Source: a virus (Duplodnaviria; Heunggongvirae; Uroviricota; Caudoviricetes). Taken from it: a DNA stretch of 36,583 bases. Location of the stretch: the IMG/VR virus record IMGVR_UViG_2585427727_000016; one strand, 5' to 3'. Shown piece by piece: positions 1-36,583 of the stretch. The position numbers were made by a program, and so were the translations under genes. Every line of letters starts with the position of its first letter. Positions within the stretch are counted from its first letter, which is position 1. Under the pieces are notes generated by a model, which saw only the letters and a list, made by a program, of their open reading frames with translations, had not been told where the DNA came from and made no database searches.

Positions 1-996
1 TTAACGAACCAGCCAGACCAGCATCAGGATAATCGCGACTAACAGTATCCACAGTGCGGGACGCGTTGCCATATTTTGCAACGTGTCCATCATCGGTGGA
101 AAAGGATTAAGCAGCGGTTGCATATCACGCGGATCAATCCCTTTAACCCGCCGTTGATAAAGCTGATTAAGAATATCCTCGGCCTGGGCAGAAGAAAGCG
201 ATGATTGCGCAGAAAGGCCATATTTTTGCTGGATATATGCCGATAACGCCGCCAGTTCACTGGCATCTAAAGGTTGTTTTAGCGCCATCTGTAGTGATTC
301 CAGTGTCGGCGTATTTTGCTGGCTTAGCGTCTGACGCGCCTGTAGCCAGGTCACCAGATGGTTAAACAGTTTCGCTGGAATTAACTCGCCATCTTTCACC
401 CCGGAAAGTTCCAGCATCGATTGCCAGATCTGCTTGCTGGGTTCCCCCGTTGCCGCCGCAAGTTTGATCACCAGCTGTTTAAGCGCATTGTGCTCCGCCG
501 GTAATAAAGGACGGTCGGTCGCCTCGCGCTGCTGCGGTTGCGGAATAACCATCTTCCCTTCCTGCAACAGGGTGAGAATTGTTTTTAATTGCTCCGGTGA
601 GAGCTGATTCAGCGGCGTCTGGCCAAAGTTATGACGGATATAATCCGTGACCGCCTGACGATTATTCCCCAGACGTAAATACTCCCCTAATTGCGCTAAA
701 AGCTGGCGGGCAGAATGGCTTTTTTGCGCGGCCAGCAGACGTTGCGCCAGATTGTGCTCAGCGGCAGGGAAGTGACGCGAAAGCAGCGGTGAATCTCCCG
801 ACAGACCAATATCGTGCCTGATACCCGCCCACAGTTCTGCTCTTTGCTGTTGCGTCAGTGAGGTCACTTTCGTCATTAAGCTTTCCAGCGAAGTACGTTG
901 CTGACTGGATAAAGGCTGATTGCCCGCGCCAGACGGCAGGTTATCTCCCTGACCTGGTGGTTGCCCAGGAGGAGGGCCGGAAATAGGTTGTATCAT
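1..996 (-). CDS. flk: flagellar biosynthesis regulator Flk (tail-anchored membrane protein); host gene
   Basis: 331-aa ORF with Pro/Gln-rich N-terminus and a single C-terminal hydrophobic anchor (ALWILLVAIILMLVWLV); AAGGA RBS before ATG at 996; recognised from memory as enterobacterial Flk. Confidence 0.75.
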   Translation of the reverse strand: MIQPISGPPPGQPPGQGDNLPSGAGNQPLSSQQRTSLESLMTKVTSLTQQQRAELWAGIRHDIGLSGDSPLLSRHFPAAEHNLAQRLLAAQKSHSARQLLAQLGEYLRLGNNRQAVTDYIRHNFGQTPLNQLSPEQLKTILTLLQEGKMVIPQPQQREATDRPLLPAEHNALKQLVIKLAAATGEPSKQIWQSMLELSGVKDGELIPAKLFNHLVTWLQARQTLSQQNTPTLESLQMALKQPLDASELAALSAYIQQKYGLSAQSSLSSAQAEDILNQLYQRRVKGIDPRDMQPLLNPFPPMMDTLQNMATRPALWILLVAIILMLVWLVR

Positions 997-1195
997 TACG
1001 TATCCTTATACCTGAAATCTTCGCAAGTATGCCTGGCCGCGAGATTATGGCACACTTGTCCGGTTAACTCTCGTCTCATACAGGTAACACAAACGTGAAA
1101 ATCCTTGTTGATGAAAAAGATGTTGATTTAACTTTTTGATATAAAAGGATTTGTATCGGCGCATGTCCACGCAGTGACCACATTTTCGAGTTATA

Positions 1196-1233
1196 GATAA
1201 CACAAAGCCCGTTTTCACGGGCTTTGTGTTATC
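1196..1233. terminator. perfect 16-bp-arm inverted repeat hairpin between the cargo operon and flk
   Basis: GATAACACAAAGCCCG-TTTTCA-CGGGCTTTGTGTTATC read directly; lies just downstream of the minus-strand ORF ending at 1246. Confidence 0.5.
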
Positions 1234-1245
1234 TGTGATTGTGGC

Positions 1246-2156
1246 TTAGCCGCATGATTTATACTGTTTCCAGTTACAGGCTTCTTGAAGCGGTTTTAGC
1301 GTGGTTGACAGGCCGTTTAAATTGAAAGTTGCACTTACAGGGCTTTCATTATAAGGGGTTATTTTTGCATACATTTTGTTTGAGTTGGCTAGTTTTCTGA
1401 TGAAGTTAATGTCATTGCCTTTATAAAAAACAGCCTTTGTATCTGTAGATACTAGCCAGTTTCGCTCAACTGCTTTCTGTTTATCAAGGCGATACAGCAT
1501 GCTGGTTTGTTCAAGGCCTAAATATACATCCCAATTAAGAAATACTTCGGTTTTCTTTTCTCGGCAAGCTATAAACAGAGTAGGGGTAACCGCTTCTCCA
1601 AATGGAGTTCTTATATAATCATCACTTTCTAACGATAAAATTACATTTTTCGAATCATCAATTGGCGATGTAGTAATGGATGTGTGCCATTTTCCTGTGT
1701 CTGTGGCTTTCTCTAATTTTGATTTAGATTGCGCAACTTTTTCCTGTGGAAATGGTTTATCGTAGCAGTTTACTCTAGTTTCTTTATCGTTTTCTGCTCG
1801 GCATTTAGATATCTCAGAAAGATTTGGTTGCTGAGCCTCTGTTGTTACTAGCTGTTTCGCTTTAGATTTTGAGCTTACAGGCGGAGTAAATGTTGGAGAA
1901 AAAAACGGTCATAACAAGATAAACGTCTGTCATCATCTTTCTCATCAGGGCATTGATCTCTGCTTTCGAATTTTTCAGCAACTGTCGTTCGAGTCGGTTG
2001 TATTGACTTATCATAACAAGAAAGTCTTTCTTTATTATTTTCTATTGCTCGGCACTGGAGTGATGACTTAAAGTTATTATGCTCAGTTGCTGCGTGAGCA
2101 GGTAGCACACTAATTGATATAAATGATGCACCTATAGAAATAATCATATTTTTCAT
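1246..2156 (-). pseudogene. secreted repeat protein with recurring C-x(n)-RLxCYD motifs, split by a 1-nt frameshift in a homopolymer
   Basis: ORF 1875..2156 has a signal peptide (MKNMIISIGASFISISVLPAHA) and stops just after a run of 7 T on the coding strand (1899..1905); the -1 frame is open with no start codon from 1908 down to 1246 and carries the same motif (RVNCYDK vs RLSCYDK/RLSCYDR). Confidence 0.5.
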
Positions 2157-2160
2157 TTTG

Positions 2161-2493
2161 TTATCCCTTTGGTTTAGTAAGAAATACTAAATTTCCGATA
2201 ATGATATTGCAAATAACCCATAAGCCTCCAATAGCAATTAAACCTAAGCCCGTACCAATAACTGTACCGGCTTTTTCGGCATCGGATGTGGCGTTGTTTA
2301 TTATTTCACCCACCTCTCTTAGCCCAACACAAATCGTGTAGATTATAAAAATATTAAATAATATGAAAAAATACTTAATGAGTTCTCCAAAAAATGAACG
2401 TTTAAGTTTTTTCAGTTGTTTGCCACAAGCAGGGCAAGACAATACTGAATCGATCACCTCTTTCTGGCATTCAGGACATTTGATTAATGCCAT
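2161..2493 (-). CDS. zinc-ribbon membrane protein (N-terminal CxxC...CxxC, two predicted TM helices)
   Basis: MALIKCPECQKEVIDSVLSCPACGK followed by two hydrophobic stretches; start taken at the internal Met; AT-rich; immediately upstream of the frameshifted gene on the same strand. Confidence 0.55.
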   Translation of the reverse strand: MALIKCPECQKEVIDSVLSCPACGKQLKKLKRSFFGELIKYFFILFNIFIIYTICVGLREVGEIINNATSDAEKAGTVIGTGLGLIAIGGLWVICNIIIGNLVFLTKPKG

Positions 2494-3001
2494 ATAATCT
2501 GCCTCCTTTGGCTCTCTACTAGCTGACGTTTGTAACAAAACATTTTGATTTTATCAGACTTTTTATTGATATGTGTCAATTGATTAGCTGGTATAGAGTG
2601 AGACAGGATGCCTTATCGACCTTACTCTGGCAACTGATTGACGGGGGATTGCTCCCCCGTCGCGGTTTCCTTACTGCTTACACTGTAAGAACGCCGCAAA
2701 CTCCGCTCCCCAGAAACTCATCCGTATTTCACACAGCGAACCGTGCAGCATCCAGATGATGAGGATTGCCGTCACGCAGAACGTGATGGCCGTAAGCGAT
2801 TTTTGCGACATAGCACTTGCTCCTTTTCCGGAGAGGCGCTAACCTTTCACTTGTCAAGGTAATGCGGTTAGGGCCTCGGTTAAACAGATATGTTTTCCGG
2901 GGCCTTTCCACATCCGGCCTTCGGGTATTCCCTCCGACCATCAGCCGAAAGGCACCCGCACGTAATCTATCGCTTTTTTGTTACTCCGGCAATTCTGCCT
3001 G

Positions 3002-3262
3002 TTAATTCTGAGGTAAAGGCAAACTCATCTGATTGTTTCCCCTGTGTGAAGCTGGCAGCTCATGCCACGGGATACCTTCTGATGAGTGAACGCCGGAGGC
3101 GTGTTTCGATGTGAATTTATGGAAAGCTTCCAGTGTTGAGAAGCATACGCCGCATTCCAGATTGTTACACTGGTAATACTTTTGCCGCACGGTGTTTGAA
3201 TCATTTTCCGGACGACTGGTGCGGATACGGGCAGATGCGCCACAAAGCGGACAACGGAACAT
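3002..3262 (-). CDS. ogr: late gene transcriptional activator Ogr/Delta (zinc finger)
   Basis: MFRCPLCGASARIRTSR...YYQCNNLECG: CxxC...CxxxxC pattern and N-terminal similarity to P2 Ogr; sits next to D. Confidence 0.85.
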   Translation of the reverse strand: MFRCPLCGASARIRTSRPENDSNTVRQKYYQCNNLECGVCFSTLEAFHKFTSKHASGVHSSEGIPWHELPASHRGNNQMSLPLPQN

Positions 3263-3304
3263 AGCTACCTCCCTTAACGTGGTGCTGCCGCTATTCTAAG
3301 TTGC

Positions 3305-4414
3305 TCACTCTGTTTCCGCTATCCATTCCGGGATTTTTGCCTCAAGCTCAAGCTGCGTGGTAAAGCCGCTGTTATCAATGGTGTGCCCGGCTTTTGCAAT
3401 AATCCAGTCCTGATTATCAATCTCGCTTTTAAATCCTGTTACCGTGCCATGCATTTCGGGGTAGAGTTCTGCACGTCCACGCGCCAGCGTGATGGAGAAT
3501 GATGCGGCTCCGCGTTGTAGTTGCTGCCACTTTGCCGCCGCTGCGCGTCTTGCTGCCTGCTCGTTCTGATAAGTCTTGCGTAACACAAACACATTGCCTT
3601 CCGCGCCTTCCATATAATCACCTTCACGGCTGCTGCTTTTCTCCTTTTTGGGTTTTGGCGGTTTACGGCGTTTCACGCTGACTTTTTTCTTTTTCCCGTA
3701 ATTAAGATCAAGCCAGTAGGCGCGTACCCCCGTATACGCCTCGCGGTCAGCAATGCGGAACTGATGGCGATCGCCGCTGCTGCGTGTAATGGCGAACGAG
3801 GGCAACGGCTGGCCCTGTGCGTTCACGCCACCACCTGGCATGATGAATAACAGATTGCCGCTTTTTACCGTGGTGATTGCACCCAGCATTTCCGCCATGC
3901 GCGTAAGGAAGGACATGTCGCTTTCTTCGGTCTGGTCGGCGTGGTCGATTTCGATATCCATCAGCATTTCGCTGATTTGCGGTTTCAGACCATACCGATG
4001 AGCGATGGCGGATACCACACGCTCAACGGTCACATCATGCCAGGACACCTCACGTTTAACGTTAAATTCATCCCGAAAATCTGCGCTTCTGGCTGAAACA
4101 GTCAGCCTGTCCGGCGGTCCTTCGTGAGCGATTTCATCAACAATGTAAGTGCCTTTTTCTGTCAGCGGTTCTCCCTTCCAGCCAATGAGAACCGTCAGGC
4201 GCGCGCCCCGTGGCGGTAGCTGCAACTGACCATCCGCATCATCCAGCGTGATGGTGAGCTGGTCCGCCTCAAATCCCCGGTTGTCGGTCAGTGACAGGCT
4301 CATCAGGCGCTCTGCCACGCCTGACAGCGTTTTACCCTCCGCGAGAATATCAAAATCCGGCATTTTTACGGGGTCTGTGCCCTGACTGAGCAATTGCATG
4401 GTGGTGTCGGTCAT
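3305..4414 (-). CDS. D: tail protein D (late control gene D)
   Basis: about 370 aa from the internal Met with GGAGG RBS (ORF track extends to 4546); basic KKKKVSVKRRKPPKPKK stretch; position next to ogr. Confidence 0.8.
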   Translation of the reverse strand: MTDTTMQLLSQGTDPVKMPDFDILAEGKTLSGVAERLMSLSLTDNRGFEADQLTITLDDADGQLQLPPRGARLTVLIGWKGEPLTEKGTYIVDEIAHEGPPDRLTVSARSADFRDEFNVKREVSWHDVTVERVVSAIAHRYGLKPQISEMLMDIEIDHADQTEESDMSFLTRMAEMLGAITTVKSGNLLFIMPGGGVNAQGQPLPSFAITRSSGDRHQFRIADREAYTGVRAYWLDLNYGKKKKVSVKRRKPPKPKKEKSSSREGDYMEGAEGNVFVLRKTYQNEQAARRAAAAKWQQLQRGAASFSITLARGRAELYPEMHGTVTGFKSEIDNQDWIIAKAGHTIDNSGFTTQLELEAKIPEWIAETE

Positions 4415-4571
4415 CTGCTCCCTCCCTGTGCGGCATGGTCGCATGTGCGTGCGGAGGGGGTTACTGCTTTTTGTTGTCGCCGTGGCGAGAGAACGGCGCA
4501 GGGGTGAGATTACGCGCGTGGTGGGTGATGATTGTTGCCGAATCATTTAACGGATACAAGGGGCTGAAGCT
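4415..4571. promoter_or_regulatory. divergent intergenic region between D and FI (presumed late promoters)
   Basis: 157-bp gap between divergent start codons; no promoter elements verified. Confidence 0.35.
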
Positions 4572-5756
4572 ATGAGTGAAACTCGTTTTCATGGTGCCCG
4601 TGTTACGGAAAATACCGACCTGGTAACAGCGATTAACGATGTTGATTCCAGCGTTATCGGTATCGTGGCAACGGCGGATGATGCGGACGCGAAGCTGTTC
4701 CCGCTGAACAAGCCCACACTGCTGACCCGCGTCAATGACGTGCTGGGAAAATGCGGGACAACGGGGACGCTTTATCGTGCGCTTAAGGCCATCGCAGACC
4801 AGGTGAGTACAAAGGTGATCGTCGTTCGCGTGGCTGAACACAAAGAAGAAGACGGAAAAACGCAGGATCAACTGGTTATCGGTGGTTCTGAATCTGACGG
4901 CAGCTATACGGGGATGTATGCGCTGCTTGTTGCAGAGCAGGATGAAAGCATCGGATACCGTCCGCGTATTCTGGCCGCGCCGGAGCTGGACACGGAGGCG
5001 GTAACAAAATCCCTGTGCGTGATTGCGGGTAAACTGCGCGCGTTTGTGTATGCCTCATGTCACGGCTGTAACACGATGGCTGAGGCGATTACCTACCGCC
5101 AGAAATTCAACGAACGTGAGGTGATGCTCTTATGGCCGGACTTCATCGCCTACAACCCGAAAAGTGGCAAAAACGAAACGTTCCCCGCGCCTGCCTATGC
5201 GTGCGGCCTTCGTGCGTACATTGACCATGAGCAGGGCTGGCACAAATCGCTGTCCAACGTTCCGGTTAAAAATGTGCTGGGGATGTCCAGGCATGTGTTC
5301 TGGTCGTTGCAGGCCGAAGACAGTGATGCCAACAGCCTCAACAACAAAGAAATCACGACCATTATTCGTCGCAACGGGTTCCGCTTCTGGGGCAACCGCA
5401 CACCGGAAACGAACGCCTACATCTTTGAGGTGTATACCCGAACCGCACAGGTGCTGGCTGATTCAATTGCGGAAGCGCAGTTTGAAACCATCGATAGTCC
5501 ACTGACGCCTGCGAACGTGAAGGATGTTATCAGTGCCATCAGGGCAAAACTGGATTCACTGGTTACTGCCGGGAAACTGATTGGGGCGTCGTGCTGGTAT
5601 GACGTGGTGGATAACAGCACCACGGATTTACGTCAGGGGCGTGTGCGTATTCGCTACAAATATACGCCCGTTCCTCCGCTGGAAGACATGGAGCTTTACC
5701 AGTCGTTTACTGATGAATTCTTTGGTCCCGCATTTGCGGTGCTGGGAGGTGCCTGA
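4572..5756 (+). CDS. FI: contractile tail sheath protein FI
   Basis: 394 aa; size and sequence character of P2 FI; followed by overlapping FII start. Confidence 0.9.
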   Translation: MSETRFHGARVTENTDLVTAINDVDSSVIGIVATADDADAKLFPLNKPTLLTRVNDVLGKCGTTGTLYRALKAIADQVSTKVIVVRVAEHKEEDGKTQDQLVIGGSESDGSYTGMYALLVAEQDESIGYRPRILAAPELDTEAVTKSLCVIAGKLRAFVYASCHGCNTMAEAITYRQKFNEREVMLLWPDFIAYNPKSGKNETFPAPAYACGLRAYIDHEQGWHKSLSNVPVKNVLGMSRHVFWSLQAEDSDANSLNNKEITTIIRRNGFRFWGNRTPETNAYIFEVYTRTAQVLADSIAEAQFETIDSPLTPANVKDVISAIRAKLDSLVTAGKLIGASCWYDVVDNSTTDLRQGRVRIRYKYTPVPPLEDMELYQSFTDEFFGPAFAVLGGA

Positions 5757-6268
5757 TGGCTGTACCAAAACATCTTCGCTTTTTTACGCTGTTTGTGGAT
5801 GGTGAAAACGAAGTGGGTAAGGTGACGTCCGTCACCCTGCCTAAACTGACGCGCAAAACCGACAGCTACCGGGGTGGTGGCATGATGGGTGCGGTAAGTA
5901 TTGATCTCGGTCTGGACGACTCCGCGCTTGATGCGAGCTTTGTCATGGGGGGCGCAGTTCGTGAGCTGTTCCTTAAGTATGGCGGCACGATTGACGGCAC
6001 GCTACTGCGTTTTGCGGGTGAATACTACACCGATGCAGAAAGCGACCTGTATGAAGTCGAAATGCGCGGACGCGTGACGGAAATTGATATGGGGGAAGCC
6101 AAACAGGGCGAAGCCACATCACACACTTACGCCATTAAAAACACCTACTACAAGCTGAGTGTTAACGATCGTCCGTTGTGGGAGATTGACCTGCTGAACT
6201 TCATTTACCGGAAGGACGGCAAGGACATTGTGCCCGATCGCATCCGTTCCGCGCTTGGGCTTGGCTGA
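5756..6268 (+). CDS. FII: tail tube protein FII
   Basis: 170 aa; ATG overlaps FI stop; P2 FII-like. Confidence 0.9.
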   Translation: MAVPKHLRFFTLFVDGENEVGKVTSVTLPKLTRKTDSYRGGGMMGAVSIDLGLDDSALDASFVMGGAVRELFLKYGGTIDGTLLRFAGEYYTDAESDLYEVEMRGRVTEIDMGEAKQGEATSHTYAIKNTYYKLSVNDRPLWEIDLLNFIYRKDGKDIVPDRIRSALGLG

Positions 6269-6322
6269 TAAGTAATATGCAGGCGGCGCAGTGCGTCGCC
6301 TCTGACTGAAAGGAGTTTCCTG

Positions 6323-6688
6323 ATGAAAGAGACGAAAAACATCGATACCGAAAACACGGTAGTTGCTGACACTGTGAAAGAAACCAGTGAGCGTGGCGTA
6401 AAACTTACCCAACCAATTGAGCGAGGCGGCGAAAAAATCACGTATGTGGAGATCACCGGGGCTATTGAGCAGGCTGGATCTCTGCGAGATTTGTCGCTGT
6501 CTGATGTGCTGAATCTGAAAGCGGAATCCATGTTTACGCTGCTGTCACGAGTGACATCACCGCGACTGGATGAAGTGACGATCAAAAAAATGGCATCCCG
6601 TGACTTTATTCAGTTATGTGTGGTTGCCGTAAATTTTTTGAGCGGTGCGGACTCTGGCGGGAAGAACGAACAGGCGACGGAAGCCTGA
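6323..6688 (+). CDS. E: tail assembly chaperone E
   Basis: 121-aa ORF with RBS, directly upstream of tape measure gene; contains the slippery site. Confidence 0.8.
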   Translation: MKETKNIDTENTVVADTVKETSERGVKLTQPIERGGEKITYVEITGAIEQAGSLRDLSLSDVLNLKAESMFTLLSRVTSPRLDEVTIKKMASRDFIQLCVVAVNFLSGADSGGKNEQATEA

Positions 6689-6852
6689 TCACGGTTGTGT
6701 GCTTTGAGCACATAGAAGACTTTGTGGCAGATATTGCCGTTATTTTTAACTGGTCGCCCGCCGAAATCTTCATGATGACGCCCGGCGAAGTGGTTAGCTG
6801 GCGTGAGCGGGCGGCACTTCGCAGCGGGAATGCAGACAATGAAGACTCTTGA
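6323..6852 (+). CDS. E': tail assembly chaperone E+E' made by -1 programmed frameshift at 6634..6640
   Basis: heptamer T_TTT_TTG in the E frame (AAT TTT TTG); -1 frame open from there to a stop at 6850..6852 (FFERCGLWREER...NADNEDS). Confidence 0.65.
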
Positions 6853-9646
6853 TATCCGGGTCGCTTTCAGCGCCGTTGACAGGCTGACCCAGCCTGCCGA
6901 AAACGCCCGCCGCCTGATGGGGCAGTTTGGTGACTCCATCCAGCGAACGCAGGGGGCGATCAAAAATCTCGAGCGTCAGGCGCGTTCATTTGAGCGCGCC
7001 CGCGACGCTGTCAGTAAAGCGGATGCGGGTATCGTGAAAGCACGACGCCAGCTTAACGCCCTTAATCAGTTACAACGCACGGGTACAGTGCTCAGCGAAA
7101 AACAACAAAAGCTGATGCAGCAGTTAAGCACCCGGCTTGAACGCCTGAATGAATCGCGCACGCGGGAAATTCAGAAAATGCGGGAGCTTGGCGGAGAGCT
7201 GAAACGCCACGGCATTTCCCTGACAGGCAGCGATAACACCATCCAGCAGGCCATCAGACGCACCGAACAGTACAACAATCAGCTTGAACGCGAACGGCAG
7301 GCGCTTGCGCGTGTAACGCGGGCGCGTGAGCGGTATTCGCGCGCGCAGGAAACAGCGGGAAAACTGAAAACAGGTGGTGCACTGGCAATTGGTGCGGCAG
7401 CGGCGGGCGGCTATGCTGCCGGGCGTTTTTTGCAGCCTGCGATCGGGTTCGGCAAAGAGATGTCCCGCGTTCAGGCACTGACGCGAATCGACCAGAACAG
7501 CCCGCAGTTTAAGGCGCTGCGTGAGCAGGCGTTAAAACTTGGCTCTGAAACGCAGTTCACCGCAGGCGATGCCGCCAGTGGACAGGCATTTCTTGCAATG
7601 GCTGGCTTCACTCCGCAGGCCATTCAGGCTGCGCTTCCCGGCGTGCTGAGCATGGCAACGGCTGGCGGTATGGATCTCGGCGAGACGGCAGATATTGGCT
7701 CAAATATCCTGACGCAGTTCGGCCTTTCTGCTGACCAGATGGACCGGGTCGGTGACACACTCACCGCAGCGTTTACCCGTACCAACACTGACCTTCGCGC
7801 ACTGGGCGAAACCATGAAATATGCAGGTCCGGTGGCGGGTAAGCTGGGAATATCGCTGGAGCAGACCGCAGCGATGGCGGGCGTGCTGGCGAATATGGGC
7901 ATCAGAGGGAGTGATGCCGGGACGGCAATGCGTGCCAGCCTGGCTCGTCTGGCATCACCGCCAAAGGCGGCGGCAGAAGCTCTGAAAGAGCTGGGCGTGT
8001 CCGTTTCGGATGCCGGGGGCAAAATGCGCCCGATGGAAGATCTGCTGGCTGACCTTTATAAAGCTACCCGCAAATACGGGGAAGTTGACCGGGTATCCTT
8101 CTTTAAGGATATCGCCGGGGAAGAGGCTTTCACATCGTTTATGGCACTCGTTGATGCGGCGGGGGACGGGTCCTTACCCAAACTGAGAAAAGAACTTGAG
8201 GGCGCACGCGGTGAGGCTGAACGCACGGCAAAGGTTATGGCCGACAACCTTGATGGCGACCTGAAAAATCTCGACAGCGCATGGGAAGGTCTTCGTATTC
8301 GCATCAGTGATCTGGTTGACGGTCCGCTGCGTTCTGTCACGCAGTGGCTAACACGGGTGGTCTCAAAGGTGACGGTACTGGCGCAGGCCCATCCTGTACT
8401 GACGCGCCAGCTACTGATTGCAGGCGGTGCGCTGCTGGCAGTGACTGCAACCGTAGGCTCGTTGTCGCTTGCTCTTGGTGTGCTTGCTGGCCCGCTGGCA
8501 AAACTGCGTCTTGGTTTTTCCCTCCTGACCGGATCAATGAATGCTGTCAGGCTCCTGCCAGCACTATGGGGAATGGTGACGGGTTCCGTTTCTTTGCTGG
8601 GAGGTGCTATCGGGGCGCTGTTCAGTCCGGTTGGTCTTATCGTGGCTGCGCTTGCCGGAGCTGCCGTTCTTATCTGGAAATACTGGGATCCCATCAGGGC
8701 ATTTTTTGCCGGGGTGTTCAGCGGGATTATGGAAAGGCTGACCCCGTTGCGCGAAACTTTTGAACGGTTTGGTCCTGTTTTTGACGCAATCGGAAGCGGG
8801 ATCAGCCAGGTGTTTAACTGGTTTAAATCGCTACTGTCACCGATGGAGTCCAGCAAGGAAACGCTGGATAAATGTACCAGTGCTGGCGAGATATTCGGTA
8901 ACGTTCTTGGCGGTGCGTTACAACTTGTTCTGACACCTGCAAAAATGCTACTGGATACGCTGGCGTGGATACTTGAAAAACTTGGCGTCCTTCCGGATGA
9001 AGCGGAAAGGGCGCGCAAGAAAATCGAAGACGCACAGCGTGCGGCCATTCTTCAGGACAAGGTAGCCTTACTTCAGGGGGACCTGGCGAAAATCAATCCG
9101 CCGAAGCCTGTGGAAAATGGCAATGGCACCGGAGGTGATAAACCCAAAGACAACAAACCGCTCACAGACAGCAATACCGGGACGCTACGCAGACTCAGCA
9201 AAATTGCTGATAACACAGGTAAGCTGGTTGATGAGACGAAAAAACGCATTGGCCCCGGCGATATTGTCTTTAAGAACCTGCCCCGCGCACTTGCTGTTCG
9301 TGGGGAGTGGCAGGAGCGGAAGATTACACAGGTCAGTAAGCCTGCCCCCGCAATTAATATCACCCCCGTGGTTCCGGCTCCGCTGCCTCCGGCGCTGGTC
9401 CCTGTTGTTGCGGCCAGCTCTCACCCGGTGGCGGAGGCCATACGATCGCCAGTGGCATCAGTTCCTGCAACTTCCCGTAACCGGGAGCCTGTTGCCTCCG
9501 GATTTGGTGGTGAAATTCATGTTCATCTGCATAACGTTGTTACGCAGAATCCCCGCGAACTGGCGAAACTGGTCGGTGAAATGGTCAGGGCAGAAATGGA
9601 ACGGCGTGCCCATGCCGGGCGTGGCAGTTTTTACGATAAAGATTGA
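6830..9646 (+). CDS. T: tail tape measure protein T
   Basis: about 940 aa; coiled-coil N-terminal region, Ala/Gly-rich hydrophobic central segment; start at 6830 or 6839 overlapping the E' stop. Confidence 0.9.
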   Translation: MQTMKTLDIRVAFSAVDRLTQPAENARRLMGQFGDSIQRTQGAIKNLERQARSFERARDAVSKADAGIVKARRQLNALNQLQRTGTVLSEKQQKLMQQLSTRLERLNESRTREIQKMRELGGELKRHGISLTGSDNTIQQAIRRTEQYNNQLERERQALARVTRARERYSRAQETAGKLKTGGALAIGAAAAGGYAAGRFLQPAIGFGKEMSRVQALTRIDQNSPQFKALREQALKLGSETQFTAGDAASGQAFLAMAGFTPQAIQAALPGVLSMATAGGMDLGETADIGSNILTQFGLSADQMDRVGDTLTAAFTRTNTDLRALGETMKYAGPVAGKLGISLEQTAAMAGVLANMGIRGSDAGTAMRASLARLASPPKAAAEALKELGVSVSDAGGKMRPMEDLLADLYKATRKYGEVDRVSFFKDIAGEEAFTSFMALVDAAGDGSLPKLRKELEGARGEAERTAKVMADNLDGDLKNLDSAWEGLRIRISDLVDGPLRSVTQWLTRVVSKVTVLAQAHPVLTRQLLIAGGALLAVTATVGSLSLALGVLAGPLAKLRLGFSLLTGSMNAVRLLPALWGMVTGSVSLLGGAIGALFSPVGLIVAALAGAAVLIWKYWDPIRAFFAGVFSGIMERLTPLRETFERFGPVFDAIGSGISQVFNWFKSLLSPMESSKETLDKCTSAGEIFGNVLGGALQLVLTPAKMLLDTLAWILEKLGVLPDEAERARKKIEDAQRAAILQDKVALLQGDLAKINPPKPVENGNGTGGDKPKDNKPLTDSNTGTLRRLSKIADNTGKLVDETKKRIGPGDIVFKNLPRALAVRGEWQERKITQVSKPAPAINITPVVPAPLPPALVPVVAASSHPVAEAIRSPVASVPATSRNREPVASGFGGEIHVHLHNVVTQNPRELAKLVGEMVRAEMERRAHAGRGSFYDKD

Positions 9647-9652
9647 GGAGTC

Positions 9653-10147
9653 ATGGCCATGATGATGATCTACGGCATGTTTGTTTTTGAGCTGCGCACG
9701 CTGCCGCATCAGCAGTTACAGCAAAACAAAAGCTGGCGGCATGTGAAAAATGAACGCGTTAACCGTTCAGCAAGCTGGCAGTATATCGGTGCAGGTGATG
9801 ATCGCATCGTTCTTTCTGGTGTGCTTTATCCTGAAATTACAGGTGGCGAAGTGTCGCTGTCGCTGCTGACCACGCAGGCGTATACAGGACGCCCCTGGCC
9901 TCTTATTGATGGCGTCGGGCAGATTTACGGCATGTATGTCCTGACCGAAACGAATACGACCCGTTCCGAGTTTGATCGCTACGGTAAGGCGAAAAAGATA
10001 GAATTTTCACTGACCCTTGAACGCTGTGATGAGGATTTGCGGGAGCGCCTGCAATCCTCATCGTTCAGCGATATTCTGTCCGGCTTCAAAGATAAAGTGA
10101 CATCATCCCTTAACAGCGCGGCCAGTTCAGTTAAAGGGCTGTTCTGA
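9653..10147 (+). CDS. U: tail protein U
   Basis: 164 aa immediately after T with GAGGAG RBS; P2 U-like. Confidence 0.85.
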   Translation: MAMMMIYGMFVFELRTLPHQQLQQNKSWRHVKNERVNRSASWQYIGAGDDRIVLSGVLYPEITGGEVSLSLLTTQAYTGRPWPLIDGVGQIYGMYVLTETNTTRSEFDRYGKAKKIEFSLTLERCDEDLRERLQSSSFSDILSGFKDKVTSSLNSAASSVKGLF

Positions 10148-10317
10148 TTTAATGCTGGCCACTCATACCCTCATACCTGGTAATAAGTGGCCAGTCTTAA
10201 CACTCACCATTTGATTGCACCTGTGTTAACGATTTGTTACTGGGTATCAGACACGCTGGATAGCCAGTAGAAACATACCATTAAAATTATTACAATAATT
10301 GGTCACATGATTATCTT

Positions 10318-10881
10318 ATGCTGAATAATAGAGATATGAATATTAATGAACTTAAAGACTGTATTCACTATGAAGTAATCGGTAGCGAGCGTCCTTTCTC
10401 CTGGCGAAAGGCAATTGTTCGCGCAATAAAACATAGAAGACTTCGTTATTTATTTTGGTGGCGCATAGCCAAATACCTTTTTGATAAAGGCGGATACTGT
10501 CGGAAGATTGCGGGGAAAATAGAACGTTTCATTCTTGATAAATATAATGTAACAGTCCCTTTAACTGTAAATATAGGGAAAGGTTTTGATATTTCTTATC
10601 TCAACAGTGTTGTTATCGGTCACAAAGTAACAATCGGTGAAAATTGTTCAATAAAACCGGGGGTAACTATTGGGCTACGTGGTGATTTTAATGATATGGA
10701 TATTGTTATAGGACATAATGTGACCATTGGTTGTAATGCCACCATTCTTGGTGGCAAAGTGCGTATAGGAAACAATGTCACAATAGGTGCTCATGCATTG
10801 GTATTGCATGATATTCCTGATGATTCAACATTCATCACTAAATTTCAGTCTGAAGTTATCTGCTCGTCCTCCCGCACATAA
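10318..10881 (+). CDS. hexapeptide-repeat (left-handed beta-helix) acyl/acetyltransferase; cargo at the Z/fun position
   Basis: repeated [LIV]-G-x-x-x-x hexapeptides ([21 protein letters not shown]...[34 protein letters not shown]); strongly AT-rich compared with flanking phage genes; start codon uncertain. Confidence 0.7.
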
Positions 10882-11462
10882 CCCTGATTCATCAGCTCTG
10901 GCCATACGATATCCGGAGCTGTACTGGTGTCAATTCTACTCACTAATACTCTGTATTTTCTCCAGGAATCCAGTTGTGAATTTTCCTCGTTTGTTGCTAT
11001 TTCAAGATTAACTGCATCCTGCAGGATTGCGATGTTATCTGTTGCCTCCTGGATCAACCTTGCCTTTTTCTCTTCCGCTTCCCGTATCCGAAACAGTTTT
11101 TCTGCTTCCTCATCCTTCACCCAGGATACGCCGTCCCACTTCTGATATTCCCCTGCTGGCGACAACCAGGTGACATTCTCTGGTAGCGGTCCGGGTTCAG
11201 AAATAAACAACGCGTCCCCCGATGCCACGTCATAGACCGTTTTACCACGATGGTCTTCAACAATATTCCACGATTCATTTTCACTGTTAAAAACTGCCAC
11301 AAAGCCAGCAGGAATTTCCGGTGGGGCGATATCTGTAGAATTAGCTGGCAGCCCTGTATGAGGTGGAATATATGCGTCACCTTCACCAATAAACTCATTA
11401 GTTCCGGCCAGCAGGTTATAAATTTTTACAGTGCGTGATTGTTCACTCATTCTGAATGCCAT
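10845..11462 (-). CDS. G: tail fibre assembly protein G
   Basis: 205 aa; start overlaps H stop (TAATG); P2 G-like. Confidence 0.85.
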
Positions 11463-13462
11463 TATGCAAGCCTCACAATATAATTAAATGCGATGTTTTT
11501 AACGGTGTTTTCCGCGTTACCAGCAGCGTTAACGGTGATGGTATGTCCATGTGAACCAATCGCAACAGAGTGCGTATGAGCGCCAATACCAACAGTGTGT
11601 GCATGTGCCCCAGCACTTGTAGCGGTGCCTGATACTGAGTGGGTATGTGCGCCAGAAGAAGGCACAGTTCCATTCCCTACCACCGTGCCACTTGATGCAC
11701 CATCCAGCCAGTCGAAATTCATACCGCCACTGTTTGGTCTCCTTAATGGCACGGTATGAGTATGTGCGCCAGCACTATTTGCAGTACCAGATACATTGTG
11801 GGTATGTGCACCTGTGTTATTCGTTGATTTAGTACCGTAATCAAACGAAGATGTGGTTTTCGTACCCAAATCCGTATTGGATGCGCTGGCGCTGTGGGTG
11901 TGCGATTTAATGCCATCCTGTTCCAGAGACAATACGTCCCGACCACTGGCGGGTTTGCCCTTGATTGTCCAGCCACGCATATCGGGGAGTACACCAGAGG
12001 GATAAGCTGCTGCAAGCAGGGGATAGGTTGTTTTATCAAAAGTCTGCCCCTGCATAACGGCATAGCCTGTAGGCACTGAATCAGAAGGCCACGGAATCGC
12101 CGCACCTACAGGAAATGAATCCTGCGGCGTCCATGCTGTCCAGTCACCCGTTGAGTACTGGCTGCGGGTATAGCTTCTGGATGTGTTATACACATAGTAA
12201 ATCTGTGTTATCCCGGCATTTTTAAGCACAACCAGTGTACCGGCAAGATTCTCTGGGTATTTCAGCGCTGCACTTGTATAGGCATTCAGGGGTTGATGGT
12301 ACAGCCCCGGCGTTTTGTAATTATCCAGATTCTGGTTTGCACCAATATTAATACTCTGACCGTTAAAAATATCCTGTGATGTAACATTGACATCATTGGT
12401 CAGTGGTTTGCCATTAACCTTACGTCCAGAGGGCACACGCCCGTTTGCATTGTCATTAGCAGCTTTAACCGCTTTCGGGGTCGCGGCAAGCGTTTCAGAC
12501 GTGCTGTTGGTCGCGTTGCTAAGCTGAACTATCCCTTTCTGTGCTGTCGTTGCATCCTGTGCGGTGTATTTCCCGTTAGCCAGCTCATACGCGGCCTTAA
12601 CGGCTTTTGGCGTTGCCGCCAGTGACTCGGAAGTGCTGTTAGTCGCACTGCTGAGCTGGATAAGACCTTTTCGCGCTGTGGTAGCGTCCTGTGCGGTATA
12701 TTTCCCGTTAGCAAGGTCATATGCTGCCTTTACCGCCTTTGGTGTTGCCGCCAGCGTTTCAGAATCGCTGTTGGTGGCGCTACTGAGCTGGACAAGGCCT
12801 TTTCGCGTTGTGCTGGCATCCTGCGCAGTATATTTCCCGTTAGCAAGGTCATACGCGGCCTTTACTGCTTTCGGCGTTGCAGCTTGTGTTTCAGACACGC
12901 TGTTAGTGGCGCTACTGAGTTGAACAAAGCCTTTTGCGGTCAGCGAGGCATCCGGGTGACGTCGTGACTGTTCATGCTCTTTCAGTTTGTTATCCACGTA
13001 ATCCACTGTGGCCATCACCATGGTGTTATCCACGGTAAGCGCCACAGTGGCAGTGCTGGATACGGTCAGAATGGTGCGAAATGTTTGTGCACGACCGGAC
13101 CCTTCGGCAACGGCTGGCTTGTAACTTTCGGCAGTATTGCCCACCGCGATTAAATCGCCGTGCTCATCAAACACACCAATTTCCCGGATCCAGAATCCGC
13201 CCGTTTCTGGAGGAATAACCAGCTCCGCAATAATGCGATTCTGATGTGTTGCGTCCAGGATGACGCGATTAACAGTATGTCGCCACACCTCATGCACCAG
13301 ACGGGTCTGCTTACTGTCTGGTGTGGGCAACGTGCCGCCACCGTCGCCCACGGCCATATGAGTCAGGCGGACAGGCTTACCATCTGGCGCGGCTGCCTGA
13401 GCTAATTTTTTTGCACCCGTATCGGTGATAACGGTTTTAAATTTTCGTGTTGTGGTACTCAT
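11462..13462 (-). CDS. H: tail fibre protein H
   Basis: 666 aa; conserved N-terminal region, four internal 44-aa tandem repeats, His-x-His-rich C-terminal tip. Confidence 0.9.
12430..12955. repeat. four tandem coding repeats of about 132 bp inside gene H
   Basis: DNA period visible by eye (GTATTTCCCGTTAGC...); protein repeat [38 protein letters not shown] x4. Confidence 0.8.
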
Positions 13463-13464
13463 GC

Positions 13465-13995
13465 TTAATCGCCTGGATAAATGGTGATAACTTCACCGTC
13501 ATAAGTTGCCGCCGCTGCGAAAATATCCCCCGGAATTTCCTGAATGATATTCAGCCCTGTCATGTGGCGGCTGACCGGGCGGGCATCAGCAATCAACCGC
13601 TCCATTTCCAGATACATTTCCTCCGTCACGCCACTGTCCAGCGTGCCGACTTCAACGGTAAATGTTCCCGGTTCTCCGCCGAATTCCCACCACTCAGACA
13701 CGCGAATGAGGTATCCCAGCGGCTCAATGGCCCGGCGCAGTGCGCTGATGGTCCCTTTGTGTCGGTGTATCAGCCATGCATCACGAATAACCTGTCGCTT
13801 TGTCTCTTCCGGCCAGTTGCGATCCCAGCGGTCAACGGAAAATGCCCAGGCGAGATAAGGCAGCAGGTGCACCGGGCAGGTGTCCGGGGACCACAGTGTG
13901 TTGAGGTCTACCGGGATGTCTGTAATGCGTGTTCCGACGGCTTCTGCACAACGCATGAAATTGCTGGCTGATGGGGGTAACAACGAATTACTCAT
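13465..13995 (-). CDS. I: baseplate assembly protein I
   Basis: about 176 aa from the Met with AAGGTGG RBS (ORF track extends to 14028); position between J and H. Confidence 0.8.
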
Positions 13996-14884
13996 TACGC
14001 CCACCTTCGCTGATGGTGAACGACTCACAGCGCGCCGCCTGTATGTCGCTGATGGCCATATTCTGTGTGGGTTCGATTATCTCCACGCGTTGCACACCGT
14101 GCACATGCAGTGCGGCAGCAATGGCGGACAACGCCACGTCCTGACCGATAAGCCCCTGCTCAGCCAGCCACTTCCTGAACGACGATTCCGCCGCAGCCAG
14201 AATAGGTTCGGATTCCGGGCCGGGGTAAAAGTACAGTTTTGCATTCAGCCGCCATGTCACGATTCTGGCACTCTGTACGGTCAGGCGGTCGGCCACCGGA
14301 CGGGTATCCTCTGCATTCAGAACGGCGCGAACGGTATTAAGCAACGCCTCCGTTGCTGTGCCGTCGCCTTCAGTGGACAGGATGGAAACCGTCACATTTG
14401 CCGGAGACGGGCTGATGGCCCGCGCATCACGCACCAGACCGCTGGCGCTGCGGGCAAAATACTCGTATGCACCTGACGGGCCAGCAACACTCAGGCCGTC
14501 GTACGCCCGCTGCGCCCGCAGTCTCAGTGAGGTGTCACTCTCCATCACCGCGTCGGTGGTATCCGTTGCCGGAGTGATGGTCAGGCGCTTTGTGTTCATA
14601 TTGCCCGCGAGGTTGTCCAGGTCTGTCCCGGCGCTGTGGCTTAACATGCAGGCGCGAGCCCCCTCATTGACCCGCTGGCGTAACAGCATTTCACGAAACG
14701 ACATGGTTTGAGCGATAACGTTAAGGGGTTCCGATTCCAGCTCCAGCGCGGCGGAAACGGCTTCACGCTGTTCGGCGGGATAAGCCGCAATCATCATGGC
14801 CTTTGTGTCAGCCAGAATTGCCTCAAAATCAGGCTCCGCGATGATGGCGGGTTCCGGTAACTGGGAAAGGTCAACAGCAGGCAT
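13988..14884 (-). CDS. J: baseplate assembly protein J
   Basis: 298 aa; follows W with a 3-nt gap; P2 J-like. Confidence 0.85.
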   Translation of the reverse strand: MPAVDLSQLPEPAIIAEPDFEAILADTKAMMIAAYPAEQREAVSAALELESEPLNVIAQTMSFREMLLRQRVNEGARACMLSHSAGTDLDNLAGNMNTKRLTITPATDTTDAVMESDTSLRLRAQRAYDGLSVAGPSGAYEYFARSASGLVRDARAISPSPANVTVSILSTEGDGTATEALLNTVRAVLNAEDTRPVADRLTVQSARIVTWRLNAKLYFYPGPESEPILAAAESSFRKWLAEQGLIGQDVALSAIAAALHVHGVQRVEIIEPTQNMAISDIQAARCESFTISEGGRNE

Positions 14885-14887
14885 GAT

Positions 14888-15238
14888 TTACTCCCTCAGC
14901 GTGATGGTTAACTCAACATTCTGCATGGTCTGCATGACAGTGCCCGACAGCATCACCCCTGCGCGGCCTCCCGCTTTCCAGACAACGTCGATGGCATCCA
15001 GGGCAATGCGGGGTTCCCATCGTGTCAGCGCAATCACGGCAGCACTCATGCATTGCAGACGCGTGGTGTTATTCATGGGTTCGTCAATCAAATCAGGCAC
15101 AAGGCTGCCATATTCCCGTCGCATAACCCGGCTTGCCAGCGGGGTGGTCAGGATGTCCCTGACTGACTGTTTCAGGTGCTCCATATCGTTCAGGTTTCCC
15201 GTCCCGTCCGGATTCATTCCTGTGTAGCGGGTTGTCAC
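14888..15238 (-). CDS. W: baseplate wedge protein W
   Basis: 116 aa; start overlaps V stop. Confidence 0.85.
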   Translation of the reverse strand: MTTRYTGMNPDGTGNLNDMEHLKQSVRDILTTPLASRVMRREYGSLVPDLIDEPMNNTTRLQCMSAAVIALTRWEPRIALDAIDVVWKAGGRAGVMLSGTVMQTMQNVELTITLRE

Positions 15239-15816
15239 TGCGGGCCTCCTGTCGAATCGCTGCCGCCTTTCACGCCACCGTGTTTATGCGTATGCACTGT
15301 GATGCCGTTTGAGGTGAAATCGCCGCCGCTGTGCGTGATATTGCCGCTCATCTTTCCCCCTTTTGTGACGTCAAGCGTCGCTGTTCTCAGAAGGTTTGTG
15401 CATTCCACGACGGGCGTATCCAGTTTCACGCTGACGGATGCCTGTAAAGTGGCCGTTTTCATGCCGCTGGCGCTCAGTGCGCCTGCGTCCGCGTCGTAGC
15501 GGAACACCGCGCCGTCCGGCGCGCTGATCACGATTTCTTTCAGGCTTTTGCTGGGTGCCGGATTGGCATCACTCCACAGGCTGCCAATTATCATGGCGGT
15601 TTCCGGGTTGCCGCCAATGCAGGCAATTACCACCTGTTCGCCGGGTGATGGCGGCAGCCACACGTTGAAGGCTCCTGCGCGCGTGGTGTTCCAGCGTAAC
15701 CAGCCTGTTTCCAGTTCGCCGCTGCGAACGCGCACGCACCAGGACTTCTCATCAACTTCAGAGATGATCCCGGTGCGGATGATGTTGCTCAGCAGTCGCA
15801 TGAGTTCTGCGCTCAC
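15235..15816 (-). CDS. V: baseplate spike protein V
   Basis: 193 aa; start overlaps S stop; P2 V-like. Confidence 0.85.
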   Translation of the reverse strand: MSAELMRLLSNIIRTGIISEVDEKSWCVRVRSGELETGWLRWNTTRAGAFNVWLPPSPGEQVVIACIGGNPETAMIIGSLWSDANPAPSKSLKEIVISAPDGAVFRYDADAGALSASGMKTATLQASVSVKLDTPVVECTNLLRTATLDVTKGGKMSGNITHSGGDFTSNGITVHTHKHGGVKGGSDSTGGPQ

Positions 15817-16457
15817 TGTACAGCCTCCGCAATCCGGCCCAGCACCGTGTTATAAATCAGGCGCTCATCTGCCTGGCTGATACCCAGCAGCTCACGTACC
15901 GGGTAATCGGTGAAAATGCCCGGCGCAACCTGATCGCGCTCACCGAACTGATGAACGCGTGCAATACGTGCGGCCACGCCGCTGTAACCCACCGTCACAC
16001 CGGAAGCATCTGCACGGGCTTTCAGGTAGCGGGCGGTGCGCAGTTTTACGAACATGGGGACGCGCCTGGTGCTGTCCTGGTCGATGCGCCGGGTGCGTAT
16101 TTCCAGAAAGCGGTCGATGTCATCCCGGTAAAACGTGCGGATGCTGTTTTTATCCTCATCCCACCCGGTGATGGTTCGCCCGTATTTCCCCGTGTCGTGA
16201 TGCCAGTTTTTCAGCGTGCGTGCTTCGTTATTCCAGATAAAACGAATGCGCTCCTGTATCCGGGTTACGCGGCGTCTGCGTGGTGTCCACGCGGTCCCGT
16301 CCGGCGCTTTCTGTGACCGGATACGCGCCTGCTGGGCGCGACGTAAATCCTGTGCCAGCTTTCTGGCGATGTTATTGATGGCCTGCTGATTCAGGCTGTC
16401 GCGAATGGCCTCAAAGGTTTCATCCACGCGGGTGAATGCCTTATCCATCGCTTTCAC
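15813..16457 (-). CDS. S: tail completion / virion morphogenesis protein S
   Basis: 214 aa; position between R and V; longer than the P2 S I remember. Confidence 0.75.
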   Translation of the reverse strand: MKAMDKAFTRVDETFEAIRDSLNQQAINNIARKLAQDLRRAQQARIRSQKAPDGTAWTPRRRRVTRIQERIRFIWNNEARTLKNWHHDTGKYGRTITGWDEDKNSIRTFYRDDIDRFLEIRTRRIDQDSTRRVPMFVKLRTARYLKARADASGVTVGYSGVAARIARVHQFGERDQVAPGIFTDYPVRELLGISQADERLIYNTVLGRIAEAVQ

Positions 16458-16908
16458 CCCACGTCACATCCTGGAATACATGCGACCAGTCGCCTGCGGA
16501 AGATGGCAGGCGGGGTTTTGGCTCCGGCAGGTGTTCTGCCTGCGGTGTGCCCTGACTGCTGCGCGTGATGCGAACGCGTTCCCGCAAGGGGAGCGTAAAC
16601 AGGAGATCGGCGCTGTCATCGTCATTGATAACGGCGGAAAATTTGATGTCCTGATTACGCTCCGGATTGAGCAACAACTGTGGCTGATTTTCGGATAACC
16701 ACGCCAGTAGCGGCAGCGTGAGGTCGTCCAGCTCCCCGGCGTAATCCATGACAAACATCACCATCTGATAGCGGTAAACAAACGAGGGCGTTTCTCCGGT
16801 CGTTTCAATGTTGCCGCTCTCCACGAAAATGGTGAATTTTTCCGGGTTAGCCTGACACCATCGGCATGAACGGGTCATGGCTTCACGCAGGGAATCAGTT
16901 TTCAGCAT
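16441..16908 (-). CDS. R: tail completion protein R
   Basis: 155 aa, same size as P2 R; follows the lysis cassette. Confidence 0.85.
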   Translation of the reverse strand: MLKTDSLREAMTRSCRWCQANPEKFTIFVESGNIETTGETPSFVYRYQMVMFVMDYAGELDDLTLPLLAWLSENQPQLLLNPERNQDIKFSAVINDDDSADLLFTLPLRERVRITRSSQGTPQAEHLPEPKPRLPSSAGDWSHVFQDVTWGESDG

Positions 16909-17185
16909 GGTTGTTGTCCTCGTTGTTCAGTCGTTGCAGCCTGCGCTGTTCCAGTAATTCAATGGCCCGTTTATCCGCGTTACAGGTTTCCAGTGCATCC
17001 AGAAGGCGGTCGCCCCATATACCGAGATTTCCCCATGTGGGAGTGTCAGGGAAGGGGGGAGGCGTTACCGGTATGGTCAGCGTCTGCGGTATAAGCCGGA
17101 CTGACGGCGCTGGCAGTGGCGCGTTCTGCGTGCCTGCGCAGCCTGTCAGTAAAACGAGCGTCAGGCAAAGCGTGGGCGCATTCAT
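16895..17185 (-). CDS. outer-membrane spanin lipoprotein (LysC/Rz1-like)
   Basis: MNAPTLCLTLVLLTGC lipobox, Pro-rich; embedded out of frame in the 3' part of the inner spanin gene. Confidence 0.7.
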   Translation of the reverse strand: MNAPTLCLTLVLLTGCAGTQNAPLPAPSVRLIPQTLTIPVTPPPFPDTPTWGNLGIWGDRLLDALETCNADKRAIELLEQRRLQRLNNEDNNHAEN

Positions 17186-17453
17186 CTTTTGCAATATCGT
17201 TGCGTAGCTGTTCACGTCTGGCCTCTCCGTCCTGATTGCGTTGCTGATTTTCCACGCGGAGTTGCGCCAGCACCTGCTGCATATCCTGTACCCCGGCGCT
17301 GATGATATTCAGGGTGTCGGCGGTACTTTTCAGGGCGCTGGCCTGCGCTTCGTTTCTGGCGTTCTCCCGGCCCAGCGACCACGACAGACGCATGGATGTT
17401 CCCCATGCGGCAATCAGAAGGAAAGCAACACCCAGCGTGGGCCAGAGCTTCAT
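17046..17453 (-). CDS. inner-membrane spanin (LysB/Rz-like)
   Basis: N-terminal TM helix (MKLWPTLGVAFLLIAAWG) then coiled-coil region; start taken at the Met overlapping the endolysin stop. Confidence 0.65.
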   Translation of the reverse strand: MKLWPTLGVAFLLIAAWGTSMRLSWSLGRENARNEAQASALKSTADTLNIISAGVQDMQQVLAQLRVENQQRNQDGEARREQLRNDIAKDECAHALPDARFTDRLRRHAERATASAVSPAYTADADHTGNASPLP

Positions 17454-17842
17454 GCCGGATAGACTCCGTGTGGTAACTGAAAATGCGGTCCGTCTTTCAG
17501 GGTCTTCCAGTCGCCGCCCCATTCCACCGGAATATTCAGTTCCCGGCTGGCCTGTCTGAATGCTGCTGCGATTTTTTCGTACAGCGGCCATTCCCATGAC
17601 ACCTGGCTGCCGATATAAGCCACAACATCCACAGCATGTCCCGTAAGGTGGCGGCTGTTCATGGTCTGGCTCTTATCTGTGGCCACCAGTTGCTTCTGGC
17701 GGTAACGGCTGCGCAACCCTTCGGTGATACCAAAATCCACTTCCGAAATTTCCAGTGCCCGTCGGGTCACTTTCACCAGATCAGGGTTTACGCCCTGCAA
17801 ATTCTTTTCGCTCCGGCTGCTGAATTTAAATGTGTTGCTCAT
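17450..17842 (-). CDS. endolysin, peptidase M15-type (L-alanyl-D-glutamate peptidase-like)
   Basis: 130 aa with SRHLTGHAVD and DGPHFQL (His/Asp zinc-site pattern of M15 peptidases); between holin and spanins. Confidence 0.75.
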   Translation of the reverse strand: MSNTFKFSSRSEKNLQGVNPDLVKVTRRALEISEVDFGITEGLRSRYRQKQLVATDKSQTMNSRHLTGHAVDVVAYIGSQVSWEWPLYEKIAAAFRQASRELNIPVEWGGDWKTLKDGPHFQLPHGVYPA

Positions 17843-18162
17843 TCGTCCTTCTCCTTCACCCTGCGATTAAAGGCCGCAATAACCTTGTCGCGTGCTTTCT
17901 CTGCCCCCATAAAACCGATTGATGCGCCGATAAACGTCACGGAATCTTCAGGAAACCCGAAGAAGCGCAACGACCCGGCCACGGCCATGGCAAGAACGCC
18001 GCACGCCAGCGATCCCGTTACGGTCTGAACCAGTGTTCGTCCGTCATAAAGACTCATCAGCGCGGAAATGCTGACCGCCGCGCCTACTGCATACACCGTT
18101 GGCAGGTGGTCAAAGAGCCACGCAATAACCTGCTCTGTGATCCCTGTTTGAATGGTGCTCAC
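17839..18162 (-). CDS. holin
   Basis: about 107 aa from a GTG start with GGGGGGAG RBS; three hydrophobic segments and a charged C-terminus (RRVKEKDE); the N-terminal extension in the ORF track overlaps X and is rejected. Confidence 0.6.
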   Translation of the reverse strand: MSTIQTGITEQVIAWLFDHLPTVYAVGAAVSISALMSLYDGRTLVQTVTGSLACGVLAMAVAGSLRFFGFPEDSVTFIGASIGFMGAEKARDKVIAAFNRRVKEKDE

Positions 18163-18164
18163 TG

Positions 18165-18365
18165 CTACTCCCCCCACAACTGAATCATTTCTCGTTTCTT
18201 CTTCTCCGGCTCTGGCATCTCCACGTCCTGCCCGGCGTCCAGAAATACCTGCTGGCAGAGTCCGGGGTTGGCATCCAGCACCTTTTCGGTGACGCCCTGC
18301 GTCGTGCCGTAGTACCGGAAACAGAGCGAATCCACGGTGTCGCCTTCCAGTGCCTTTACTTTCAT
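18165..18365 (-). CDS. X: tail protein X (LysM-like)
   Basis: MKVKALEGDTVDSLCFRYYG...ANPGL resembles P2 X; start overlaps L stop by 1 nt. Confidence 0.8.
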   Translation of the reverse strand: MKVKALEGDTVDSLCFRYYGTTQGVTEKVLDANPGLCQQVFLDAGQDVEMPEPEKKKREMIQLWGE

Positions 18366-18859
18366 CAGCACAACTCCGCAAAGATTCGCGGGCGGCACAG
18401 AATGTCAGAGATGGCCCAGCTCACATCACGCCACAAATCCGATGTCTGTATATCCAGTGCGTCCGCCCTGCGGTCGCCCTTGTCCGTTGTGTCCGCATCG
18501 CGGTAACGCTCCAGAATCAGGGCGCGTGTGGCGGTATAAACCGCATTGCGCCAGTGCCAGAGATTGACGCTTTCTCCGTTAATTACGGGTGCCGGAACAT
18601 CGGCCAGCGTCAGATGGCCAGCCGCCTGCTGTTCCTGCTGCCACGCTTCCAGCTCGCGGGTAACGTGTGCCACTGCCCCGGTGGCGGTATGCAGCAGGCG
18701 GGAGGTGGTCACACGGCCCGGCAGTCGTATCGCCAGACGCAGCTCACGCAGCACAATATCCGGCCAGAATGCACCCGCTGAAATACGGGTATCACCATCA
18801 TCGGTATCGGTGATGTCGTCCTCTGCGGGTCCTGGTTCAGTTCTGGCAACCATACTCAT
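18365..18859 (-). CDS. L: head completion / stabilisation protein L
   Basis: 164 aa; position between M and X. Confidence 0.85.
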   Translation of the reverse strand: MSMVARTEPGPAEDDITDTDDGDTRISAGAFWPDIVLRELRLAIRLPGRVTTSRLLHTATGAVAHVTRELEAWQQEQQAAGHLTLADVPAPVINGESVNLWHWRNAVYTATRALILERYRDADTTDKGDRRADALDIQTSDLWRDVSWAISDILCRPRIFAELC

Positions 18860-18962
18860 GGGGGTTCACTCCTGAAAAAAATCGGGCGGTGGGTGCGCGG
18901 TGTAAACGGTCACGGAGTCAAACCGGAACACCGCGCACGCCGCCCGCTGACGGGGTCAGTCG

Positions 18963-19763
18963 TTAACCGCGCTTCGCCTTCTGCGTCGCGGTGGTTTTTC
19001 GTGTTGCAGGCTTCCGCGTTGTCTTTTTACTTTTGCTGCTTTCGTCCTGCGCCTGCGGTGTGCTGGCATCTTCTGGTGCGGCTGCGGAATCGGCTTTTTT
19101 CAGGGCGCGGGAAAGGGTTGCAATCTCGCGTTTCACACCTGCGTTCGGGTTCAGGTGCATCGCTTCGCGCAGCAGCTTCAGTGATGAGGCCATGCTGTCC
19201 GCATCGGTCAGGCCACGGCGGGCAAAGGCGCACGCTTTGCATAATTTGGCGCGCACTTCGTCCGGCATGTCCTGGTCGGTGACAATCTCCCGGAGGGTGT
19301 CCAGTGGTTCGATAAAGGCGGACAAATCCGCGTCGGCATCCGTCCCGGCCTGCGTCAGTACCGGATTACAGATTTCTTCGGTCAGTACCGTGGCAGCAGT
19401 ACGGCCAAAGTTATCCGGCATGATGAGGTTGTGATGGACCACATACGCGCCGATACGCAGCGCAAGCGGAAGATCGCCACAGTCAATCGCCCACACCATC
19501 AGCGTGGCAATCACTTCATCCTGCTGCCCGCCGTCAGCCTCCAGCGTTCCCTCAATCCAGCCGGAAAAATCCGGCAACAACTCTTTTTTGATGGCGGCTT
19601 TCGCGCTTCTGGCCTGTACGCCCTTAAGCCGGGCCTGTGCCAGACGCAGACGATACAGCACCTCTTCATGCGCGGTACGCGCGGCATGGTCCACGCCTTC
19701 ATTCGCCCGGCCTGCGCGCTGTGCCATCACGTTCTGCCAGTGTTGCTGTGCAGGAGTAATCAT
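18963..19763 (-). CDS. M: terminase small (endonuclease) subunit M
   Basis: 266 aa; position between N and L. Confidence 0.85.
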   Translation of the reverse strand: MITPAQQHWQNVMAQRAGRANEGVDHAARTAHEEVLYRLRLAQARLKGVQARSAKAAIKKELLPDFSGWIEGTLEADGGQQDEVIATLMVWAIDCGDLPLALRIGAYVVHHNLIMPDNFGRTAATVLTEEICNPVLTQAGTDADADLSAFIEPLDTLREIVTDQDMPDEVRAKLCKACAFARRGLTDADSMASSLKLLREAMHLNPNAGVKREIATLSRALKKADSAAAPEDASTPQAQDESSKSKKTTRKPATRKTTATQKAKRG

Positions 19764-19808
19764 TTTTTCTCTCCGTTACAGGCGGGCATGATGCCCGCCG
19801 TGAGTTGA

Positions 19809-20861
19809 TTAGCTGTCGGCGAACTTCAGGCCAGTGACCATCGCGCACTTGCCATAGTCTTCAACGACATAAGCGTCATTGATGGACTGGTAGGTGGCGA
19901 TGCGGTTGTATTCCGGTTCGTCTTTCATCAGACGACGCATTGAACCTTTCTGCCAGTAAATCGACAGGTTGTTGAACGAGGTGATCAGCATCGTTGCATC
20001 CGGGAAGAACGGCGCAAGGAACACGCCCAGCCCGCCAATGGTGCGCGATGACAGAATGAGCTGCCCGGCGAGTAATTCCGCATTAGGATTCTGGCCGCTG
20101 ATGCTGTTCAGCACGGGCAGACGCAGCGAGTTAAACAGGTTGCGCCCCATAATCACCACGAGGTCGTCAGCTTCCTTGTGCCATTCATCCAGCAGGGATG
20201 AGCGCGCGTCCTGTACCAGTGCATCAGCGTTCGCATACTTACCCGCGTGCGCCACGGTGTTGTCCATGTTACGGGAGGTCAGCGTCACGTCATTCATAAC
20301 GCGTTCGCTGGCGTCGGTTCTGATGTGCTCCAGCCACCCCACGTTAACGTCCTGAAGCAACTTGTTGGTGCTGAAGTTGGACTCATCCGCGTGAGACGTG
20401 CCGTTGAAACCGATCATGATGCGGTCAAGTGCCACCTGTCGGGCAATCTGTGCGCTGATGCGGGACTGAAAATCAGGGTGTGCCGCCCAGGCATCAAGCT
20501 GCGGATATGAAATAAACGTGTCGTAGTTCACCTGTTCGCACTGGTATTTGCGGTTTTTCAGATCAACCACATTATTCGGGTTACGGCGTTTTGTGCCGTC
20601 ATAACTGGTATTCGTGCGCGCAATCGGCCCGGTGGTATCCAGGAGGATTTTTTCGCCTTTCTGGTCGGTCACGCCGATCACGTTAATTCTTTTTGTAAAT
20701 TCGGTGCTTTCCTTTGAGGCGTTTTCAAAACGCTGCTGTACCGAGGGTTCCACGGTAAATCGCGATACCAGTGCGGAAACCGGGATATTGTTAAGCGACG
20801 CCTGCTGCGCCATATAGCAACCCAGCTTGTTGCGGGTAATATCTGACATCACCAGATTCAT
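19809..20861 (-). CDS. N: major capsid protein N
   Basis: 350 aa; C-terminal YVVEDY motif as in P2 N. Confidence 0.9.
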   Translation of the reverse strand: MNLVMSDITRNKLGCYMAQQASLNNIPVSALVSRFTVEPSVQQRFENASKESTEFTKRINVIGVTDQKGEKILLDTTGPIARTNTSYDGTKRRNPNNVVDLKNRKYQCEQVNYDTFISYPQLDAWAAHPDFQSRISAQIARQVALDRIMIGFNGTSHADESNFSTNKLLQDVNVGWLEHIRTDASERVMNDVTLTSRNMDNTVAHAGKYANADALVQDARSSLLDEWHKEADDLVVIMGRNLFNSLRLPVLNSISGQNPNAELLAGQLILSSRTIGGLGVFLAPFFPDATMLITSFNNLSIYWQKGSMRRLMKDEPEYNRIATYQSINDAYVVEDYGKCAMVTGLKFADS

Positions 20862-20884
20862 AAAAAATTTGCTCCTTTGTCTTA

Positions 20885-21721
20885 TCAGAAGTCAGCCAGC
20901 TGGTCGGAGGCTGCGCCCGTTGCGGTGAACCGGTTCTGCGGATCGCCGTCCTGCGTGCGCAGTTTTTCCTTCAGTGCTGTCAGCTCTGTGGTCAGTGACG
21001 TGATTTTCTGGCGGTCCTGCTGATGGCGGGTTTCCAGCACATTAAAACGGTCGATAATGTCGGCCTGTGACGTTGCGACGCCTTCCACCGCTTCCTGAAT
21101 ACGGGAAAAACTGGCGTCATCCGCTTTGCGGCCACGACCAATAATCCCCATTACGCGGTTAAACCACTGGGTGCCTTCTTCCTGGCGTTGTTCTGCCATT
21201 TCGATGATTTCAGACTCGATGGCTTCGGAGATAAGCGGTGCTTCACCCTGGATACTGTTGAACGTCATCACCGCCTGACGTTGCTGTGCCGTGAATTTCA
21301 GGCGCTCAGTGCCCAGGCTTGCCGGGGTGTCGGTCATCGCCAGCCCGACCAGATAGGCGCGCCCGTTAACGGAGAACTGCGGGTGCAGTTCGATACTGGA
21401 ATAGATTTTCTTGCCGTCAGCGACAAGCTGCTTCATGCGCTCGGTCGGTTCGATTTCTGCATACAGCGCAGTACGTCCGGCCAGCGGGCCTTCCGTAATA
21501 TCTTCCGTACTCAGTGCGGTGACATCGCCCATTGCGGAAAATTCGCTTGACGGGCATGGCGAGAGATAGTGCTCAACGTTCACGCGGGCAGCGTAAACAT
21601 CCGGGTTGAAGTTCTCGGCGGCTTCACGCAGATGTACCGGGCTGATTTCGCGGCCATCAACAGTTGATCCGGAGACAGCCACGCGAAACTTTTTGCGGGA
21701 TGTCTTTTTTTCATTAGCCAT
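20885..21721 (-). CDS. O: capsid scaffolding protein O
   Basis: YLVGLAMTDTPASLGTE motif as in P2 O; start taken at the Met with GAGGGG RBS (ORF track extends to 21754). Confidence 0.85.
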   Translation of the reverse strand: MANEKKTSRKKFRVAVSGSTVDGREISPVHLREAAENFNPDVYAARVNVEHYLSPCPSSEFSAMGDVTALSTEDITEGPLAGRTALYAEIEPTERMKQLVADGKKIYSSIELHPQFSVNGRAYLVGLAMTDTPASLGTERLKFTAQQRQAVMTFNSIQGEAPLISEAIESEIIEMAEQRQEEGTQWFNRVMGIIGRGRKADDASFSRIQEAVEGVATSQADIIDRFNVLETRHQQDRQKITSLTTELTALKEKLRTQDGDPQNRFTATGAASDQLADF

Positions 21722-21875
21722 AGTTTTTGCCCCTCTGACTGGTTCTTCAGTCATGATGGCAAAGCGTAACAGGCTGATACAAAGGGCTTTTGTTGTAAGA
21801 AAACGGCCAGAACAGGGGGTTAAGGAGAACGGTTTCGCGCGCGGGTAATCTTCCTGTAATTACTCAGGGGGAGCA

Positions 21876-23627
21876 ATGATTCAGGACGCTTTTGTGCGCC
21901 AGCGTGCGCGGCAACTTTACTGGCAGGGTTATCCGCCCGCAGAAATATCACGTCTGATGGGAATAAACCCGAACACGGTTTATGCGTGGAAAAAACGCGA
22001 CCAGTGGGATGAAACGCCACCCGTGCAGCGTGTCACGCAGTCCATCGATGCGCGCCTCATCCAGCTTACTGAAAAACAGAATAAAACAGGCGGTGACTTT
22101 AAGGAAATAGACCTGCTGACCCGGCAGCTTAAAAAGCTGCATGATGGCCAGCCGGATGTGATGGCCGCAGGAAAGAAAGGCCGGGCGAAAAAACTCAAAA
22201 ATCATTTCACGCCGGAACAGATTGCCGCACTGCGGGAAAAAATCATCAGCAGGCTGGAGTGGCATCAGCGGGGCTGGTTTGACTCCCTGACACTTTGCAA
22301 GGAAGCCGGGATACGTAACAGGATGATCCTGAAATCCCGACAGATTGGGGCGACCTGGTATTTTGCACAGGAAGCTCTGCTGATGGCGCTGCGTGACGAT
22401 GTGGCGCAACCTTACCAGCGTAACCAGATTTTTTTGTCTGCGTCGCGTCGTCAGGCGTTCCAGTTCAAAAGCATTATTCAGAAGGCCGCGGCTGAAGTTG
22501 ATGTGGAGCTGAAAGGGGGCGATAAAATCATCCTCTCCAACGGTGCAGAGCTGCATTTTCTCGGCACTTCTGCTGCGTCGGCACAGTCCTATACGGGCAA
22601 TTTTTATTTTGATGAATTTTTCTGGGTCAGTCGCTTTGCTGAACTGCGCAAGGTGGCTGGCGCTATGGCAACCCTCAGCGGACTGCGGCGCACCTACTTC
22701 TCCACGCCATCCACCGAAACGCACGAGGCATACGCCTACTGGAACGGCGACCGCTGGAACGAGAAAAAGGCCACGCATAAACGCCAGCGTTTTTCTGTGG
22801 ACTGGAAAACGCTGCATAACGGGCTTATCTGCCCTGACCGGACGTGGCGGCAAATTGTCACGCTGGAAGATGTGGTTAATCACGGCTGGAAACACACCGA
22901 TATTGACGAAATTCGTGATGAAAACACCGAAGACGAGTTCCGCAATCTCTATATGTGTGAGTTTGTCCGCGAAGGGGAATCGGCATTTAACCTGAATATC
23001 CTGATTGGCTGCGGTGTTGACGGATACGACGACTGGAAAGACTGGAAACCTTTTGCTCCCCGCCCGATGGGGAATCGTCCGGTATGGATTGGGTATGACG
23101 CAAACGGCAGCAGTGGCAACGGCGACAGCGGCGCTGTGTCCGTGGTGGTTCCTCCGGCTGTTCCTGGTGGCCGTTTTCGAACGGTGGAGACGCGACGCGT
23201 TCAGGGGCTGGAGTTTGAAGAACAGGCCAGAGTCATTGAAGAGTTCACGTGTCGCTACAACGTGGAACACATCGGCATTGATGTGACGGGCGGGAACGGG
23301 GAGGCTGTTTATCAGATAGTGAAACGGTTTTTCCCTGCTGCTATTCCGTACACCTTCACGCTGTCATCAAAACGGTCGCTGGTACTGAAAATGCTGCAAA
23401 TAATGCGTGCCGGGCGGTGGGAATACGATCGCGCCGAACGCGAGCTGGTCGCGGCCTTTAACGCCGTGCGTAAGGTGAAAACACCGGGCGGTTTTATCAC
23501 TTACGAAACGGACCGTGCGAGGGGGATCAGCCACGGCGACCTTGCGTGGGCAACCATGCTTGCTGTCATTAACGAACCAATTGGCGGCGAAGGGGAAAAC
23601 GAGCGTTTTACGGTTATGGAGTTCTGA
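21876..23627 (+). CDS. P: terminase large (ATPase) subunit P
   Basis: 583 aa; divergent from O; P2 P-like. Confidence 0.9.
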   Translation: MIQDAFVRQRARQLYWQGYPPAEISRLMGINPNTVYAWKKRDQWDETPPVQRVTQSIDARLIQLTEKQNKTGGDFKEIDLLTRQLKKLHDGQPDVMAAGKKGRAKKLKNHFTPEQIAALREKIISRLEWHQRGWFDSLTLCKEAGIRNRMILKSRQIGATWYFAQEALLMALRDDVAQPYQRNQIFLSASRRQAFQFKSIIQKAAAEVDVELKGGDKIILSNGAELHFLGTSAASAQSYTGNFYFDEFFWVSRFAELRKVAGAMATLSGLRRTYFSTPSTETHEAYAYWNGDRWNEKKATHKRQRFSVDWKTLHNGLICPDRTWRQIVTLEDVVNHGWKHTDIDEIRDENTEDEFRNLYMCEFVREGESAFNLNILIGCGVDGYDDWKDWKPFAPRPMGNRPVWIGYDANGSSGNGDSGAVSVVVPPAVPGGRFRTVETRRVQGLEFEEQARVIEEFTCRYNVEHIGIDVTGGNGEAVYQIVKRFFPAAIPYTFTLSSKRSLVLKMLQIMRAGRWEYDRAERELVAAFNAVRKVKTPGGFITYETDRARGISHGDLAWATMLAVINEPIGGEGENERFTVMEF

Positions 23628-24673
23628 TGAGCAGAAAAAATAAAAAAGTGCGTATGAGTTCACGCATTGATCTCGCTGATGCGCTCAGGAAAGAATCGTC
23701 GCTCAGTGCATTCACATTTGATGGTCCTTATCGCCTGACCGGGCATGATTTGCTGGACAATATGTACTGTGCTGATAACGGGCGGTGGTATGAAACCCCG
23801 GTGGACTGGTACGGTCTGGCAAGAGCTGCCCGGCAAACGTCCTGGCATCAGTCTGCGCTTTACTTTAAGCGCAATGTATTGCTCGGTTGCTATATTCCGC
23901 ACCCGCTGCTTTCCCGGCAGGATTTCTCGGCGCTGGCGCTGGACTGGTTTGTGTTCGGTAACGCATTTCTTGAGCTTCGAAGCAATATGCTCGGCGAACC
24001 GCTTAAATTACGGCACGCCCTGGCGAAATACATGCGACGCGGAAGCGATCTTGAATCATGGTGGTATGTTCAGGATGGCAAGGATGCGTTTCAGTTTCGC
24101 CCTGGCAAAGTGTGCCACCTGATGAATCCGGACATTAACCAGGAAATTTACGGCATGCCGGAATATCTTGGCGCATTACTCTCGGCCAGCCTGTCTCATT
24201 CGGCGGACATGTTCAGAAAACTGTATTACGACAATGGATCCCACGCCGGGTGCATCATCTATATCGGTGCAGCGCAGGTAAACCGCGAAAGCATGGACTC
24301 CCTGAAAGAAACGTTACAGGGTGCGCGTGGTGGTGGTGCGTTTAAAAACGTGCTCATCCATGCGCCCAACGGGGGCAAAGAGGGGGTGCAAATTTTGCCG
24401 TTCCAGCAGATCACCGCAAAAGATGAGTTCATGAATGTTAAGGCGGCATCCCGTGATGATGTGCTGGCTGCGCACCGTGTTCCACCGCAACTGATGGGGG
24501 CGATGCCGGGCGAAAAAAGTGCGTTTGGTGATGTGGAGAAGGCCGCGCGGGTTTATGCAATTAACGAGCTGATGCCCGTTATGGAGGCCATGAAGCACAT
24601 CAATGACTGGCTTGGCGAAGAGGTGATCCGTTTTAACTCTTATGCTCTTCTTGATGAAAAAACAGCCCCGTGA
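23627..24673 (+). CDS. Q: portal protein Q
   Basis: 348 aa; start overlaps P stop; P2 Q-like. Confidence 0.9.
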   Translation: MSRKNKKVRMSSRIDLADALRKESSLSAFTFDGPYRLTGHDLLDNMYCADNGRWYETPVDWYGLARAARQTSWHQSALYFKRNVLLGCYIPHPLLSRQDFSALALDWFVFGNAFLELRSNMLGEPLKLRHALAKYMRRGSDLESWWYVQDGKDAFQFRPGKVCHLMNPDINQEIYGMPEYLGALLSASLSHSADMFRKLYYDNGSHAGCIIYIGAAQVNRESMDSLKETLQGARGGGAFKNVLIHAPNGGKEGVQILPFQQITAKDEFMNVKAASRDDVLAAHRVPPQLMGAMPGEKSAFGDVEKAARVYAINELMPVMEAMKHINDWLGEEVIRFNSYALLDEKTAP

Positions 24674-24690
24674 TTGGGGCTGTCCTTTTT
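24663..24690. terminator. bidirectional intrinsic terminator between Q and the convergent orphan gene
   Basis: CAGCCCC-GTGATT-GGGGCTG hairpin flanked by an A-run upstream and a T-run downstream. Confidence 0.7.
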
Positions 24691-25213
24691 ACCAGAGTTG
24701 AACCATTTTCTGGGTGCCGTCAGGCTTGAGATTATCAATTTCAGAGAGAACGTAATATTGAATGGCTTCACAAACGGTGGTGTATGGTGAATTACCTTCT
24801 TTAAGTGGCACGATATTATTATTAACGCGAACCTGTATTTCATCGTTATACATTGCGATCGAAAGAGGAGTATGCACGAAGGCGACTTCGCCAGGTGTGT
24901 CGTCAACCACTGTCTCAATGCTGAAAATCAGTTTTCGCTCATCATTGCCGCCCCTTGCTTTGGGGGTAGCGGCAGGAATCTGAGATAAAGGCATTCTGCG
25001 AAACCCTTCAGTTGTTTCCAGTCCGCATGAAACGTAATGCTGGCGATTACCGTCGCTATCCGTCCATGTCTGTGATGGCAGCTCCAGAGAGATTTCATAA
25101 GCATCAACAATTCCCTGGGCAATTCGTACAAGTGGGGTCAGGTCTTCATTGCGGCGAAAACTCTCCTTTACCTGATCTCGTTTTTCTCGTAACTGCTTGT
25201 AATTAATGACCAT
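24689..25213 (-). CDS. hypothetical protein, hotspot cargo (174 aa)
   Basis: clean ORF with GGAGG RBS 8 nt before ATG at 25213; own promoter region and terminator; no motif recognised. Confidence 0.6.
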   Translation of the reverse strand: MVINYKQLREKRDQVKESFRRNEDLTPLVRIAQGIVDAYEISLELPSQTWTDSDGNRQHYVSCGLETTEGFRRMPLSQIPAATPKARGGNDERKLIFSIETVVDDTPGEVAFVHTPLSIAMYNDEIQVRVNNNIVPLKEGNSPYTTVCEAIQYYVLSEIDNLKPDGTQKMVQLW

Positions 25214-25312
25214 AAAACAGCCTCCATTGATTTCTTTGCTCGTATTTTGCACTTATGAAGTGTGGTCGGCAAGGTGCCGCATCACTGACGCGCTTCGCTT
25301 GTCTGCTGCTTC

Positions 25313-25341
25313 GCCGGGGCATAAAAAATTTATGCCCCGGC
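25313..25341. promoter_or_regulatory. 29-bp near-perfect palindrome (candidate operator) about 100 bp upstream of the 174-aa gene
   Basis: GCCGGGGCATAAA-AAA-TTTATGCCCCGGC read directly. Confidence 0.4.
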
Positions 25342-25741
25342 TCTCCAGCTCCTGTATCAATCAGATAATTTCACGACGCCTTCCAGTTTATCGCCACCAT
25401 CGACGGTCAGACTCTTACGCAATCCCACTACGTTGACTGTATGTTCTCGCTGCCTCAGTGCGATTTTGACGGCCTTACCTTTCACCCCATCAAATCAAAA
25501 GCCCTCACGCCTTTTTCATGCTCAGCGTGAGAAATATGGCCATTCTGTTGTGTCTCTGCGACATCGTTCAGGGAATGCTATTTACCCCCTGAAACGCGGG
25601 CTGTTCCCCCGTCACCTGCGCGTAGAAAAAACGCGTTTTTTGTGCACGTACGGATCCTTGACGGATCCAGCCGCCACGCGGGCCGGAAGTACAAAAAGTC
25701 GTTCAAAAAAATTGTGCAAACTTGTGCACTATCGTGCAAAC

Positions 25742-25766
25742 AAAAAAAAGCGCCTTATCGGCGCTT
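25742..25766 (-). terminator. intrinsic terminator after the 89-aa gene
   Basis: minus-strand hairpin GCGCC-GATAA-GGCGC followed by a run of 8 U. Confidence 0.7.
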
Positions 25767-25774
25767 CAAAAATA

Positions 25775-26044
25775 TCAATTGTTGCTGTGTATTAATCGCC
25801 AACCACGAACATATGCTTCATAAGCATCTCTGTGCCTTACAGTTCCAGCCTGGCTAAACGGAATGTTAGCTAAAACTAAATCATTCTGAGCCATAGCGCG
25901 TCCTTCAAGCGCATCTTTTATGCCTAGCTCAAAAGCACAGGCAGCGCATTTGTGCCGACCTTCTTGTCCTTGATATTCAGGGAGAGACAGAAATGTTGGG
26001 TTATAACGATGAGGGTTCTTGCAAATACCTGTTTTAGCCCGCAC
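25775..26044 (-). CDS. hypothetical protein, hotspot cargo (89 aa, GTG start)
   Basis: ORF with GAGGT RBS before GTG at 26044 and its own terminator; single CAAC motif; function unknown. Confidence 0.45.
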   Translation of the reverse strand: MRAKTGICKNPHRYNPTFLSLPEYQGQEGRHKCAACAFELGIKDALEGRAMAQNDLVLANIPFSQAGTVRHRDAYEAYVRGWRLIHSNN

Positions 26045-26174
26045 TTTATTTACCTCATAGGAAAAATATGCGTGCCTTTACAGAGGTGCGTGTAAGCAAT
26101 AAAATATACGACGCACATTTTGATTTACTTCGGAAGGCACGCATATCAGGTTAAGTGAGTCCGACCGAGTTCTA

Positions 26175-26207
26175 CGCCCCAATAGTTGCTGCTATTGGGG
26201 CGTTTTG
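26175..26207 (+). terminator. strong plus-strand intrinsic terminator with no annotated plus-strand gene upstream
   Basis: 11-bp GC-rich stem CGCCCCAATAG-TTGCTG-CTATTGGGGCG followed by TTTT. Confidence 0.6.
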
Positions 26208-26408
26208 CATGGACAATGCCGCGCAATTATCTTGTCGCTCACAATGCGAACGATCTTACAAAAAGGCACATTACTGTCAAGATAATTGATCGTTTTAATC
26301 GATAGATAATAGACAATCTATTTGTTTAACAGATCGATTATTGAAGTAAGTGCGCCAAATGGAATGATACTGTTTCTATAAATGTGAGCATTTTTCGCGC
26401 AGATGCTT

Positions 26409-26720
26409 TTACTCAGGAAATAACGCCCGGATATTCCCAGCCATCTGGCTGGTTATCTTAGCCACTGGTGCAGACTGTGCTTCAAACTTTTTTGAGCTGA
26501 TTTGTGTCACAGGTAACATCTCATCATCAGCCCATGCGGCCAGTCGGTAAGCCTCTGCCGGATTCGTCTTCAGAAGTGCCAGCCCGGCCAGAAAAGCCAC
26601 GCGTTGGCCGCTTTTGCGGGCTTCTGGTGTAAGGCTGTCCAGCCAGGCGCATGCTTCTCCTTCGTTCTTGACGGCAGCTGGCTTCAGATAGAAACTTATT
26701 CTTCTGGTTGGTGTCGTCAT
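26409..26720 (-). CDS. parR: ParR/StbB-like centromere-binding adaptor
   Basis: 103 aa; RISFYLKP...LDSLTPEARKSGQRVAFLAGLAL resembles the ParR N-terminal ribbon-helix-helix region as I remember it; AAGGAG RBS; 4 nt after the parM stop. Confidence 0.65.
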   Translation of the reverse strand: MTTPTRRISFYLKPAAVKNEGEACAWLDSLTPEARKSGQRVAFLAGLALLKTNPAEAYRLAAWADDEMLPVTQISSKKFEAQSAPVAKITSQMAGNIRALFPE

Positions 26721-26724
26721 TGGT

Positions 26725-27684
26725 TTACTCCTTGTTCATTGCGTACAGCCCATTAACCAGAGCAAAATGTGGCACCCCGTCCGTGATGAAAGTCGCATTA
26801 ACTCCGCAGGCTTCGCGGATAGCGGGTGCCACAATCTCCGCCCCTCCACCGACAACCATCACCCGCCCGTAACCGGAAAAACCCGCCAGCGCGCGGATCA
26901 CTCGTTGTTTCAGTGTCTCCTCCTTTTCACGAATAACCGCCATCAGGCTGTTGTAATGCGCGTCATTGTGAATGTGCTGGCGCAGCCAGGCTTCATCGTG
27001 ACGGTGCTCAATAATGGTATTGGCGATGTGGTGACTGGTACGCATACCGTTAGTGGCCATCACCGACAGCACGGCATCAGCCATCAGGGAAACGCCTACG
27101 TGTGGATCGCAAAACACCTGGCTGATACCTGCCAGCTGCCCCTGAACCTTTGCCACATCCAGCGTGGTTCCGCCCAAATCCACAATCAGCAGGGATTCAA
27201 ACGGACTCATGTCAGCCAGTGCCTTAAAGCCAGCCGGAATGGATTCAGGCATAACCCGCACGTTACGGATAGTGAATGCTTCGCCGTTCTGGTACTCCAC
27301 CGGGCGCATAACGTTCGCTTTTTTGCGGTTGATGTTGGCTATGTCCGGCTGTGCGTTTGTGTCGAAATACTCGCTCAGTGGCAGGGTGACAACCACATCC
27401 ACCTCCTGTGGCGTGATGCCTGATTTGACCAGCGCGTGATGAATGGCAATGACATTCACATCACTGTACTGGTATTGCGTGTCGGTCGTCTGGACAAAGC
27501 GATCGCTGACCGGATCAAAACCATAGCGCACGCCATCAAGCATGTAGTTCGCGGGCTGCGTGCCACCGAACGGCGCAGACCATTCCGACTTGAAGCTGTT
27601 CGGGCTGATGGCGTTGCGGCGTTCGCCGTTCTCAGTCCATGCCAGCTTGATGTTGGTGGAGCCGTCGTCGATACAAATTTTCAT
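26725..27684 (-). CDS. parM: ParM/StbA-family actin-like ATPase
   Basis: 319 aa; MKICIDDGSTNIKLAW...ISPNSFKSEW and YSDVNVIAIHHALVKSGI closely match the ParM N-terminal phosphate-binding motifs I remember from plasmid R1. Confidence 0.8.
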   Translation of the reverse strand: MKICIDDGSTNIKLAWTENGERRNAISPNSFKSEWSAPFGGTQPANYMLDGVRYGFDPVSDRFVQTTDTQYQYSDVNVIAIHHALVKSGITPQEVDVVVTLPLSEYFDTNAQPDIANINRKKANVMRPVEYQNGEAFTIRNVRVMPESIPAGFKALADMSPFESLLIVDLGGTTLDVAKVQGQLAGISQVFCDPHVGVSLMADAVLSVMATNGMRTSHHIANTIIEHRHDEAWLRQHIHNDAHYNSLMAVIREKEETLKQRVIRALAGFSGYGRVMVVGGGAEIVAPAIREACGVNATFITDGVPHFALVNGLYAMNKE

Positions 27685-27713
27685 GTCGCTTTTCCTTATG
27701 TTGATTAATTAAT

Positions 27714-27827
27714 CGTTTACGGGATTCTGAAATCCCGTTTTTGCCTGTTTTTTGCGCGCTTCATATATCGCTGCGCGTTTTTTGCTCATTTACGGGATTC
27801 GTGAGTCCCGTTTCTGTCTGTTTTTTG
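27714..27827. repeat. two tandem hairpin-containing direct repeats of about 40 bp (candidate centromere or terminator-like elements)
   Basis: 27714..27754 and 27787..27827, each ACGGGA(TT)-loop-(AA)TCCCGT followed by T-rich CTGTTTTTTG; first copy intergenic, second inside the 3' end of gene A. Confidence 0.6.
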
Positions 27828-30583
27828 TTTCCACTGGTCAGGCCACCCTGCAGCAGGTCTGCTTTGCGGCTGGCGCGTTCAGTGGTTTCACTGATTCTCT
27901 GTGCGTGCTCTGCGTCGCGGATGGCGCGCAGCATGTCAGAAAGCACGGTAACGGGTGTTTTCATGGTGTTCTGATCCTGCTGAAGTGCGGATGCCAGGCG
28001 TGCGGCGGCTTCGGGGTCTGATGCCCCCAGCTGTGCCAGATAGCTGGCGACCGGGTTATGGCGGATCTCCGTGCTGCTTACGCCGTGATTACGGCTCAGG
28101 TGCTGCCAGAGCTGCGTGATTCGGCTGTCCGTGCGGGTATCCGGTTTGCGTACAATTTCATATCCCTGCGGTGCAATGATGCTGCCGTCAACGTACAGGC
28201 TGCCGCCCCGTAGCAGGTGCTGCGTCTGCTGTTCACCGATATGCAGGCCGAGAGATTCGGCAGACTCCCGCCATTCTTTAGCGAGTAATTCGTGGTTATC
28301 AGGCAAAGGCCGCTGCTGTTTGCGGCTCTGTGTCCAGCTCTGCATTTCATCACTGCTGTTTTTTGCCTGTTTGTCACGAAGCGAACGCATCAGCGCCCGG
28401 CGTTCGTGCCGTTTCAGTGAGCGCATCCATTCGTTCACTTCAACGCCGTCAGGAAGCTGCGGCCACGGTGCTGGCCGTTCTTTCGACTGTTCTGTCCCGC
28501 TGTTGCCTGTTTCCTGTACACGGGGACAGTTATTGCCACGAGTCCAAGGGGCGGCAGGGCCGCCCTGAAGGTCAAAACCATTTTCGCGGGCGCTGTCTTC
28601 CGCTTCCGGTTTACGTCTTACCAGCTTCCAGTTATCCGGATGTGTGCACACACGGGAAGACTCCCCGATGAGTGGTGACCAGATCCCGTAAATCTGTACG
28701 CTCTGTTCGCCGTAATCGTTCAGCTCATCTGCGAGGTCGTAGGCGGTGCGAATCAGGTAGTCTTTGCGTGGAACAAGTACGCCGCCCTGTTTTTCAATGT
28801 AGGAGGCAAAACACCCGGCATCAGCGGCAGCGAGCACTGCATCCATTGCGTCATCCTTCAGCTGTTGCGGGCCTTCCGGGTTGCGTGCCATCTGGCTGGC
28901 AAGGCGGCGCAGTTCACGCCACACCTGACGGGAGGGGATGCCAAAGAACTGGAACTGGCGGACCCGGTGAAGGCGCGCCCAGCCGATGGCGCGCTCCACG
29001 CTCTCGGCCATTGATTTTCCGGTTTCGTGGTCAACGCGTGGCTTGCCCGTTTTCGGGTCGATACCATCCACGGCGCGGCTGTCCAGGTTCTTTCCGATGT
29101 AGGTGGCGATGTAGCTGGTCGGTGTGCCTTTTGAGCCGTCGACGTACTCTGCCTTAAAGCGTGGGGTAATATCATCACCCAGCTCGTGACGATCTTCCTG
29201 AATGGCAATATCGCGGGTGTGGGACACAATGGTGTCGATTTCTTCCGGATGAGCAAAGACCATCATATGCCAGTGCACGGTGCCGTCATGGTGAGGCTCC
29301 ACCGTGCGGATGCCATACCAGCGCAGGCCGTCGCGGTTCAGTTTCTTGCGGACCGCCGCAAAAAACGAGTTAACCAGGTAATCGCTGGAGTCGCGCATAG
29401 TGGCCCCGTTCCATTTGGGATTCGGATGACCGTTCTCCGTTGTTGCGTGGTATTTTGACGGGCAGGTGACAGTCAGAAACACCGCTCTGTCGCCACGGGC
29501 TTCGGCCAGAAGTTCCAGCCCCTTCATGGTGGCCATCATTTCTGCCTTACGGTGAACCGGGTTACTTACTCCCGCGTAATACACTGTCTCAAGATCAATC
29601 GTGAACCCGTCTTCGTTTTCCAGCATGAAACTTTTCAGGAAATCGCGTGTTTTCTCGCGCTGTGCGCGAAACTCGCTTAACGCATCCTGGCTCAGATAGG
29701 GCGATGTTTTTCTGGAAACCAGACAGGCGGCGCGGAGTTGTTCTTCTCTCCACTCGCAACGTAACAGCCACAGTTTGCGTTTCCACCATTCCGTACAGGT
29801 CAGGCGAAGGATTGCGCCCGGCAGCAGCTCCGTGTCTGGTTCGTTCCTCCGGCCTTTGTCTGTTGTCAGTGCGTCATAATGCGGAGGCATGGCGTGCAGG
29901 TGTAACGCCATGCGGGCCAGCATCTGATACGCCTTCAGCGTTACATCCATGGTCAGCTCGCCATCAGTCGCACCAAAGCCATCGCAGAGTTTTTCGAAGG
30001 TGCTGCTGAACATCGCCGCCGTCATGGTGGCCAGCGTCTGTATCTGGTGTTTGTTGAGCTGCGGCAGGTAAAGCAAATCGTCCAGGCGTTCGCGTCCGGC
30101 AAGGGAGCGATAACCCGGTGTCAGCCAGTGTCCGTCAGTGCGATCCAGACGTTCGAATATTTTGCGCAGGGTTCCGCGTGCATAGCGTTCCGCCTGCCAG
30201 CTCTTTTTGCCTTTCCGGCGATCAGCTTCCTGTTTTTTGCGCAGGAAGGAGAGGTGGCGAATAAGCGGATCGCGCAGATAGGACGGCAGCAGGCGCAGCG
30301 AGGCCATGGCTTCATCCACCGCGCCGCGTGCCTGTTTTCTGGCGTCTCCTGCCAGTGTGATGGTTTTGTCCTGTTTTTCCTGTGCGTCCAGGCTTTTATT
30401 AATCAGGTTGCCCAGCGGCGTGGCGGAGAACGCCGCATCAGCCATTTCCTGGCGGCGCTCGTTCTCTACCCGGTAGGCACCCAGCCAGGAGGAAAGCGCG
30501 GATTCAGGAGCGGGGATCCCCGTTCCTTCACGCCCCACTGCGTGGCGCGGTTGTTGCCAGTCCCTGATGTACTCTGCCGTCAT
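27761..30583 (-). CDS. A: replication initiation protein A (rolling-circle HUH endonuclease)
   Basis: 940 aa; HUH-like motif (VHWHMMVF) and catalytic Tyr motif (YIATYIGK) typical of P2-family gpA. Confidence 0.9.
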   Translation of the reverse strand: MTAEYIRDWQQPRHAVGREGTGIPAPESALSSWLGAYRVENERRQEMADAAFSATPLGNLINKSLDAQEKQDKTITLAGDARKQARGAVDEAMASLRLLPSYLRDPLIRHLSFLRKKQEADRRKGKKSWQAERYARGTLRKIFERLDRTDGHWLTPGYRSLAGRERLDDLLYLPQLNKHQIQTLATMTAAMFSSTFEKLCDGFGATDGELTMDVTLKAYQMLARMALHLHAMPPHYDALTTDKGRRNEPDTELLPGAILRLTCTEWWKRKLWLLRCEWREEQLRAACLVSRKTSPYLSQDALSEFRAQREKTRDFLKSFMLENEDGFTIDLETVYYAGVSNPVHRKAEMMATMKGLELLAEARGDRAVFLTVTCPSKYHATTENGHPNPKWNGATMRDSSDYLVNSFFAAVRKKLNRDGLRWYGIRTVEPHHDGTVHWHMMVFAHPEEIDTIVSHTRDIAIQEDRHELGDDITPRFKAEYVDGSKGTPTSYIATYIGKNLDSRAVDGIDPKTGKPRVDHETGKSMAESVERAIGWARLHRVRQFQFFGIPSRQVWRELRRLASQMARNPEGPQQLKDDAMDAVLAAADAGCFASYIEKQGGVLVPRKDYLIRTAYDLADELNDYGEQSVQIYGIWSPLIGESSRVCTHPDNWKLVRRKPEAEDSARENGFDLQGGPAAPWTRGNNCPRVQETGNSGTEQSKERPAPWPQLPDGVEVNEWMRSLKRHERRALMRSLRDKQAKNSSDEMQSWTQSRKQQRPLPDNHELLAKEWRESAESLGLHIGEQQTQHLLRGGSLYVDGSIIAPQGYEIVRKPDTRTDSRITQLWQHLSRNHGVSSTEIRHNPVASYLAQLGASDPEAAARLASALQQDQNTMKTPVTVLSDMLRAIRDAEHAQRISETTERASRKADLLQGGLTSGNKKQTETGLTNPVNEQKTRSDI

Positions 30584-30589
30584 AGTGAT

Positions 30590-30955
30590 TTACTTCGTCA
30601 TGCCATTCAGGGTGTCGCGGCAGACTGTAGCCAGCCGCTGAATTTCCAGCACGGTGTCTTCTGTGTCGGCATGGCGATGTGTGATGCGGATGCTGTCGGC
30701 AATCACATCGACGATTGCGGAGGATGGGCGCTGGTAAATGCCAATAACGTACGGGGTGCCACCTTCAATGCGGTAAAGCCTGTAATTTCCCTCGTGGCTG
30801 TCAATCATGTAGCGACCATCAATAACAATCTTTCCGTCAGCGAGCTGCGGTACAGGCAGGGATTTCAGGTACATGTCATAACGTTCACGCACGCGAACGG
30901 CAAGATCACGCTCTGTGTTGAGCAGGTATTCAAGAAAGTCGTTGGCGAGAATCAT
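30590..30955 (-). CDS. hypothetical early protein
   Basis: 121-aa ORF immediately upstream of A on the same strand. Confidence 0.55.
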   Translation of the reverse strand: MILANDFLEYLLNTERDLAVRVRERYDMYLKSLPVPQLADGKIVIDGRYMIDSHEGNYRLYRIEGGTPYVIGIYQRPSSAIVDVIADSIRITHRHADTEDTVLEIQRLATVCRDTLNGMTK

Positions 30956-31027
30956 TGCGGCAATCCTCTGGTTACAGATGTGCGAAGGCCTCCCGCCGCA
31001 AGGTGCAGGAAGGGCCCGGAACAGGAA

Positions 31028-31258
31028 TTAATGGAGTTTGTTTTGCTGCTGGATGAGATCCTGAAGAGACAGGAGGTCTTCCGCCAGATAGCTGAATACA
31101 GCGGCGCAGTAGTCGGCTGAAATAGTGCTGTTGAGTCTGTGCAATGTGTTGGATTGCATGATAAAGGCGATGTGTGCAGCGCGGGTGAGTCTGCGATCGA
31201 TTTCAGTCTGGATGTGACGACGTTCCGCGATAGCGCGGTGTTGTTTGCGGTTTGCCAT
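31028..31258 (-). CDS. hypothetical early protein
   Basis: 76-aa ORF in the early operon; no motif recognised. Confidence 0.45.
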   Translation of the reverse strand: MANRKQHRAIAERRHIQTEIDRRLTRAAHIAFIMQSNTLHRLNSTISADYCAAVFSYLAEDLLSLQDLIQQQNKLH

Positions 31259-31261
31259 GAT

Positions 31262-31578
31262 GTGGCCCCTTGTGTAGTAAGTTGCGAAAACTCACCATCC
31301 AGAGCTGCGAAACTGTGGGTGGCGAGACGTACGAGGTTCGCAGTACCGGCTACACAAGAACCCGGCCCGACCGAAGTCGGCCCCGTACGCCCCGCCATAA
31401 TTCTGACGCGAAAAAAACGTGGCAATACAGTACGCACAAAAAAACCGCTGGCGCGGTTGTGCGCTTGTGTAGTCAGCAGGCTGCGAAACCCGGCACCCGT
31501 TTTATGAGGTGCAGCGGAAATGTAACCTGACTGATTGCGGCATGGCAAGCGGTTTTTTTGTGTGTGCATAGTGGTTAC
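31262..31578. repeat. non-coding region with iteron-like direct and inverted repeats (CTTGTGTAG / CTGCGAAAC units)
   Basis: CTTGTGTAGTAAGTTGCGAAAAC, GCTGCGAAACTG, GTTCGCAGTACCGGCTACACAAG (inverted), GCTTGTGTAGTCAGCAGGCTGCGAAACC; ends with a hairpin plus T7 on the plus strand. Confidence 0.5.
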
Positions 31579-32130
31579 TCAGTCCGGTAGCAGTTCGCAA
31601 AGCACGGTGTCAGCGGCGGTATATCGTGCGTAAAGCCGGGCGGGAACCCATCTTTTAAGGGATATCCCGGCTGTGTCCCGGATGTGCTTCCTGATTTCGC
31701 TGAATGTCATCCCCTTCTCATCACGCAGTTCAGTTACCAACTCCACCAGGTGATCGCTGTATCTGGTTCTGTGGTGGAGTTCCCCGTATTTCCTGAACCG
31801 ATACCCTCTTTTTCTCAGGTTCAGTTCCACCGTGGATGGCGAGCGCCCCAGCTCATTCGCTAGTTCCCGGATAGTTTTTGTGTGGCGATTCCTGATGAGC
31901 ATGCTGAGTTCTTTTGTGCTCAGGTGGGGGCGTTTGGCGTGAATAACCCCCTGAGAGAGCAAAAGACGGATGCGACTTCGTATTGCTGACTCGGTTCTCT
32001 GAAGGTGCTTTGTCAGCTCCGGCGCTGTGTGGGAGTGGTATAACGTGGCTAAAAGTTCATCCTCCTGCTGTGTCCATGGTTTTACATGTGCCGGAGCCAC
32101 ACCAGGTGTACCCATTGGTTTGAGTTTCAT
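31579..32130 (-). CDS. DNA-binding protein with three helix-turn-helix-like repeats
   Basis: 183 aa; three similar segments (TAPELTKHLQRTESAIRSRI / TIRELANELGRSPSTVELNL / TFSEIRKHIRDTAGISLKRW). Confidence 0.55.
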   Translation of the reverse strand: MKLKPMGTPGVAPAHVKPWTQQEDELLATLYHSHTAPELTKHLQRTESAIRSRIRLLLSQGVIHAKRPHLSTKELSMLIRNRHTKTIRELANELGRSPSTVELNLRKRGYRFRKYGELHHRTRYSDHLVELVTELRDEKGMTFSEIRKHIRDTAGISLKRWVPARLYARYTAADTVLCELLPD

Positions 32131-32144
32131 TGTGATTTACTCCC

Positions 32145-32444
32145 TTACTGGTTAAGGAAAAAATCGAAAACGTTGTCGATGCGTTGCAGCAGCTCCTGCT
32201 GCATTGCTTCCGGCGTTTCTGATTCACCTGGTGACTCCAGCGTCGCGCAGAAATCCTTGATTTCATGATGGAGCGTCAGACGAATGGCAGGAGCCATGGT
32301 TCTGGCGTGCTCCAGCTCATCCAGCAGTGCCAGCACGGCAGATGGCGAGAGCATTGCGCGAAACGCCAGTAATTTTTGATGCGTTGCCATTCGTTGCAGG
32401 TCAGTCGCCAGTTCGCGTAGTTCCTGGTGGTTGATGGTGCTCAT
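32145..32444 (-). CDS. hypothetical early protein
   Basis: 99-aa acidic ORF; start overlaps the upstream gene stop. Confidence 0.5.
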   Translation of the reverse strand: MSTINHQELRELATDLQRMATHQKLLAFRAMLSPSAVLALLDELEHARTMAPAIRLTLHHEIKDFCATLESPGESETPEAMQQELLQRIDNVFDFFLNQ

Positions 32445-32686
32445 GCTCTGGCTTCCTTCAGTAGCTGGTTAAACATGTTGGTAAGTGGATTGCCGCACCC
32501 GAACGGCATCGGGTTTATCTGGTAAGAAAAGCGACCACCTGTTTTGCGCTCTTTTCTTATGACTGAACCGCTGCGCCAGAGTCGGCGTAATTCCGCATTA
32601 ATGGCTGTGGTTGGGGTATTCAGTGCTGCGGCGATTTCTCCACCGCTACAACCCGGATTGGCGGCGATGTAGTCCAGAATGGTCAT
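32441..32686 (-). CDS. small winged-helix-like DNA-binding protein
   Basis: 81-aa ORF; ILDYIAANPGCSGGEIAAALNTPTTAINAELRRLWRSG resembles a wHTH. Confidence 0.5.
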   Translation of the reverse strand: MTILDYIAANPGCSGGEIAAALNTPTTAINAELRRLWRSGSVIRKERKTGGRFSYQINPMPFGCGNPLTNMFNQLLKEARA

Positions 32687-32904
32687 CTGCGTGACTCCTG
32701 TACCAGTCTGATAAGATTCACCTGCACCACGTTGGTGGCGCAGAAGTAAGTGTCGTCAGTGAGATAAATGTGATGCGCGTCAGGTTGCGAACGGTGACGG
32801 TCGATCGTTTTAATCAGCCGTTCGTCAACTTCGTATTCACGCCCTCTGGAGGTGAAACGAATGACGGAAAAACGCTTAATTGCCACTGCGCCCCCTTTGT
32901 CCAA
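32683..32904 (-). CDS. hypothetical early protein
   Basis: 73-aa ORF with overlapping start/stop in the operon. Confidence 0.45.
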   Translation of the reverse strand: MDKGGAVAIKRFSVIRFTSRGREYEVDERLIKTIDRHRSQPDAHHIYLTDDTYFCATNVVQVNLIRLVQESRR

Positions 32905-32909
32905 TAACC

Positions 32910-33320
32910 CTATGCGTTAAATACGGTGCGCTGTGCGTCATCAATGAATGCGACTTGAGAGCGCTCTATCAGGCGGAGATTTGTCAGAATTTCTGATTCC
33001 CTTATGGGGTGAGGAGTGATCAGGTATTTATCCTGTAATCCGGCGATAATGGTGTATCGCTGTAGCTCCGAGCCAATTGTGTAAATAAGGCGTCCGGTGT
33101 TAGACAAATCCAGTCCGGTGACTGGTTGTGTTCTGAGAACCGCCAGTTCAGCATCCTGTTTTGCGATAATTTCGGCTGCTTCTGCCGTGACTCTTGCGAC
33201 TATCAGTGTGTGGGTTGCGACGTCCATATGTGCATTTGCCACGGCTTTTTTCGCTACTTCGTTTTCTGTCTTTGAAATTTCTTTCAGTGCTCTGATGATA
33301 CCTTCTTCTTTTGCGTGCAT
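32910..33320 (-). CDS. hypothetical early protein
   Basis: 136-aa ORF preceded by a 200-bp AT-rich promoter-like gap. Confidence 0.5.
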   Translation of the reverse strand: MHAKEEGIIRALKEISKTENEVAKKAVANAHMDVATHTLIVARVTAEAAEIIAKQDAELAVLRTQPVTGLDLSNTGRLIYTIGSELQRYTIIAGLQDKYLITPHPIRESEILTNLRLIERSQVAFIDDAQRTVFNA

Positions 33321-33523
33321 TTTTGTATCTCCGTTATTTGCGTGTGCGAATACCTCCGTTAATACGGAAGGTTTTCACGTTTTCTTATTTAATTTGATGC
33401 TTTATTTGTATCGTTATTCACCAGTGAAAAAGCGTTCAATCTTTTTTACTGAATGAATAATTCGCATAATCCCAATGGCGCAGGCCACCGAAATAATCAG
33501 AACAAGCCATGAGATAAATATAC

Positions 33524-33766
33524 TCATGCAATATTCCCCAGCTTATACGGTTCAATATGTTCCCCGCATTCTGCGGCACAGATCAGCTCGGAAAGTTCGT
33601 TAAGTGCATCCAGATCATCAGCGTAAAAAGCCACGTCATACAGACTCCGGATTGCCCTGGTCAATGAGTCACGGGCTGCACGTTCAGCATGAGCGCCTGA
33701 TGCACTTAAGCGAAAATAAAAACGCTCAAGTGCTTTGTTAATGAGAGTTTTATATTCTTTGCCCAT
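33524..33766 (-). CDS. hypothetical early protein
   Basis: 80-aa ORF. Confidence 0.45.
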   Translation of the reverse strand: MGKEYKTLINKALERFYFRLSASGAHAERAARDSLTRAIRSLYDVAFYADDLDALNELSELICAAECGEHIEPYKLGNIA

Positions 33767-33777
33767 CGCAACGCCCT

Positions 33778-34065
33778 TTAATCTGCTTTCTGAATTTCAG
33801 TTTCTGAATCCATACAAATAATTTCGATATAGGGTTCATCGCCATTAGCCAGGCGTGCCTTTTCAGCTTCACTAATGATTTCTCGTACGGTCTGGTACGG
33901 AAGTTCCACAAGCAGTCGCGTGCCGTTCAGATAAACGTAAGTGGCTTCGTCGGCTCCGTTTTTACCCGCCGGAGCCACTCCATCAATAGCGGATGCGCGT
34001 AATAACAGTTCACCGCGAAAATCAATAAAACGGATAAATACACCTTGTGCATGCTCTTTGGTCAT
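33778..34065 (-). CDS. hypothetical early protein
   Basis: about 95 aa from the internal Met (ORF track extends to 34125). Confidence 0.45.
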   Translation of the reverse strand: MTKEHAQGVFIRFIDFRGELLLRASAIDGVAPAGKNGADEATYVYLNGTRLLVELPYQTVREIISEAEKARLANGDEPYIEIICMDSETEIQKAD

Positions 34066-34075
34066 AAAGCACCTG

Positions 34076-34534
34076 TTATAAATCAGCCTGTTTAATAAAA
34101 CTTTGCCCGCGAAGCAGACGATCAACCGTGCGAAGTGCTTCGTATAATGTGAAATCCTGTCCGAAGTGATTGTCGCCGTTGCTCAGAGCAAAAATGCGGT
34201 TTCCGGTAAACGGATTGCGTGGGCATCTGTGAACCACGATTCCTGCTTTCTCAATCAGCCAGGTGTGCTCGCCGATTTGTTTTACAGCGTGTCCGTCTGG
34301 TGTTGCATGCGTTTCGCTCAGGCTGTAGCGAGAGCTGCTGCGTGATGCACTGGTAGCGAAACGGTTAGCATGGCGTTCCGCACCGTTGCGGAAGCGCTGC
34401 TGTGAAGAATTGCACTGTTGCTTCATGTCAAAAACTCCGTACCTATTTACTTCCCCGGCATAACGCCCATTTTCAAAGTAATTGCGACGAAGTCCCGTGT
34501 TATGGGGCTTGCCATTTCGCTGTTGCTTATTCAT
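34076..34534 (-). CDS. hypothetical early protein (basic N-terminus)
   Basis: about 152 aa from the Met with GAGG RBS; avoids overlap with the upstream membrane gene. Confidence 0.45.
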   Translation of the reverse strand: MNKQQRNGKPHNTGLRRNYFENGRYAGEVNRYGVFDMKQQCNSSQQRFRNGAERHANRFATSASRSSSRYSLSETHATPDGHAVKQIGEHTWLIEKAGIVVHRCPRNPFTGNRIFALSNGDNHFGQDFTLYEALRTVDRLLRGQSFIKQADL

Positions 34535-34545
34535 TTTTCGTGCCT

Positions 34546-34752
34546 CTACCCGATGAGCCAAATAACAAACGCCATGAGCACCGCACCAATGGTGATCGGA
34601 AAAAGACCTCTGGCATAAGCGGCGAGGTAATGAACGTTGAGAACAATAAAGCGTTCTTTTTGTCCTGTTAGCTTGCTAAGCAGATAAATCGCTATTACAC
34701 CCACTTCTAGGAATACAAGGTCCAAAATGGCGCTGGTGATATTGCTGGTCAT
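34546..34752 (-). CDS. small membrane protein (two TM helices)
   Basis: 68 aa, two hydrophobic segments; first gene after cox. Confidence 0.5.
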   Translation of the reverse strand: MTSNITSAILDLVFLEVGVIAIYLLSKLTGQKERFIVLNVHYLAAYARGLFPITIGAVLMAFVIWLIG

Positions 34753-34758
34753 TTATGA

Positions 34759-35046
34759 TTAAAGCCCCAGCCACAACAACCATGCATCGCGGCGTTCTTT
34801 CGGCTGATCAAAAAACGCTTTGCGCATACCTGCGTTAAATGCTGGCAGATATACCCAGTTTTCTGATGCTCGCGTCTTCACTGAACCTGGTTTTACAAAG
34901 TCAATCGTTGGTAACTTTGCAGCGTCAATCATGGTTCTGACGGTTGATTCTTTGCGACCAATCATCTTGGCAAATAGTTGATATGGCACCGCTTCAAGTG
35001 GATATGGTGCTACCTGAATGAACCCCTCAAGCTCTGATTCGCTCAT
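34759..35046 (-). CDS. cox: Cox (excisionase / early regulator)
   Basis: 95 aa; VPYQLFAKMIG...WVYLPAFNAG...WLLWLGL resembles P2 Cox; divergent from C. Confidence 0.8.
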   Translation of the reverse strand: MSESELEGFIQVAPYPLEAVPYQLFAKMIGRKESTVRTMIDAAKLPTIDFVKPGSVKTRASENWVYLPAFNAGMRKAFFDQPKERRDAWLLWLGL

Positions 35047-35143
35047 TGTGGTAATCTCCTTAATTCGTCCAAATGGCCCAAAATGGCTTATATAGGCTTA
35101 TTTTGGCTATTTGAATGTTTTGTATCACATGTAACCCAATAGC
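35047..35143. promoter_or_regulatory. immunity switch region between cox and C (Pe/Pc promoters and operator repeats)
   Basis: 97-bp divergent intergenic region with direct repeats CCAAATGGC / CCAAAATGGC / TTATTTTGGCT. Confidence 0.55.
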
Positions 35144-35161
35144 ATGGAGTTTAGATCACAT

Positions 35162-35482
35162 ATGATCCATAAATCAAGCCTTGGAGAAAAACTTCGCCTG
35201 ATTCGAGAGGCAGAGGGATTGTCACGTAGAGAGATGGAGGAGGTGACAGGGGTATCTCAATACAATCTCAAAAATTATGAAATATTGGGAAGAATGATAC
35301 CTGGAGAAACGTTACTCCTGATTTTGAATCATCCTCGTTTTCGGAAGTATTCGGATTGGGTGATGTTTAATCAAACTAATGCTGCGACGGGGCAGATTGC
35401 TCCGCCTCTCTCTCTTGATGGCTTCTTCGATTCGGAGGGCGATCAGGTTTCAACCGAAACAAACCAAAAATCACCCCGCTAA
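35162..35482 (+). CDS. C: immunity repressor C
   Basis: EKLRLIREAEGLSRREMEEVTGV...GQIAPPLS resembles P2 C; start at 35144 or 35162. Confidence 0.8.
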   Translation: MIHKSSLGEKLRLIREAEGLSRREMEEVTGVSQYNLKNYEILGRMIPGETLLLILNHPRFRKYSDWVMFNQTNAATGQIAPPLSLDGFFDSEGDQVSTETNQKSPR

Positions 35483-35578
35483 GGCCAGAAAACTGGTTAG
35501 ACCTGCTCTTTGTCTGGTCTGATTATTGCTGGAAAGAGGCTGGAGAAATTGTAGGGCGGTTCATTGGAGGGCTTCGCA

Positions 35579-36583
35579 ATGTCAATTAAGAAGCTCGAAG
35601 ATGGTCGTTATTTGCTGGACATCAGGCCGAACGGACGCAAGGGAAAGCGCGTGCGTAAGGTATTTGACAAAAAATCGGTAGCGGTGGCCACTGAACGCTA
35701 CATCATGGCGAACGCTGAAAAGCGGGAATATATACAGGGCTACCGTGATCGCCGAACGCTAAATGATTTGCTTGAGTTGTGGTGGATGTATCACGGTCAA
35801 CACAGGCGTAAGGCGGAAGAAGACCGAAAACAACTGTGCAACATAATCAATGAGCTTGGCGCTGATATGCAGGCTGTGGATCTTGATAAGCTGAAAATTA
35901 TCGCGTGGCGTTCTCAAAAGATAGCTGCTGGATTGAAACCGTCATCTGCTAACAGGTACATGAATCGGTTATCCGGAATGTTTACCGTGCTGAAAAAAAT
36001 AGGTCTTTGGGATGCAGAACATCCAGTAAGGGGAATTTCTATTCTTTATGTATCTCCACGAGAAATGGCGTTCCTGTCACAGAAGGAAGTGGCGCTATTG
36101 CTCGATACACTGGAGGGTGACTACTGGCGTGTTGCGCTTTTGTGTTTAAGCACAGGGGCGCGCTGGAGTGAAGCTTGTAAGCTTCGTGGTGAACAGATAG
36201 TTCATAACCGTGTAACGTTTCTTGAAACCAAAAATGGCCGGAAGAGAACGGTGCCAATTTCACAGGCGGTTTGTGAGGCGATCAGAACCAGAGAAACAGG
36301 CAACTTGTTTGAGGTGAAGTACCGGGAATTCTGCCTGGCGCTGAAAAGGGTTAAGCCCGATTTGCCAAAAGGCCAGGCTGCGCATGTGCTGCGGCATACG
36401 TTCGCCAGCCATTTTGTGATGAACGGAGGAAACATTATTGCGCTTCAGAAGATTCTTGGCCACGCAACCATTCAGCAAACAATGGCATATGCACATTTTG
36501 CACCGGATTACCTGCAGGATGCGGTGGCCCTTAATCCGCTGAAAGGTGGCGTGAGTGTCCACGCAGTGTCCACGGGGGATTAA
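35579..36583 (+). CDS. int: tyrosine integrase
   Basis: about 334 aa from ATG with GGAGGG RBS (ORF track starts at a TTG at 35564); C-terminal R...HxxR...Y catalytic pattern (AHVLRHTFASHF...MAYAHFAPDY); ends at window edge. Confidence 0.9.
   Translation: MSIKKLEDGRYLLDIRPNGRKGKRVRKVFDKKSVAVATERYIMANAEKREYIQGYRDRRTLNDLLELWWMYHGQHRRKAEEDRKQLCNIINELGADMQAVDLDKLKIIAWRSQKIAAGLKPSSANRYMNRLSGMFTVLKKIGLWDAEHPVRGISILYVSPREMAFLSQKEVALLLDTLEGDYWRVALLCLSTGARWSEACKLRGEQIVHNRVTFLETKNGRKRTVPISQAVCEAIRTRETGNLFEVKYREFCLALKRVKPDLPKGQAAHVLRHTFASHFVMNGGNIIALQKILGHATIQQTMAYAHFAPDYLQDAVALNPLKGGVSVHAVSTGD

Follow-up and report, generated by a model that had tools for sequence, protein, structure and literature searches.

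A frameshifted VasI/TagO-like gene in the att-proximal cargo of a P2-like prophage: a probable pseudogene formed by contraction of a T8 run

The window analysed here, a stretch of 36,583 nucleotides from an IMG/VR virus record (IMGVR_UViG_2585427727_000016; Caudoviricetes), includes, next to flk, the cargo operon at the att-proximal end of a P88/P2-like prophage (Peduoviridae) that lies between flk and pdxB. The second gene of this cargo encodes a VasI/TagO-like protein and is interrupted within a run of seven T residues, and it is very probably an ordinary heritable frameshift pseudogene that arose by homopolymer slippage, from which an adventitious trace of product may possibly still be made. 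The disruption is already known from public annotation, in which the gene is given as 'frameshifted' or as two split CDSs, and the split pair of 'hypothetical protein' and 'TagO' in about 40 RefSeq ETEC records is to be read as one frameshifted pseudogene.

The T7 run and the interrupted reading frame

The plus strand contains exactly seven A residues at 1899-1905, corresponding to T7 on the coding (minus) strand and marking the site of a 1-nt contraction from T8, which agrees with the first-pass annotation of the second gene as interrupted by a 7-nt homopolymer. Addition of a single T fuses the 5' ORF (1875..2156, minus strand) with the frame that stays open to 1246 and gives 303 codons, as the expectation of a restored frame of about 300 codons had it, and the full-length frame is not intact in the window allele, where the ORF ends after 93 aa. 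This 93-aa ORF includes the leader, two C..RLxCYD modules, eight out-of-frame codons and the stop, and the 3' two-thirds of the gene, comprising the third CYD module and the VasI/IalB-like domain, follow in the -1 frame (1246..1898, minus strand), which is open throughout; the chance of 210 open codons at the local GC content is p ~4e-7. The first ATG, GTG or TTG of the downstream frame is found at 1500 (codon 133) without a Shine-Dalgarno sequence, and the separate downstream CDS in the PGAP annotation has an ATA start, also without a Shine-Dalgarno sequence. As the VasI domain is left out of frame, with neither a start codon nor a signal peptide, the gene is regarded as a pseudogene. The two-gene unit is AT-rich, as had been described, with a GC content of 0.32-0.39 vs about 0.50-0.55 in the flanks.

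Downstream of the shift, the window allele also shows derived changes, namely a Leu to Pro substitution and replacement of the stop by Gln. The latter results from a TAG to CAG change at 1264-1266, where all other members of the family have a stop codon after ...CxWK, so that the stop is displaced by 18 nt and the ORF gains six codons, to 1246. The plasmid copy shows Cys to Tyr within a CYD motif. Such changes past the frameshift would be compatible with relaxed constraint, which the very few substitutions are insufficient to demonstrate in a statistical test.

The homologues of the repaired protein exhibit a uniform organization. Among 5.8 billion proteins searched, 85 homologue clusters were recovered from Enterobacterales (Escherichia, Klebsiella, Raoultella, Enterobacter, Salmonella, Pectobacterium, Dickeya and Pantoea), and each of them is a single protein. 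Leaving aside obvious partials or fragments, nearly all measure about 206-319 aa and contain between one and three CYD modules. The few 'partial' E. coli clusters of 201-219 aa are C-terminal pieces of frameshifted alleles, and all 31 aligned homologues (31/31) end in ...CxWK-stop. Intact single genes of 297 aa with T8 were found in E. coli MB06101, NCCP 15734 and IHE3034 and in the phages 500465-2 and P88_4B11, and the phages Shae_phiSM and PhiR44_2 also carry an intact single gene of 297 aa, with TTTCTTTT at the run. The homology search of the fused protein, which the first-pass annotation had proposed, thus gave single-protein VasI-family homologues together with a Pfam VasI match, and the suggestion that the homologues might be two separate genes did not hold. 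Of the options offered at the outset, the pseudogene is the one supported, since every homologue that is intact consists of one gene in frame throughout, in which the run is either T8 or broken.

According to the proposed course of events, the ancestral T8 run would be an incidental feature of an AT-rich gene, formed by the codons TTT TTT TCT (Phe-Phe-Ser), from which one T would have been lost in this prophage lineage, most likely by replication slippage. Translation would then end after 93 residues, with the zinc-ribbon gene remaining intact and with probable loss of function of the VasI/TagO-like gene.

Run length among alleles and the alternative readings

The length of the run was compared among strains, as had been recommended, and a T7/T8 polymorphism was observed. 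Among 5426 complete E. coli genomes probed with an 86-nt probe, 237 carry the gene, and T7 is present in 44 of these (about 19%). Exact window-type T7 was found in 41 records, nine of which are ETEC plasmid remnants, and three further T7 records (504211, H1 and DEC5A) have the other main allele background (group-B flank). About 40 alleles were read directly and contain only T7 or T8, and T8 in most of the other 193 genomes was deduced from match identity and span. The 27 IMG/VR loci comprise ten with T8, nine with TTTCTTTT, six with T7 and two with TTC TTC, the last being relatives (L039 and L041) of 61-66% identity; both TTTCTTTT and TTCTTC are synonymous breaks of the run. In the neighbour-joining allele tree, T7 is distributed over three distinct clades, each with T8 alleles as sisters, which implies no fewer than three independent contractions among the E. 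coli alleles. The T8 run is regarded as a mutational hotspot. PGAP flags 504211 and DEC5A as 'frameshifted'. The DEC5A pseudogene has 892 nt compared with 893 nt in 504211, which implies a second 1-nt deletion elsewhere in the DEC5A gene and suggests further decay after the contraction of the T run. Copies on ETEC virulence-size plasmids were also observed: L014 (p120899_146, NZ_CP025917.1, about 129.3-132.0 kb) and eight others carry a prophage remnant consisting of the att-side end, the frameshifted TagO-like gene, the zinc-ribbon gene, hok, ogr and a truncated D, which adjoins a group II intron.

The recurrence of the contraction and the commonness of T7 (about a fifth of the carriers) could reflect selection for switching or inactivation instead of neutral decay, and one alternative is that the T7/T8 run acts as a contingency locus, in which replication slippage reversibly turns a lysogenic-conversion protein ON and OFF. 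The length polymorphism that changes the frame, the three or more independent length changes seen in the allele tree and the frequency of the T7 allele point in this direction, and exported envelope proteins in phage cargo are a typical phase-variation class. Nevertheless, phase variation of this kind is unlikely. The run is short (7-8 nt), whereas a length of 9 nt or more is usual in classical homopolymer switches, and it is not conserved, being replaced by TTTCTTTT in the nine IMG/VR loci, which form a sister clade, and in two phages, and by TTC TTC in distant homologues. The H1-H30 chromosomes, about 30 in number and with at least 99.9% identity over 1.7 kb, all have a T7-length span with no revertant, and T7 is found in nine of nine plasmid copies, so ON and OFF states were not found together among these near-clonal isolates. 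Only T7 and T8 occur in the roughly 40 directly read alleles (the remaining genomes were typed by match identity and length), and the window allele has further derived defects downstream (the stop loss and Leu to Pro). The slippage-controlled switch entertained by the first-pass annotation is therefore disfavoured, as neither the run nor the two-frame layout is conserved, a stimulatory structure is lacking and the roughly 30 chromosomes are all T7.

A more elaborate form of this idea would make T8/T7 a low-frequency contingency switch by which lysogens toggle a periplasmic VasI-like protein, produced along with its zinc-ribbon membrane partner, that modulates how the envelope interacts with contractile injection machines, with slippage on T7 providing a 'standby' level, and it is accorded a very small probability. 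If true, the contractile machines concerned would be those of T6SS attack or of superinfecting myophages, and the 'standby' product of T7 slippage would be the exact wild-type protein at a low level.

Programmed recoding, that is, -1 ribosomal frameshifting (or transcriptional slippage) on U_UUU_UUU that sets a fixed ratio of the 93-aa and full-length products, is likewise most improbable, although several features of the site resemble those expected. The zero frame reads CG[U UUU UUU]CUC at the run, an X_XXY_YYZ heptamer in the correct phase, so the earlier recognition of a U_UUU_UUU -1 slippery site was accurate; a -1 shift on the T7 run yields R-F-F-S-P-T-F, exactly as in the intact protein; and a zero-frame stop follows eight codons past the run. 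Sharma et al. 2014 (PMC4066793) report that a stimulator makes H_HH.U_UU.Y motifs efficient in E. coli, that U_UU.U_UU.U shifts at >0.1% even when unaided by stimulators, and that E. coli genes avoid UUUUUUU. The 89 nt downstream of the run have a folding energy of -12.6 kcal/mol (z = -0.49 vs shuffles), indicating no significant RNA structure there, and the 25 nt upstream contain no GGAGG-like (Shine-Dalgarno-like) stimulator. The 7-nt run is also below the length of about 9 nt at which bacterial transcriptional slippage has been described (PMC5009743). Programmed frameshifting was rejected on the lack of downstream structure and on the two-frame layout, which is not conserved, most homologues being in frame. 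The programmed -1 sites of IS elements, dnaX and the phage tail chaperones (P2 E/E') share with the window site the phased X_XXY_YYZ heptamer and the early zero-frame stop, whereas the window site lacks a stimulator, its layout is not conserved and its trans-frame product is the ancestral protein.

For the favoured frameshift pseudogene, an adventitious -1 ribosomal or transcriptional slippage on U7 that gives a trace of wild-type protein is plausible, and given the unaided frameshifting of >0.1% (PMC4066793) and the wild-type nature of the -1 product, the T7 gene may not be fully null. Such leakiness is treated as an adventitious by-product, following the usage of Atkins et al. 2016 (PMC5009743). 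The closest likeness is to homopolymer frameshift pseudogenes and to the 'savior indel plus compensatory frameshifting' known from the G-run of HSV thymidine kinase, with which a one-base change in a run of 7-8 nt is shared; as in the savior-indel concept (PMC5009743), the shift-prone run remains and could give a trace of full-length product. In contrast to the savior-indel cases, no sign of selection on the loss or on residual expression was seen here.

A sequencing or assembly error, with T8 as the true sequence, is highly improbable. Homopolymers are error-prone on long-read platforms, and the three group-B T7 records are scattered singletons. Against this, identical T7 is shared by 41 RefSeq records that originate from many laboratories and span many years, including chromosomes and nine plasmids, the same allele recurs in five IMG/VR contigs, six IMG/VR contigs of separate isolate genomes have T7, T7 is also found in two other allele backgrounds, and the T7 alleles form coherent clades with other SNPs in common; an error, which the first-pass annotation had allowed for, is excluded by so many independent identical assemblies. 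The weakest reading, two separate genes for a small secreted CYD-repeat peptide and a VasI-domain protein, follows the two CDSs ('hypothetical protein' and 'TagO') given by PGAP in many T7 genomes and is practically ruled out by start codons and homologues, since the downstream CDS would begin at ATA with no Shine-Dalgarno sequence, the frame is devoid of ATG, GTG or TTG for 133 codons, no signal peptide would be present on the product in spite of the conserved Cys pair of the domain, and homologues outside the T7 alleles are all one protein.

The VasI/TagO-like protein and its zinc-ribbon neighbour

The repaired protein matches Pfam VasI (PF11319) with E = 1.7e-23 and 83.7 bits (cut-off 26.5) over profile positions 1-184 of 184, the match spanning residues 118-296, and it also matches phrog_1848; its score against NCBIfam TIGR03360 (71.8 bits) is under the equivalog cut-off of 124.2 bits. 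It contains three 'C-x(n)-R[LV]xCYD' modules, and its eight cysteines can plausibly be arranged as four pairs. The 93-aa ORF already includes a hydrophobic leader at its N-terminus and two C..RLxCYD motifs, in line with its initial description as a secreted CYD-repeat protein. The AlphaFold2 model of a 90%-identical intact protein exhibits a disordered leader, three helical hairpins that correspond to the CYD modules and are joined by low-confidence linkers, and a confident beta-sandwich at residues 156-297. The C-terminal domain has an IalB-like beta-sandwich fold. The fold search matched only IalB and a flagellar ring component, neither of which gives a biochemical function, and a PDB sequence search returned nothing useful. 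The intact product would thus be pictured as an exported, disulfide-rich VasI/TagO-family protein with three helical 'C..RLxCYD' modules and an IalB-like beta-sandwich.

Differences were observed from the VasI/TagO of T6SS (PF11319, TIGR03360; V. cholerae VCA0118 and E. coli T6SS-2 tagO), in that the prophage protein misses the TIGR03360 equivalog cut-off, has one to three tandem CYD modules and is paired with a zinc-ribbon membrane protein, and its gene adjoins att, between att and hok/ogr, outside any T6SS cluster. The relatives P0048 and P0067 have the same prophage context and also lie outside T6SS clusters. TagO/VasI function is listed as unknown in a 2026 review (PMC13584744), and functional data on phage VasI-like proteins were not found in the literature. 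As a two-gene system, the phage version could offer a tractable way into VasI/TagO function, to which the frameshift itself adds nothing.

The preceding gene (2161..2493, minus strand) is intact and encodes a zinc-ribbon membrane protein of 110 aa with two TM segments (Pfam Zn_Ribbon_1, phrog_6586). Its CPEC..CPAC motif, its hydrophobic segments at about residues 33-62 and 75-106 and the Pfam match all conform to the earlier description of a zinc-ribbon membrane protein. It is preceded by a strong AAAGGAGG Shine-Dalgarno sequence, and no consensus sigma-70 site was found upstream of it. The zinc-ribbon gene is separated from the VasI-like gene by 4 nt, the same spacing as in the distant homologues L039, L041 and L046 (Klebsiella), and the two genes probably form one operon. 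Just 3' of the VasI-like gene, a perfect 13-bp inverted repeat with a 6-nt loop (1199..1230) is a possible terminator as read from the sequence; the hairpin has no T-tail, and the terminator scan made no call at this position.

The VasI-like protein is likely to be exported or periplasmic, and a disulfide-bonded envelope protein with a small inner-membrane partner would constitute a lysogenic-conversion module, for which one may speculate on a role in the exclusion of contractile injection devices. A known anti-phage defence system was set aside on the PADLOC search, which gave no significant match for the VasI-like protein, the zinc-ribbon protein or Hok.

Position within the prophage and phage relatives

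The unit had been placed between flk and the prophage, and this placement was not borne out: it belongs to the prophage and not to the chromosome flank, lies inside the att boundary and is also carried by phage genomes. The window starts with flk (1-996, minus strand), and the flk-side boundary of the prophage is the 20-nt att core AAAATCCTTGTTGATGAAAA (1098..1117), a direct repeat that emerged when the region was compared to the K-12 empty site and to the int-proximal end which the same prophage has in strain M9682-C1. The core recurs at the int/pdxB end of the sister prophage L005, the flk-pdxB empty site of K-12 is collinear as far as 1117, beyond which it passes into the pdxB side, and the plasmid-borne remnants begin at about 1097. 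Because the core is at 1098-1117, the two-gene unit falls inside the prophage. A 13-mer at 1163-1175 was the first guess for att and was dropped for the 20-nt core after the K-12 empty-site comparison. The overlapping 18-mer TGTCCACGCAGTGACCAC (1163..1180) contains a repeated GTG(T/A)CCAC motif and recurs nearly identically as TGTCCACGCAGTGTCCAC at the other, int-proximal prophage end in L005, where it overlaps the int stop; the two are probably arm-type binding sites of the integrase, to judge from this arrangement.

The unit is present in the genomes of the Peduoviridae phages 500465-2, P88_4B11 and PhiR44_2 and of Citrobacter phage Shae_phiSM, all of which share the block TagO-like / Zn-ribbon / hok / ogr / D, and in P88_4B11 the block directly follows int/attP. 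In P88, Chuche and 520873 the match begins only at hok/ogr, and as P88 is devoid of the two genes, these represent variable, att-proximal cargo. Location within the att boundaries, occurrence in packaged phage genomes, variable presence and deviant base composition characterize the unit as a moron. The neighbouring cargo includes a Hok/Gef (MokW-like) toxin ORF (2671..2811, minus strand; phrog_251, E = 1.3e-22, and RefSeq annotation in H1), and the conserved phage backbone starts with the ogr/Delta-like late-gene activator (3002..3262, minus strand), identified from the RefSeq annotation of the identical locus and the ORF list. The Hok ORF is situated between the zinc-ribbon gene and ogr, with a GC-rich hairpin (2639-2662) just downstream; it represents a hok/sok-type module of the phage cargo, which is found in P88 and in Stx phages as well, with ~83% identity. 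What looked like an inversion of the tail genes with respect to D/ogr proved to be the normal P88-like gene order.

The copy in PhiSM was listed as a 'T6SS VasI family protein' and putative virulence cargo gene by Magaziner et al. 2019 (PMC6456863). PhiSM ORF1 of this Citrobacter rodentium phage is the same gene at the same att-proximal position as the window copy, with about 93% DNA identity over a ~2.2-kb query spanning the two-gene unit. In contrast to the frameshifted window copy, the PhiSM copy is intact, and the run of the PhiSM copy, broken as TTTCTTTT, hence cannot slip in the same way.

These genes represent a phage-specific VasI-family clade, usually preceded by a zinc-ribbon/2-TM protein, in an ogr-adjacent, att-proximal slot of P2-like prophages of E. 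coli, Citrobacter and Klebsiella. VasI-like proteins with one or two CYD modules fill the slot beside ogr in other P2-like prophages, such as L042-L044 (E. coli, tamB/ytfP site), where the neighbour gene encodes a TM2-domain protein in the opposite orientation, and L045-L047 (Klebsiella, fieF/pfkA site), where the neighbour encodes a Zn-ribbon/DrpB-like protein and the VasI-like gene comes after it. The P2 hotspot paper (PMC9122126), in which the term 'ogr' is absent, offered no lead for the ogr-att slot.

Other variable genes were observed elsewhere in the window. The ORF at 10318-10881 (plus strand), another moron, is the counterpart of a 'serine acetyltransferase' cargo gene annotated in L005, where that gene is flanked by the tail-fibre assembly gene and the block of tail genes. 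At 26409-27684 (minus strand), in a variable region between portal Q and replication A, a ParM/StbA-like ORF of 319 aa is followed by an ORF of 103 aa, and the two may form a partition module of the P2-like prophage, judged by eye from the sequence and the PhiSM annotation.

Follow-up and report, generated by a model that had tools for sequence, protein, structure and literature searches.

In phage P2, the F operon (FI-FII-E-E'-T-U-D, late promoter PF) ends with D, which is co-oriented with the genes before it, whereas in the P2-like prophage analysed here the genes FI to U are flipped and D is divergent from FI. Does this order represent a rearrangement or an assembly error of a single genome, or is it the regular plan of a phage lineage, and does it leave D and the late activator gene ogr cut off from their promoters? 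The window, by which we mean the whole stretch of DNA that was analysed, is 36,583 nucleotides long (IMG/VR record IMGVR_UViG_2585427727_000016). A sequence-only reading of it had proposed an in-place inversion of about 5.7 kb that parts D and ogr from the late promoter of FI.

We ran 33 P2 proteins against the window by tblastn and compared the strand of each match with its P2 strand. Matches were recovered for 27 of the 33 proteins at 25-72% identity, and the tblastn search gave no match in the window for the other six (Y, K, lysA, lysB, B and cargo genes). The strand was the reverse of that in P2 for Q, P, O, N, M, L, X, R, S, V, W, J, I, H and G, as well as for D, ogr, int, C, cox and A. 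Since nearly all homologues are strand-reversed, the prophage sits reversed in the window, with Q and P on the plus strand, O, N, M, L, X, R, S, V, W, J, I, H and G on the minus strand, and int, C, cox and A at the right end. The P2 strand (plus) was retained by FI (match span 4590-5723), FII (5756-6262), E (6389-6643), T (6848-9007) and U (9659-10039). The resulting order, ogr and D on minus, FI, FII, E/E', T and U on plus, an acetyltransferase gene on plus, then G and H on minus, is exactly the P2 order with FI-U flipped in place. The reversal is a matter of gene strand, and chance is not involved. The PHROG and Pfam assignments concur (sheath, tube, E-type chaperone, tape measure, gpU, gpD with PF05954 and Ogr_Delta with PF04606), and with the tblastn matches they bear out the strands given in the sequence-only reading (FI-FII-E-E'-T-U on plus, D/ogr and H/G on minus, FI divergent from D). 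Its coordinates for the D start codon (4414), the FI ATG (4572) and the U stop (10147) were also correct.

To the left of the block lies ogr (3002-3262, minus strand), a gene for an Ogr-type late activator of 86 aa with a CX2C...CX4C zinc finger (Ogr_Delta PF04606, E 5e-14; 42% identity to P2 Ogr). The tail spike/hub gene D (3305-4414, minus strand, 369 aa; PHROG 52 tail protein, Pfam Phage_GPD) keeps the canonical orientation of the prophage. Its longest ORF extends to 4546, and the ATG at 4414, preceded by a Shine-Dalgarno (SD) sequence, agrees with the start of P88 gp51. A divergent spacer of 157 bp (4415-4571) between D and FI forms the left junction of the inverted block. The block itself, all on the plus strand, begins with the tail sheath gene FI (4572-5756, ATG at 4572; PHROG 23) and the tail tube gene FII (5756-6268; PHROG 55). 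The library label of PHROG 55 is 'head closure', and it is attached to P2 FII likewise. E follows as an ORF at 6323-6688 with the ATG read at 6324 (PHROG 103), and the E+E' product (6323-6852) would arise by -1 frameshifting at the slippery TTTTTTG at 6636-6642, the equivalent of which is annotated in the P2 record. The tape measure gene T (6839-9646; PHROG 28) encodes 935 aa from the ATG at 6839, a length equal to that of P88 gp45, and its longest ORF begins at a GTG at 6803. The final gene of the block is the tail protein gene U (9653-10147; Pfam Phage_P2_GpU, E 5.5e-39).

The right junction of the block spans 10148-10317, and the similarity to P88 stops at 10152. Just past U there is a stem-loop with a weak T tail (10149-10200), which is a possible terminator. 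The next gene (10318-10881, plus strand) is cargo and encodes a hexapeptide-repeat acetyltransferase (Pfam Hexapep; RefSeq product name 'serine acetyltransferase'). Beyond it, the tail fibre assembly gene G (10845-11462, minus strand) and the tail fibre gene H (11462-13462, minus strand), identified by tblastn and by PHROG 105 and 295 for the G/H pair, converge on the U end of the block.

The likeness to the P2 F operon extends to the gene set, the internal order and the E/E' slippery site, although the P2 proteins of the compared F-operon region are just 32-48% identical to those of the window, and the window has no Z/fun gene. At the DNA level a dot plot against P2 was uninformative because just 8% aligns, and protein-level mapping was used in its place. 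The comparison with P88 (Xuanwuvirus P88, Peduoviridae), on the other hand, was clear. In P88, H and G are followed by U-T-E'-E-FII-FI on the opposite strand, after which comes D, and this is also the layout of the window. Using blastn, 76% of the P88 genome aligned to the window at 96.3% identity with all blocks collinear, and one 7.5-kb alignment (P88 27595-35109, window 10152-2630) covers the whole stretch U...FI/D...ogr. A megablast search of phage records showed P88-like phages 95-97% identical to the window with alignments unbroken over the D/FI junction; across ogr-D-FI...U this identity range holds for P88, Citrobacter phiSM, PhiR44_2, 500465-2 and P884B11. The D/FI junction is also contiguous in the independently sequenced P88, PhiR44_2, 500465-2, Shae_phiSM, P884B11 and Chuche.

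By ICTV convention, a genus takes in phages whose genome-wide nucleotide similarity to the type phage is at least about 70%. The similarity of the window to the P88 genome (76% x 96.3%, about 73%) is borderline in this respect, and the window may hold an incomplete prophage. Both Xuanwuvirus traits that we tested were found, namely this borderline genome similarity and the P88 gene order with inverted FI-U. The prophage of the window is thus P88-like, of the Xuanwuvirus type, and an ordinary member of this group. P88 differs in its fibre tips and in some early-region genes, and at the G/U junction it carries an invertible tail-fibre segment with a DNA invertase, where the window has the acetyltransferase gene. 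P88 can be induced and phiSM is active as a temperate phage (PMC6456863), so the flipped order is compatible with a functional phage.

The same arrangement is found outside this genus. The Salmonella phages SEN4 and SEN5 (Senquatrovirus) have FI-U inverted as in the window, and in SEN5 G converges directly on U; they differ in belonging to another genus, in having a D only about 63% identical and in a G/U junction without cargo. The Pseudomonas phage phiCTX, used as outgroup, has the collinear order, unlike the window. When we tested the traits of Peduoviridae, the family of P2-like temperate myoviruses, the P2-type set of structural and regulatory genes was present in the window, but the canonical P2 order with FI...U-D co-oriented was absent, FI-U being opposite to D and H/G. 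The co-oriented FI...U-D is a feature of P2 itself and not of Peduoviridae, as the classified members P88 and SEN5 lack it.

We then asked how widespread the flipped order is. One genome per bacterial species was scanned with a gpD alignment (window, P88 and P2), and in the best 80 of the 307 loci FI, FII, E, T, U, D, ogr, V, W, J and I were located by tblastn. Among these 80 loci and the named phages, FI was divergent from D in all 50 scorable loci in which D was at least 61% identical to the D of the window. The 50 consist of the window, P88, SEN5 and 47 fetched loci (46 counted from other genomes), two of them copies in one Symbiopectobacterium genome, and they cover more than 20 genera of Enterobacterales (among them Salmonella, Trabulsiella, Symbiopectobacterium, Edwardsiella, Serratia, Erwinia, Enterobacter, Pantoea, Kosakonia, Citrobacter, Pectobacterium, Izhakiella, Brenneria, Klebsiella, Xenorhabdus, Providencia, Rouxiella, Dryocola, Photorhabdus, Hafnia, Morganella and Yersinia). 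In the inverted loci FI-U lies on the strand opposite to D, and FI is 120-200 bp from the D start. One more close Klebsiella locus (L029) has the flipped layout with a truncated FI match and stands outside the 50. The collinear order FI...U-D was seen in 24 loci with a more P2-like D (47-54% identity to the window D), P2 included. Within E. coli, the 1.2-kb D/FI junction was contiguous in 1109 of 5426 complete genomes (about a fifth), being 100% identical to the window in E. coli O6:H16 M9682-C1, and the complete U-acetyltransferase-G junction was present in 113 genomes.

The flipped order is therefore the normal genome plan of a broad enterobacterial clade of P2 relatives that includes viable phages. 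Relative to P2, and in an evolutionary sense, the proposed in-place inversion of FI-U stands, but not as a local event, given that P88, SEN5 and the 1109 E. coli genomes share the order. The reading as a rearrangement of this prophage gives way to a lineage-typical order, which was found in every scorable locus with a close D.

The second part of the question concerns late control of FI and D. Late promoters of P2 are Ogr-dependent and share the consensus TGT-N12-ACA (PMC3931495). Exact matches to TGT-N12-ACA in the window were not informative, with seven found against 9.1 expected by chance and none in late intergenic regions. Dyads with one mismatch were found by comparing the D/FI spacer with the O/P spacer and with relatives. 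The D/FI spacer contains one such Ogr-type activator dyad, TGTCGCCGTGGCGAGAGA, at 4475-4492, with AGA in place of ACA as the single mismatch. It resembles the dyad of the O/P spacer of the window itself, and the layout of the two spacers is likewise similar. As in P2, the dyad lies about 95 nt upstream of FI, and its position, which is kept in relatives, agrees with that of P2 PF. In inverted and collinear relatives, P2 PF included, the dyad is about 97 nt upstream of the FI ATG. The distance from the dyad to FI is thus alike in both gene orders, and PF therefore appears to have moved with FI when the block inverted.

We looked for further traits of a late promoter, whose TGT-N12-ACA dyad has its centre some 55 nt upstream of the start of transcription. 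The spacing of hexamers was calibrated on the transcription starts annotated in the P2 record, where one activator site is annotated for the divergent pP and pO and the hexamers at offset 35-40 from it lie 7 nt upstream of the annotated starts of pO (3127) and pP (3016). In the window, -10-like hexamers are predicted at offset 35-40 on both sides of the dyad. On the FI side this is GATGAT (4527-4532, plus strand), which would place the start of PF at about 4539. On the D side it is GACCAT (4435-4440, minus strand), a putative promoter 'PD' with its start at about 4428. The elements found correspond to those of P2 late promoters, with a -10-like element at the P2 spacing, no good -35 and a phage-encoded activator of the Ogr/Delta type.

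We anchored on the dyad 24 non-redundant spacers of the inverted clade (less than 80% identical to each other) and the spacers of 19 collinear relatives. In the inverted clade nAnnnT occurred at offset 35-40 in 22 of 24 spacers on the FI side and in 20 of 24 on the D side, and this conservation is partly ancestry, as the compared spacers are kin, though flanking positions vary. On the D side four further spacers had nAnnnT at offset 36, and other offsets reached four at most. Among the collinear relatives the motif was at offset 35-40 in 16 of 19 on the FI side and in 2 of 19 on the other side. We infer from this pattern that the 157-bp spacer is a bidirectional Ogr-dependent late promoter for FI and D. 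The arrangement is like that of P2 pP/pO, with one TGT-N12-ACA-type dyad and -10-like hexamers 35-40 nt from each end, but the D/FI pair serves different genes, is found solely in the inverted clade, and its activity is predicted.

With such a promoter D would not be left without late control, and it was probably not stranded from it by the inversion. Formally, D and ogr are indeed separated from the FI late promoter, as had been proposed; the dyad, however, lies in the D/FI spacer and a mirrored -10-like element faces D. On balance we lean towards the view that, after the inversion, the Ogr site of PF was co-opted for a leftward D promoter and that the -10-like element became fixed at the mirror position throughout the clade. 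Alternatively, D may not be served by a divergent Ogr-dependent promoter at all, and may depend on an unrelated constitutive or early promoter or on antisense read-through from the V operon. The hexamer GACCAT is indeed weak as a -10 element, and D would have a very short leader in the window (about 14 nt). Read-through would nevertheless mean 5.7 kb of antisense transcription over a convergent operon, and a generic sigma-70 scan of the spacer revealed neither a -35/-10 pair nor a promoter-like site facing D. Together with the mirrored hexamer in 20 of 24 diverged spacers against 2 of 19 collinear relatives, this makes a different kind of D promoter unlikely, although it deserves to be kept in mind. 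In the combined scan for sigma-70 promoters and terminators, neither the spacer nor the region after U yielded a decisive signal.

As in P2, ogr lies downstream of D. The 42-bp spacer between the two contains a -10-like hexamer TAGAAT (3293-3298, minus strand), 31 nt upstream of the ogr ATG, and a promoter dedicated to ogr is annotated at the corresponding position in the P2 record. TAGAAT is the probable own promoter of ogr.

Regarding the origin of the flipped order, we built neighbour-joining (NJ) trees of D, which lies outside the block, and of FI, which lies inside it. In each of them, one branch parts all inverted from all collinear loci, the trees being unrooted, without bootstrap, drawn from the best 80 of the 307 loci and provided with phiCTX as the one outgroup. 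The argument for a single event rests on these trees and this outgroup. The most economical reading of the sequences is a single old inversion. The F operon genes FI-FII-E/E'-T-U with their late promoter would have inverted once in a common ancestor and would then have been inherited vertically. One breakpoint would lie on the upstream side of the PF activator site and the other between U and D, so that the Ogr-binding dyad of PF came to abut the start of D. From there a single symmetric Ogr site could drive PF rightward into FI and a second promoter leftward into D, as for pP/pO in P2, while ogr would retain its own promoter downstream of D. Taken jointly, a single ancestral inversion inherited by the P88-like lineage, a dyad predicted to serve divergent FI and D promoters and a probable separate promoter of ogr form an account that we regard as very probable.

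An FI-U cassette could also have been gained horizontally from another phage lineage and inserted in reverse. In favour of such a module replacement, mosaicism is known in P2-like genomes, Smp131 and other P2-like phages have rearranged tail operons in which late promoters are reassigned (PMC3931495), and the G/U junction is a variable cargo site, occupied by the invertible fibre segment and invertase in P88, by nothing in SEN5 and by the low-GC hexapeptide acetyltransferase gene in the window. A foreign cassette does not, however, fit the sequence divergence. Genes of the block (FI 45%, FII 42%, E 32%, T 33%, U 46%) and genes outside it (D 48%, V 47%, W 43%, N 42%, P 44%, Q 47%) show a comparable range of identity to P2 (tblastn). 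Genes inside and outside the block diverge jointly over the clade, the FI and D trees yield the same bipartition, and the position of the PF dyad relative to FI is unchanged from P2. We consider replacement of the module improbable.

The single inversion has left no trace of its mechanism in the junction repeats, the invertase genes or the U and D ends that we examined. In a search across 4250-10450 no inverted repeats linking the junctions rose above background, and the short inverted repeats looked for at the junctions were not meaningful; the one junction-to-junction pair (14 nt, 86%, 4565-4578 with 10160-10173) was no better than the rest of the 78 pairs. No breakpoint scar could be read at the C-terminal end of U or the N-terminal end of D, because both ends vary in both clades.

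The invertase gene of P88, which directly adjoins the U end of the block, could suggest that the block is a programmed reversible switch operated by a Hin/Gin/Cin-type enzyme. We give practically no credence to such a switch. The collinear orientation was never seen in the clade members examined, and the P88 invertase gene lies beside alternative tail-fibre genes on opposite strands, like that of a usual invertible fibre segment as judged from the map. The window has no invertase by PHROG and Pfam, the acetyltransferase gene being in that place, and of the traits of Gin/Cin/Hin/Pin-type invertible segments neither the crossover inverted repeats, sought at both junctions, nor an adjacent serine invertase gene was found. 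An invertase gene lay between the fibre genes and U in just 3 of the 39 scorable loci of the inverted clade, and the enzyme is thus unsupported as the cause of the inversion. Finally, a recent inversion or an assembly error peculiar to this genome, whose sole support is the contrast with the P2 gene order, has next to no chance of being right, as the junction is contiguous in the 1109 E. coli genomes, six phages, SEN5 and 46 loci of other genomes and its inverted repeats are not above background; misassembly and a strain-specific inversion are therefore excluded.

The flipped gene order itself is already known in the sense that it is present in deposited and annotated genomes. In the texts of the P88 paper, a 2026 survey of P2-like viruses and the papers on SEN4/5, dickeyocin and the C. 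rodentium prophages, we came across no remark on the inversion of FI-U, although their figures may draw it. The predicted bidirectional D/FI late promoter would be a modest addition to this picture.

The main practical lesson concerns annotation and triage: when FI-U is flipped in a P2-like prophage, this marks a large, viable clade comprising Xuanwuvirus, Senquatrovirus and many enterobacterial prophages, and it gives no ground for suspecting a rearrangement, a misassembly or prophage decay. If the D/FI spacer works as predicted, the principle of P2 pP/pO, in which one symmetric activator site serves two divergent late promoters, would extend to a pair made by rearrangement, and the spacer would be a natural bidirectional activator-dependent promoter born from such an event. 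The expression of gpD, the tail spike/hub, would then be uncoupled from the transcript of sheath, tube and tape measure.

In most D|FI spacers of the inverted clade, i.e. the P2 relatives in which FI to U is flipped (loci L005-L048 of the gpD scan), the -10-like hexamer that faces D has a GC-rich element of the CGCGCGCG type directly upstream of it. In the window, the element occupies positions 4441-4460 of the D|FI spacer and occurs again at 21833-21845, in the O|P spacer. This second copy is placed upstream of the P-facing hexamer, and the same position is taken by an element of this type in P2 (CGCGGGGCGCG).

Regarding the other gene flanking the O|P spacer, the longest ORF of the scaffold gene O spans 20885-21754 on the minus strand, which sets the spacer at 21755-21875 and places the start of O only 39 nt from the dyad (21794-21811). 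This start is probably too far upstream, as one 33 nt further in would match both the 278-aa O protein and the 154-bp O|P spacer annotated in P88, and would leave room for the -10-like hexamer CATCAT at offset 36 from the dyad.

The similarity to P88 ends at window position 2630, and positions 1-2630, which lack it, represent either host flank or another island. GC content drops to 36-42% around 1000-3000. Two short ORFs (1246-1500 and 1875-2156) match opposite ends of the T6SS VasI family and are possibly one split gene. They are accompanied by a zinc-ribbon ORF (2161-2538) and by a 331-aa ORF (1-996) with weak matches only. A hok-type toxin gene is predicted at approximately 2671-2811 on the minus strand, in the interval that separates ogr from the prophage end, by correspondence with the P88 gene at 34928-35068, which is annotated as 'MokW-like host killing, hok/gef family'. 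The early region has Rfam matches above the gathering score to the C4 antisense RNA (31315-31402, 83 bits) and the Hfq-binding sRNA isrK (31438-31512, 65 bits), both on the minus strand.

One locus of the gpD scan, L004 (NZ_JBQPOM010000071.1), is 98% identical to the enterobacterial prophage of the window, and its assembly carries the Gram-positive label Vagococcus sp. WN89Y. The assembly is probably contaminated or mislabelled.

The interval between U and G holds a hexapeptide-repeat acetyltransferase gene (10318-10881, plus strand; RefSeq product name 'serine acetyltransferase'), at a place that in P88 is taken up by an invertible fibre segment and an invertase. The gene has a low GC content of about 40% and is convergent with G, their 3′ ends overlapping by 37 nt. 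The complete U-acetyltransferase-G arrangement was found in 113 complete genomes of E. coli. The acetyltransferase gene is probably a cargo of lysogenic conversion.

Follow-up and report, generated by a model that had tools for sequence, protein, structure and literature searches.

What role does an AT-rich gene for an acyltransferase-like protein play when it lies between the tail and tail-fibre genes of a prophage, and on which molecule would its product act? The gene (10318-10881, plus strand), which we call the cargo gene, lies in a 36,583-nucleotide stretch of viral DNA (IMG/VR record IMGVR_UViG_2585427727_000016; the whole stretch is referred to as the window). The window is an E. coli prophage of the P88-like Xuanwuvirus type. 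A sequence-only reading had described the gene as a hexapeptide-repeat acyltransferase at the position of P2 Z/fun, and had proposed that it modifies a surface polysaccharide or inactivates a small molecule. Our analysis favors an envelope glycan, most likely the lipopolysaccharide (LPS) core, as the target.

The cargo gene is intact and encodes a predicted left-handed β-helix protein

The ORF list and Pfam define the cargo gene as a 187-aa, ATG-initiated reading frame for a hexapeptide-repeat acetyltransferase-like protein; a second in-frame ATG at 10336 would yield a product of 181 aa, the length that RefSeq annotates in identical copies. Pfam Hexapep (PF00132) matches the protein with E=1.1e-12 (47.5 bits versus a cutoff of 27), and a motif scan located six units of the consensus [LIV]-[GAED]-x2-[STAV]-x between residues 100 and 161. 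In an AlphaFold2 monomer model (pLDDT 90.8, pTM 0.84), four N-terminal helices precede a left-handed β-helix, and the top Foldseek matches of this model in the PDB were all β-helix serine acetyltransferases (probability 1.00). The fold assigned earlier from the sequence was therefore borne out by profile, repeat and model. The protein also matches phrog_2154, a PHROG family of phage proteins without known function, over nearly its whole length (E=7.2e-79; protein residues 5-186, profile positions 2-184 of 185).

The reading frame is complete and has been kept by strong purifying selection. Its 187 aa are full length relative to homologues of 177-193 aa, and dN/dS was 0.041 and 0.085 in comparisons with copies at dS 0.115 and 0.284, respectively. 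The possibility that it might be a truncated remnant can be set aside. Its base composition, 37.1% GC (29% at third codon positions, GC3), is close to that of the spacer upstream of it (38.2%) and well below that of gpU (50.3%), the tape-measure gene (57.0%), the tail-fibre assembly gene tfa (46.3%) and the window as a whole (52.3%), so that calculation upholds the low GC previously noted by eye.

Genomic slot and upstream spacer

On the left the slot is bounded by gpU (9653-10147, plus strand; PF06995 Phage_P2_GpU, E=5.5e-39), which closes the FI-FII-E-T-U tail operon; the alignment to P88 (98.1% identity) ends just beyond it, at 10152. To the right lies tfa (10845-11462, minus strand; PF02413 Caudo_TAP, E=1.6e-39), the equivalent of gpG, followed by the tail-fibre gene H (11462-13462, minus strand; Pfam Phage_fiber_2, Collar and Phage_tail_fib). 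Homology to P88 resumes only at 12594, inside the 132-bp fibre repeats of H. The cargo gene and tfa converge and share 37 bp at their 3' ends, in agreement with the placement between U and G first proposed.

The further equation of this position with that of P2 Z/fun holds on one side. P2 fun(Z) likewise follows G and is convergent with it; however, the FI-U tail operon is inverted in Xuanwuvirus relative to P2, and the same slot in P88 and phiSM is occupied by a DNA invertase with an alternative set of fibre and Tfa genes. The window lacks the invertase and the second fibre/Tfa set and has instead one fixed fibre tip, its Tfa and the cargo gene. Nor are the products related: a BLASTP comparison of P2 Fun(Z) with the cargo protein gave a best E of 7.7, which is no homology.

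The 170 bases between gpU and the cargo gene (10148-10317) are non-coding and contain a hairpin and a promoter-like site. The hairpin, an inverted repeat on the plus strand with 18-nt arms and a 16-nt loop (10149-10200), lies directly 3' of the gpU stop codon and probably marks where the tail-operon transcript stops, as a putative terminator. Its loop carries an 8-bp duplication (CTCATACC x2), an insertion that an alignment of copies revealed in the window only; no other tandem repeat was detected in or upstream of the cargo ORF. A consensus scan identified the putative promoter (10268-10296, plus strand) as TAGAAA-17 nt-TACAAT, with 9 of 12 positions matching, ending 22 bp 5' of the ATG at 10318. 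The site falls within a 70-bp upstream stretch that is retained in all contexts in which the gene occurs: the copies in 47-kb plasmids, in phage 613R2 and in strain F5656C1 conserve it, and the P1-like copy, homologous to the window from 10248 onward, has TATAAT.

Since the cargo gene is absent from the viable phages P88 and phiSM, its position is non-essential. Together with foreign GC, convergent orientation and the putative promoter of its own, this gives the gene the sequence attributes of a prophage moron.

The cargo gene is linked to Tfa and a fibre tip on three phage backbones

In comparisons with other loci, cargo gene, tfa and fibre tip stayed together on three phage backbones: the Xuanwuvirus prophage, 47-kb phage-plasmids and P1-like phage-plasmids. 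The gene is not a free-standing insertion but one component of a mobile cassette of about 1.9-2.06 kb, 93-97% identical across these backbones. Blastn against fetched loci placed the extent common to the 47-kb phage-plasmids and phage vB_EcoM-613R2 at 10057-12115, and P1-like copies share 10248-12097 of it; upstream, the 47-kb plasmids still contain a piece of the 3' end of gpU.

Of H, the cassette includes the 3' end (11462-12115, minus strand), encoding the C-terminal ~216 aa with the receptor-binding tip, which is 93.6-95.6% identical in the P1-like and 47-kb phage-plasmids up to 12097-12115. The 3' part of tfa (10845-11064) is specific to the cassette; from 11065 on, tfa is 80-90% identical to tfaR/tfaQ, and in other E. 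coli genomes homology begins at query position 184, which is window position 11065. Rac/Qin-type stfR-tfaR/tfaQ fibres resemble the tip at 82-88% identity, and some fibres of this type bind OmpC and not LPS.

The cassette is carried by 57 records of plasmids and by about 181-186 of E. coli genomes. Among complete E. coli genomes, about 3% have the cargo gene; the Tfa/tip allele (at least 90% identity) occurs in 181 records, nearly as many as the 183-186 with the cargo gene. The ends of fibre modules are a general hotspot for cargo genes, and position alone is therefore no proof of a functional link.

So strict a linkage with Tfa and the fibre tip, including the 37-bp overlap, would also be expected if the cargo protein were part of the fibre module and acted on its own virion, by acylating or assembling the tail fibre or Tfa. 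A distant, 31%-identical relative in Streptococcus thermophilus 987-group phages agrees with such a role: it lies directly 3' of the receptor-binding-protein gene, between this and the holin gene, and is co-oriented with the late genes. However, the enterobacterial fibre-adjacent genes that we inspected all run opposite to the late operon and differ from it in base composition, relatives are also found away from any phage, and the fibres of P88 and phiSM function without a cargo gene (PMC5285337). We consider a virion-directed role very improbable.

A tyrosine occupies the canonical catalytic histidine position

Across the β-helix acyltransferase fold, a conserved catalytic histidine serves as general base (PMC8786284, PMC3046976). 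Three independent HMMER alignments to CysE structures placed Tyr94 of the cargo protein opposite His158 of E. coli CysE. In a family alignment of 234 sequences (233 homologues and the window protein), the corresponding column holds His in 213, Tyr in 15, Asn in five and a gap in one; besides the window protein, Tyr is borne by 13 members of its clade and by one outlier. The family motif IGKGFxIxH accordingly reads ...SY in the cargo protein. Mapping of the CysE catalytic and serine-binding residues, with the list and roles taken from PMC8786284 (E. coli numbering), paired Asp143, Asp157, His158, Arg192 and His193 with Thr79, Ser93, Tyr94, Met127 and Asp128.

The clade alignment contained no substitute catalytic histidine that is invariant across the Tyr clade: His102 occurs only in members at least 65% identical, and His133 and His159 vary. 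In the E. coli subclade, His102 falls in the column of Glu170 of the Neisseria enzyme, a residue that the adjacent subunit supplies to the active site, and a histidine is found in this or the preceding column in 98 of the 234 aligned sequences. Purifying selection extends through the Tyr clade down to 53% identity; the substitution is therefore old and tolerated. With Tyr at the canonical histidine position, acetyltransferase activity, and ordinary O-acetyl transfer in particular, is not to be assumed.

Members of the Tyr clade might thus dispense with ordinary transferase chemistry, either as pseudoenzymes that bind a ligand or a protein and could for example sequester an LPS or polysaccharide intermediate or an acyl-CoA, or through a reaction that can proceed without a strong base, such as N- or S-acylation. 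The rarity of Tyr94, the further departures from the CysE active site at residues 79, 93, 127 and 128, and the selection that persists despite them all speak for this view. It is opposed by the fibre-adjacent position common to His- and Tyr-bearing members, which suggests the same role for both, by the His102 alignment, which would permit a relocated base, and by the full conservation of the β-helix core and glycines. We regard it as distinctly unlikely.

The RefSeq/GenBank product name, "serine acetyltransferase", implies a genuine CysE that would boost host cysteine synthesis, and CysE enzymes are indeed the closest solved structures both by sequence and by fold. Nevertheless, the CysE models scored far below their cutoffs (TIGR01172, 70.6 bits versus 210.65; PRK11132, 44.4 versus 397), the C-terminus reads SSSRT, and all five mapped residues that define the CysE active site differ. 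This last result shows the public name to be wrong, and we judge a true CysE function to be exceedingly improbable.

Other named subfamilies fared no better. The EpsC model reached E=7.6e-23 (81 bits versus a cutoff of 150) and WcaB E=4.7e-17 (models NF007564, 61.9 versus 196, and TIGR04016, 59.8 versus 194.65); we rejected WcaB identity on this sub-cutoff score and on the location of the gene in a prophage fibre module, outside a wca cluster. Matches to Vat, CatB, LacA and Maa covered the generic repeat region only, at 24-32 bits versus cutoffs of 300-475. NeuO and OatWY were absent among 54 PDB sequence matches (E≤1e-3), and a NeuO/OatWY-type enzyme was rejected for want of a sequence relationship, a His/Trp catalytic pair and a 5' heptanucleotide tract. 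Because all NCBIfam equivalogs considered (CysE, EpsC, WcaB, WbbJ, LacA, Maa, Vat, CatB and NeuD) scored below cutoff, we give the protein no subfamily name; of the candidates proposed at the outset (NeuO, WbbJ, CysE and LacA), the homology search left none that fits.

Gene neighbourhoods of some relatives suggest a possible link to the LPS core

Elements carrying the gene or its family occur in many E. coli backgrounds and in Klebsiella, Citrobacter, Hafnia, Proteus and Salmonella. In five places a relative of 37-59% identity faces tfa or a fibre gene in convergent orientation: Hafnia phage yong2, C. rodentium phage phiNP, the P1-like JL22, a Salmonella Mu-like prophage and a Proteus mirabilis prophage. 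The JL22 gene is a more distant family member within the cin-flanked region. Such repeated placement beside fibre genes across genera, to which the S. thermophilus relative next to its receptor-binding-protein gene can be added, supports the receptor-masking reading given below.

Among chromosomal relatives, one in Leminorella grimontii (40% identical, His retained) lies inside the LPS-core (waa) operon, in the order waaJ-like, waaY, waaZ, β-helix gene and then an O-antigen-ligase-family gene in convergent orientation; the Leminorella WaaZ shares 65% identity with that of K-12, and the intergenic gaps are 38 and 27 bp. A WaaZ-like gene again lies directly 5' of the relative in Halomonas, and in Edwardsiella the relative abuts arnT/E/F-like genes. 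This link to LPS comprises two or three genomes, with relatives 39-41% identical to the window protein. Other chromosomal contexts were uninformative, as in Erwinia typographi (Crp-like regulator, Usp) and [Erwinia] mediterraneensis (chemotaxis receptor gene), and the neighbours at three Pseudomonas loci had no Pfam match or matched only PHROG families of no known function. Two relatives (P0014 and P0022) lie within islands holding transposase fragments, and another (P0015) is among a run of three tandem β-helix paralogues.

The acceptor could instead be an O-antigen unit, enterobacterial common antigen, colanic acid or capsule, with serotype conversion or immune evasion as the outcome in place of core modification. 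The best named profiles, EpsC and WcaB, are polysaccharide acetyltransferases, distant ~185-aa relatives that keep the His motif are numerous in Flavobacterium and other bacteria, and NeuO provides a precedent. Yet those profile scores are far under their curated cutoffs, the wide host spread argues for a broadly conserved acceptor and against a serotype-specific polymer, and no relative that we inspected is in an O-antigen or capsule cluster, while one is in a waa operon. We consider a lysogenic-conversion acyltransferase with such an acceptor unlikely.

If the protein acetylated a small molecule instead (for example an antibiotic or toxin, a metabolite or a signalling nucleotide), the lysogen would gain a trait independent of the fibre, be it in resistance, fitness or anti-phage defence. 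The fold includes the xenobiotic acetyltransferases Vat, CatB, LacA and Maa, to which the protein has weak profile matches, and P2-type phages carry defence cargo next to their fibre genes, fun(Z) with its block of T5 being one case. The confinement of these matches to generic repeats counts against this alternative, as does the result that no PADLOC-DB defence-protein model matched the cargo protein at E≤1; it would also leave unexplained both the waa-operon member and the tight linkage to one fibre-tip allele. Of the two targets envisaged from the sequence, the comparative evidence thus favors the surface glycan, and we assign the small molecule a low probability.

Experiments have identified LPS outer-core glucoses as the receptors of two phages: phiNP, which has a family member, and phiSM, which has the backbone of the window (PMC6456863). 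Lysogens of phiNP are still infectable by phiSM, and the family member therefore confers no broad exclusion of LPS-core-binding phages in K-12. The literature that we found mentions the family in passing only: the family gene is listed among phiNP fitness genes (PMC6456863), and the S. thermophilus 987-group relative is drawn in a figure legend (PMC6213268). A literature search for a prophage hexapeptide O-acetyltransferase associated with a tail fibre gave no result.

Proposed mechanism and significance

The reading that we favor, to which we give slightly less than an even chance, is that the cargo gene encodes a modifier of envelope glycans, most likely of the LPS core, that is expressed in the lysogen and masks a phage receptor. 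The gene would be transcribed in the lysogen from its own promoter, as a self-transcribed moron. Its product is predicted to be a cytoplasmic, probably trimeric, left-handed β-helix acyltransferase-like protein that may use acetyl-CoA as donor, and its substrate would most likely be a lipid-linked envelope glycan, most plausibly the LPS core oligosaccharide. Such a modification would alter the receptor surface seen by LPS-binding tail fibres, so that superinfecting phages would be excluded and released progeny might be spared adsorption to debris. In this reading the gene passes on, by inheritance and by exchange, as a single unit with the receptor-binding tip of the fibre and the chaperone of the latter. 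There is a precedent in NeuO, a prophage β-helix O-acetyltransferase whose acetylation of the K1 capsule makes cells less susceptible to phage (PMC3046976, PMC13001214).

On a more tentative view, which we think doubtful but worth stating, fibre tip, chaperone and a receptor-editing enzyme would form one exchangeable "specificity plus immunity" cassette. The enzyme would be a non-canonical β-helix transferase of the LPS core that dispenses with the general-base histidine and has a relative in a hitherto overlooked core-modifying gene beside waaZ. A phage would then acquire a new host-range module together with the means to mask its receptor on the lysogen.

If LPS-core modification is correct, a mis-annotated gene represents a new class of LPS-modifying lysogenic-conversion factor, and its diverged relatives in many Enterobacterales prophages and phage-plasmids fall in the same class. 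Carriage could then alter phage susceptibility and possibly outer-membrane antigenicity or permeability, with relevance to the prediction of host range in phage therapy and to the spread of P1-like and other phage-plasmids. Strict co-transfer with the fibre tip would then offer a testable case of a receptor-binding module with a matched receptor-masking function. The conserved Tyr at the general-base position poses a small enzymological puzzle in a very well studied fold, and the waaZ-adjacent relative points to a possible undescribed step of LPS-core decoration in some Enterobacterales and Halomonas.

Comparison with known systems

NeuO, the polysialic-acid O-acetyltransferase of E. coli K1 prophage CUS-3, resembles the cargo protein in being prophage cargo with a soluble left-handed β-helix acyltransferase fold, and it modifies a surface glycan that is a phage receptor, with lowered phage susceptibility as the result (PMC3046976, PMC13001214). 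The two proteins have no detectable sequence relationship, however, and where NeuO relies on a catalytic His/Trp pair, the cargo protein has Tyr in place of the His. NeuO is also phase-variable through heptanucleotide repeats that are missing from the cargo gene, and it is specific to K1 hosts, whereas the cargo gene occurs in many backgrounds.

The best structural match is the truncated four-helix isoform of CysE (Foldseek E about 5e-8, TM-score 0.66-0.74), and short CysE isoforms share the four N-terminal helices and β-helix with the cargo protein (PMC13040420). CysE serves cysteine metabolism, whereas the context of the cargo gene is that of a phage moron. Exopolysaccharide acetyltransferases of the WcaB/EpsC type are members of the same branch of the fold, which is short and CysE-like, and their substrates are lipid-linked sugar intermediates on the cytoplasmic side of the membrane; they differ from the cargo protein in that its scores against them are sub-cutoff and its gene lies outside any wca or eps cluster.

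P2 fun(Z) is similarly AT-rich, non-essential and located directly after G in convergent orientation. Its other neighbour, in contrast, is the FI promoter, where the cargo gene has the end of the inverted FI-U operon, and its product is a 528-aa protein annotated as blocking T5, with no sequence similarity to the cargo protein. The invertible host-range segments of P88, phiSM, Mu and P1 consist of an invertase with an alternative tip and Tfa, elements for which the window has no counterpart beyond its single fibre-Tfa set; in Xuanwuvirus, however, it is precisely this slot, from gpU to the fibre genes, that they fill, and both arrangements manage the specificity of fibre for receptor.

The cargo gene and its prophage setting

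The window is an almost complete E. coli prophage of the P88 type (Xuanwuvirus, Peduoviridae). Its tail operon FI-FII-E-T-U (4572-10147, + strand) runs head-on to the baseplate and fibre genes J-I-H-G (14884 down to 10845, − strand); elsewhere lie gpD and ogr (4546-3002, −), replication gene A (27761-30583) and the integrase gene (35564-36583). In DNA searches, the gpU region was 97-99% identical to phages P88, 500465-2, P884B11 and Citrobacter phiSM, and the chromosome of E. coli O6:H16 strain M9682-C1 was 100% identical over the stretch studied. A plasmid-style partition module (26409-27684, −) coexists with the integrase in this integrated prophage: a gene for a ParM-type actin-like segregation ATPase (26725-27684, −) lies beside one for a Plasmid_stab_B protein (26409-26720, −).

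The sole ORF between gpU and the tail-fibre assembly gene tfa (the G equivalent; 10845-11462, −) is the cargo gene (10318-10881, +; 187 aa), which shares 37 bp with tfa at their 3′ ends; the RefSeq start in identical copies is the ATG equivalent to 10336. The sequence-only reading had placed an AT-rich, hexapeptide-repeat acyltransferase-type gene between U and G, and this was confirmed: the protein matches the Pfam hexapeptide repeat (E=1.1e-12) with six consensus repeat units, and the gene has 37.1% GC (GC3 29%) compared to 50-57% in neighbouring tail genes and 52.3% in the window overall. The interval proposed earlier (10148-10881) contains this real ORF, preceded by 170 non-coding bases. 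The predicted fold consists of four helices followed by a left-handed β-helix (pLDDT 90.8).

A hairpin (10149-10200) directly follows gpU, and a promoter-like TAGAAA-17-TACAAT (10268-10296) lies upstream of the cargo gene. The hairpin loop carries an 8-bp duplication (CTCATACC x2, 10162-10177) that is unique to the window copy and absent from all four of the other cassette copies aligned. In a sequence scan, terminator-like sites were absent between the convergent cargo gene and tfa; the only ones reported nearby lay ahead of the gpU stop (one) and within tfa (two). Because of this arrangement, late transcription through tfa should run antisense across the cargo gene, and cargo-gene transcripts made in a lysogen would extend, as antisense, into tfa and H.

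A second low-GC island (1001-2700, minimum 32% GC) lies beyond ogr and gpD. It contains a zinc-ribbon ORF (2161-2538) and two small adjacent ORFs (1875-2156 and 1246-1500, −) whose products match the T6SS VasI family, one its N-terminal and the other its C-terminal part; the pair thus resembles a VasI-like cargo gene that has been split or frameshifted. ORF1 of phiSM is reported as a "T6SS VasI family protein".

A mobile cassette of cargo gene, tfa and fibre tip

In P88 and phiSM, the gpU-to-G slot is occupied by a DNA invertase together with an invertible second set of fibre tip and Tfa. P88 homology in the window ends at 10152 and restarts at 12594, within an array of 132-bp repeats inside H (12463-12953; 3.7 tandem copies, 78% matches) that corresponds to Phage_fiber_2 repeats. 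Since homology resumes inside this array, the repeats are probably a recombination site for fibre-tip exchange. The intervening non-P88 DNA comprises the upstream region, the β-helix gene, tfa and the final ~216 codons of the fibre gene, whose tip resembles Rac/Qin-type side fibres.

This cassette recurs at 95.5% identity in 47-kb phage-plasmids and phage vB_EcoM-613R2 (from window 10057), and at 93.6% in P1-like phage-plasmids (from 10248). Upstream of it, the 47-kb plasmids and vB_EcoM-613R2 still have a remnant of the gpU 3′ end, which shows that the cassette originated in a Xuanwuvirus-like setting. At least 80% of the cassette is present in 57 plasmid records, and the cargo gene occurs in 184 of 5,426 complete E. 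coli genomes, at 159 chromosomal and 59 plasmid places. The fibre-tip/Tfa allele of the window was found at an identity of at least 90% in 181 records, near the cargo-gene count, and ~3,800 more records, of stfR/tfaR and tfaQ types, match solely from 11065 on, with identities of 80-90%. These counts define the allele-specific unit as the β-helix gene plus the last ~70 tfa codons, attached in every case to this fibre tip. The first distinguishing feature of the gene is this obligate link to a cassette of fibre tip and chaperone, mobile among P2-like, P1-like and plasmid-prophage backbones.

The cargo gene is intact

Whether the gene might be a truncated remnant, as the earlier reading had allowed, is answered by its full length relative to homologues and by dN/dS values of 0.041 and 0.085 (dS 0.115 and 0.284) against the 47-kb-plasmid and P1-like-plasmid copies, respectively. 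The gene is live: a real, intact and widespread prophage cargo. The few disrupted copies in other genomes reflect an IS1 insertion, deletions or partial ORFs. In E. coli F5656C1, the same Xuanwuvirus locus has decayed (L011, 6167-7932): deletions have removed tfa, the greater part of the fibre gene and some of the baseplate gene, and the β-helix gene remains, with an altered 3′ end. In this degrading prophage, the cargo has outlasted the fibre genes.

A misnamed protein with tyrosine in the general-base position

The nearest solved structures are CysE enzymes (sequence E=6e-12; fold E ~5e-8, TM-score 0.66-0.74). The public-record name, "serine acetyltransferase", is nevertheless wrong: the CysE model scores far below its cutoff, and the residues with catalytic or serine-binding roles in CysE (PMC8786284) are all replaced (Asp143→Thr79, Asp157→Ser93, His158→Tyr94, Arg192→Met127, His193→Asp128). 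Curated models for EpsC, WcaB, WbbJ, LacA, Maa, Vat and CatB also fell far below their cutoffs, so that homology search did not yield the WbbJ/CysE/LacA-like subfamily assignment suggested earlier. PADLOC defence models gave no match to the protein, and a search for similarity to P2 Fun(Z) found none. The family is phrog_2154, annotated as function unknown.

The family motif IGKGFxIxH terminates in the general-base histidine described as common to enzymes of the β-helix fold (PMC8786284, PMC3046976). When the window protein and 233 homologues were aligned, this column carried His 213 times, Tyr 15 times, Asn five times and a gap once. Of the 15 Tyr sequences, one is an outlier; the rest comprise the window protein and 13 members of its clade. 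The Tyr clade, which includes a Hafnia phage gene, reaches down to 53% identity, and the closest relatives with His (45-49% identity) otherwise show great similarity; the substitution is therefore an old, lineage-specific change that purifying selection has maintained. This tyrosine is the second distinguishing feature of the protein.

With this histidine missing, the protein may use a relocated base: the CysE residue aligned with His102 of the E. coli subclade belongs to the active site and comes from the adjacent subunit (Glu170 in the Neisseria enzyme), and 98 of the 234 sequences have His in this or the preceding column, with Arg or Leu at the His102 column in more distant Tyr-clade members. 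Alternatively, it may perform chemistry that needs no strong base, or may have turned into a binding protein.

Relatives lie beside fibre genes in other phages

Relatives are convergent with tfa in Hafnia phage yong2 (53% identity) and C. rodentium phage phiNP (39%), and with a Caudo_TAP gene in a Salmonella Mu-like prophage. A Proteus mirabilis prophage relative overlaps the end of a fibre-like gene, after baseplate genes; two E. coli types lie at the ends of HP1/P2-like prophages; and in virulent Streptococcus thermophilus 987-group phages a relative (31%) lies immediately downstream of the receptor-binding-protein gene, ahead of the holin gene. In P1-like JL22 (L019, 1773-6120), the distant, His-bearing "sacF" (37%) lies between the alternative U′ and a lambda-type tfa within the cin-flanked region, and inversion could therefore shift its position relative to the fibre promoter. 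These relatives are too diverged for recent transfer to explain their shared position; the fibre-module end is a general cargo hotspot.

The SSU5-like IncFIB phage-plasmid pCUVET18-789.1 (L017, 3908-4810) has another enzyme-like cargo gene in its fibre module, a macro-domain gene inserted between the tail-fibre gene and tfa. A chromosomal, non-phage setting occurs in Enterobacteriaceae bacterium BIT-l23 (L008, 6001-7697), where three tandem β-helix-family paralogues (181, 193 and 195 aa) adjoin an OprD-family porin gene.

A possible role in modifying the LPS core

The evidence for a role at the envelope, and at LPS specifically, is fourfold. The gene behaves as a moron: its composition is foreign, it has a conserved upstream region of its own, and it is transcribed against the late genes, as is typical of prophage-expressed genes. 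It is also co-inherited with the receptor-binding tip. A Leminorella grimontii relative (40% identity to the window protein, 59-63% to prophage-borne members) sits inside an LPS-core operon, ordered GT8 glycosyltransferase, WaaY, WaaZ, β-helix gene and a convergent O-antigen-ligase-family gene (gaps of 38 and 27 bp; waaZ-like/β-helix pair at 3153-4540 of L024). Its WaaZ is 65% identical to that of K-12, and the β-helix gene takes the position held there by waaU. In Halomonas (L030, 3177-4560), a WaaZ-like gene directly precedes a β-helix relative; conservation of this pair in two distant genera suggests that WaaZ is tied to an as yet undescribed step in core decoration. An Edwardsiella relative abuts arnT/E/F-like lipid-A modification genes. 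Lastly, knockouts, complementation and adsorption assays identified LPS outer-core glucose residues as the receptors of phiNP and phiSM (PMC6456863); phiNP carries a family member, and phiSM has the same backbone as the window.

On these grounds and the NeuO precedent, the protein would modify an envelope glycan that is lipid-linked, with the LPS core as the most probable target, and would thereby mask a phage receptor. We advance this LPS-core, receptor-masking version tentatively, at a little short of an even chance, and have higher confidence in envelope-glycan modification in general. Any masking would not be broad, since phiSM still infects phiNP lysogens. NeuO-like phase-variation repeats were looked for at the cargo gene and none were found. 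NeuO itself is a prophage-encoded β-helix O-acetyltransferase that modifies the K1 capsule and lowers phage killing (PMC3046976, PMC13001214).

Follow-up and report, generated by a model that had tools for sequence, protein, structure and literature searches.

The tail fibre gene analyzed here, which belongs to an intact P2-like E. coli prophage inserted between pdxB and flk, carries in its central part a tandem array of 132-bp units, and this array raises the questions of what it contributes to the fibre, whether the number of its units changes, and by which route and to what effect such changes would occur. A sequence-only reading of the window (the whole stretch of DNA that was analyzed, 36,583 nucleotides) had described four near-identical repeats at 12430-12955, each encoding 44 residues, and had suggested that slippage or recombination at these repeats changes the length of the fibre and that the array may collapse in assemblies.

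In this work the array was characterized by repeat and domain searches, by a census of related proteins and viral loci, and by alignment of alleles that share the same backbone. From these analyses we consider it very probable that the array is a four-unit PF03406 shaft in a trimeric fibre, that the number of its units changes by in-register exchange, and that it marks the boundary of a distal module. The repeat itself is an ordinary PF03406 member, a catalogued family in a textbook gene, and the feature as such is already known; for unit-number variation in P2 H genes no report was found in the literature searched. The new detail is a clean natural allelic series that includes both reciprocal products of one unequal exchange.

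The fibre gene and its surroundings

By its domains and gene order the gene is a tail fibre gene of the P2 gpH type (Table 1). The synteny is that of P2, with the gpJ and gpI genes upstream and the Tfa/gpG chaperone gene downstream, and the annotated record contains the full P2-like gene set; the start codon of the chaperone gene overlaps the stop codon of the fibre gene by 1 nt. P2 gpH is 72% identical to the first 377 aa of the window fibre, and in P2, gpI on the baseplate is the attachment partner of the gpH fibre homotrimer (bioRxiv 10.64898/2026.09.14.750843). The distal part includes a collar domain (PF07484, aa 453-500), and aa 447-666 align to residues 26-242 of 2XGF; over its final 220 residues the fibre is about 72% identical to the crystallised receptor-binding tip of T4 gp37, and the translation of this region contains six H-x-H motifs (H-T-H, H-A-H or H-G-H). 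Given its P2-type N-terminal domain and its gp37-like last 220 residues, the window fibre is therefore a P2-head/T4-tip mosaic. The protein is 100% identical to WP_032340906.1, a 'phage tail protein' of E. coli O166:H15 JNE21-003, and a 100% identical gene is also present in one further chromosome-level assembly.

Table 1. Features of the tail fibre locus, in window coordinates
Feature	Position	Strand	Evidence
Tail fibre gene, P2 gpH type, 666 aa plus stop	11462-13462	-	Pfam: PF12571, 4x PF03406, PF07484, PF03335
N-terminal baseplate-attachment domain, aa 1-170	12953-13462	-	PF12571 at aa 6-153, E 5.2e-54
Repeat unit 1 (u1, type A), aa 171-214	12821-12952	-	PF03406 match
Repeat unit 2 (u2, type B), aa 215-258	12689-12820	-	PF03406 match
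Repeat unit 3 (u3, type C), aa 259-302	12557-12688	-	PF03406 match
Repeat unit 4 (u4), aa 303-346, head of D and tail of E	12425-12556	-	PF03406 match; alignment to L001 gene
Deletion junction, 11-nt in-register identity ACCAACAGCAC common to parent units D and E	12501-12511	-	alignment, sequence read directly
Distal collar and receptor-binding tip, aa 447-666, T4 gp37-like, HxH motifs	11465-12124	-	phmmer vs PDB 2XGF, E 3e-81
Tail fibre assembly (chaperone) gene, Tfa type, downstream	10845-11462	-	PF02413 Caudo_TAP, E 1.6e-39; record annotation
gpI-type baseplate protein gene, directly upstream of fibre gene	13465-14028	-	PF09684 Tail_P2_I, E 1.2e-50

The tip is T4 gp37-like, yet the adjoining chaperone is of the lambda-Tfa/P2-gpG type (PF02413) and not of the gp38 type; by family assignment, tip and chaperone together are a cross-family mosaic. 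Convergent with the tfa gene, and overlapping its 3' end by 37 nt, lies a hexapeptide-repeat acetyltransferase gene (10318-10881, plus strand; 'serine acetyltransferase' or 'transferase' in RefSeq), behind the fibre genes, where P2 phages usually carry their cargo. A role in lysogenic conversion, through surface acetylation, is conceivable for it; a PADLOC scan of the neighbouring genes, this one included, gave no match.

Elsewhere in the window, about 1.15 kb without a convincing ORF (25253-26408) separates a portal-adjacent hypothetical gene of 187 aa from a parR/parM-like pair; in P2 this place is taken by the variable hotspot between gene A and Q. An Rfam scan of this gap (25.2-26.4 kb) returned nothing above threshold, and only a weak ctRNA/sar-like match at 26174-26203 (E 0.1). 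In the early prophage region Rfam identified a C4 antisense RNA (83 bits; 31315-31402, minus strand) and beside it the Hfq-binding sRNA isrK (65 bits; 31438-31512, minus strand).

The units of the array

Tandem Repeats Finder reported a single array in the region of the gene, at 12463-12953, with a period of 132, 3.7 copies, 78% matches and a score of 511. On the minus strand the array is made of four 44-aa units (132 nt each), head-to-tail and in frame, at 12425-12952, that is, aa 171-346 of 666; the central location in the gene and the 44-aa unit agree with the earlier description, whose coordinates were right to within about 5 nt. In the last unit the consensus is kept for the first 33 residues only, and the sequence then passes into the next domain. 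PF03406 (Phage_fiber_2) is matched by four separate stretches (E 4.9e-79; 260.1 bits against a gathering cut-off of 22), which excludes a chance origin of the array; the four tandem 132-bp repeats within the tail fibre gene are real.

The near identity attributed to the units did not hold. In pairwise comparison they are 63-81% identical at the nucleotide and 66-89% at the amino acid level, and the longest exact run common to any two of them is 26 nt. Each pair differs by 15-20 synonymous and 5-15 non-synonymous codon differences, and since the former exceed the latter, purifying selection on the minus-strand frame is indicated. The units of the window are old duplicates held similar at the protein level and do not stem from a recent amplification.

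An antisense ORF of 119 aa within the array (12564-12923, plus strand) was considered as a gene and discarded, since it too is repetitive and the synonymous pattern favours the minus-strand frame. In all likelihood the repeated codons gave rise to it as a by-product.

Unit number and distal modules in related loci

Among the 120 best full-length homologues that made up the protein census, lengths of 578, 622, 666 and 710 aa form a ladder of 44-aa steps on a constant scaffold of 490 aa, and a second ladder (608, 652 and 696 aa) is found on another scaffold. When the N-domain by itself served as query, the protein hits were confined to short or 'partial' entries, apparently owing to a length limit on hits, and this search was not taken as a census. 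The IMG/VR census covered 80 loci encoding the N-domain, mostly at least 96% identical to that of the window. Their complete fibre ORFs carry 1 unit (7 loci), 2 (18), 3 (25), 4 (10), 5 (1), 7 (1) or 8 units (1); the comparison of repeat number among related prophages, which the sequence-only reading had proposed, gave in this way a range of 1-8 with a mode of 2-3, behind an N-domain at least 96% identical. In every locus with a closely related N-domain and an ORF read from its start, the first unit begins at residue 171; in loci of greater distance it begins a few residues before that. In one 8-unit array three units are 100% identical in their DNA, which denotes a recent expansion.

Behind the array, 22 types of distal module were distinguished in the IMG/VR loci, and at least 70 of these loci combine an N-domain at least 96% identical with differing distal parts. 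The number of units also differs within one distal type; fibres with the tip type of the window, for example, have 4 or 7 units. In megablast comparisons with E. coli genomes many blocks begin or end inside the array (gene nt 511-1038). On the query, blocks start at 525-544 and 803-805, and others stop at 867-869, 1009-1016 and 1052; the array is therefore a mosaic joint of the gene too. Among the matches are lambdoid stfR-type fibres, whose similarity to the window gene is confined to the stretch from the repeats onward.

It is quite possible, though we would stop short of calling it probable, that the array is mainly a conserved recombination linker that allows distal receptor-binding modules to be swapped, the change in copy number being a neutral by-product. 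The 22 distal types behind one nearly constant N-domain and array, the block ends and starts inside the array, the lambdoid fibres included, and the occurrence of one unit in phage Mu gpS all speak for such a role, whereas the purifying selection on the units at the protein level leaves a structural spacer role still compatible, and the observed range of unit number is bounded at 1-8, with its mode at 2-3.

Two related loci show further arrangements downstream of the array. In E. coli E110019 (locus L002, 4824-5726) a gene for a 300-aa macro-domain protein is inserted between the fibre and tfa genes, an insertion that is also found in O55:H7 and O157:H7 (hits H94-H95). In E. coli 33E (locus L003, 5155-6876) a 3-unit array is followed by two tail-fibre assembly genes in opposite orientation and then by an inverted fibre C-terminal fragment that has no N-terminus, a layout that resembles an invertible host-range switch of the Mu G-segment type.

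An allelic series on one backbone

The window gene was compared with a common E. coli allele of five units, ABCDE (WP_042064115.1, the same as P0121; loci L001 and L008), which is present on 308 contigs. Aligned with the gene of L001, the window gene shows 0 mismatches over 2001 nt and one in-frame gap of 132 nt, which can be placed anywhere within the 11-nt identity ACCAACAGCAC, located at the same offset in D and E. Because the gap falls in this D/E identity, unit 4 of the window is a hybrid with the head of D and the tail of E; and because the missing 132 nt copy nothing that is left in the window, ABCDE is the ancestral allele and that of the window its deletion derivative. The two O166:H15 strains have the prophage at one and the same site, with pdxB and flk on its sides, but the array counts 4 units in one strain and 5 in the other.

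Five additional alleles are, at the nucleotide level, each an exact in-register deletion of ABCDE, and a 7-unit allele carries an exact tandem duplication (Table 2). In total, eight alleles (2, 3, 3, 4, 4, 4, 5 and 7 units) differ by whole units only; every junction was mapped, and all changes are multiples of 132 nt that keep the reading frame. For most unit pairs no in-register identity, or hardly any, is longer than the one that holds the junction. A tract of 81 nt is common to the B/C and D/E boundaries, and in terms of their sequences ABE and ABCDCDE are the reciprocal products expected of one unequal crossover at this tract.

Table 2. Alleles related to ABCDE by loss or gain of whole units
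Allele	Locus / protein	Occurrence	Units	Change	Junction identity
ABCE	L005 / P0152	38 contigs	4	132 nt deleted	14 nt
A/B-CDE	L093 / P0160	1 contig	4	132 nt deleted	14 nt
ADE	L094 / P0146	3 contigs	3	264 nt deleted	14 nt
ABE	L095 / P0199	8 contigs	3	264 nt deleted	81 nt
AE	L096 / P0214	1 contig	2	396 nt deleted	26 nt
ABCDCDE	L011	IMG/VR provirus	7	exact 264-nt tandem duplication; minus 264 nt = 5-unit gene exactly

The aligned alleles show that the units are modules that keep the frame and that are lost and gained, in register, by deletion and duplication. The proposal that slippage or recombination alters the copy number is in this way strongly supported, and an invariant number, the outcome that the sequence-only reading had set against its own proposal, does not apply: genes that are otherwise identical carry 2, 3, 4, 5 or 7 units. 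A phase-variable contingency locus of the simple-sequence kind was also considered and rejected, the units being 132 nt long and 63-81% identical and the changes being in frame.

A second reading of this variation, which we regard as unlikely, is that the unit number is an adaptive tuning of length, by which the reach of the fibre would be set against the depth of the O-antigen or capsule in the manner of a contingency locus. At least 7 independent events on one otherwise identical backbone, the fact that every change is in frame, and the variation of unit number within a single distal-module type are in its favour; but neutral events would look alike, as would events in prophages that are past selection for infectivity, and with junction identities this short and units this diverged the rates would probably be far below those of classical phase-variable loci.

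Reliability of the 4-unit assembly

It is very unlikely that the assembler collapsed five true units and so produced the four of the window as an artefact. Within the allele family the exact identity between units is at most 26 nt, and for D and E the in-register identity is no longer than 11 nt. Identities of 11-26 nt are shorter than the k-mer sizes typical of short-read assemblers. The 4-unit allele of the window was recovered on 26 contigs of several origins and in a pair of chromosome-level assemblies, and the same O166:H15 set, within one data set, includes strains assembled with 4 or with 5 units at the same prophage site; in addition, a second and different 4-unit allele, ABCE, is found in four chromosome-level assemblies as well as in the contigs of Table 2.

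What can be said for the artefact is that related arrays do defeat assemblers, as in locus L092 of a draft genome, whose array of near-identical units is interrupted by a scaffold gap of 100 N, and that many N-domain database entries are 'partial' proteins that end within the array. The warning that such repeats may collapse in assemblies does not extend to the window allele, with its diverged units and recurrent recovery, but it is justified for relatives with near-identical units such as L092.

In L092 (2001-4538; GCA_050009615.1, JARLSK010000029.1) the fibre gene is cut in two by the gap, which leaves a 'partial' protein of 241 aa and a remainder of 571 aa. The 241-aa protein (P0009), which ends at the scaffold gap, represents a cluster of 499 sequences, and many entries named 'partial phage tail protein' probably arise from gaps in near-identical arrays.

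A model for the shaft and for the change in unit number

In each unit a Lys-Gly turn, which is conserved, is followed by a short hydrophobic beta-strand (L/I-V-Q-L-S-S), then by an S/T-rich loop (ATNSxSE) and by a helix capped by Thr-Pro; the crystallised repeats of T4 gp34 and gp12 show these elements in the same order. A G...beta...[ST]-P-helix motif is common to the unit and to the repeats of T4 gp34 (744-877), e.g. gp34 823-836, ATTAIRGFVKTSS. With hhalign the PF03406 units and the gp34 repeats were aligned in the expected register (P 4e-4, at a probability of only 34%); PF03406 gave no match to T4 gp34 and gp37 in a Pfam scan (gp34 at E up to 0.1), and when the array was searched against PDB sequences, Mu gpS was the sole match, gp34 and gp12 being absent even with E allowed up to 10. 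When aa 160-352 were modelled with AlphaFold2 as a monomer (alignment of 26 sequences), the model was unusable (pLDDT 42, pTM 0.16). A low-confidence monomer model would be expected when an intertwined trimer is modelled as a single chain.

In the structures of T4 gp34 and gp12, a Gly starts the strand and S/T-Pro caps the helix of an axial three-helix bundle (PMC5537660). In a published model P2 gpH is a homotrimer of 54 nm, and its 'two repeat domains' belong to the AlphaFold-derived class D19; T4 gp34-like fibres are placed in the same class, for which a resemblance to the T4 short tail fibre is stated (bioRxiv 10.64898/2026.09.14.750843). From the motif-level match to the T4 repeats and this published AlphaFold-based classification we infer a fold in which the three helices of the trimer would pack on the three-fold axis, analogous to the T4 gp34/gp12 repeats. 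One unit would be one bead of a rod, by the same analogy, and the unit count would set the length of the shaft. The array lies between the conserved N-terminal domain, which docks on gpI, and the distal collar with its T4-gp37-like tip.

With units of this kind, the misalignment of one unit on another would cause the loss or gain of whole multiples of 132 nt, and the product would stay in frame. The junction lengths, together with what is established on the rearrangement of tandem repeats in E. coli, suggest two routes: replication slippage or annealing may act at identities of 11-26 nt, and unequal homologous exchange may act at the 81-nt identity.

Comparison with known fibres

The closest known system is P2 gpH, which has the same PF12571 N-domain, gene order (J-I-H-G) and 44-aa unit, and which carries four units at the matching position (aa 168-343 in P2). 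In contrast to P2, whose own tip is P2 or Mu-like, the distal half of the window fibre is T4 gp37-like, and a deletion has made its unit 4 a hybrid of D and E. The 'mixed alpha-beta fibrous domain' of T4 gp34 and gp12 is similar in its unit of about 33-47 residues, its strand-starting Gly and its Ser/Thr-Pro helix N-cap (PMC5537660), but the sequence similarity is marginal and there is no Pfam cross-match. In Mu gpS (PDB 5YVQ, 8JU3, 9KI1) residues ~107-150 clearly match the unit once (E 1e-9); in this case the copy is single, and the N-terminal and distal domains differ from those of the window fibre. For the EPcl proteins, side tail fibres of EHEC prophages, it has been reported that the lengths of collagen-like and coiled-coil shafts vary in whole repeat periods, and some of these fibres have a PF03406 unit between collagen segments (PMC3368898); unlike the 44-residue unit of the window, the variable periods there are those of collagen (3 residues) and coiled coil (7 residues).

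Conclusions

The allelic series indicates that diverged in-frame repeats still recombine at identities of 11-81 nt. For annotators, it means that differences of 132 nt in the length of fibre genes are real and that arrays of near-identical units are often broken in draft assemblies. The alleles are also ready-made constructs with which a possible effect of shaft length on adsorption or host range could be sought, a matter that bears on engineered P2, tailocin and pyocin fibres. Whether the PF03406 array is an evolvable length ruler, with copy number a selected host-range determinant and not neutral drift, is a further step that at present we consider improbable; if true, a P2-like phage with a T4-type tip would retune its reach to hosts of differing O-antigen or capsule depth.

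Follow-up and report, generated by a model that had tools for sequence, protein, structure and literature searches.

The window analysed here (the whole stretch of DNA, 36,583 nucleotides) is an E. coli prophage of the P88-like type (Xuanwuvirus, Peduoviridae; P2 family). On its plus strand, the terminase gene (21876-23627) is followed by the portal gene (23627-24673). On the minus strand lie a 174/187-aa gene of phrog_5091 (24689-25252) within its own cargo cassette (24649-25276), the 89-aa gene that is the subject of this study (25775-26044), the ParR/StbB gene (26409-26720), the ParM/StbA gene (26725-27684), and the gene for a 940-aa replication endonuclease (27761-30583). Between the two small genes is a non-coding segment of about 470 bp (25277-25746), the conserved cos-containing core of P88-like phages. 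Within this core, at about position 25700, falls the left end of the genome record of phage P884B11. The locus is thus located between gpA (replication) and gpQ (portal), beside cos, and fits the definition that Rousset et al. 2022 (PMC9122126) give of the cos-adjacent, gpA-gpQ hotspot in P2-like prophages. In Table S5 of that paper, the arrangement “StbA + Plasmid_stab_B + hypothetical” is listed, in which WP_001390707 is the hypothetical protein; within the accessible parts of its text and supplementary tables, no activity assay of the 89-aa gene was found.

The 89-aa coding sequence starts with GTG (26044-26042), which is the first start codon downstream of an in-frame stop in the open reading frame listing, and ends with TGA (25777-25775). 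By direct reading of the sequence, a Shine-Dalgarno motif, GAGG (26056-26053), precedes the GTG with an 8-nt spacer. The start position agrees with the homologues, in which 2 to 6 residues precede the first Cys. An intrinsic terminator (25737-25767, minus strand) consists of a GAAGCGCC-GATAA-GGCGCTTT stem-loop and a run of eight T residues. Its hairpin begins 8 nt past the TGA, at the junction between cassette and backbone, and according to the terminator scan, the stem (25767-25747) has 8 pairs, 5 of them G-C, with a loop of 5, and is followed by TTTTTGTTTG. Seven terminator-like sites are present in the region, compared to 2.8 expected, and the one belonging to the 89-aa gene has the longest T run. 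The first-pass annotation had described a GTG-initiated gene with its own ribosome binding site and a dedicated terminator on the minus strand, and both parts of this description hold. In RefSeq, the identical 270-nt coding sequence is annotated as WP_001390707.1 in some genomes, while the same DNA is left unannotated in others.

Comparison by blastn with related prophages that lack the gene revealed that the backbone homology ends at position 25746/25751 and restarts exactly at the parR stop codon (26409). These breaks define a cargo unit of about 660 bp (25747-26408), consisting of the terminator, the open reading frame and 365 bp of upstream DNA. The cassette, which has the cos core to its left and the parR stop codon to its right, is swapped for different genes in related prophages: in strain S103EC and phage P88, the same site holds other cargo, and other P88-like prophages carry, for example, a ClpX-type zinc-finger protein or one of several hypothetical proteins. 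The hotspot in the window is divided by the cos core into two independent cassettes. A survey of 5,426 complete E. coli genomes located the conserved core (25277-25746) in about 1,140 of them. The 89-aa cassette was present in 166 of these core-bearing genomes, always complete and 95-100% identical; the carriers include O157 and O111 strains, and the hotspot arrangement is one of the common unannotated ones. As had been proposed from the sequence alone, the gene occupies a prophage hotspot and is an independent cargo gene, with its own terminator and a replaceable cassette flanked by conserved backbone. With these two features of a moron present, it can be described as a cargo gene (“moron”) that terminates its own transcript in the cos-proximal hotspot of a P88-like, P2-family prophage, for which the promoter is a candidate only.

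This candidate is a sigma-70 promoter (26280-26253, minus strand) with the arrangement TTGACA-16-TAAGAT, which matches the consensus, its sole basis, at 10 of 12 positions. Promoter-like sites are not enriched in the region (3 versus 2.8 expected from shuffles). If this promoter is used, the transcript would carry a putative leader of about 200 nt (26045-26246, minus strand), which is predicted to be strongly structured: its folding z-score is −4.65, and none of 200 shuffles folds equally well. Nucleotides 26175-26202 are predicted to form a hairpin and 26066-26146 a long stem, which is followed by a U run just ahead of the ribosome binding site. Three GATC sites (at 26252, 26288 and 26332, spanning 26252-26335) are located in the candidate promoter region, and one of them overlaps the candidate −10 hexamer (TAAGATC). 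Nowhere else in the 36.6 kb of the window do three GATC sites fall within 100 nt; since chance alone would yield about one such grouping over this length, the cluster is a lead rather than evidence. On the opposite strand, a candidate antisense small RNA of about 95 nt (feature 26077-26208, plus strand) would start from a promoter-like sequence, TTTACA-17-TAAAAT (26077-26105), and end in the hairpin at 26175-26202 followed by UUUUG, the two together covering 26175-26207. It would be complementary to the leader of the 89-aa mRNA. No Rfam family matched the leader or the candidate antisense RNA; the only hits were below threshold, of the terminator-hairpin type, to ctRNA and sar (E about 0.1).

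The protein matches phrog_3941 with an E value of 6.3e-49, residues 4-89 aligning with positions 1-86 of the 86-position profile. An initial word-indexed protein search had returned only two near-identical matches and was uninformative alone. Exhaustive phmmer, by comparison, found 172 representative clusters homologous to the 89-aa protein, and a profile search found 1,598 clusters, none of them informatively named. Seventeen columns are invariant in the family (C8, H12, L21, P22, Q25, R30, H31, C33, C36, A37, G41, S64, Q65, R70, H71, A77 and G81), and the protein encoded in the window retains every one of these residues. The 89-aa open reading frame is a genuine gene because of this full-length phrog_3941 match, these two sets of clusters and these invariant columns. 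The label “orphan”, under which the gene had been introduced, does not apply, as the protein belongs to a large, cross-phylum family with a strong restriction-modification (R-M) and defence context. In the database copies searched here, the protein matched no Pfam, NCBIfam or PADLOC model. With the threshold relaxed to E values of up to 1, it matched neither Lar/Ral nor the Ogr/Delta zinc-finger activators in Pfam and NCBIfam, nor any helix-turn-helix (HTH) family in Pfam.

Residues 15-47 and 55-87 are homologous to each other (hhalign probability 96.8%, E 2.8e-10), which indicates that the domain, about 80 residues long, is a tandem duplication of a unit of about 35 amino acids. The unit follows the pattern LPxSQxGxxRHKxxxAYxxGY, and its two Cys residues, C33 and C36, are confined to the first copy. 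Together with C8 and H12 of an N-terminal Cys-x3-His knuckle, these residues plausibly form a putative Cys-His-Cys-Cys zinc site. An AlphaFold model computed from the single sequence (pLDDT 44) was discarded, and only the model based on a 61-sequence alignment was used. This model is confident (pLDDT 88.6, pTM 0.82) and predicts a zinc-finger-like helical domain, in which a loop holds C8-x3-H12, while C33 and C36 are placed where a helix (34-46) begins. This arrangement may be of the treble-clef type, in which a knuckle supplies two ligands and the first turn of a helix the other two. Foldseek searches of the PDB and BFVD returned nothing below an E value of 0.5, and a profile search of PDB sequences returned no match.

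The best PDB fold match, at an E value of 1.1, was ribosome modulation factor (RMF, 2jrm), and 5 of 45 family members gave sub-threshold matches to the RMF Pfam model (best E 0.0016). Both proteins share the helix motif AxxxGYxxGxxG. However, RMF has neither the Cys-His-Cys-Cys site nor the RHK and SQ motifs, and homology to RMF (PF04957) was rejected, as hhalign gave a probability of 5.5% over only 15 columns. No description of the present zinc-finger module was found in the literature on its neighbouring domains. Judged from its sequence, the 89-aa protein is a solitary copy of an undescribed, putatively zinc-binding finger domain composed of two repeats.

Parts or all of this domain are also found fused to other domains, most commonly to nucleases. 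A family of more than 1,000 proteins begins with two copies of the first repeat unit and ends with a NOV_C (DUF3883, PD-(D/E)xK) nuclease. All four NOV_C fusions sampled adjoin a D12 methylase, three of the four lie inside extended DpnII operons, and two of those sampled from DpnII operons adjoin a DndB-like protein. The whole domain is also found at the C-terminus of DndB inside DpnII operons (four loci). Further fusions involve HNH and HNH_2 nucleases, a Swt1-type HEPN domain and, in one case, an HTH-WYL regulator. This variety of partners suggests that the module is a sensing or targeting part that has been joined to many effectors.

To describe the genomic context of the family, we analysed 80 loci drawn from genomes of many phyla; they are the top-scoring ones for a profile that has the E. 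coli 89-aa protein as its first sequence. Open reading frames were called, the neighbours were clustered and named by Pfam, and the loci were then re-scanned with HMMs built from the clusters. At 44 of the 80 loci, the family gene adjoins R-M components of the adenine-methylase type: a D12 methylase, a DpnA-type N6_N4 methylase, the DpnII endonuclease, PDDEXK_11, or a 425-aa DUF6996/6997/7226 protein. The D12 (Dam/DpnM-type) methylase was a neighbour at 36 loci by clustering, and the methylases paired with PDDEXK_11 and DUF6996/7 have a putative GATC specificity. As the three endonuclease families found beside the family gene are mutually unrelated, the element that these loci share is the adenine methylase. 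The same R-M arrangement was seen in metagenome contigs and on a Lactiplantibacillus plasmid. In the converse comparison, the family gene was nearby at only 8 of 80 PDDEXK_11 R-M loci, including loci with ample flanks, and the module is therefore not an obligatory subunit; a role as the obligatory specificity subunit of the PDDEXK_11 endonuclease was ruled out on this ground.

The loci that lack a linked methylase have a distinct taxonomic distribution. Of these 36 loci, 22 are from the Enterobacterales, Vibrionales, Alteromonadales, Pasteurellales or Orbales, as compared to none of the 44 linked loci (Fisher p = 1.4e-10, a value that ignores phylogeny). These five orders carry a chromosomal Dam that methylates GATC. 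In these gammaproteobacteria, the family gene is often the first of an operon of typical defence genes, among them DUF4062, a Pycsar-like cyclase, an AAA_15/21 ABC ATPase, DUF2971 and HEPN domains, and other loci are islands that also hold integrases, transposases, toxin-antitoxin pairs, or TIR and macro-domain genes. DUF3644, one of the families encountered, belongs to the HEPN group and is found embedded within R-M operons (PMC3710099); HEC-08, a DUF3644 protein, provides phage defence that is abolished by mutation of the HEPN-motif histidine (bioRxiv 10.1101/2024.01.29.577857). In the window, the 89-aa gene stands alone, with no adjacent methylase and endonuclease, and no methylase HMM matched in the near-identical copies fetched from E. 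coli and prophage contigs. The association of the family with Dam/DpnII-type R-M systems and with nuclease fusions is the main new lead of this work.

No k-mer was common to 44 non-redundant upstream regions that could represent a conserved operator. Autoregulation across the family through GATC sites in its own promoters was ruled out, as GATC occurs upstream at 2.0 per kb versus 3.2 per kb in the whole loci.

Homologues were present in only 8 of 50,697 phage records, and those whose contexts were examined come from prophages or from lambdoid/P22-like phages. The homologue of a P22-like Salmonella phage is downstream of cI, between cI and N, the interval that holds rexAB in lambda. A Providencia phage encodes its homologue on the opposite strand, in the interval that separates the Q antiterminator from the lysis genes. 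Both positions are classical for accessory genes expressed in the lysogen. Taken together with the gene's own terminator in the window, these lysogen-type positions in two phages suggest that the gene would serve the lysogen rather than the lytic cycle. Some copies are decayed or disrupted, as the one in phage 503458 is partial and strain CH4793 carries an IS1 element in the cassette.

On the basis of sequence and context, the 89-aa protein probably takes part in phage-host or restriction conflict. Most likely among the specific readings, though short of an even chance, is that it is a nucleic-acid reader tied to GATC methylation, which is carried alone as a conflict gene expressed in the lysogen; the broader claim of a nucleic-acid-binding conflict module is more likely than the claim of GATC reading. 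Zinc binding, DNA binding, methylation reading, lysogen expression and any phenotype are inferences, and the proposed ligand follows from these considerations: polar residues that are nearly invariant across phyla, with no common upstream motif and no GATC enrichment, fit a universal ligand better than they fit the operators of sequence-specific repressors; linkage to a methylase in hosts that lack Dam, with none in hosts that have it, points to the reading of GATC methylation on DNA; the two-fold pseudo-symmetry would suit a 4-bp palindrome, which again points to GATC; and the nuclease fusions point to DNA as the ligand.

According to this reading of GATC methylation, the two pseudo-symmetric repeats would contact a single, universal ligand through their near-invariant Gln, Ser-Gln and Arg-His-Lys residues. 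This ligand would most likely be DNA, read by the adenine-methylation state of GATC, with methylated DNA being taken as self. In other bacteria, the module would be the sensing or targeting part of nucleases and defence operons. In an E. coli lysogen, where the cell's own DNA is Dam-methylated, the lone protein might bind under-methylated DNA that is either incoming or belongs to a fast-replicating foreign element; the bound DNA would then be interfered with, or restriction would be tuned. Its role would be that of a lysogenic-conversion or defence-modulating gene, not that of a regulator of the 174-aa gene. The exact effect of a lone prophage copy, whether exclusion of under-methylated DNA or tuning of restriction, is much less certain than the other parts of this proposal.

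Several observations count against GATC reading. Upstream GATC sites are not enriched and no k-mer is shared; the module is dispensable for PDDEXK_11 systems; no structural homologue is at hand from which a function could be transferred; the protein is a lone binding domain without an obvious effector; and some copies decay or are disrupted. A more ambitious version of the proposal sees in the family a DNA reader of a new class. It would be a single-chain zinc finger with pseudo-symmetry that recognizes the palindrome GATC by its adenine-methylation state, acts as a self/non-self sensor for many effectors and works only where self DNA is Dam-methylated, the free prophage copy marking or blocking under-methylated foreign DNA in the lysogen. 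We regard this version as speculative and rather unlikely as a whole.

Among the alternatives, the one that survives best, although we consider it unlikely, is that the protein is a transcription regulator of defence operons, similar to C proteins or BrxR/CapW, in which case the prophage copy would be an orphan autoregulator that may act in trans on host or incoming operons. This would explain why the gene is small and often the first of its operon, 9-60 nt upstream of effectors as diverse as a cyclase, an ABC ATPase, DUF4062, HEPN-DUF3644 and R-M genes, and it agrees with the single fusion to an HTH-WYL regulator and with the GATC-rich candidate promoter and long structured leader of the cassette in the window. 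However, sequence-specific regulator families are not expected to keep their polar residues near-invariant across phyla while having no common upstream motif. In addition, the gene is convergent with the R-M genes at nine loci, or is the last gene of its operon, and the prevalence of nucleases among the fusion partners is not what a regulator would predict.

Somewhat less probable still is an anti-defence function, in which a free copy of the sensor domain would compete with the zinc-finger nucleases, or the protein would alleviate GATC restriction to protect phage DNA in the manner of Ral or Lar. These two small phage proteins for restriction alleviation provide precedents, and a small, phage-borne gene beside cos, whose product is the module that also serves as the N-terminal part of nucleases, would fit such a role. 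Yet most copies of the family are bacterial and lie within or beside R-M operons, whereas phage records with a homologue are the few noted above, with the contexts examined being of the prophage or temperate type at lysogen-type positions. Moreover, the DNA of E. coli phages is already Dam-methylated and therefore resistant to DpnII-type enzymes, and in Pfam the protein matches neither Lar nor any other known anti-restriction family.

The dominance of the D12 methylase among the neighbours, whichever endonuclease is present, and the concentration of unlinked copies in Dam-bearing lineages could also be accounted for if the protein worked together with adenine methylases of the D12 class, which in E. 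coli would be host Dam, and modulated methylation rather than reading DNA. We find this improbable, as the fusions to nucleases, HEPN, WYL and DndB and the methylase-free operons are hard to explain by such a partnership, and no fusion to a methylase was seen.

A much weaker possibility is that the protein regulates, or is the partner of, the neighbouring 174-aa gene. The two genes are on the same strand, 520 bp apart, and family members elsewhere often precede an effector gene, but the strong terminator and the 470-bp cos core intervene. The 174-aa cassette (24649-25276) was found in 397 of the approximately 1,140 core-bearing E. coli genomes, and both cassettes occurred together in 74 genomes compared to 58 expected (odds ratio 1.6, p = 0.005), a mild increase that shared prophage lineages could account for. 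Mostly, the two are apart: 92 of 166 copies of the 89-aa cassette are without the 174-aa cassette, and 323 of 397 174-aa cassettes are without the 89-aa gene. Of the two, phage 520873 carries only the 89-aa gene and strain S103EC only the 174-aa gene, indicating that the genes are separate units and not an operon. The first-pass annotation was thus correct that the two genes, each in its own cassette, do not form an operon; its suggestion that the 89-aa gene might regulate its neighbour is weakly backed by the mild co-occurrence, and the co-occurrence analysis it recommended gave a slight excess within a pattern of predominantly separate occurrence. Finally, that the open reading frame arose by chance or is a functionless, decaying remnant is scarcely credible, for although RefSeq annotates identical DNA inconsistently and the copies in phage 503458 and strain CH4793 are damaged, the conserved family is matched over its full length with all invariant residues retained, a ribosome binding site and a terminator are present, and the cassette is nearly identical in all 166 carrier genomes.

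If the reading of GATC methylation is correct, a domain with no Pfam, NCBIfam or PADLOC model in the copies searched would be a widespread component of bacterial immunity, with over 1,500 clusters of solitary proteins and over 1,000 in which it is fused to a nuclease. Through this domain, Dam-type methylation would be connected to PD-(D/E)xK and HNH nucleases, HEPN RNases and cyclase-based systems, and there would be a testable route for sensing of methylation state outside the classical restriction enzymes. In the P2-family hotspot of E. coli, one of the common, unannotated cargo arrangements would gain a function as well. Should the protein prove to be only a regulator, a non-HTH class would still be added to the regulators of defence operons.

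Comparison with known systems places the gene as follows. In P2 itself, the cargo of the hotspot is old and tin (PMC9122126). The gene described here resembles them in occupying the same locus between the replication and portal genes, where content is variable among related prophages, and differs in that its product has no homology to old, tin or any PADLOC model. The hotspot, and the protein as a hypothetical one, were already known from that source. R-M controller (C) proteins and BrxR/CapW are likewise small and located beside or at the head of R-M and defence operons, and the one WYL fusion adds to this likeness. However, the 89-aa protein has no helix-turn-helix and no Pfam match, being instead a putative zinc finger with near-invariant polar residues; and unlike the C proteins, the family has no shared C-box-like operator in the 44 upstream regions and varies in orientation and position. 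Modification-sensing restriction enzymes, such as DpnI and the SRA-HNH enzymes, combine a reader with a nuclease. The protein in the window differs from them in having no nuclease, and its DNA binding is putative. Since the operons of the fused proteins also encode protective methylases, these fused proteins are unlikely to be methyl-dependent. The architecture itself is nevertheless similar, with a small N-terminal module fused to a PD-(D/E)xK (NOV_C) or HNH nuclease in a context of GATC methylation.

The putative leader of the 89-aa zinc-finger gene (25775-26044, minus strand) overlaps two possible RNA elements. On the minus strand, positions 26066-26146 hold a long, imperfectly paired stem (AUAUGCGUGCCUU...AAGGCACGCAUAU) and then UUUUU, 20 nt upstream of the start codon; this stem may act as an attenuator or as an insulator against read-through from parMR. 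On the plus strand, 26077-26208 may encode an antisense small RNA about 95 nt long, to which the leader is complementary, with a promoter-like site (TTTACA-17-TAAAAT) and a terminal 13-bp hairpin followed by UUUUG. The fold z-score of this candidate was -3.4, and searching it against Rfam gave only sub-threshold matches, to ctRNA and sar.

Annotation of the 89-aa gene varies among its copies. Among the E. coli genomes that match 25752-26408 (hits H65-H76) and the homologue loci L004 and L005, RefSeq records it as the CDS WP_001390707.1 in some, while DNA that is 100% identical carries no RefSeq CDS in others, for example in E2863, 95JB1 and RIVM_C037134. The copy in phage 503458 is partial and unannotated, and in strain CH4793 an IS1 element is present inside the cassette that carries the gene.

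Within the conserved cos core that borders this cassette, a direct repeat, ACGGATCC-TTG-ACGGATCC, occupies positions 25650-25671; it contains two GATC sites and is adjoined by the presumed cohesive-end region. A second, independent cargo cassette (24649-25276), found in 397 of 5,426 E. coli genomes, sits in the interval separating the portal gene from the cos core and carries the 174/187-aa gene. The product of that gene belongs to phrog_5091, and no match to it was obtained in Pfam, NCBIfam or PADLOC. Family matches also revealed a plasmid-type partition module, ParM/ParR (StbA/StbB), complete and on the minus strand (26409-27684), with the replication endonuclease directly upstream of it, in an integrated P2-family prophage; Rousset et al. 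(PMC9122126) include the module in the hotspot content. At 31315-31512 on the same strand, adjacent matches at the Rfam gathering level to the C4 antisense RNA (31315-31402, 83 bits) and to the Hfq-binding RNA isrK (31438-31512, 65 bits) presumably mark where the prophage controls its immunity or anti-repressor.

The homologue of the 89-aa gene was also found within other gene arrangements. Vibrio chromosomes and one V. campbellii plasmid carry it as the second of four genes in a compact cassette (5741-7856 in L081, 4743-6859 in L233 and 5741-7544 in L073), with intergenic gaps of about 10 nt or short overlaps. The genes encode, in order, an 80-aa protein, the zinc finger, and proteins of 344 and 187 aa, the last two being replaced in an alternative layout by a Pycsar-like cyclase (240 aa) and a 185-aa protein. 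At four other loci (L012, L016, L042 and L057), a DUF3644 HEPN gene that forms part of an R-M operon lies immediately downstream of the homologue. HEC-08 has the same DUF3644 domain, and mutating its HEPN-motif histidine abolished the phage defence that it gave (bioRxiv 10.1101/2024.01.29.577857).

Extended DpnII operons, which may represent an undescribed composite defence system, were seen at loci L098, L102, L103 and L021, from a Flavobacterium genome and uncultured-bacterium contigs, one of them a Chitinophagaceae MAG. They encode a D12 methylase, the DpnII endonuclease, a protein of about 165 aa (apparently embedded in the membrane in L021), a DndB-like protein, a zinc-finger-NOV_C nuclease and a DpnA methylase. 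The pairing of the DndB-like protein with the nuclease recalls a split GmrSD.

Follow-up and report, generated by a model that had tools for sequence, protein, structure and literature searches.

In a P2-like E. coli prophage (Peduoviridae, Xuanwuvirus) we have most likely found, by comparison of sequences, a newly recognised and conserved cis-antisense small RNA (sRNA) that is not in Rfam, along with the structured leader that would be its target. The prophage makes up the window, by which we mean the whole stretch of 36,583 nt that was analysed, and the leader belongs to the small cargo gene orf89. On the whole we find it fairly probable that a plus strand RNA of about 95 nt is made, acts as a cis-antisense RNA on the orf89 leader and keeps the level of the protein low.

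The element has GpA/parMR on one side and the portal gene on the other, in the GpA-GpQ interval that is known as the cargo and defence hotspot of P2-like phages (PMC13586616; PMC9122126). Of 5426 complete E. coli genomes, 166 carry the stretch holding the element with 98-100% identity, in every case on the chromosome; the copies in E. coli O111 RM9322 and in E2863 are 100% identical. The initial annotation of this region had reported a terminator with no annotated plus strand gene upstream, and the GenBank and RefSeq records of the same prophage agree that there is none. The P2/186 cos consensus was absent from the window. The features referred to below are the following:

End at 24673, plus strand: terminase large subunit and portal genes.
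Next in gene order: a 174-aa ORF on the minus strand, followed by orf89, the antisense element and parR.
25747-25767, minus strand: terminator of the orf89 transcript, 8 pairs followed by TTTTTGTTTG (terminator scan).
25775-26044, minus strand: orf89, 89 aa, GTG start, phrog_3941; the cargo gene adjoining the predicted sRNA.
26045-26246, minus strand: predicted 5' UTR of orf89, approximately 200 nt (folds).
26144-26055, minus strand: mirror ORF of 29 aa, beginning MRAF like the ORF on the plus strand.
26066-26146, minus strand: long inverted repeat, read as helix H3 of the orf89 mRNA leader (folds).
26068-26154, plus strand: micro-ORF of 28 codons with an ATG start (ORF list), rejected as a functional part.
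26077-26082, plus strand: TTTACA, -35 of the predicted antisense RNA promoter (promoter scan and conservation).
26100-26105, plus strand: TAAAAT, -10 of the same promoter after a spacer of 17 nt (promoter scan and conservation).
26111-26206, plus strand: predicted cis-antisense sRNA, approximately 95 nt (covariance-model match).
26174-26206, plus strand: putative terminator, 12-bp stem, 6-nt loop and TTTT (repeat finder and covariation).
26253-26280, minus strand: predicted sense promoter of orf89, TTGACA-16-TAAGAT, with a predicted start at about 26246 (promoter scan).
26282-26341, no strand: AT-rich imperfect palindrome, repeat I1 with nested I5 (repeat finder).
26409-26720, minus strand: parR, followed by parM and the replication gene, gene A.

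The repeat finder gave two perfect hairpin arms of 12 nt each, 26174-26185 (ACGCCCCAATAG) and 26192-26203 (CTATTGGGGCGT), with 8 G-C pairs among the 12 bp of the stem and a folding energy of approximately -22.7 kcal/mol. The GC stem and T-run described earlier are hence real, the stem being 12 bp rather than 11. The T-run covers 26203-26206, where the first of the four T's is able to pair with A26174, and a G follows at 26207. On the minus strand the stem runs into GTAGAAC, so the structure is terminator-like on the plus strand only. The plus strand carries the GC stem-loop and U-tract that define an intrinsic terminator, with the caveat that the tract is short and that a generic terminator scan did not list the hairpin among the six other sites that it reported in 25300-26800. 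The terminator had been called strong, which says too much for the U-tract: it has only four T's, and the generic scan passed the site over.

Upstream of the hairpin, TTTACA-17-TAAAAT agrees with the sigma-70 consensus at 10 of 12 positions, as in a predicted sigma-70 promoter. Of 38 distinct leaders taken from orf89 homologues with proteins 47-63% identical, 35 carry the pattern TTTAC[AT]-N16-18-[TC]AnnnT on the antisense strand, at a distance of 31-44 nt from the start codon. As many of these loci are related, the leaders amount to about seven independent sequence groups. The three leaders without the promoter and terminator design belong to homologues embedded in operons. Among 29 aligned homologous leaders TTTAC was invariant and the final A was 90% conserved, and T1, A2 and T6 of the -10 were 100% conserved with neighbouring columns at 30-60%; at the other positions the -10 varied freely enough to give TACGAT, TAGACT, TAATCT, TAGAAT, TACAAT and others. 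Invariant -35 and -10 positions amid variable neighbours are the pattern expected of a working promoter.

From the -10 we place the start of the predicted sRNA at about 26111-26113, and from the T-run its 3' end. The predicted fold consists of a largely open 5' part and the terminator hairpin. Between the leader groups the RNA body is unrelated in sequence, with the same promoter and terminator architecture; no conserved helix was found in the body, and the covariation support is confined to the terminator helix. A small plus strand RNA seems to be the best reading of the orphan terminator, as was first proposed for the region: the terminator behaves as a plus strand element and has its own conserved promoter upstream. 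Further, since the same promoter-plus-terminator design goes with the orf89 family in many unrelated prophages, the antisense element is probably a real regulator.

For the comparisons, the orf89 family alignment was used to fetch 80 viral loci, from which 39 distinct upstream leaders were extracted, and two annotated phages and the window were added to this set. Close DNA copies in phage, plasmid and E. coli collections were all at least 97% identical, too similar to be of use for covariation. Between the leader groups sequence similarity is mostly lost and the layout is unchanged. The hairpin is present in every promoter-bearing leader, with about 11 unrelated stem sequences of 9-13 bp each. 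In the leaders of orf89 homologues it is GC-rich and spaced 37-80 nt after the antisense -10, and in the leaders compared the promoter always lies 60-100 nt upstream of the hairpin. The terminator, whose conservation the initial annotation had named among its conditions, is kept in all promoter-bearing leaders with its pairing conserved.

The tail after the hairpin reads TTTTG in the window and TTTTCC or TTCCCTTAT elsewhere, and the most distant groups (L195, L199 and L203) have classical tails of T6-7. Interrupted tails (TTCCCTTAT) occur in many homologues and count against a terminator, and the hairpin forms equally well in the sense (orf89) leader, so that it may also act on the sense strand. 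Judged from the sequences, the hairpin is most likely the intrinsic terminator of a small non-coding plus strand RNA.

A plus strand segment of 153 nt folds at -59.9 kcal/mol (z = -6.2; 0 of 200 shuffles were as stable). The minus strand fold is about as stable, with z = -5.8, hence folding alone gives no information on the strand. The hairpin was also recovered by RNAalifold, each of its 10 pairs showing compensatory changes, so that covariation across homologous loci, which had been proposed as a check, speaks for the terminator helix. In the model-based alignment of 29 sequences 82% of the cells were paired, compared with 60% after shuffling, and its covariation score of 0.623 compares with 0.261 for shuffles and with no more than 0.19 for slid partners; none of 500 shuffles reached either observed value. 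A covariance model built from 24 sequences matches 36 loci, always antisense to orf89, and its same-strand (sense) matches, at nine loci, all scored below 22 bits. The match in the window covers 26077-26215 on the plus strand with 45.3 bits and E = 7.5e-9.

On the antisense strand the model alignment contained 39 G.U cells against 0 A.C cells, a count biased towards the modelled strand. As hairpins from different groups were slightly misaligned with each other in both the MAFFT and the model-based alignments, pairs were also counted free of register, which gave about 10 internal G.U against 2-3 A.C on the antisense strand; this excess is small (p approximately 0.02-0.05, our own sign-test estimate). 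In the 8 nt directly past the hairpin, T's numbered 3.8 on the antisense strand compared with 0.8 on the sense strand. Covariation, G.U bias and T-rich tail together point to selection of the helix at the RNA level, on the plus strand of the window, and to a transcript ending there.

The same data bear on whether an sRNA is needed at all, since hairpin and inverted repeat could simply be structure in the orf89 5' UTR that serves stability or translational control. Both elements do lie within the predicted 5' UTR, other groups have a similar leader layout, and the minus strand fold is about as unusual as that of the plus strand (z = -5.8). This explanation would, however, leave the invariant TTTACA-N17-TAnnnT on the opposite strand unexplained. 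It also fits poorly with a T-rich tail found on the opposite strand only, the sense strand having an A-rich tail, and with imperfect stem positions that are G.U in the antisense RNA but would be A.C mismatches in the sense RNA. We therefore regard it as unlikely. A structured UTR can coexist with an sRNA.

A sense promoter pattern, TTGnnn-N16-18-TAnnnT, was found upstream of the leader in 11 of 11 representative leaders, the pick being less certain in two of them. Within the predicted 5' UTR of orf89 lie the terminator complement, the H3 helix and, at 26056-26053, the Shine-Dalgarno GAGG, which the predicted folds show as paired both in the window and in several other leaders. The predicted layout shared between leaders begins with a 5' hairpin, the terminator complement and an A-rich linker, and continues with a long helix around the antisense promoter and a helix pairing the Shine-Dalgarno.

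The inverted repeat of 11 nt noted earlier is real and grows to 13 perfect nt, 26066-26078 (ATATGCGTGCCTT) and 26134-26146 (AAGGCACGCATAT), with 55 nt between the arms. It had been thought of as part of the sRNA, which does not hold: the right arm alone falls in the predicted sRNA, and both arms are in the orf89 leader. The exact 13-nt repeat is restricted to window-type ("type A") cassettes, and single-sequence folds of the sense leaders predict long helices of different sequence spanning the antisense -10 and -35 in several other groups. In the window-type cassette we thus read the long inverted repeat, according to the predicted folds, as a helix of the sense leader. The positions of the antisense -10 fall in a predicted loop of this leader. 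The AT-rich palindrome lies upstream of the sense -35 and is retained in a divergent "type B" cassette; it is possibly an operator or UP-like element of the cassette.

We suggest that the sRNA starts at its own sigma-70-type promoter, ends at the GC hairpin and T-run, and would lie wholly inside the 5' UTR of approximately 200 nt of the convergently transcribed orf89, in which case it would be perfectly complementary to about +40 to +135 of the orf89 mRNA. It would pair with the leader zone that holds the terminator complement and the 5' arm of the long helix. The pairing may lower orf89 through duplex-directed cleavage or decay of the mRNA, through remodelling of the leader or through both, with RNase III-type cleavage, remodelling of the long helix and block of a ribosome standby site as candidate routes. 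Such repression would add to the Shine-Dalgarno pairing already present in the predicted leader folds. Production of the RNA, its length of about 95 nt, its action as a repressor and not an activator, and the molecular route are all inferred.

The predicted sRNA does not overlap the orf89 ribosome-binding site, which makes the route of repression, and even the sign of the effect, tentative. In the predicted folds the sequence masking the Shine-Dalgarno is inside the sRNA-complementary zone in the window and outside it in other groups. In the window, pairing with the sRNA would, according to these folds, free the masking sequence; as this sequence is placed differently between groups, no one common mechanism could be derived from the leader folds. 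The terminator ends about 40 nt short of the sense start, which suggests that it is the RNA product that matters, rather than promoter occlusion.

With an open 5' part and a terminal hairpin preceded by a U-rich stretch, the predicted RNA also has the outline of a trans-acting (Hfq-type) sRNA, whose main targets would be elsewhere in the phage or host and whose overlap with orf89 would be incidental. A 12-nt match to -14 to -3 of the gene A start (30586-30597) could be taken as such a target. However, we estimate that chance alone would place about 0.4 such 12-mers in the window, and the target sequence at gene A is identical in phages without the cassette; we judged the match to be due to chance. 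Moreover, the RNA body is unrelated between groups while the architecture is kept, which fits a cis target that co-varies automatically. We consider a trans-acting RNA quite unlikely.

The orientation of the terminator, with no plus strand gene upstream and the convergent parR 200 nt downstream, would also fit an insulator that stops plus strand read-through from the late/portal side, or from cos, into parR-parM-gene A. Two terminators competent on the plus strand are already present upstream (25618-25636 and the hairpin at 25747-25767), and the hairpin accompanies orf89 into phages with no parMR nearby, always with the promoter 60-100 nt upstream of it. An insulating role seems very unlikely on these grounds.

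A leader peptide or micro-ORF had been proposed as well. The 28-codon ORF does exist, one base off from where it was first placed, and the AGGA named as its ribosome-binding site is found at 26059-26062, 5 nt before the ATG; the stop codon of the 29-aa mirror ORF on the minus strand falls within the orf89 Shine-Dalgarno, a position at which translation of the two could be coupled. Both ORFs nevertheless look like by-products of the palindrome, since both start with MRAF apparently because the repeat contains CATATG. No conserved ORF or peptide was found on either strand in the other leader groups, several of which have leaders without any ORF of at least 12 codons. Further, the plus strand ATG at 26068 is upstream of the conserved promoter and precedes the predicted sRNA start (about 26111-26113), and the minus strand ATG has no Shine-Dalgarno. 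We therefore rejected a leader peptide or micro-protein, and that the region encodes either peptide is scarcely credible.

Perfect palindromes are typical of protein-binding sites and the present ones adjoin parR, but a function as DNA-level sites (parC, repressor operator or recombination site) is likewise extremely unlikely, given that the element is missing from most loci with near-identical ParM and that the stem sequence is wholly different between groups with the pairing kept, which is the signature of an RNA helix and not of a sequence-specific site. The element matched in only 14 of 87 loci, 80 of which had been fetched by a 97-100% identical ParM, and at least 14 different sequences follow parR. 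The link to the partition module that had been suggested earlier is not borne out by these counts, on which the ParMRC centromere (parC) was also rejected. The element travels with orf89, not with parMR. The other earlier suggestion, that the adjacent cargo gene is concerned, most likely applies, since the element overlaps the orf89 leader and moves along with the gene.

E. coli has three versions of the cassette, with 166, 7 and 21 complete genomes respectively, so that related cassettes add at least 28 E. coli genomes to the 166. The divergent cassette of loci L020 and L023 keeps the AT-rich nested palindrome and a TTGACA-16-TAGGAT promoter. The stem of its hairpin is the same but the loop differs, as do the hairpins further downstream; the Shine-Dalgarno region is conserved, and the orf89 homologue is about 60% identical. 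Outside E. coli the cassette was found at classical cargo positions: in BIS08P22, a P22-like phage of Salmonella, it lies downstream of cI, and in the Providencia phage PSTCR7lys it separates Q from the lysis genes. The "hypothetical protein" annotated over the leader in BIS08P22 is an annotation error. From its distribution, the promoter pair, leader and gene appear to form a self-contained mobile cassette which occupies cargo slots of several temperate phage families.

An exhaustive protein search gave orf89 homologues in 172 cluster representatives at E<1e-3 and in 23 at E<1e-10; a word-indexed search returned near-identical copies only, so that the exhaustive search was needed for relatives. 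Many of the homologues are stand-alone proteins of 82-100 aa with 40-56% identity. The protein matches phrog_3941, a family of unknown function, with E = 6e-49, and both PGAP and GenBank label it a hypothetical protein. We conclude from these sequence matches that orf89 is a real gene.

The orf89 domain carries an internal repeat (SQ.G..RHKC..CAY..G and SQAG..RHK...AY..GY), and elsewhere it is fused to HNH_2, NOV_C, DndB/DpdB-like and WYL domains. In distant relatives the gene lies downstream of restriction-endonuclease or XRE-family regulator genes. The AlphaFold2 model (mean pLDDT 91.5) shows a fold of short helices, the longest of 14 residues, for which no structural relative was found in the PDB. 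No hydrophobic segment was seen in the sequence, and there was no PADLOC, Pfam or NCBIfam match. The domain partners point to defence of the restriction/modification type, and by these sequence associations we take orf89 to be an uncharacterised, defence-associated prophage cargo protein.

At gathering threshold an Rfam scan of the whole window listed C4 and isrK only, 5 kb away from the element, and when the region and two homologous loci were scanned by E-value, all that appeared were terminator-like matches below threshold. The best plus strand matches were RF00262 sar (22.0 bits, threshold 43) and RF00236 ctRNA_pGA1 (22.1 bits, threshold 45). As these are below threshold and involve the hairpin alone, the element is no member of either family. 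The searchable literature, queried by topic, accession number and literal sequence, mentioned neither the protein, the sequences nor such an RNA.

In design, the predicted element resembles ldrD/rdlD, hok/sok, symE/symR and ralR/ralA, in each of which a small, constitutive-looking antisense RNA runs convergently to a protein gene, from a promoter to a terminator of its own. In ldrD/rdlD and hok/sok, which are type I toxin-antitoxin systems, a cis-antisense RNA lies over the toxin 5' UTR, and symE/symR and ralR/ralA (of the rac prophage) are type I systems with soluble toxins of the nuclease type. Further points of likeness to type I loci are the complementarity to a long structured leader, the Shine-Dalgarno paired in the predicted folds, and the occurrence as a compact mobile two-gene unit in prophages. 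Because the RNA is cis-encoded, complementarity to the orf89 mRNA is certain if the RNA is made. A type I toxin is usually a small (<60 aa) hydrophobic membrane peptide, with SymE and RalR as exceptions. In contrast, orf89 exceeds the usual toxin size, being a soluble two-repeat domain of 89 aa and not a short hydrophobic peptide; it has no sequence relation to known toxins and is not known to be toxic. Also, unlike in the type I loci compared, the ribosome-binding site is not overlapped by the predicted sRNA.

P22 sar/ant and the plasmid countertranscripts are similar as cis-antisense RNAs of phages and plasmids, of about 70-100 nt and with a strong terminal hairpin. Whereas P22 sar overlaps the ant ribosome-binding site, the predicted sRNA is upstream of that of orf89. 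R1 CopA/CopT-tap and IS10 RNA-OUT/RNA-IN share with the cassette the convergent promoters and an antisense RNA that binds the leader of the controlled gene, and CopA of R1 binds its leader upstream of the ribosome-binding site. Unlike R1, the orf89 cassette has no conserved tap-like leader peptide, and it is in neither a replicon nor a transposase. Many orf89 cassettes have recurring GATC motifs close to the promoters, a feature also of IS10 pIN; that Dam methylation plays a role would be pure conjecture.

Like other cargo of the P2 GpA-GpQ hotspot (PMC9122126; PMC13586616), the cassette occupies the same slot, with cargo swapped on a near-identical backbone. It differs from the defence cargo of the hotspot in having a single small protein and an RNA, and PADLOC recognised no defence system. 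We speculate, though we hold it to be unlikely, that as prophage cargo orf89 and the antisense RNA may form a type I toxin-antitoxin or abortive-infection module that has so far gone unrecognised. In such a toxin-antitoxin system the orf89 effector would be a stand-alone DNA-binding (or DNA-modification-binding) domain and the sRNA the antidote that silences orf89 in the lysogen.

The convergent promoters, the structured leader with its paired Shine-Dalgarno and the antisense RNA together suggest that expression of orf89 must stay low or conditional. The orf89 cassette thus presents itself as a compact antisense-control system in the P2 defence hotspot, and as a candidate for a new RNA-antitoxin system and a new Rfam family. 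If real, the sRNA would add an unannotated RNA gene to a prophage found in 166 of 5426 complete E. coli genomes, and its significance would grow if orf89 proves to be a toxin or defence effector.

The DNA directly after parR, whose stop lies at about 26409, is a point where cargo genes are exchanged: at least 14 unrelated cassettes were found downstream of parM and parR genes that are 97-100% identical (loci L005-L087). Most of these cassettes are preceded, after parR, by a short hairpin, CATCAGGGCG....CGCCCTGATG.

In the window the cassette holds orf89, a cargo gene of 89 aa (25775-26044, minus strand), and two repeated structures were noted around its own (sense) promoter:

26224-26234 and 26278-26288, 11-nt perfect inverted repeat CAATTATCTTG / CAAGATAATTG on both sides of the sense promoter, with one arm across the -35 and its partner at about +12 to +22
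26282-26341, nested AT-rich palindrome upstream of the sense -35

The inverted repeat was seen in the window-type cassette only, and its arms may be an operator pair. In most groups of the leaders of L157-L205 (loci of orf89 homologues), GATC motifs recur beside or within the two promoters, sense and antisense, as in GAGATCTC, GGTGATCAC and TAGGATC, and this recurrence may hint at control sensitive to Dam methylation. Two flaws in the quality of records should be noted, namely that in phage BIS08P22 (L204, 3165-3401) a "hypothetical protein" is annotated across the stretch that we read as cassette promoter and leader, and that in the record of phage 503458 (L002, NC_049341) genes are split by many single-base indels.

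The phrog_3941 domain that makes up orf89 is an uncharacterised module with two repeats. It was found fused to HNH_2, NOV_C, DndB/DpdB-like and WYL domains, and directly downstream of genes for PD-(D/E)XK-like endonucleases or XRE-family regulators (proteins P0020, P0047, P0052, P0065 and P0076; loci L197, L200 and L202). The AlphaFold2 model of orf89 is confident (pLDDT 91.5); compared with the PDB, neither the model nor the sequence gave a match.

The predicted sRNA antisense to the orf89 leader shows 12 nt of perfect complementarity (26121-26132, plus strand) to the mRNA of the replication gene A (30586-30597, minus strand), where the matching stretch occupies positions -14 to -3 of the start codon. 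By our own estimate, about 0.4 such 12-nt matches would arise by chance in the window, and the same target sequence is also present in phages without the orf89 cassette. Gene A of the window (27761-30583) is an intact ORF of 940 aa with a GPA domain at residues 179-503. In the RefSeq records of L003 and L004 (E. coli O111 RM9322 and E2863), whose identity to the window refers to the 721 nt searched (25700-26420), the replication endonuclease is annotated as an incomplete pseudogene. Two Rfam RNAs adjoin each other upstream of the replication gene (gene A-like):

31315-31402, minus strand, C4 antisense RNA (83 bits)
31438-31512, minus strand, isrK (65 bits)

They form an immunity RNA pair of the P1/P7 type, here inside a P2-like prophage.

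Between the portal gene and orf89, two terminators enclose a GC-rich palindrome, GGATCCTTGACGGATCC, together with four TGTGCA repeats (25610-25740). These could be a cos/terminase-binding region; the P2/186 cos consensus was absent from the window even with three mismatches allowed. The same interval holds one further ORF:

24689-25213, minus strand, 174-aa ORF (phrog_5091, unknown function), convergent with the portal gene

In phage 520873 the distance from the portal gene to orf89 is about 600 nt less and no gene is annotated there, hence we suggest that the site of the 174-aa ORF may be another small slot for cargo, the second one here.

Follow-up and report, generated by a model that had tools for sequence, protein, structure and literature searches.

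A gpA-linked ParM/ParR cassette and a candidate parC-like site in P88-like prophages

Why does a phage that carries its own integrase also carry what resembles a plasmid partition system? The question is raised by the window, by which we mean the whole 36,583-nt stretch analysed here (IMG/VR record IMGVR_UViG_2585427727_000016). A preliminary description had placed a ParM/ParR-like module within it and had argued that a partition system should be superfluous to an integrating phage. That premise meets a counter-example in the AlpC/AlpA pair of prophage CGP3 (PMC4446434).

The module is already known. Rousset et al. (2022) reported a putative partitioning system, perhaps allowing plasmid maintenance, in about one quarter of P2-like phages (PMC9122126), and their supplementary tables describe it as StbA plus Plasmid_stab_B between gpA and gpQ (PMC9122126), which is the same element as the module in the window. 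It was treated there as one of the 'systems' of the A-Q interval, a documented hotspot of anti-phage systems, without further analysis (PMC9122126). The module is also routinely annotated and included in PHROG families, and our search of the literature on ParM in P88, Xuanwuvirus, Peduoviridae and P2-like phages returned annotation-level mentions only and no functional study. The proviso of the preliminary description, that the module might be an already characterised and common element of its lineage, applies in large part: the module is common and is catalogued as a putative system. To the account of Rousset et al. we add that the module is the conserved edge of the interval, linked to gpA, that it comes with a candidate parC and that the phage ParMs have a clade of their own; also new are the synteny across five genera, the delimitation of the downstream cargo, the purifying selection, the two-site geometry of the candidate parC and the lack of a match to defence models.

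Prophage context and the ParM and ParR proteins

The window is a P88-like (Xuanwuvirus) prophage that lies next to pdxB; int adjoins pdxB in a RefSeq chromosome that matches the window at 100% identity across the parMR region. The Pfam matches of the flanking genes and the integrase (Table 1) confirmed that the module is situated in a P2-like prophage with an integrase, where gene A and portal gene Q flank it, and the P2 record, in which the equivalent interval reads A-orf91-tin-old-cos, agreed with the earlier statement that P2 has orf91-tin-old at this place. The gpA protein showed 31% identity to P2 A across 645 aa, and its stop codon occupies positions 27761-27763. In the P2 record, the ori nick is annotated within A. 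The nick site of P2 is GCCGCGCCTCGGAGTCCTGTCAATAACTGT and the probable counterpart in the window is GCCGCCCCTTGGACTCGTGGCAATAACTGT, and protein alignment puts the two in register. Neither the P2 cos sequence nor the exact P2 nick-site sequence was matched in the window at up to 3 mismatches, and the probable origin was placed solely via the protein-guided alignment. An Rfam scan of positions 24500-28200 yielded a sub-threshold match to sar as its sole match.

Table 1. Positions of the module, its flanks and the landmark genes of the prophage in the window
Feature	Position	Strand	Description
Portal gene (Q homologue)	23627..24673	+	PF04860, 8.3e-18; right boundary of the A-Q interval
Variable cargo, parR to portal	24674..26408	-	ORFs 25775..26044(-), 89 aa, and 24689..25252(-), 187 aa
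parR	26409..26720	-	103-aa adaptor with N-terminal DNA-binding region, variable linker and conserved C-terminal tip; PF10784, PHROG 2515
parM	26725..27684	-	319-aa actin-fold segregation ATPase; Pfam StbA_N and ParM C-terminal domain, PHROG 691
Proximal parC-like repeat	27713..27754	-	Palindrome ACGGGAT-N6-ATCCCGT at 27719-27738
gpA	27761..30583	-	Replication endonuclease, 940 aa; PF05840, 6e-130; directly upstream of parM and co-directional
Distal parC-like repeat	27786..27827	-	Palindrome at 27792-27811, within the 3' end of gpA
Probable replication origin (nick site)	28525..28560	-	Within gpA; inferred from similarity to the annotated P2 nick site
Lysogeny switch and integrase block	34759..36583	.	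cox, C-type repressor, int
cox	34759-35046	-	Pfam Phage_Cox, 1.2e-22
C-type repressor	35162-35482	+	HTH families
int	35579-36583	+	Pfam Phage_integrase, 1.1e-22

Profile searches bore out the proposed relationship of the parM product to ParM/StbA and extended it from the N-terminus to the whole protein: residues 1-157 matched Pfam StbA_N (3.5e-82), residues 159-316 matched the ParM C-terminal domain (2.5e-67), and PHROG 691 ('partition protein') was matched at 1e-89. R1 ParM (PDB 1MWK), which is equal in length, aligned end to end (E = 3.5e-92) with an identity of approximately 50% in the HMMER alignment and approximately 46% by tblastn. The phosphate-1 (IDDGSTNIK), catalytic (MPESIPAG), phosphate-2 (DLGGTTLD) and adenosine (GGGAE) motifs were all intact.

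The parM stop codon (26725-26727) is followed after 4 nt by the parR ATG, which starts at position 26720. The description of its product as a ParR-like adaptor stood up to matches with PF10784 Plasmid_stab_B (9.8e-24) and PHROG 2515 ('partition protein', 2.3e-59). The ParR sequence alone matched no PDB chain, nor did Foldseek find a match in the PDB for its AF2 monomer, in which helices at residues 20-61 and 86-100 are joined by a disordered linker (pLDDT 58); since the ribbon-helix-helix forms only in the dimer, this weak monomer model is uninformative on the fold. By contrast, a joint profile of phage and plasmid ParRs matched pB171 ParR (StbB; PDB 2JD3) at 1.9e-13 over residues 6-103, which implies that the two are members of one adaptor family, of the ribbon-helix-helix type. 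Residues R6-P14, N96-I97 and F101-P102 were invariant among 28 alleles; the latter two pairs make up the C-terminal N-I-x-x-x-F-P motif, which aligned with the R1 ParR C-terminus KKNAMKLIN. The idea of a short ParR without the ParM-binding C-terminus, with an LFPE end like an internal R1 motif, was dropped when multiple alignment set the tip on the R1 C-terminus. The module thus contains both proteins of a type II partition system: an actin-fold ATPase with intact nucleotide-binding motifs and, directly downstream, a small adaptor of the StbB family.

Linkage to gpA, distribution and selection

The module was present in 743-1304 of 5426 complete E. coli genomes, in agreement with the quarter reported by Rousset et al., and 1450 of its 1452 places in these genomes were chromosomal; some genomes held up to 3 copies of the parMR region. 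ParM was 97-100% identical across 80 loci. Only 6 PLSDB records contained a ParM with 95-99% identity, all of them prophage copies, and at least 4994 others were below 60%. The next relatives of ParM (63-54% identity) were found in Plesiomonas, Hafnia, Serratia and Enterobacter, all of which had the order gpA, parM, parR, variable genes, portal; with Escherichia, the gpA-parM-parR synteny is held in five genera. The phage ParMs formed one neighbour-joining clade (16 tips), and the ParMs of R1, IncI plasmids, ICEs and integrated plasmids fell outside it. This distribution argues against a recent arrival of the module as cargo.

Both genes are under purifying selection. An intact parM was found in 79 of 80 IMG/VR loci and an intact parR in 75 of 76 copies. 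The pN/pS ratio was 0.06 for parM (63 distinct alleles) and, for ParR, 0.15 in residues 1-62, 0.53 in the linker and 0.06 in the tip.

Our survey of the A-Q interval in related prophages showed that the module was constant and the downstream segment variable. The parR-to-portal interval measured 1.0-3.4 kb in 55 loci and, with the window included, fell into 28 sequence clusters; the two cargo ORFs of the window matched PHROG 3941 and 5091, both families of unknown function. parMR is therefore the constant, gpA-linked edge of the A-Q interval, and the variable cargo lies downstream of parR. The earlier proposal that the module is itself part of a variable defence cargo does not fit a pair of genes fixed after gpA in five genera while the parR-to-portal interval varies. 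Because parMR is a conserved edge and not cargo, the limits of the A-Q 'defence hotspot' can be refined. Approximately one-seventh to one-quarter of sequenced E. coli strains carry this putative R1-type segregation machine in the chromosome, and strong purifying selection and a constant association with gpA have preserved it across several enterobacterial genera. Whether it arranges phage circles during replication, underlies an episomal state, be it transient or stable, or is switched on in lysogens bears on how P2-type phages manage their DNA in the cell.

The candidate parC-like site

Two repeats of 42 nt each, 83% identical and 73 bp apart, lie upstream of parM. The palindrome of the proximal repeat is 35-54 nt upstream of the parM ATG, and the distal repeat falls in the final 22 codons of gene A. 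Tandem hairpin repeats had been noted at the place of a parC centromere; the repeats are real, but they are dispersed at a distance of 73 bp rather than in tandem, and the distal one is inside gene A. The core ACGGGA-N8-TCCCGT, with up to 1 mismatch allowed, occurred exactly twice in the window, as against 0.04 expected occurrences.

The best self-similarity lag (-131 to -143 from the ATG) was 73 bp in E. coli, 72 bp in Plesiomonas and 73 bp in Hafnia. When the sequences of these three genera were aligned, the GGG...CCC cores were among the few invariant columns of an otherwise diverged region, and the sequence ATTAAT(C/T)AA, between the palindrome and the ribosome-binding site, was conserved in all three. 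The Serratia and Enterobacter lineage differs: its long arms are inverted, and self-similarity peaks at a lag of 93 bp. The region upstream of parM is A/C-rich on the sense strand, as is R1 parC; we also counted AAAC iterons, but set this count aside as a compositional likeness to R1 parC that is too unspecific to define iterons. Judged from these sequence features, a candidate parC-like site is credible beside the complete ParM/ParR module.

Possible roles and comparison with known systems

On balance, we slightly favour the view that the locus is a genuine type II (ParMRC, R1-type) segregation cassette that forms part of the replication module of P88-like phages (Xuanwuvirus and its relatives within the P2-like group) and moves extrachromosomal circular phage DNA. 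By analogy with AlpAC of CGP3, it would best be read as a vertically inherited accessory of that module. We infer as follows how ParR binds the repeats, how filaments form, when the genes are expressed and how the phage gains from them. ParR dimers would bind a bipartite site composed of the two palindromic repeats, whose spacing of 73 bp corresponds to approximately 7 helical turns; this site would straddle the gpA stop codon at approximately 0.75 kb from the probable origin. The C-terminal tip of ParR would then capture ParM-ATP filaments, and insertional polymerisation would drive the ParR-bound DNA molecules apart. The cassette would act at the stage at which the phage genome is an extrachromosomal circle, that is, after infection or induction. 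Replicating monomeric circles could be separated and positioned in this manner, which may favour replication and packaging and may allow both daughter cells to inherit the phage before integration.

The parMR genes are most probably expressed as promoter-distal genes of the early (replication) operon, since they are co-directional with gpA and start 76 nt after it, with no terminator between and no convincing sigma-70 promoter; weak consensus scans of the minus strand between gpA and parM detected neither a terminator nor a sigma-70-like promoter. The strand and position of the cassette are those of P2 orf91, which belongs to the early operon; the P2 genes tin and old have their own promoter and face the other way.

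The same mechanism could operate at another time and for another purpose, in a facultative plasmid prophage that persists as a low-copy circle, for example in a host whose attB is missing or already taken, and that relies on ParMRC for its inheritance. We consider this unlikely, although the idea, which the preliminary description shares, was voiced by Rousset et al. (PMC9122126) and the circular 34,461-bp 'plasmid' NZ_CP148288.1 consists of a whole P88-like genome, including int. The phage of this record is also integrated in the chromosome of a sister strain with 100% identity over 25 kb, and the circle could be excised DNA after spontaneous induction. Against persistence as a plasmid stand the almost exclusively chromosomal places in complete E. 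coli genomes and the content of PLSDB (72,556 plasmids), a collection rich in true phage-plasmids that held one phage-sized circle and one 26.8-kb 'plasmid' with a partial match. Furthermore, an integrase was present in every module-bearing sequence that extended to the int end, namely in the window, in Plesiomonas and in the circular record. P2-type replication requires the cis-acting A protein, which is expressed from a repressed early operon, and an immune lysogen should therefore not replicate an episome.

Type II partition systems serve autonomously replicating low-copy replicons, whereas the window is a chromosomal prophage by pdxB; phage-plasmids of the P1, N15 or SSU5 type are usually extrachromosomal, whereas here a single circle stands against approximately 1450 chromosomal copies and the replication protein is a P2-type gpA. 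We also inspected the record of 'Escherichia phage 520873' as a possible episomal assembly; it turned out to be a piece of chromosome that includes host yecA and IS100, so this record, the sole one inspected of 520873 and 503458, is not evidence for an episome. Stable plasmid lysogeny looks rare. We regard as more doubtful still the general proposition that P88-like phages are phage-plasmids of a facultative kind, which besides integrating at attB can become established and be inherited as low-copy circles stabilised by ParMRC; such circles would arise, for instance, when attB is occupied, when the site is absent in the host or in a prolonged carrier state. If it were true, one quarter of E. 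coli strains would contain a P2-type phage that has a hidden second lysogeny mode and a centromere beside a rolling-circle origin.

It seems improbable that the cassette is instead active in stable lysogens, transcribed from a promoter of its own under ParR autoregulation, and targets other replicons or the parC of the integrated prophage. Possible outcomes would be an altered segregation of the chromosome or of plasmids, or incompatibility with plasmids that have ParMRC. The parC region of R1 includes an autoregulated promoter, the proximal palindrome has an operator-like place before parM, and both the conserved ATTAAT(C/T)AA and the multiple copies of the region in some genomes are consistent with such a function. 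However, the minus-strand scan revealed no sigma-70-like promoter, and the orientation and position of the cassette correspond to the early gene orf91 and not to lysogenic-conversion genes. In addition, ParM is approximately 46-52% identical to plasmid ParMs and ParR approximately 24-34% identical to R1 ParR, which makes cross-talk unlikely.

Distinctly improbable, in our estimation, is a reading of the hairpin repeats as intrinsic terminators of plus-strand (antisense) transcription or as sites for another phage protein. The scan picked out both repeats as resembling plus-strand terminators, with an 8-bp stem followed by a T-run, but no credible plus-strand gene runs into them. In Plesiomonas and Hafnia, moreover, the stem is down to 3-4 bp and the T-run is gone, while the cores and the 72-73 bp spacing are kept; a protein-binding site thus fits better than an RNA hairpin.

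The suggestion that a partition module was co-opted for anti-phage defence or exclusion can be given very little credence: although the A-Q interval is a documented anti-phage hotspot (PMC9122126) and the neighbouring cargo of relatives includes HicAB and a KAP NTPase, none of ParM, ParR and the two downstream ORFs matched a model in PADLOC-DB v2 (E <= 0.01), the module is the stable element of the interval whereas the cargo proper, downstream of it, differs between loci, its inheritance alongside gpA is deep and vertical, and the ParM catalytic motifs and the ParR tip are all kept, as expected of a working segregation machine.

The favoured segregation cassette can be compared with two known systems. 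It shares with ParMRC of R1/NR1 (StbA/StbB/parC) the order parC (here a candidate site), parM, parR, all nucleotide-binding motifs of ParM, and a ParR of the same Pfam family with a homologous N-terminal region and C-terminal tip. Unlike R1, a theta-replicating plasmid, it resides in an integrating phage, after the rolling-circle initiator gpA; its ParR has 103 aa with a truncated linker, as opposed to 117 aa in R1, and its ParM belongs to the separate phage clade. The R1 parC consists of two clusters of 11-bp direct iterons around the promoter, whereas the window has two palindromic repeats, one of them in a coding region, a difference that, like the deviating arrangement in Serratia and Enterobacter, speaks against the centromere reading.

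In prophage CGP3 of Corynebacterium glutamicum (AlpC/AlpA/alpS), the actin-like AlpC and the adaptor AlpA, an early gene pair that binds repeats upstream of its own operon, serve efficient replication of excised phage DNA, and their loss halves circular phage DNA (PMC4446434). This effect is only approximately twofold, and segregation has no obvious advantage in a cell about to lyse, both of which weigh against a segregation role. AlpC belongs to a different actin-like family and does not show dynamic instability, the gene order is inverted (alpA before alpC), and CGP3 is a cryptic prophage of a Gram-positive host. The likeness is one of architecture: in both cases an integrated prophage has an actin-like ATPase and a DNA-binding adaptor with repeats upstream, and in both a handling of excised circular phage DNA is proposed.

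Identity and conservation of the parMR module

The preliminary description had placed a 319-aa ORF and a 103-aa ORF, separated by 4 nt, in an actin-type segregation module, and both ORFs were found in this arrangement. The likeness of the larger protein to ParM/StbA, noted earlier for its N-terminus, holds over the entire length, which is covered by two Pfam domains (StbA_N, 3.5e-82; ParM C-terminal domain, 2.5e-67). Residues 2 to 316 align with crystallised R1 ParM (1MWK, E 3.5e-92), with all of the phosphate-binding, catalytic and adenosine motifs kept. The assignment of the smaller protein as a ParR-like adaptor was borne out by its match to PF10784 Plasmid_stab_B (9.8e-24); a profile built from ParRs matched the solved pB171 ParR (2JD3) at 1.9e-13, and ParM and ParR each match PHROG families named 'partition protein'. 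ParR shows the expected tripartite layout: an invariant N-terminal strand region (R-R-I-S-F-Y-L-K-P) followed by helices, a hypervariable linker, and an invariant C-terminal tip (N-I-x-x-x-F-P) that aligns with the C-terminus of R1 ParR. The AF2 monomer model of ParR was weak (pLDDT 58), and a fold search with it gave zero matches.

Both genes are under purifying selection, with pN/pS values of 0.06 for parM and, for parR, 0.15 over residues 1-62, 0.53 in the linker and 0.06 over the last 13 residues; 79/80 copies of parM and 75/76 of parR were intact. The finding was correct, the module is conserved and biologically real, and we are far surer that it is a genuine ParMRC than of the mode of action proposed for it. 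Its existence, its frequency and the episome hypothesis are already published, because Rousset et al. (2022), who analysed 18,150 gpA-gpQ intervals, list StbA and Plasmid_stab_B arrangements in hundreds of entries of their supplementary tables (PMC9122126), and the PhiSM paper gives the gene merely as a 'fitness' factor (PMC6456863). The module is therefore a known, annotated and previously remarked element of a very common prophage lineage; the literature searched yielded no functional study of it.

Coordinates of the parMR module and associated features in the window
Feature	Position	Strand	Description
Acetyltransferase gene	10318..10881	+	187 aa; hexapeptide repeat (Hexapep, 1.1e-12); among tail genes
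Portal	23627..24673	+	
Unannotated stretch	25253-26408		1.2 kb
Terminator-like hairpin	25767..25747		strong; just downstream of 89-aa ORF
89-aa ORF	25775..26044	-	PHROG 3941 (6e-49, function unknown)
Promoter-like site of 89-aa ORF	26280..26253	-	TTGACA-16-TAAGAT
Inverted repeat	26282-26341		AT-rich, 26 nt, imperfect (73% complementary)
parR	26409..26720	-	103 aa; PF10784 Plasmid_stab_B
parM	26725..27684	-	319 aa; Pfam StbA_N and ParM C-terminal domain
parC-like repeats	27713-27754 and 27786-27827		42 nt, 83% identical, each with palindrome ACGGGA-N8-TCCCGT
GpA	27761..30583	-	940 aa
Probable origin nick region	~28525-28560	-	GCCGCCCCTTGGACTCGTGGCAATAACTGT
Cox, C-type repressor, tyrosine integrase	34759-36583		

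Prophage setting, variable hotspot and descent

The window prophage is P88-like and belongs to the genus Xuanwuvirus of the Peduoviridae. As previously described, the module is flanked by gene A and the portal gene in an integrase-bearing phage; the annotated P2 record has A, orf91, tin, old and cos in the counterpart interval. The 1.6-kb region is 94-97% identical in phages P88, 520873, 503458, Citrobacter PhiSM and P884B11, and 100% identical in prophages of many RefSeq E. coli chromosomes, where the prophage adjoins pdxB and PGAP names the products 'plasmid segregation protein ParM' and 'plasmid partitioning/stability family protein'. It was present in 1304 of 5426 complete E. coli genomes (743 at a coverage of at least 80%). 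The 19-nt P2 cos sequence had no match at up to 3 mismatches in the whole window, and this lineage has a cos site unlike that of P2. The acetyltransferase gene, at whose corresponding place a related RefSeq prophage has an annotated serine acetyltransferase, is likely a lysogenic-conversion moron.

The parR-to-portal interval ranged from 1.0 to 3.4 kb in 55 IMG/VR loci that share 97-100% ParM identity with the window, and these intervals, together with that of the window, formed 28 sequence clusters. Since the interval varies while ParM is nearly constant, the hotspot proper starts after parR or within its 3' part; parMR is the conserved edge of the interval, joined to gpA. The nucleotide likeness of phages 569R5 and 705R2 and of an ST131 prophage to the window ends ~55 bp into parR (~26666), and the many ParR alleles (42-98% identity, with ParM at least 92% identical) differ chiefly in helix 1-2 residues and the linker; a recombination boundary of the hotspot seems to lie inside parR. 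The 1.2-kb stretch next to parR, which lacks PGAP annotation in a RefSeq chromosome whose parMR region is 100% identical, and especially its 89-aa ORF, looks like a self-contained moron cassette. The inverted repeat directly upstream of the promoter-like site of this ORF, with nested TAATCGAT/ATCGATTA arms, may be an operator. Beyond parR, a Serratia locus carries a HicA/HicB toxin-antitoxin pair and a Y1 transposase, and an Enterobacter locus a KAP-family NTPase; this cargo agrees with published accounts of the hotspot as a site of defence and addiction genes.

At least 5000 plasmids in PLSDB carry a ParM relative; 6 have a 95-99% identical copy (prophage material), and all others are below 60%. 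A search of 5.8 billion proteins gave identities of 92-100% in E. coli, followed by 63% in Plesiomonas, 61% in Hafnia, 58% in Serratia, 54% in Enterobacter and ~50% in plasmid ParMs. Because of the low plasmid identities and this gap, we conclude that the phage ParM is no recent plasmid import. The Plesiomonas, Hafnia, Serratia and Enterobacter ParMs all (4/4) belong to P2-like phages, in which gpA is followed, sometimes after one or two small ORFs, by parM, parR, variable genes and the portal gene; ParMs at 48-50% identity lie in a Dickeya ICE and a Mangrovibacter integrated plasmid. Phage-context ParMs formed one clade (16 of 107 tips) in a neighbour-joining tree, with R1, IncI, ICE and integrated-plasmid proteins outside, the tree being midpoint-rooted, without support values and indicative only.

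Candidate centromere upstream of parM

Of the tandem hairpin repeats formerly placed at the parC position, the repeats themselves are real and palindromic, but they lie 73 bp apart and are not tandem. Their core has exactly two occurrences in the window, where 0.04 would be expected (at most 1 mismatch). Within the upstream 170 nt, the top self-similarity lag was 73 bp in E. coli (24/30 matches; exceeding all 200 shuffles), 72 bp in Plesiomonas (21/30; exceeding shuffles) and 73 bp in Hafnia (19/30), starting 131-143 nt ahead of the ATG. The otherwise diverged three-genus alignment keeps GGGA...CCC at the distal site, CGGG...CCC at the proximal site and an ATTAAT motif near the ribosome-binding site invariant. 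Serratia and Enterobacter have a common core, AAAAA(C/T)GGGAAC, but with long arms arranged as an inverted repeat. The upstream region resembles R1 parC in its A/C-rich sense strand, whereas the two clusters of 11-bp direct iterons of the R1-type locus are unlike the window repeats.

Both hairpins look like intrinsic terminators on the plus strand. That the two repeats are plus-strand terminators, or sites for another phage protein, is nevertheless improbable, since no plus-strand gene runs into them and the other genera do not conserve stem or T-run, while the cores and spacing are kept. A protein-binding site is the better reading, and we infer that ParR binds to the repeats. The distal repeat falls within the final codons of gpA. 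GpA is longer than its P2 counterpart (761 aa); homology to P2 A stops near residue 706, and the distal repeat is encoded at the end of the C-terminal extension of ~230 aa. The repeats were rejected as a replication origin: P2 has its annotated nick site within A, and the window homologue of that site is ~0.75 kb off. The probable nick region resembles the annotated P2 nick-site sequence, and the protein alignment places the two in register.

Proposed role and known systems

The parMR genes have the same direction as gpA and start 76 nt past it; scans gave no minus-strand terminator between gpA and parM and no sigma-70-type promoter ahead of parM. In place and orientation they correspond to orf91, which belongs to the P2 early operon, and differ from tin and old, which have a promoter of their own on the other strand. 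P2-type replication yields circular phage genomes. ParM and ParR would be made together with the replication proteins, ParR would load on the bipartite site beside the origin, and ParM filaments would push apart or position the circles. This three-step model is the most economical, and we consider it somewhat probable.

Stable plasmid lysogeny, already speculated in print, is unlikely. It would fit one 34,461-bp 'plasmid' record, circular and complete (NZ_CP148288.1, from a cat E. coli isolate), that comprises a whole P88-like genome including the integrase, and a sister strain (human isolate Z1323HEC0067, NZ_CP148378.1) has the identical phage integrated in its chromosome; the circle may be either excised phage DNA or a true episome. 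However, the location is overwhelmingly chromosomal (1450 of 1452 places in the 5426 complete E. coli genomes), the module is almost absent from PLSDB, and the integrase is retained. Phage 520873 was rejected as an episome, its record being a chromosomal excerpt. This RefSeq 'complete genome' (NC_049344.1 / CP025923.1), exemplar of a Xuanwuvirus species, begins within the host gene yecA; its integrase, gpA and tail genes are split, and IS100 has inserted into the sheath gene. A role of parMR expressed in the lysogen appears quite doubtful. Co-option for defence or exclusion, raised in the preliminary description, is without support and highly improbable, as PADLOC gave no match for ParM, ParR or the two ORFs downstream, parMR is the part of the interval that does not vary, and none of the features of a segregation machine has been lost.

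The earlier premise that an integrating phage should not need a partition system has a counter-example in AlpAC (actin-like AlpC and adaptor AlpA) of the integrated Corynebacterium glutamicum prophage CGP3, a documented case of a functional actin-like system in an integrating prophage and the precedent for the three-step model. AlpA binds to repeats that precede the operon, alpA and alpC are early genes, and deletion of either halves circular phage DNA after induction (PMC4446434).

Follow-up and report, generated by a model that had tools for sequence, protein, structure and literature searches.

Here, we describe a 115-bp region of a prophage that is probably parC, the ParR-binding centromere and probable operator of a type II ParMRC partition cassette. 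The region, which consists of two repeat blocks and the ~31-bp core between them, lies directly upstream of parM-parR, in cis, within a 36,583-nucleotide stretch of viral DNA (IMG/VR record IMGVR_UViG_2585427727_000016; hereafter, the window). The order repeats-parM-parR is canonical for type II systems, the centromeres of which can be either continuous or split (PMC5016525). This assignment, which is made by sequence comparison, would make the site an expected part of a system of known kind, that is, the parC of a known cargo cassette, not itself described in the literature searched. The coordinates of all features discussed below are collected in Table 1.

Table 1. Features of the par locus and of the proposed centromere, in window coordinates
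Feature	Coordinates	Strand	Remarks
Gene A, P2-type replication endonuclease, 940 aa	27761..30583	-	Phage_GPA 6e-130; last ~22 codons read into the putative parC
Proposed parC (two 42-nt blocks and core)	27713..27827	- (sense strand of parM)	Repeats and A/T-tract phasing
Distal repeat block (copy 2)	27786..27827	no strand	Overlaps gpA codons 919-933; the par cassette begins, on the left, at its outer edge
Palindrome 2	27792..27811	no strand	ACGGGATT-CGTG-AGTCCCGT; most relatives have AATCCCGT as the second arm
Core between blocks	27755..27785	no strand	gpA stop codon, GCGC...GCGC imperfect palindrome, third A/T box
Proximal repeat block (copy 1)	27713..27754	no strand	Intergenic; ends 29 bp upstream of the parM start codon (ATG)
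Palindrome 1	27719..27738	no strand	ACGGGATT-CTGA-AATCCCGT
parM, actin-like segregation ATPase, 319 aa	26725..27684	-	Pfam StbA_N 3.5e-82, ParM C-terminal domain 2.5e-67
parR, ribbon-helix-helix centromere-binding adaptor, 103 aa	26409..26720	-	PF10784 9.8e-24

The host element is a P88-like prophage of the P2 family (Xuanwuvirus, Peduoviridae). Over the tested stretch, the window is identical to the genome of E. coli O166:H15 JNE21-003, in which the prophage is integrated beside pdxB. The early genes are arranged on the minus strand in the order cox ... A, then parM, then parR, and the locus is the gpA-gpQ cargo hotspot, holding an R1-type parM-parR pair. In approximately a quarter of P2-like phages, this hotspot, the tin/old locus, is occupied by a putative plasmid partitioning system (Rousset et al. 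2022, PMC9122126), and, in agreement with this share, the A-parM junction was detected in 1372 of the 5426 complete E. coli genomes, O157:H7 and ST131 included, at 1532 chromosomal places.

The original prediction placed two copies of a ~40-bp unit, about 73 bp apart, across the end of gene A and the region upstream of parM. A repeat search of the window recovered this pair as two 42-nt direct repeats with 83% identity (35/42) and a start-to-start distance of 73 bp, and the predicted range, 27714-27827, proved correct to within 1 nt. When the surrounding 1 kb was block-shuffled 300 times and the best 42-nt pair no more than 200 bp apart was scored, the mean was 23.8 and the maximum 27 matches of 42, against the 35 observed. 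The stop codon of gene A is located at 27761-27763, so that copy 2 falls within codons 919-933 of 940 (N919-E933) and copy 1 within the 76-bp A-parM spacer, as had been foreseen in assigning one copy to the intergenic region and the other to the last codons of A. Each copy contains a palindrome with 8-bp arms and a 4-nt loop; the second arm of hairpin 2 includes a G-T wobble in the window, in contrast to the perfect AATCCCGT in most relatives. A 25-nt degenerate pattern with up to 3 mismatches matched these two sites only in the 36.6 kb (0 expected), and the 16-nt palindrome core with up to 2 mismatches matched the same two sites only. Tandem Repeats Finder detected no array, and the conservation of the 115-bp repeat region does not exceed that of the coding DNA flanking it.

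In a scan of 596 Gb of genomes, the palindrome was about as frequent as chance predicts for 16 fixed bases. Of the palindrome loci fetched, one only has the A-parM-parR context, with the same 73-bp spacing. This locus (NZ_JBQPOM010000071.1, 2057-6243; L174), labeled Vagococcus sp. WN89Y, encompasses an E. coli-type A-parM-parR segment with 84-97% amino acid identity and both palindromes, and it is possible that the assembly is contaminated or mislabeled.

The two blocks are part of a longer helically phased series. Between the two copies, at 27772-27785, lies a third A/T box, TGCGCGTTTTTTGC, that was overlooked originally. On the sense strand, units ending in AAAC or AAAT are found at offsets 0, 10, 32, 43, 73, 83, and 105, all near multiples of 10.5. 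A model-free Fourier test for A/T-tract phasing, applied to 7292 windows of 126 bp over the 36.6 kb, ranked the segment 27701-27826 first of 7292 for phasing at 10-11 bp, with a peak at 10.25-10.5 bp. The same phasing peak is present in an R1-like parC with 5+5 11-bp iterons (L005) and in the region upstream of the closest plasmid parM, from IncI (L003). The individual ~10-bp iterons in the phage site are atypical in being degenerate and, in part, inverted, and their division into 10-11-bp slots is a parsing made here. Among relatives, the core varies more than the GGGATT/AATCCC arms (for example, GCGATATATG versus CATAAAACATG).

Judging from sequence and profile similarity, the partner proteins are genuine ParM and ParR of the R1/pB171 type. 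ParM matches the R1 ParM structure (1MWK) with E=3.5e-92 and is 52% identical to the nearest plasmid ParMs. A PDB search with the phage ParR as a single sequence produced no match and a profile was needed; the profile that includes the phage ParR matches pB171 ParR (PDB 2JD3) over the full length with E=2.4e-12. All ParR homologues found, with identities between 98% and 42%, are encoded in an A-parM-parR context. Most of their divergence falls in the C-terminal half, and the N-terminal DNA-binding strand, RRISFYLKP, as well as the C-terminal N-I-x-x-x-F-P tail are kept down to 42% identity, the strand being invariant. The repeats, too, remain conserved beside ParR homologues with identity as low as 42%, and the joint conservation of the strand and the repeats is consistent with ParR reading the repeats. 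In a PADLOC search, no defense model was matched by ParM, ParR, or the neighboring ORFs.

The parR gene itself is mosaic. Among relatives, its 3' third (window 26420-26540), in the C-terminal half of the protein, is by far the most variable part of A-parM-parR, with a column variability of 0.09-0.19 compared to ~0.02 elsewhere, and the first ~50 and the last ~8 residues of ParR are conserved; ParM is ~97-98% identical among the phage records checked. Beyond parR, the ~1.2 kb up to the next RefSeq gene (25253-26408) are unannotated and contain an 89-aa ORF on the minus strand (25775-26044), a promoter-like match at 26280-26253, a strong minus-strand terminator at 25767-25747, and a plus-strand promoter-like match at 26077-26105. 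An Rfam search of 24500-28500 in the E-value mode found nothing at the repeats, the sole match being a sub-threshold hit to sar RNA at 26174-26203 (E=0.46).

The borders of the cassette were delineated by aligning prophages with different cargo, the comparison originally proposed for deciding whether the repeat marks the cassette boundary. Copy 2 does mark the cassette edge, from the inside. Homology on the par side begins at 27826-27828, no more than 2 nt from where copy 2 ends on its outer side, and it does so next to three unrelated upstream sequences: the 940-aa A of the window type; L090, with an 877-aa A and an unrelated 153-aa ORF that reads into copy 2 and ends in the same KQTETGFTNPVNEQK tail; and L094 (H171), with a 768-aa A and an unrelated 151-aa ORF that stops 38 bp short of copy 2, so that copy 2 is non-coding there. 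Three prophages that carry the same A gene (~90% identical A protein) and other cargo instead of par (L092, L095, and L096) lose homology to the window at ~27845-27873. No palindrome was found in L095 and L096 even with 3 mismatches allowed; in L092, there is no exact match, and none is present at the junction in the alignments. The right edge of the cassette is the parR stop codon, at 26409, where P88 and several other phages begin to match the window. Taken together, the left junctions, the right edge, and the copy-free variants without par indicate that the mobile unit consists of the repeats, parM, and parR (26409-27827), and nothing else. In the phage collection, all phages with this C-terminus of A also carry parMR, which makes the comparison non-discriminating, and a protein search with the C-terminus of A returned mostly fragments but yielded the key variant without par, P0085.

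The alternative cargo in the prophages without par consists of defense-like pairs in the P2 hotspot, namely, a Dam-type methylase with an AAA_15/AAA_21 ATPase (L092, 994-3554; L095, 4659-7219) and an AAA ATPase with an S8 peptidase (L096, 4594-7964). In another E. coli locus (GCA_002973245.1; L093, 5836-8617), parM is split, a 311-aa ORF being flanked by duplicated StbA_N fragments, and the palindrome is present twice, 1.8 kb apart (5709 and 7500), in what looks like an insertion or duplication disrupting the cassette.

The position of copy 2 at the cassette edge bears on the annotation of gene A. Codons 919-940 of gpA (window 27764-27829) are encoded by the putative centromere block, the corresponding segments being 3880-3953 in L090 and 3998-4066 in L094; in the latter, the copy 2 DNA bears the RefSeq label of a 'DNA replication protein' remnant. 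Given that the same tail is found on the unrelated ORF of L090 and that the DNA is non-coding in L094, the C-terminal ~22 residues of gpA are probably the result of read-through and not a functional part of gpA. Copy 2 would then owe its place inside gene A solely to an upstream ORF that runs on into the cassette. The end of the 940-aa gpA, ~22 codons, would be centromere sequence translated into protein, a point of importance for the annotation of the gene.

Three explanations of the repeats were put forward originally: binding sites for the ParR-like protein, terminators insulating the cassette from antisense transcription, and a duplication scar. The first of these, a putative ParR site, is best supported because the repeats are located upstream of an R1-type parMR, travel with parMR, are absent where the cassette is absent, and have a phased two-block layout. 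Of the terminator proposal, the shape stands and the function is disfavored.

As to the shape, both copies do resemble intrinsic terminators on the plus strand, as noted originally, with both flanking genes on the minus strand: the 8-bp stems have a predicted stability of about -10 kcal/mol and are followed by T-rich tails, TTTTTGCC in copy 1 and the weaker TTCTGTCT in copy 2. Tandem terminators in this orientation could stop antisense transcription across parR-parM from entering gene A, and the plus-strand promoter-like match downstream of parR could feed such transcription, such matches occurring at the chance rate in the scan. We nevertheless consider this function improbable. Among the 48 distinct alleles of the site, none of the 16 stem pairs (0/16) is altered on both sides, as compensatory change would require, and the outer pairs of hairpin 1 are often broken (pair 1 in 20/48 alleles and pair 3 in 11/48), with inner GGGATT/AATCCC invariant or nearly so. 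This pattern, in a set with low divergence, weakly suggests sequence-specific recognition, which it fits better than selection for RNA pairing. Besides the weak tail of hairpin 2, several features argue against a role in termination: no annotated or plausible plus-strand gene ends nearby, the portal operon having its own strong terminator 3 kb away (24662-24683); the T-tracts run on as a 10.5-bp phased series throughout the 115 bp, a feature unnecessary for termination; and the elements are inherited strictly with parMR. The hairpin-plus-T appearance on the plus strand would thus be a by-product of a palindromic protein-binding site flanked by A-tracts.

No minus-strand terminator was found between A and parM, the hairpins lacking T-tracts on that strand, so that transcription from A can read into parM. 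A sigma-70 consensus scan detected no promoter in the site, a result that is uninformative because the scan likewise fails to recognize the promoter region known in the R1-like parC. The literature mentioning CP-933T contained no information on par gene expression.

The palindromes could also serve a protein other than ParR, and 20-bp palindromes are indeed typical of the sites of dimeric regulators. In P2-family phages, the origin of replication is located within gene A, so that part of an A-dependent origin was considered along with operators for another phage or host regulator. Jointly, these options appear quite improbable. The sites are inherited with parMR only, and ParR is the sole DNA-binding protein of the mobile unit. 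The origin was rejected because the prophages without par, with a ~90% identical A protein, lack the palindromes, and A-dependent replication therefore cannot need them.

A duplication scar or recombination site left by insertion of the cassette downstream of A is highly improbable and is not supported by the cassette borders, even though copy 2 lies exactly at the left boundary in three contexts: a scar predicts copies on both sides of the insert and one retained in each empty target site, but both copies are on the same side of parMR, there is none at the right boundary at the parR stop codon, the variants without the cassette hold none, and no recombinase travels with the cassette, a sharp boundary being equally expected if recombinants truncating a functional parC are lost.

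Under the preferred assignment of the repeats and the core as parC, ParR dimers, through their N-terminal ribbon-helix-helix domains, would bind both blocks. The 73-bp spacing corresponds to 7 helical turns, so that both blocks would face the same side of the helix. Binding would probably be centered on the invariant GGGATT-N4-AATCCC palindromes and reach across the phased A-tract turns, of which each block has ~4-5. Once bound, the DNA, itself intrinsically bent, would form the partition complex, in which the conserved C-terminal tails of ParR (N-I-R-A-L-F-P-E) would capture the ends of ParM filaments, and the filaments would push apart sister copies of the extrachromosomal phage genome. The site may double as the operator of parMR, as in R1. 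A bolder reading is that an R1-type ParR here uses a centromere of distinct design, with two 20-bp palindromes seven turns apart, phased A-tracts, possibly no promoter of its own, and a location partly in the 3' end of the replication gene. We regard this as a tentative proposal that is rather unlikely; if it is true, expression of parMR would depend on read-through from the phage early operon, and the pair would serve a P2-like phage that otherwise integrates by segregating those of its copies that replicate or are in the plasmid state.

Maintenance of integrating P2-like phages as plasmids has been suggested by Rousset et al. (PMC9122126). Two of the related loci are associated with plasmids. 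One (NZ_CP148288.1, 1-34461; L218), in one complete assembly of an E. coli strain from a cat, against the 1532 chromosomal places, is a complete P88-like genome (int, C, cox, A, parM, parR, and structural genes) recorded as a 34.5-kb circular non-mobilizable 'plasmid'. It could be either a prophage in the plasmid state or a circle that had been excised and was picked up by sequencing. The other (NZ_CP110658.1, 111744-128700; L006) is a P88-like prophage with the same cassette inside a 272-kb IncHI2 plasmid of Salmonella, showing that a plasmid can carry a second, phage-borne ParMRC locus.

The putative parC would be the cis-acting site of a cassette found in about a quarter of the complete E. 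coli genomes, and no description of this site was found in the literature searched. The minimal 1.4-kb parC-parM-parR unit, with its exact edges, provides a ready construct for testing plasmid maintenance of P2-like phages and also for studying how a centromere made of palindromes, in place of direct repeats, is recognized by an R1-type ParR.

Comparison with known systems places the phage site close to, and partly apart from, the plasmid centromeres. The location is the same as that of the P2-like gpA-gpQ hotspot described in PMC9122126, which names genes only, with no centromere described. In pSK41, every iteron accommodates one ParR dimer, and the ParR superhelix carries the DNA wrapped on its outside (PMC5016525). 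Like the pSK41 parC, the phage site is located upstream of the par operon and has ~10-bp ParR-binding units, which are predicted in the phage; unlike the continuous direct-repeat array of pSK41, it is split and contains inverted arms. In the parC of R1, a 39-bp core with the promoter has five 11-bp iterons on each side; the site is strongly curved, with approximately one ParR dimer bound per iteron and the core unbound (PMC2241845). The phage site differs from this arrangement (5+5 direct 11-bp iterons, a 39-bp core with the promoter, and 159 bp in total) in having two 42-nt units, a ~31-bp core, and a total of 115 bp, with a 20-bp palindrome of inverted arms in each unit and the distal block overlapping the end of the upstream gene; the proteins, too, have diverged, the phage ParR being 26% and ParM ~46-47% identical to the R1-type proteins. 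It resembles R1 parC in being located directly upstream of parM-parR, in the two repeat blocks around a core, in the ~10.5-11 bp helical periodicity of A-rich sense-strand units, and in the cognate PF10784 ParR and R1-like ParM. Finally, like pB171 ParR (2JD3), the phage ParR combines an N-terminal ribbon-helix-helix with a conserved C-terminal ParM-binding tail (PMC5016525).
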